A DNA stretch of 10,298 nucleotides, taken from positions 4,506 to 14,803 of the forward strand of contig JBBTED010000052.1 in NCBI GenBank assembly GCA_038042445.1. The letters are read 5' to 3'. The DNA is from Candidatus Firestoneibacteriota bacterium. Its GTDB lineage: Bacteria > Oederibacteriota > D2-FULL-39-29 > JBBTED01. A program made the translations under genes and the position numbers. The notes under the pieces are model-generated. The model ran no database searches, had not been told where the DNA came from, and saw only the letters and a list, made by a program, of their open reading frames with translations. Shown piece after piece: positions 1 to 10,298 of the stretch. Position 1 is the stretch's first letter; every line of letters begins with the position of its first letter.

Positions 1-699
1 CGCAATATCTTTTTTAGCCACTCCGCCTTTTGAAAAAGTCAGTAATCCCATAAATGGTTTGCCGGCATCCGCACGCTCGGCAATCACTTCAGCGGCGGTA
101 TAACCATGAGTCGCGTAATGAAGTTTATTTTGTACAATCTTGAAAAATTCTATTGATTCGGTGGATTTTGGATCATAATCTTGACTGGTCGCATACAAAT
201 CAAGCACTTGGCGATATAAAACCTTTTCACTACTACGGATATCACGAATACGATCGAGCAGTTCATGCCAATATTTACCCCCTCCGCTCTCTTTGAGAAA
301 ATCGTCATTCATTGTAAAACCTTTGCGAATATACTCATTCAAACGCTGAGTTGCCCAAATACGAAAATTCGTAGCAATGCGGGATTTAATACGGTATCCA
401 AGTGAAATAATCATATCAAGATTGTACAGGTTCACGCCTATTGTCTGGGTTTTTCCCTCTATCGCACCGTGCTTAGTGGTTGTTCGGAATTTCCGAACAA
501 CCACTTTCTCATCCAATTCACCGTCGGAGAATATATGTTTAATGTGTCCGCTAATATTGGCTTTACTGGATTGATACAAATCCACCAGCTGTGACTGGGT
601 AAGCCAGACTGTATCATCTTCCAAACGAACATCAATTTTTACCGCATTGGCTTCGTTTTGATAAATTATAATTTCACTATTTGGTTGGTTATTTTTCAT
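1..699 (-). CDS. rhuM: RhuM-family (virulence RhuM / DNA-binding) protein, 3' end runs off the window
   Basis: Not in the ORF track because there is no stop in the window. ATG at 699, 5 bp after the hsdM stop, open to position 1: MKNNQPNSEIIIYQNEANAVKIDVRLEDDTVWLTQSQLVDLYQSSKANISGHIKHIFSDGEL...YNLDMIISLGYRIKSRIATNFRIWATQRLNEYIRKGFTMNDD...ELLDRIRDIRSSEKVLYRQVLDLYATSQDYDP...VQNKLHYATHGYTAAEVI. These blocks are characteristic of RhuM, and rhuM genes commonly sit inside type I R-M loci. Confidence 0.9.
   Translation of the reverse strand, partial: MKNNQPNSEIIIYQNEANAVKIDVRLEDDTVWLTQSQLVDLYQSSKANISGHIKHIFSDGELDEKVVVRKFRTTTKHGAIEGKTQTIGVNLYNLDMIISLGYRIKSRIATNFRIWATQRLNEYIRKGFTMNDDFLKESGGGKYWHELLDRIRDIRSSEKVLYRQVLDLYATSQDYDPKSTESIEFFKIVQNKLHYATHGYTAAEVIAERADAGKPFMGLLTFSKGGVAKKDIA
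475..505. repeat. Perfect inverted repeat (15-bp arms, 1-nt centre) inside the rhuM coding sequence
   Basis: AGTGGTTGTTCGGAA-T-TTCCGAACAACCACT; the arms are exact reverse complements; encodes about VVVRKFRTTT on the minus strand. Confidence 0.95.
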
Positions 700-704
700 A
701 TAAT

Positions 705-2279
705 TTATTTAGATTCAATATCCTCAACAATCTCGTCAATCGCCGCACGGAGTTCGCTTTGCCGTGCGACTATTTTGGCGATTTTTGCATTGAGCGTAGT
801 GATATCTACCACTTCGCGCGTATCTTCTGCCACGACATAACTTGAAACGGCGATGTTGTAATCGTTCTCGGCAATGGTTTTATTATCAACAAGCTTGGCA
901 AAGTATTCGGCGTTTTTGCGGGCTTTGAATGCTTCCAAAATCTTGAGGCGGTTTGTCTCACTCAATTTATTTTTATTGCCACCACGAACAAACTCAGCCG
1001 AAGCATCAATAAAAAAAGTTTTGTTATCTTTCTTGCTTTTCTTAAGAACAATGACGCAGGTGGCAATAGTCGTCCCAAAAAAGAGATCAGGCGGAAGTTG
1101 GATCACAGTATCAATGTAGTTGTTATCTACCAGATATTTACGGATCTTCTGCTCCGCGCCGCCGCGATAAAGCACTCCGGGAAATTCAACAATCGCCGCC
1201 GTGCCGCTGGTGGAAAGCCATGAAAGCATGTGCATAGTAAAAGCAAGATCAGCCTTGCTCTTGGGTGCCAAAACTCCTGCTGGTGAAAAGCGCGGGTCGT
1301 TGATGAGAAGCGGATTACTGTCGCCTTCCCACTTGATGGAATACGGCGGATTGGAAACTATCGCGTCAAAAGGCTCATCATCCCAGTGCTTTGGATCGGT
1401 TAGCGTATCACCGTGGGCGATATCAAAATGATTGTAATTAATATCATGCAAGAACATGTTTATACGACAAAGATTATAGATAGTGAGGTTGATTTCCTGT
1501 CCAAAGAACCCTTGCCGCACATTTTCTTTGCCGAGGACTTTAACGAATTTTAGGAGCAAAGAACCAGAACCGCAAGCTGGATCGTAAACCTTGTTCACTT
1601 CTTTTTTGCCAACCGTGGTGATCTCAGCAAGAAGTTCGCTGACTTCCTGCGGGGTGAAAAATTCCCCGCCTGACTTTCCTGCATTTGCGGCATACATAGT
1701 CATCAAAAATTCATATGCATCACCAAAAGCGTCTATCGTATTATCGTAGTAATTTCCAAGTTTGAGGCCGCCGATAGATTCAAAAAGCTTGGCGAGTCTC
1801 TGATTGCGTTTTTCTACCGTTTGTCCCAGTTTATTGGAATTTACATCAAGATCATCAAACAAACCCTTAATATCATCTTCACTGTCTGCGCCTTTGGCAG
1901 AATTTTCAATATTACTAAAAACGGCAGTAAGGGTTTCATTAAGGTTGGCGTCGTTGCGGGCATTTTTTTGAACATTCACAAAAAGATGGCTTGGTAAAAT
2001 ATAAAAACCTTTTTCTTTTACGGTATCGGCTCGACCGAATTCAGCTTCTTTATTAGAAAGCGTGACATAGTCAAAATCTTTTTTACCCGCACGGCGTTCA
2101 TCAGCATTGATATAATTGGTCAAATTTTCACTAATGAAACGATAAAAGAGTATCCCGAGCACATACTGCTTGAAATCCCAGCCGTCCACACTACCGCGCA
2201 GATCATTGGCGATCTGCCAGATGGCGCGGTGCAGTTCAGCACGTTCCTGCTCTTTGGTTGTGTTGTGATTATTTGCCAT
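705..2279 (-). CDS. hsdM: Type I restriction-modification system methyltransferase subunit M (N6-adenine)
   Basis: 524 aa. HsdM N-terminus (LHRAIWQIANDLRGSVDGWDFKQYVLGILFYRFISE), GKSGGEFFTPQEVS, SAM-binding motif I VYDPACGSGSLL, catalytic motif IV VSNPPY, GVLYRGGAE. Confidence 0.97.
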   Translation of the reverse strand: MANNHNTTKEQERAELHRAIWQIANDLRGSVDGWDFKQYVLGILFYRFISENLTNYINADERRAGKKDFDYVTLSNKEAEFGRADTVKEKGFYILPSHLFVNVQKNARNDANLNETLTAVFSNIENSAKGADSEDDIKGLFDDLDVNSNKLGQTVEKRNQRLAKLFESIGGLKLGNYYDNTIDAFGDAYEFLMTMYAANAGKSGGEFFTPQEVSELLAEITTVGKKEVNKVYDPACGSGSLLLKFVKVLGKENVRQGFFGQEINLTIYNLCRINMFLHDINYNHFDIAHGDTLTDPKHWDDEPFDAIVSNPPYSIKWEGDSNPLLINDPRFSPAGVLAPKSKADLAFTMHMLSWLSTSGTAAIVEFPGVLYRGGAEQKIRKYLVDNNYIDTVIQLPPDLFFGTTIATCVIVLKKSKKDNKTFFIDASAEFVRGGNKNKLSETNRLKILEAFKARKNAEYFAKLVDNKTIAENDYNIAVSSYVVAEDTREVVDITTLNAKIAKIVARQSELRAAIDEIVEDIESK

Positions 2280-2297
2280 AGTTTATGCTCGCACCTT

Positions 2298-2459
2298 TTA
2301 TTTATTCTTTTTCTTTTGCCAGTCTTTTATATCACGATCAATCAGATTCCGAATAATCGAGATGATAGAGGCGTTTTTATTCTGCTTTTGCAACTCCAAA
2401 GCTTTCTCTTTTAAGAAAAAATATTGCTCCTCACTGATTTCTATTGTGGTTTTTTTCAT
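2298..2459 (-). CDS. Small ribbon-helix-helix (CopG/Arc-like) DNA-binding protein, putative regulator
   Basis: MKKTTIEISEEQYFFLKEKALELQKQNKNASIISIIRNLIDRDIKDWQKKKNK shows an alternating beta-strand (KKTTIEI), helix A, a loop and an S-xx-helix B pattern. ATG 2459 has AAGGTGAG upstream; an alternative in-frame ATG at 2486 has AAGGAG upstream. It lies between a good promoter and hsdM. Confidence 0.7.
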   Translation of the reverse strand: MKKTTIEISEEQYFFLKEKALELQKQNKNASIISIIRNLIDRDIKDWQKKKNK

Positions 2460-2516
2460 CTTTGGCTCACCTTTAATCTGGTTCATAAAGATAGCTCCTT
2501 TGCCTTTATTCCCATA

Positions 2517-2545
2517 AATATAGCAATATAGCAGGCAAAAGTCAA
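2517..2545 (-). promoter_or_regulatory. Sigma70-type promoter for the RHH-hsdM-rhuM unit
   Basis: Minus strand TTGACT (2545-2540), 17 bp, TATATT (2522-2517), with an extended -10 TG (TGcTATATT). Confidence 0.75.
2518..2533. repeat. Tandem 8-bp direct repeat (TGCTATAT x2 on minus strand) overlapping the promoter spacer and -10; candidate operator
   Basis: Plus strand ATATAGCA-ATATAGCA at 2518-2533. The repeat is seen directly; the operator role is inferred. Confidence 0.55.
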
Positions 2546-4126
2546 TTATCTTATGAATATTGGGTTTGAAACGAGTATACTGCCGTCACTTATAGCATCA
2601 AATCTATAGTAATTTAGACCATTATTTAAAGGATTGTTATCTGTGTAATTTATTTCTTCGCCTGTAATAGTATTAAACGTTTTAATTACTTCACCATTTT
2701 TAAACAAACGAATCTCAATCGGGTAATTCATATCAGATGTTATTTTTATTTTTATCAATGGCGATTTGCTCACAGTAATTTCTTCGCCCATATTGGCTTT
2801 ATTTTCACCATCATTCACAGAAAAATGGACAAGGTCAAGATATACTATGTTTTTTTGGAAAGCATACATAGAACCAGATTTTAATGCCTGCAATACTCCA
2901 TCTTTAGTTTTTTCTTTCGCAAATAGAATTGTAAAAATTGAACCTATAGAATTTCCACCTTCATATTCTAATTCACCTATTGCCCATACAGGCTTTTTTC
3001 TCTCACCACGGCAATATTCTAAAAGTATCTTATCCCAAATACCTTTAGGCTGACAAATAATTTTATAGCCCATTGAAAGCGCAGAAAAACCTGTCCATCC
3101 ATCTGTAGCAAGTAAATAATCTGTATATTTTGGAGTAAGTATTTTAAGCCATCCAATATTAACCAAATAATCTGCTTCAGGATGTGCCCAAAAAATTAGC
3201 CCTCCTTTTTCAGATACGTAATTTATTAAATTCTGATATGGAGATTCTCTTTTGTCTTTGTGATACTGATCAAATTCAAAATGTTTATACGGATAATTAT
3301 TTATTGCAAAAATTAAACTTATTACAATTACTACACCTCCTAATGGTCTGATAAAATGTCTTTCAACAATAAAAGCGCGGTCTTTATATGTTATATGTTT
3401 GACTTTTGGCAATAAAAAAATCCAGATTCCAAGCACTAAAAAAAATATTGGAGAAAATTTTAGCAAACTGTACAAATCATACCTGCCTGCATTCCTGTTT
3501 GAAACAAGCGGTAAATTCCTATAATCCACTGAATTGTCTAACCCTAAAACTAATAAATGTTTATTCCATTCATCAACTGATAGATTTCTTTTAAAAAACG
3601 AGCCTTCCCAATAATAAAATGGCGATGATTCAGCACCTGCAATTATTATTACATCACTATATTTTTGGCGAACTTCATTAATATCCTCAAGATATTTAGC
3701 TGGACCATATTTAAGTATAGAGCCTTTCTCCACTGTTTTTTTAAATACATTTCTAAAAGGCAAAATACCATATTCCCATTTCATAATGTCATGGTCAGTA
3801 AAAAATACTACATCTATATTTTTTTCTCTTGCAAGTTTAGCAATATAATCAAAAGAATTGGCTTTGTCAGAACTTACAGATGAATGAACATGAATAATTG
3901 CTTTTAATTTTATTGGTGTATTTACAGACTCAACTATTGAATAATTTATAAATAGAAAAATGAAGAACCCTGCGTAAACAAGAATCCAGATGGTTTTGTT
4001 TTTCCTGGATTCCCACTCCCTGTTTAAAGCATACAGGGACAAGCTTCGTGGGAATGACTTGACAATTCCCTGTAACACGCTACAGGGAATTATCAAGTCA
4101 ATTAGAATAAGTAAATAAAGAATCAT
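2546..4126 (-). CDS. Membrane-anchored PHP-fold metallohydrolase (CehA/McbA-like) with internal TM hairpin and C-terminal beta-rich domain
   Basis: 526 aa. PHP motifs AIIHVHS..SD, FFTDHD, GAE, KHLLVLG, WAHP; two internal hydrophobic segments (PIFFLVLGIWIFLLP, GGVVIVISLIFAI); C-terminus YYRFDA...SNPIFI typical of this group. The ATG is preceded by GAGGAG and overlaps the GT4 3' end. Confidence 0.75.
   Translation of the reverse strand: MILYLLILIDLIIPCSVLQGIVKSFPRSLSLYALNREWESRKNKTIWILVYAGFFIFLFINYSIVESVNTPIKLKAIIHVHSSVSSDKANSFDYIAKLAREKNIDVVFFTDHDIMKWEYGILPFRNVFKKTVEKGSILKYGPAKYLEDINEVRQKYSDVIIIAGAESSPFYYWEGSFFKRNLSVDEWNKHLLVLGLDNSVDYRNLPLVSNRNAGRYDLYSLLKFSPIFFLVLGIWIFLLPKVKHITYKDRAFIVERHFIRPLGGVVIVISLIFAINNYPYKHFEFDQYHKDKRESPYQNLINYVSEKGGLIFWAHPEADYLVNIGWLKILTPKYTDYLLATDGWTGFSALSMGYKIICQPKGIWDKILLEYCRGERKKPVWAIGELEYEGGNSIGSIFTILFAKEKTKDGVLQALKSGSMYAFQKNIVYLDLVHFSVNDGENKANMGEEITVSKSPLIKIKITSDMNYPIEIRLFKNGEVIKTFNTITGEEINYTDNNPLNNGLNYYRFDAISDGSILVSNPIFIR
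3969..4058. repeat. GTCATTCCC...GGGAATCCAG-type palindromic element with nested hairpin, plus a decayed inverted partner copy
   Basis: Outer stem ATTCCCAC (4009-4016) / GTGGGAAT (4048-4055); inner stem TCCCTGT (4017-4023) / ACAGGGA (4033-4039); GAATCCAG (3982-3989) is inverted to CTGGATTC (4005-4012). Resembles the widespread GTCATTCCCGCG-N-GCGGGAATCCA repeats (Rickettsia RPE / Neisseria dRS3-like ATTCCC...GGGAAT). Confidence 0.75.
4055..4100. repeat. Long hairpin with 20-bp arms (1 mismatch) and 6-nt loop; MITE/REP-like
   Basis: TGACTTGACAATTCCCTGTA-ACACGC-TACAGGGAATTATCAAGTCA. The single mismatch is a U-G wobble in the minus-strand transcript. Confidence 0.9.
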
Positions 4127-5228
4127 AAAGCTCCTCTGTTTTTTTTACCATTTTATCTATGCTAAAATTTTCCGACCAAATCAACGCATTCTTTGACATA
4201 AATGTATAGAGTTTTTCATCAGTTAATAACTTAATAATTGCATCTGACAAAGCTAAAGAATTTTTAGGCTCTACCAATATACCTGTTTCACCATCTTTTA
4301 CTACTTCGGGAATACCTCCCACCCTTGTTGCTACTACAGGCAAACCACACGCTTGAGCTTCCAGTAAAACAAGCCCCATCCCTTCATTTAATGAAGAGAG
4401 CACAGCTATTTTACATTCCGATAAAATTTGTAAAACATCATCACGTTCCCCTAAAAAAATTATATTAGAAGACATATTAAGTTCTTTAACTTTCAATTCC
4501 AGTGTTTGTCTTAAATAACCATCTCCAACAATAATTGCCTGTGTCTCTGGAACCTTTTTAATAATTTCTCTCATCGCCTCAAAAAAATAAATATGCCCTT
4601 TTATCGAAACTAAACGCCCAACAAAAACAATATTTTTTGTAGCGGGCGAATTACTATTCGCCTTTTGCATCCTAAATCGCTCAAGATTTATTCCGTTTGG
4701 TATTATTACAAATTTATCATCAGTTCCTATATTAAGTTTTAAATGATCTTTTTTTTCAAGCTCTGTAAATACAATTATTTTAGTACTAAATTTAGATGCA
4801 AATCTTTCTAAAACAATAAAAAGCTGTGATTTTAAATAGTTAAAATATCCGTAAAACATATGTCCATGTGGGGTATGAACTATTTTAGGAATTTTTGCTA
4901 ATCTAGATGCAAATCTCCCAAGAAATCCTGTTTTAGAAGTATGTGTATGAACTATCTGAAATTTTTCGCGCTTGAAAATTTTATACAACTTCCACAATAC
5001 TATCATATCCTTAACAGGATTAATTTCTCTGGTTAATTCAGGAACATATATTATTTTAATTTTGTGTAATAATGCAATTTCTTCTATTTTCTCCTTTGTC
5101 TTGGCAAATGGGGCAAGAATTAAAGTGATTTGATATTTTTCTTTATTTAATTTTGATATAAGCGCCACCAAAATATCATAAGTACCACCCGGCTCAATTC
5201 TTGTTATTACCTGTGCTATTTTAATCAT
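4098..5228 (-). CDS. Glycosyltransferase family 4 (GT-B fold)
   Basis: 376 aa. IVHTHTSKTGFLGRFA, HTPHGH, IPNGI, FVGRLVSIKG, and the EX7E motif EGMGLVLLEAQACGLPVVATRVGGIPEVV. The start overlaps the radical SAM stop (TAATG). Confidence 0.95.
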   Translation of the reverse strand: MIKIAQVITRIEPGGTYDILVALISKLNKEKYQITLILAPFAKTKEKIEEIALLHKIKIIYVPELTREINPVKDMIVLWKLYKIFKREKFQIVHTHTSKTGFLGRFASRLAKIPKIVHTPHGHMFYGYFNYLKSQLFIVLERFASKFSTKIIVFTELEKKDHLKLNIGTDDKFVIIPNGINLERFRMQKANSNSPATKNIVFVGRLVSIKGHIYFFEAMREIIKKVPETQAIIVGDGYLRQTLELKVKELNMSSNIIFLGERDDVLQILSECKIAVLSSLNEGMGLVLLEAQACGLPVVATRVGGIPEVVKDGETGILVEPKNSLALSDAIIKLLTDEKLYTFMSKNALIWSENFSIDKMVKKTEELYDSLFTYSN

Positions 5229-6391
5229 TAGTATCTATAGAATTCTGTACACTTGGGGCAAATAGGAAACATACATTCTTTTTTTAGTGTCCTGCGAAAT
5301 GCAATAAAATCTTTAGAATTCCAGATATCAGTAAATTTATTCTGCTGAATATTCCCTACAGAATAACCCAGTGTAAGGCAAGGCCATACTTCACCATTTG
5401 GATATATATAAGCAGTAACCCATGGACTCATACATTTTTTTGAATAACCTTTTGATATAAAATCGGGGTTTGCATAATATTCTTTTATTTCATCGCCTGT
5501 AAAATTTGGATAAAAATTAACCACGACTTTTTTCTTCCTGCTATTTATTAGATTTATTTTCTCTAACAATTCTTTCGCATTAATTTCAGTTAAACTTTTA
5601 AAAGCAAATCCCGACCAATCCAAAGACGAAGCACCAAAACACTTTTGGAACATTTCATTGTGCTTTTTCACTGTGTTTTCATCAGTAAATATCAAATGAT
5701 GAAAATTAAGTGTATGAGCTTTAAATTTTTCAGCAACATCAATCATTTCATCCAGATATTTAATATTAGCATTAGATATCACACAGACAATATTTATTAT
5801 GGGAAACTTACTTTTATTTTGTATTTTTAACTTATTTAATTTATCCATTCCTTCAGATATTCGTGAAAATGTTCCATTTACTCCTCTTACCACATCATGT
5901 ATTTTTTCTGGTCCATCAATTGATATAGATAATTCATCTAATTGATTTTCTACAAACACCTGGGCATATTTAGAAATCATAGTTCCATTTGTTATTATAC
6001 AACAATGCAAATTTCTTTTTTTAATGCCTATAATTAATTTTTCCACCTCAGAATAAAGCAATGGCTCTCCACCAAATAATGTTATATTAGGTTTAAAACC
6101 TGAAACATCATTCAACAGTTTTTCAAGCAATTCAATACTTAATTCTTCTTTAATCACCTGAGATGAATATTTTTTTGATGAGCCCATTTCTCCCCACTGA
6201 CCGCACATCTGGCAACGCAAATTGCATTTATATGTCAGAAAAAGTGTCAAACTTTCAGGCAAAGTACTTTTTCCAGAATAAAAATTGTAAGCAAGGTATG
6301 ATTTAAAACGCCGATAAAAAGCTTTGCACGCATAAGCTGGTTCAAACAACGCCTTCTGCAGATTTCTTATAATATTTCTTCTTGGAATCAT
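5228..6391 (-). CDS. Radical SAM enzyme with C-terminal Twitch/SPASM auxiliary Fe-S domain
   Basis: 387 aa. CX3CX2C motif CNLRCQMC, GGEPLL, ITNG, SIDGPEKIHDVVRG; C-terminal CMSPW...PNGEVWPC...GNI...IWN...CPKC. Confidence 0.93.
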   Translation of the reverse strand: MIPRRNIIRNLQKALFEPAYACKAFYRRFKSYLAYNFYSGKSTLPESLTLFLTYKCNLRCQMCGQWGEMGSSKKYSSQVIKEELSIELLEKLLNDVSGFKPNITLFGGEPLLYSEVEKLIIGIKKRNLHCCIITNGTMISKYAQVFVENQLDELSISIDGPEKIHDVVRGVNGTFSRISEGMDKLNKLKIQNKSKFPIINIVCVISNANIKYLDEMIDVAEKFKAHTLNFHHLIFTDENTVKKHNEMFQKCFGASSLDWSGFAFKSLTEINAKELLEKINLINSRKKKVVVNFYPNFTGDEIKEYYANPDFISKGYSKKCMSPWVTAYIYPNGEVWPCLTLGYSVGNIQQNKFTDIWNSKDFIAFRRTLKKECMFPICPKCTEFYRY

Positions 6392-6400
6392 AATAATATA

Positions 6401-7615
6401 TTATCCTTTTTCTTTACTAAAAAATTTGAATAACACATTTTTCATTCGTTTAATTGTATTTTTTCTTATAAGCGGATGCACAGGCAAAGTTATCAACCTA
6501 TCTGCAAGATATGCAGCATTTGGAAATGGTTCTTTATCTTTGCGATAGCCTAACTCAAAAATATGATGTAATGGCTTAAAATACATTATAGAAGATTCTA
6601 TTCCTTCATAAAACAATAATCGCATTAATTGTTCTCTTAAACCCTGATGTTTTATAATTATTGGAAATCTATTAAAAGCAGGAACACTATCAGACAAAAT
6701 TTTTGGCAAAATGATTTCTTTTATATCTGACAATTCAGACAAAATTTCAACACCGTTTCTAAATCTTTGATTGGTAAAAACTTCAATTTTTTTAAGTATA
6801 GAAAGCCCAATTGCAGATTGCCAGTTAGTATATTTATAAATTTTGAAATCCTGATGTGGTCTATCACTTTTAAACTTAGATAATACTGGATAAAAAATAC
6901 TGTAAAAAAATGGTCGCACTGCAAATGAAACTGCAAATAACTCCACAGCTAAAATTCTTTGCATATTAGCAGACATTCTATGGATTTCTTTTAATTCTTC
7001 TAAAATTGGCTCTATTAATTCCTCATTATTTACTATTATACATCCACCATTATAAGTAGAAATATTTTTGCCGCGTCCAAAACTTGTAATTCCTACATCT
7101 CCAAAATTTCCAAGTCTTTTGCCACTAAAAATTGATCCCATTGCCTGAGCAGAATCATCTATAACAAAAACATTGTGTTTTTTTGTTATTTTTTCTATTT
7201 GAACTAAATCCAATGGAATTCCGAACATATTCACAGCAATTACACAAAGAGTATTTTGGGTAATCAGCGATTTTAGCTGATTTATATCCATATTAAACGT
7301 TTCAAGTTCAATATCGCATAAAACAGGTTCTAAATTTGCATCTTTTATGGCAAGCATTATTCCAGGAGCTGTATATGCAGGTATTATAACTTCACGTCTA
7401 TCAGGTGAAATTTTTGCAATAGATTTTAATATTATGTATAAACCTGCAGTTCCAGTGTTAATAGTAAAACATTTTTTTGCATCGAAAAATTTTTGCAATT
7501 CATTTTCAAAATCAAAAAGATATCTATCTTCTTGGACAAATAAACTTCTAACTCCACTCAATAGATTATCTAACCCTACTGGAATACCAGCCATTGGAAC
7601 TTTTATAAATTTCAT
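6401..7615 (-). CDS. DegT/DnrJ/EryC1/StrS family PLP-dependent sugar aminotransferase
   Basis: 404 aa. NTGTAGL, EVIIPAYT, VNMFGIP, IDDSAQAMG (PLP-binding Asp), SFGRGKNI (Schiff-base Lys), FPNA...LITLPVHP. Confidence 0.92.
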   Translation of the reverse strand: MKFIKVPMAGIPVGLDNLLSGVRSLFVQEDRYLFDFENELQKFFDAKKCFTINTGTAGLYIILKSIAKISPDRREVIIPAYTAPGIMLAIKDANLEPVLCDIELETFNMDINQLKSLITQNTLCVIAVNMFGIPLDLVQIEKITKKHNVFVIDDSAQAMGSIFSGKRLGNFGDVGITSFGRGKNISTYNGGCIIVNNEELIEPILEELKEIHRMSANMQRILAVELFAVSFAVRPFFYSIFYPVLSKFKSDRPHQDFKIYKYTNWQSAIGLSILKKIEVFTNQRFRNGVEILSELSDIKEIILPKILSDSVPAFNRFPIIIKHQGLREQLMRLLFYEGIESSIMYFKPLHHIFELGYRKDKEPFPNAAYLADRLITLPVHPLIRKNTIKRMKNVLFKFFSKEKG

Positions 7616-7624
7616 TAGATAAAT

Positions 7625-7652
7625 ATTATACTTAAAAATTCATTGATATAAA
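7625..7652 (-). promoter_or_regulatory. Possible internal promoter giving a near-leaderless DegT transcript
   Basis: Perfect TATAAT (7630-7625) 9 nt before the ATG at 7615; no Shine-Dalgarno; only a weak -35 (TTTATA at 16 bp). The AT-rich context makes chance matches likely. Confidence 0.35.
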
Positions 7653-7676
7653 AGCATATTCGATGCTTCAAAGTCA

Positions 7677-7729
7677 GTAGGGGCTGGCTTGCCAGCCCTT
7701 AATTATTGGGCGGATAAATCCGCCCCTAC
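7677..7729. repeat. GTAG-family REP doublet (REPIN/BIME-like), two inverted REP units
   Basis: GTAG-GGGCTGGC-TT-GCCAGCCC (7677-7698), a 9-bp AT spacer, then GGGCGGAT-AA-ATCCGCCC-CTAC (7708-7729). A GC-rich island in an AT-rich intergenic region; GTAG followed by a hairpin is the hallmark of RAYT-associated REPs. Confidence 0.88.
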
Positions 7730-7768
7730 GCGATATAACGGAAAAAACCCCAAAGACTGCCCCCATTA

Positions 7769-8845
7769 TTATTTAGCTCTATTTTGTGGATCAGTTCTCT
7801 TAATTATTTGTCTGTATATCGTTCTAACAATATTATATAATCCTGTTTTTCTTAATAATAAACAATATATCCATTCTATTATTGATTTAATTTTAAATGG
7901 TGTAATAGGTAAATATTTTCTTAACATTTCCAAACGTCTAAGATAAACCAATATCTCATTATAATCATTTTTATAAATTTTACTGGTTCTATCTGGGATA
8001 AAAATACTTTTTATTTTTTCATTTCCATTTGCGAATTTAAACCCGTTTTTATGCAAAAGATTTGTTAAAGTAGTTAAAGAAAAATGGTATGTATGCGGAA
8101 GCTGAAAATAATAAAGCAAATTCATATCATTATGTATATAAACCATATTCCTAATTCCCGGAACTTCTATATAAAGAATTCCTTTAGGATTCATAATAGA
8201 CAAAATTCGTGATAATTCTTGGTCCGGCTTCAAAAGATGTTCCAAAGCATGAGAAAATATCACTATATCAGGAGACTTTTCTAATGGACATTCAATTAAA
8301 GAAGATATAGAAAGATTAAGGTTATAATTTTTTTTACCAAAAAGAATGTATTCCTCATCTAAATCTATTCCAAAAACCTTACAACCCTGATCACGAAAAT
8401 AAGCTAAAATTCCACCAGTACCACAACCTATTTCTACAACAAATGATTCGTTGCAATTTATAGAAGAATTTTTTTTAATATACTGGTAAATTTTTTGGCC
8501 ATGATAATATTCATCAAAAAATACTTCATTTGTAGGTTTCTCTTTCCCCAAAAGAAGTTTTCTGTGTTCTAATTTGTAAAATTCATTATATGCATCCTGA
8601 TTCATCCGTGGATTGGTTTGTAATAATCCACAATTGCGACATATAACTACAGACATAGGAAGACCAAAACGATCTTTTTCAGAAATTTGTTCAAAATTTT
8701 TGTTTTCACAAATAATACACTGAACCTCTTCTGTCTTATAATGTTCCTGTTTTATTTTAGATTCAATCTGAATTTTAGTTTGTTCCTGAATAGAATTTAA
8801 TTTTATTATTGATTTATTATCATATTTATATCTTGCATTTAACAT
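7769..8845 (-). CDS. Class I SAM-dependent methyltransferase with N-terminal Cys4 zinc ribbon (glycan-cluster type)
   Basis: 358 aa. CIIC...CRNCGLLQTNPR; motif I VVEIGCGTGG; GIDLD; FSHALEHL; GILYIEVP; PHTYHFS. Confidence 0.9.
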   Translation of the reverse strand: MLNARYKYDNKSIIKLNSIQEQTKIQIESKIKQEHYKTEEVQCIICENKNFEQISEKDRFGLPMSVVICRNCGLLQTNPRMNQDAYNEFYKLEHRKLLLGKEKPTNEVFFDEYYHGQKIYQYIKKNSSINCNESFVVEIGCGTGGILAYFRDQGCKVFGIDLDEEYILFGKKNYNLNLSISSLIECPLEKSPDIVIFSHALEHLLKPDQELSRILSIMNPKGILYIEVPGIRNMVYIHNDMNLLYYFQLPHTYHFSLTTLTNLLHKNGFKFANGNEKIKSIFIPDRTSKIYKNDYNEILVYLRRLEMLRKYLPITPFKIKSIIEWIYCLLLRKTGLYNIVRTIYRQIIKRTDPQNRAK

Positions 8846-8857
8846 ATTTTGAAATTT

Positions 8858-10036
8858 TTAAATATTTTTCAATCTATCATATACAAATTGAGCAATCATT
8901 TTTGAAACTCCCCTAACCCCTCTTTTTAAAAGAGGGGGATTAAAAAATACTTTATCAAACATTTCTTTTCTCTGGTTATGGAACTCTTCTGGATGTTCAA
9001 GAGAATATTCTATAGATTCCAACATACTTGGTGTATCCCTGACGATTCTGCCACACTTCCATGCAGAATAAATATTTTTTTCACTTTTTGTATTAAAAAA
9101 TAAAACGGGCTTGTCAAAATACAACCATTCAAACACAGCGCTACTTACATCAGTAATATAAATATCAGCAATTGCCATATAATCCAGATTAATTTTAGGT
9201 CTATTAATAACTGCTACATTTGGAATTTCTTTAGCCAAATTTATCAACTCTGGATATTTTCTGGACAAATCCGGATGTGGCATAAGGATAATATTATATT
9301 TACCAGTGTTAGACAATGACTGAAGTAATTCCATACCTTTATCAAAAAAAGAACTGGAGCTTTTTTCAAAATGAGGATTATACATTATAATTGGCTTTGA
9401 ATCTTTAAATAAATTTAGTGGTTTAGTTTTATGATATATAAAATAATCCAATTTAGAATAACCAATAATTACATAATTATTTAAAACACCTATTTTTTTC
9501 TCCAATTCCTCAACATCCCTTCGTCCTGGAAAAATAACTAAATCATAATCTTTTATATGTAAATTGGATGAATAATACCCTCTATTCTCAGGACCATGAC
9601 CAACAAAAACCCAAAAAGTTTTTAAACGTAGCTGTCTAAAAACATTGTCAAAATAATCAGTAACTATTACTGCTTTAGGTTTATGCATATGCAATCTGCA
9701 CAATAAAACAAATAAGTTTATATTAAAATTTATTTTGTTATATCCAAAATGACGCAGTGAAACAAATTTGATATTATTAGGAATGGAAGACAACTCTTCT
9801 TTTATAATATCTGATGCTTCTTTGCTTGTGCTAAAAATCACCACTTCATATTCTTTTTGTATATTTGAAAGTTCAATGGCAATAAAAATTGAATGGTAAA
9901 TATGATGTATAGATTGATTATAACAAAAATATATTCTCGGAGGTATAGGCTTAAATTTTCTATAAACGTTTAAAAAAAAATCAAGGATTACAGCTCCAAC
10001 ATAAATAATTGTTTTTTTTAGAGATAAATTCTTCAC
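8858..10036 (-). CDS. CDP-glycerol glycerophosphotransferase-family (TagF/TagB-like, GT-B) protein
   Basis: Motifs GHG, GYSKLD (cf. GYPRND), MYNPHF (cf. YAPTW), MPHP, ADIYITDVSSAVFEWLYFDKPVLFF. The ORF-track TTG at 10060 falls inside the promoter, so the in-frame GTG at 10036 is preferred (392 aa); the start is uncertain. Confidence 0.75.
   Translation of the reverse strand: MKNLSLKKTIIYVGAVILDFFLNVYRKFKPIPPRIYFCYNQSIHHIYHSIFIAIELSNIQKEYEVVIFSTSKEASDIIKEELSSIPNNIKFVSLRHFGYNKINFNINLFVLLCRLHMHKPKAVIVTDYFDNVFRQLRLKTFWVFVGHGPENRGYYSSNLHIKDYDLVIFPGRRDVEELEKKIGVLNNYVIIGYSKLDYFIYHKTKPLNLFKDSKPIIMYNPHFEKSSSSFFDKGMELLQSLSNTGKYNIILMPHPDLSRKYPELINLAKEIPNVAVINRPKINLDYMAIADIYITDVSSAVFEWLYFDKPVLFFNTKSEKNIYSAWKCGRIVRDTPSMLESIEYSLEHPEEFHNQRKEMFDKVFFNPPLLKRGVRGVSKMIAQFVYDRLKNI
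8908..8940. repeat. CCCCT-AA-CCCCTCTTT...AAAGAGGGG-type short palindromic element inside the CDS
   Basis: CTCCCCTAA followed by CCCCTCTTTT-T-AAAAGAGGGG (8917-8937, perfect 10-bp arms); translated in frame as NPPLLKRGVRGV. Confidence 0.75.
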
Positions 10037-10049
10037 TTTTCTAAAAATG

Positions 10050-10078
10050 ATTATACACAAACAATTAAATTATTTCAA
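10050..10078 (-). promoter_or_regulatory. Sigma70-type promoter at the head of the glycan-modification operon
   Basis: Minus strand TTGAAA (10078-10073), 17 bp, TATAAT (10055-10050). Confidence 0.7.
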
Positions 10079-10093
10079 CAGGTATCATATGTG

Positions 10094-10298
10094 TGTCAAG
10101 CCAAAGTAGAAATGTCCGCTTTTTAAGTTCCTGACATGACCAAATTACTCTCCTTTTCTGCTTTTTCCTGTGCTAATTTTCTAGCTGTTTCATAATCAAG
10201 CCTTCTTTCATACATCTGTTTTTTAAACGGATGATCCATAGGAGGTCTATGTATTAATCGCAACTTGATAGGCTTTTTTATTTCCTTTTTTGTTGCCG
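10094..10298 (-). mobile_element. Right end of a probable ISNCY/IS1202-family insertion sequence (partial)
   Basis: Terminal sequence TGTCAAGCCAAAGTAGAAATGTCC (10094-10117) begins with TGT and contains the AAATGTC motif I associate with IS1202-family inverted repeats; a transposase-like C-terminus ends 5 bp inside it. The left end is not in the window. Confidence 0.7.
10123..10298 (-). CDS. C-terminal fragment of a probable ISNCY/IS1202-family transposase
   Basis: Frame from 10296: ATKKEIKKPIKLRLIHRPPMDHPFKKQMYERRLDYETARKLAQEKAEKESNLVMSGT*, stop at 10125-10123. RPPMDHPFK matches the P-x-x-D/N-H-P-W/F-K/R tail typical of these transposases. Confidence 0.65.
   Translation of the reverse strand, partial: ATKKEIKKPIKLRLIHRPPMDHPFKKQMYERRLDYETARKLAQEKAEKESNLVMSGT

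Follow-up and report, generated by a model that had tools for sequence, protein, structure and literature searches.

We found a composite of palindromic repeats at the overlap of two genes, one encoding a glycosyltransferase (GT) and the other a PHP-domain protein, in the 10,298-nt stretch of DNA analysed here (the window). It is probable that this composite was inserted at the GT/PHP overlap, is translated in frame from the ATG at 4126, and leaves the PHP domain exported. The insert would split the core of the signal peptide, and two predicted hydrophobic helices around a loop with a net charge of +4 would still export the enzyme.

The PHP protein (P0001, 526 aa; 2546..4126, minus strand) has an N-terminal anchor, a PHP phosphoesterase fold interrupted by two internal hydrophobic helices, and a C-terminal beta-sandwich. 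It matches the Pfam family PHP (PF02811; E 8.2e-08, 33.2 bits vs the cut-off of 26.4), and its best Foldseek matches are the PHP phosphoesterases 3e38 (E 2.7e-09) and 2anu (E 1.3e-07). Both features of this family, the fold and the N-terminal HxH motif, are present, the latter as the first metal-binding motif HVH (3884..3892, minus strand; residues 79-81). Gene decay, which would have weakened the original prediction, was not seen: neither a frameshift nor a stop occurs in the 526 codons, all of the 30 invariant columns of a 39-sequence alignment are kept, and the mean pLDDT of the AF2 model is 89. The residues of P0001 are likewise listed at 34 nearly invariant columns. By its invariant columns and the AF2 model, the gene is intact.

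The GT gene (GT4 family, 376 aa; 4098..5228, minus strand; Pfam Glycos_transf_1, E 1.7e-44) is located upstream of the PHP gene, and its 3′ end is overlapped by the native codons 1-9 of the latter (MILYLLILI; 4100..4126, minus strand). The ATG at 4126-4124 falls in the GT codons Leu-Tyr-Asp, and a Shine-Dalgarno-like AGGAG (4131..4135, minus strand; context ..acagAGGAGctttATG..) lies 4 nt upstream of it. All relatives carrying the gene (4 of 4) show a 14-nt overlap, their PHP ATG falling in the GT codons L-Y-E, and their GTs have 376-380 aa and end in ..LYEN[IL]*. Judging from this positional homology in all four relatives, ATG 4126 is the ancestral start. Furthermore, ATG, GTG and TTG are absent between the insert and the first catalytic His (codons 54-78, TTC TTC ATT ... 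ATT ATT), while TTG, GTG and TTG occur in frame within the insert at codons 11, 17 and 29. Since the start upstream of the insert is homologous in 4/4 relatives and none lies downstream, any standard start must read repeat DNA, just as had been claimed from the letters of the window.

The insert (132 nt; 4099-3968, minus strand) is a multiple of three in length, and translation of 2546-4126(-) confirmed that the 44 residues originally quoted for it are exactly residues 10-53 of P0001 and contain no stop. It is open in only one of the six frames, and this is the frame of the PHP ORF itself; for any one frame, 18% of 132-mers drawn at random from the genome are open, as are 6% of mononucleotide-shuffled sequences. 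The proposed hairpin-forming nature of 4099-3968 is borne out by three inverted repeats and by an RNA fold stronger than that of shuffled sequences. One inverted repeat has 20-nt arms with 95% complementarity (4055-4074 / 4081-4100), and two have perfect 8-nt arms (4009-4016 / 4048-4055 and 3982-3989 / 4005-4012). The fold of 3950-4130(-) reaches −60 kcal/mol, vs −36.1 ± 4.3 in 200 shuffles (z −5.56), none of which equals it. The edges of the insert are uncertain by approximately 3-6 nt (left, 4100, 4099 or 4097; right, 3969-3962), and its boundaries and the ancestral sequence are reconstructions. No target-site duplication was found at the junctions ..TCTAATTGA / CTTG.. and ..GCAGGGTT / CTTC..; the insert does not show the combination of terminal inverted repeats and target-site duplication that characterizes MITEs, and its right terminus is degenerate. 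A terminator scan of 3700-4400 gave 0 sites vs 0.2 expected, and no Rfam family reached its gathering score. The sub-threshold Rfam matches to rli36 (28.7 bits vs 50), STnc400 and rli38 were regarded as chance matches to hairpins.

Three parts are recognizable in the insert: an outer hairpin, a REP unit with a nested hairpin, and a spacer followed by a degenerate partner REP. The outer hairpin, 'A' (4055..4100, minus strand), has a 20-bp stem with the core CCCTGTAGC..TTACAGGG and encodes DLIIPCSVLQGIVK; the GT stop codon TGA (4100-4098) adjoins this hairpin or supplies its first bases. At four of the four real loci (the window, C21, C67 and C128), a hairpin of this type adjoins a GTCAT[TG]CC unit on the 5′ side of that unit. 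REP unit 1 (4005..4058, minus strand) carries the tag (A)GTC and encodes SFPRSLSLYALNREWES. Its stem, ATTCCCAC (4055-4048) / GTGGGAAT (4016-4009), is paired at 8 of 8 positions and encloses a 31-nt loop with the nested hairpin (4039-4017) inside, and the tail CCA is located at 4008-4006 (context GGGAAT-CCA-G). Contigs from four groundwater runs stack on exactly this unit (4005-4058). The inter-REP spacer (3989..4004, minus strand) encodes most of RKNKT, and the degenerate inverted partner, REP unit 2 (3966..3988, minus strand; TGG, stem ATTCTTGT, loop TTAC, GCAGGGTT), encodes WILVYAG(F); together (45 nt) they are 87% identical to C87:17522-17566. By-eye comparison with the family form CTGGATTCCTGCTTTCGCAGGAATGAC indicated that REP unit 2 lacks the terminal GAC tag. 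RNA prediction still gives this unit a 6-pair hairpin, and pairing on the sense strand is kept via G-U pairs. The changes raising hydrophobicity in the partner REP (Pro to Leu and Ala to Val) are C to T, and because the identical changes occur in another family copy, C27:32887, mutation bias alone suffices to account for them.

The original prediction that the insert is repeat DNA was corroborated by motif counts, pattern search, HMM search and nhmmer, all of which point to a dispersed palindromic family in the genome of the source, an uncultured groundwater bacterium with a G+C content of 32%. The motif GGGAATCCAG occurs 95 times in this genome vs 1.2 expected, and GTCATTCCCGC 59 times vs 0.2 expected; the window stem ATTCCCAC / GTGGGAAT has six occurrences. 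A search for NGTC followed by an 8-bp stem starting with AT, a loop and the second arm of the stem found 124 REP units across the genome, with the tags TGTC (109), CGTC (12) and AGTC (3) and, in 101 units, a CCA tail. The loops are 4-5 nt long in 56 of these units and 9 nt long in 54, and the 31-nt loop with a nested hairpin is found only in the window unit. The pattern search gave 37 full two-hairpin elements, and an HMM built from 28 elements gave 97 distinct loci. The window copy is a divergent member, since the HMM of the canonical elements misses it at E < 0.01. When the window element itself was used as the query, nhmmer detected copies on C22, C102, C87 and C116 (E 1.6e-06 to 5.5e-03), the best being C22:17407-17505 (E 1.6e-06) and C102:10504-10603 (E 2.2e-06). 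The arrangement outer hairpin-REP1-spacer-REP2 was seen again in a three-copy element. Of the dispersed copies expected from a BLAST search of the genome, the modules proved to be multi-copy, while the exact 132-nt composite is single-copy; BLAST gave only the window copy and short module matches, and family membership became apparent with nhmmer. Beyond this genome, matches to the hairpin pattern extend to Neisseria and to many other phyla. When the 44-aa peptide was compared with the longer proteins of the protein database, the sole match was P0001. Among shorter sequences, 14 candidates for N-terminal pieces from close relatives came up for residues 1-170, and none of them scored.

An assembly artefact is excluded, since X5 record 18, a contig obtained in an independent study, spans 3870-4131 with 0 differences. 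The copy is identical across the runs of two studies (X1 and X5). No insert-free allele was found, and the four runs compared with the window gave neither joints nor indels. A related strain (X6 record 30, a contig on the GT side) has 15 differences over 4100-4530, and its likeness ends exactly at 4100. As X6 does not cover 3500-3991, this break may reflect gene content rather than an empty site.

Comparison with homologues is consistent with the gap of approximately 44 residues that had been anticipated. The column of the first catalytic His is preceded by 19-49 residues (median 35.5) in each of the 38 aligned homologues and by 78 in P0001; removal of the insert leaves 34 (78 − 44). The nearest homologue is 42% identical, and the gap is thus set by signal-peptide length, not by residue-level alignment. 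The segment is absent from the homologues, and it is located in an ORF, in frame and stop-free, as is characteristic of protein-coding palindromic insertions.

The native rest of the hydrophobic core (FFIFLFINYSIV, then ES..; 3932..3967, minus strand) aligned with the h-regions of the homologues' signal peptides. Kyte-Doolittle analysis gave two peaks with the insert and one without it; the claim of an interrupted hydrophobic N-terminus holds in that removing the insert restores one peak, as far from the catalytic His as is usual in the family. The net charges of residues 1-22, 23-44 and 45-65 are −1, +4 and 0, respectively. Helix 1 includes Asp10 and Pro14. RKNK precedes the 21 hydrophobic residues 45-65, whose Kyte-Doolittle peak is 2.06 (a peak is centred on residues 53-59), and no clear AxA cleavage site was found. 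The AF2 model places helices at residues 2-12 and 15-23, a loop, and a helix at 31-68, with low confidence over the N-terminal 40 residues (pLDDT 55-68). From the hydropathy scan and the positive-inside rule, on which our topology is based, the loop 241-259 (+3), which lies between two further hydrophobic helices, is predicted to put both PHP halves outside.

These observations can be arranged into the following probable course of events. A composite of small non-autonomous palindromic repeats, made up of the outer hairpin and a dimer of CGTC/TGTC-tagged REP units (the first with a nested hairpin and the second degenerate), would have landed at the GT/PHP gene overlap, at the GT stop codon or 1-3 bases past it. 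The usual place of REPs is right at or after the stop codon of a gene. Because the GT and PHP genes overlap, the landing site here corresponds to PHP codon 10, inside the hydrophobic core of the signal peptide. The length of the insert is divisible by three and its sole open frame is the one in use, so that translation from ATG 4126 would pass through it and add approximately 44 residues. Hydrophobic helix 1 would then consist of residues 1-22 (9 native and 13 repeat-coded), the basic loop of residues 23-44, which are wholly repeat-coded, and hydrophobic helix 2 of residues 45-65 (9 repeat-coded and 12 native). The positive-inside rule would keep the loop cytoplasmic, and helix 2 would carry the PHP domain outward, like the plain signal peptides of the homologues.

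It may alternatively be supposed that the insertion knocked out PHP export or the whole gene, and that the event is simply too recent for the ORF to have decayed, its in-frame, stop-free state being luck. Such luck has a chance of approximately 0.1 (about 1/3 for a length that is a multiple of three × 1/3 for one of three sense frames being open), and the split core, the Asp and Pro placed in the first hydrophobic stretch, the identity of the copy in the X1 and X5 runs, and the X6 likeness ending at 4100, a hint that the junction is young or variable, all fit this supposition. Nevertheless, we consider it unlikely: P0001 residues stand at the 30 invariant and 34 nearly invariant columns of a gene of 526 undamaged codons, the partner REP has diverged and lost its terminal tag, so that a very recent arrival is disfavoured, and the predicted topology still exports the PHP domain. 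Even less credible is a start at one of the three in-frame codons within the repeat DNA (TTG 11, GTG 17 or TTG 29), which would leave the first hairpin as an untranslated leader and give the protein a single signal peptide of the ordinary type, such as M-SLYALNREWESRKNK-TIWILVYAGFFIFLFINYSIV. A start at codon 29 would indeed yield a classical n-region and h-region, and Di Nocera et al. warn that many N-terminal REPs may be extragenic with translation starting downstream (PMC3733652). However, no Shine-Dalgarno-like purine run precedes any of the three candidates, in contrast to ATG 4126, which has AGGAG at −4 and corresponds in position to the start in 4/4 relatives; the candidate codons sit in or between stable stems; and the n-region and half of the h-region would be repeat-coded even so.

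A role of the element mainly as RNA or DNA is compatible with the in-frame insertion that we prefer, and is somewhat less improbable than these two, though still doubtful. Located where the GT cistron ends, the REP cluster would stabilize or process the upstream message, or uncouple the translation of the overlapping genes, and coding would be a by-product. The cluster starting at the GT stop codon, the strong fold (z −5.56) and the partner REP that pairs on via G-U on the sense strand are in line with such a role; the terminator scan of 3700-4400 (0 sites vs 0.2), the lack of an Rfam family at its gathering score, and the single open frame of six, which needs coding constraint, are not. We can only tentatively extend the in-frame insertion to the proposal that the repeat DNA has become a working export signal, in which RKNK and half of the orienting membrane helix are REP-coded and the partner repeat, once inserted, shed its proline as well as the palindromic character of its DNA with the frame kept open. 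REP dimers by nature may help here, since one frame combination gives a basic (SFPRKRESR-like) and then a hydrophobic (WIPAFAG-like) peptide. If true, this would document how a topogenic signal-anchor sequence begins to arise from selfish hairpin DNA.

In-frame palindromic repeats are among the few bacterial routes to new protein sequence without gene duplication, and most described cases concern loops or tails. Here, a repeat in the core of a signal peptide gives, on paper, a two-helix anchor that leaves the membrane side of the enzyme unchanged. If confirmed, this would mean that targeting sequences are able to accommodate insertions of this kind and even to be reconstructed out of them, and that, where two genes overlap, REPs arriving at the 3′ end of the first can reshape the 5′ end of the second. 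For now, the case adds one example to a behaviour already published, from a groundwater bacterium about which little is known.

The original prediction likened the insert to Rickettsia palindromic elements (RPEs). Ogata et al. (in 2000 and 2002) and Claverie and Ogata (in 2003) are said to have described in-frame RPEs within functional protein genes, the frame being readable in every case, and RPE-1 is reportedly longer, specific to Rickettsia and found on protein surfaces. The window insert resembles RPEs as a palindromic repeat in frame in a protein gene; unlike RPE-1, it is a REP dimer with an extra hairpin, occurs outside Rickettsia and lies in a membrane-targeting segment. The elements of the insert are not RPEs in the narrow sense; they fall within the wider CGTC/TGTC-tagged REP superfamily, which takes in Neisseria dRS3 and Rickettsia RPE-4 and RPE-6 (Di Nocera, De Gregorio and Rocco 2013, BMC Genomics 14:522, PMC3733652). 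As given in that paper, the superfamily unit has an unpaired terminal tag CGTC (TGTC or CCTC allowed), an 8-9 bp stem whose first and second pairs are A-T, a loop of 4-5 nt and a short unpaired CCA tail, and occurs in many dispersed copies, often as inverted dimers (PMC3733652). The genome units agree with this description in the TGTC/CGTC tag, the 8-bp AT-starting stem, the CCA tail, the inverted dimers and the tens to hundreds of copies. The window unit also has the fully paired stem (8/8), the CCA tail and dispersed relatives and dimers (97 loci, 37 full dimers; partner at 3988-3966), whereas its 31-nt loop with a nested hairpin exceeds 4-5 nt and its tag AGTC, found in 3 of 124 genome units, is outside the listed variants; the attached outer hairpin and the 9-nt loops of 54/124 genome units are further differences.

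Coxiella burnetii QMITEs are small hairpin MITEs that lie over gene ends and donate stop codons or in-frame residues, for example the 33 C-terminal residues of EnhC, according to Wachter et al. (2018, PMC5896051). They share with the window insert the overlap of small hairpins with gene ends and the added in-frame amino acids, and differ in belonging to another sequence family and, in the passages covered, in exerting their effects within hypothetical ORFs or at 3′ ends. The main text of PMC5896051 contains 'signal peptide', 'transmembrane' and 'N-terminal' 0 times each. Insertion into a signal-peptide core is not described in the passages and supplement rows of PMC3733652 covered by our term search, the search term was confined to a table in the part of PMC2653234 covered, and our literature search returned no report on palindromic elements in signal peptides or on a Rickettsia palindromic insertion with a transmembrane N-terminus. 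PMC3733652 describes intragenic in-frame REP copies, repeat clusters with a coding capacity of 43-82 aa and an over-representation of copies at the N-termini of ORFs, and states that the N-terminally decorated proteins are expressed. In-frame insertion of REPs and RPEs, N-terminal insertion included, is therefore already known, and what is unusual here is the site.

The PHP-domain protein P0001 is encoded on the minus strand by an ORF running from the ATG at 4126 to the stop at 2546 (526 aa). Its residues 10–53, DLIIPCSVLQGIVKSFPRSLSLYALNREWESRKNKTIWILVYAG, correspond to bases 4099–3968, so that the 44-codon, stop-free insert quoted in the original prediction was confirmed by translation. The hairpin-forming character ascribed to these 132 nt was also borne out by three stem pairings on the minus strand and a strong RNA fold. 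The outer hairpin (arms 4100–4081 and 4074–4055) has a 20-bp stem with 95% complementarity; the unit REP1 has an 8-bp stem, ATTCCCAC/GTGGGAAT (4055–4048/4016–4009), which encloses a nested hairpin, TCCCTGT/ACAGGGA; and the third pairing, also of 8 bp, joins GAATCCAG to CTGGATTC (4012–4005/3989–3982). The minus-strand RNA of 3950–4130 has a folding energy of −60 kcal/mol, compared with −36.1 ± 4.3 in shuffled sequences (z = −5.56). Five of the six frames of the 132 nt are broken by stops, and the sixth, the only open one, is that of the PHP ORF; a given frame is open in 18% of 132-mers drawn at random from the genome and in 6% of mononucleotide-shuffled sequences. Since the chance of an in-frame and stop-free insert is about 0.1, this result suggests selection for an open frame through the insert with modest support only.

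Three lines of evidence, namely the start codon, the length and the need for a signal, argue that the insert is truly inside the PHP gene. Among 40 relatives searched, this gene is present in four genomes, three of one genus (G001, G007 and G011) and one of another family (G005). In all four, it is preceded by the gene of a GT4 glycosyltransferase (GT) of 376–380 aa, which ends in LYEN[IL] and the stop codon; the two genes overlap by 14 nt in each case, and the PHP start codon ATG falls within the GT codons Leu-Tyr-Glu (TTGTATGAA). In the window counterpart, CTTTATGAT, the ATG at 4126 lies in the GT codons Leu-Tyr-Asp. Because the window has the overlap arrangement of the relatives, this ATG is the positional homologue of the family start. 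AGGAG is located 4 nt upstream of it, and no AGGAG-like site was found before the in-frame TTG, GTG and TTG inside the insert (codons 11, 17 and 29). The native stretch between the insert and the first catalytic His (codons 54–78) was verified to carry no ATG, GTG or TTG, as originally predicted. In an alignment with the best 38 of 133 database homologues, the closest of which is 42% identical, 19–49 residues (median 35.5) precede the alignment column that holds the first catalytic His, versus 78 in P0001, and the predicted gap of about 44 aa was thus found as a difference in length. About 33–36 residues precede this His in the four relatives; subtraction of the 44 residues leaves 34 in P0001. 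Homologous proteins carry a classical N-terminal signal peptide ahead of E-(E)-Y-I-Q-V-P and the His motif. Downstream of the insert, only FFIFLFINYSIV is left before ES, a remnant too short for a signal function alone.

The PHP gene itself appears intact: P0001 retains all 30 invariant columns of the alignment, its AF2 model has a mean pLDDT of 89 and a pTM of 0.81, and the best Foldseek matches of the protein are PHP phosphoesterases (3e38, E = 2.7e-09; 2anu, E = 1.3e-07). The C-terminal β-sandwich (about residues 390–526) resembles the lipid-binding UNC119/PDE6-delta fold (E = 1.5e-04 to 2e-03; TM by target about 0.3–0.35). The PHP gene always adjoins a GT4 glycosyltransferase gene, and a homologue of P0001, P0060 (875 aa), combines GT4 domains and a PHP part in one protein; this fusion supports a functional link between the overlapping GT and PHP genes. 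Downstream of the PHP gene are HsdM (705–2279), the methylase gene of a type I restriction-modification system, and a RhuM-family gene (1–699). Because the relatives have in their place a gene that we take, from the N-terminal sequence, to be WbqC-like, the polysaccharide cluster is judged to end at a mosaic junction.

The insert cannot be delimited with single-base precision: its left edge falls at 4100, 4099 or 4097, and its right edge lies between 3969 (the end of GCAGG) and 3962; both 4099–3968 and 4097–3966 have a length of 132 nt, and no target-site duplication is visible at the junctions. The other three copies of the outer hairpin begin at (A)CTTGAC, preceded by the triplets TAA, TAA and TGA; the GT stop codon TGA (4100–4098) may thus be a native codon and not one donated by the element. 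In a related strain (record 30 of groundwater run X6), 15 differences were found over 4100–4530, and the likeness to the window ends exactly at 4100, followed by 43 unlike bases. Since this run has zero cover of 3500–3991, the break may be one of gene content and not an empty site. The four groundwater runs yielded neither joints nor indels.

An assembly artefact is ruled out by a 262-nt contig from a different study (record 18 of run X5), which spans 3870–4131 without a difference; the insert is a real sequence. In all four groundwater runs, contigs from elsewhere stack on exactly 4005–4058, the 54-nt unit where the summed contig depth exceeds that of the flanks 17- to 36-fold (in run X1, a summed word depth of about 260–300 versus 8.3), so that the nested-hairpin variant is abundant in the community beyond the source genome. 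When one genome of each species was scanned, the hairpin pattern occurred in at least 128 stretches (L034–L161), and the lineages among the matches listed were Proteobacteria (including Neisseria), Dehalococcoidia, Planctomycetes, Nitrospirales, candidate-phyla-radiation bacteria and a Nanoarchaeota bin. The hairpin, with its 8-bp stem and CCAG tail, is present here in very distant lineages, beyond the five phyla listed for CGTC REPs in 2013.

In the source genome (2.81 Mb, 31.9% G+C, 181 contigs), the dispersed copies expected from the original prediction were not found for the exact 132-nt composite, which is single-copy, but were found for its modules by an nhmmer search and by motif counts. 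With the window element as the query, nhmmer matched query bases 46–140 at C22:17407–17505 (E = 1.6e-06), C102:10504–10603 (2.2e-06), C87:17520–17572 (4e-05) and C116:12848–12918 (5.5e-03), besides further weaker copies. The family layout consists of two hairpins, GTCATTCC-stem-loop-GGAATCCAG and, after a spacer, CTGGATTCC-stem-loop-GGAATGAC; the motifs GGGAATCCAG and GTCATTCCCGC occur 95 and 59 times, versus 1.2 and 0.2 expected. A pattern search gave 37 full two-hairpin elements of 69–194 nt, and an HMM built from 28 of them detected 97 distinct loci at E < 0.01. The window copy was not recovered by this HMM and is thus a divergent member. Among the 124 single REP units counted, the tags are TGTC (109), CGTC (12) and AGTC (3), the loops are 4 nt (37), 5 nt (19), 8–9 nt (63) or at least 11 nt (5), and a CCA tail is present in 101. 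REP1 is atypical in its AGTC tag and in its 31-nt loop with a nested hairpin, a variant also found at C22:17400–17504. The partner unit REP2 reads CTGGATTCTTGTTTACGCAGGGTT against the family form CTGGATTCCTGCTTTCGCAGGAATGAC, with C→T at two positions and T→A at one, and its terminal AATGAC is lost or changed. A 9-nt loop (e.g., ATGTAGTAA) occurs in 54 of the 124 units, versus 4–5 nt in the published CGTC families. Nested hairpins within loops of 11–31 nt were found in five units genome-wide, and REP units therefore seem to insert into one another's loops. The outer hairpin is of a second kind, CCCTGTAGC..GCTACAGGG. Seven loci matched its pattern, three of which were set aside as unrelated; at the four real loci (the window, C21:10824, C67:24078 and C128:1488), it lies directly 5′ of a GTCAT[TG]CC unit, and the order of outer hairpin, REP1, spacer and REP2 is thus a recurring composite and not a chance pile-up.

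As to the effect on the protein, a 19-residue Kyte-Doolittle scan gave two N-terminal peaks with the insert (centres 10–16 and 53–59) and one without it (centre 10–17). The net charge is −1 for residues 1–22, +4 for 23–44 and 0 for 45–65. The AF2 model has helices at 2–12 and 15–23, a loop and a long helix at 31–68, with low confidence for residues 1–40 (pLDDT 55–68). Under the positive-inside rule, the basic loop encoded by the repeats would remain cytoplasmic, and helix 2, composed of nine repeat-coded and twelve native residues, would carry the enzyme outward, like the signal peptides of the homologues. The architecture of this PHP family is unusual: the PHP fold is split (residues 222–277) by two internal hydrophobic helices (AF2 225–237 and 259–276) around a +3 loop, an arrangement that would place both halves of the fold on the outer side. 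The 20-bp hairpin begins 27 nt downstream of the A of the start codon, outside the footprint of the initiating ribosome.

The original interpretation, that selfish DNA may have built a replacement signal or anchor, was supported in part: the repeat DNA appears to be read in frame inside the signal peptide, and a replacement signal is only possible. RKNK is the sole positive cluster ahead of the exporting helix, and the native first nine residues carry no positive charge, while the relatives start with MKIF(K/R). REP2 moreover differs from the family form by Pro→Leu and Ala→Val, replacements that are favourable to a membrane helix and make the DNA less palindromic. Against this, both replacements result from C→T substitutions in a genome of 32% G+C, the copy at C27:32887 (CTGGATTTTTGTTTTC..) has the same two, and in the sense RNA the REP2 stem can still form by means of G-U pairs. 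We consider it rather unlikely that the hairpin DNA now serves as the working topogenic signal of the PHP protein.

Two further ORFs of the genome are candidates for in-frame REPs. At C87:12786–12843 (L162, ORF 309–1433, minus strand), a REP unit and part of the spacer form residues 130–149 (RALLCLITKKTLDSQLLGND) of a 374-aa GT9 heptosyltransferase-like protein, which has about 28 unmatched extra residues there relative to PDB 3tov and 1psw. At C96:16488–16529 (L163, ORF 218–3100, plus strand), a single REP hairpin forms residues 258–271 (VIPECFYRESKKRF) of a 960-aa ORF.

The insert belongs to an already-known kind, the protein-coding insertions of CGTC-type REPs. CGTC-tagged REPs are defined by a CGTC or TGTC tag, an 8–9 bp stem beginning with A-T, a CCA tail and a mostly dimeric arrangement, and the family of this genome agrees in tag, stem, tail and dimers; the superfamily takes in Neisseria dRS3 and Rickettsia RPE-4 and RPE-6 (Di Nocera et al. 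2013, PMC3733652). In that paper, REPs are described within genes in several species, with clusters encoding 43–82 aa and an excess at ORF N-termini, together with the caution that many may be extragenic, translation starting downstream; R. conorii proteins with an N-terminal RPE-1 are described as expressed. Coxiella QMITEs contribute stop codons or in-frame residues to the ends of genes (PMC5896051). Among the papers searched, largely from outside the subscription journals, none was found on palindromic repeats within a signal peptide or membrane anchor. The particular feature here is the site: the repeat occupies the usual REP position, the end of the upstream gene, and yet, because the GT and PHP genes overlap, it lies within the signal peptide encoded by the following gene, in the hydrophobic core.
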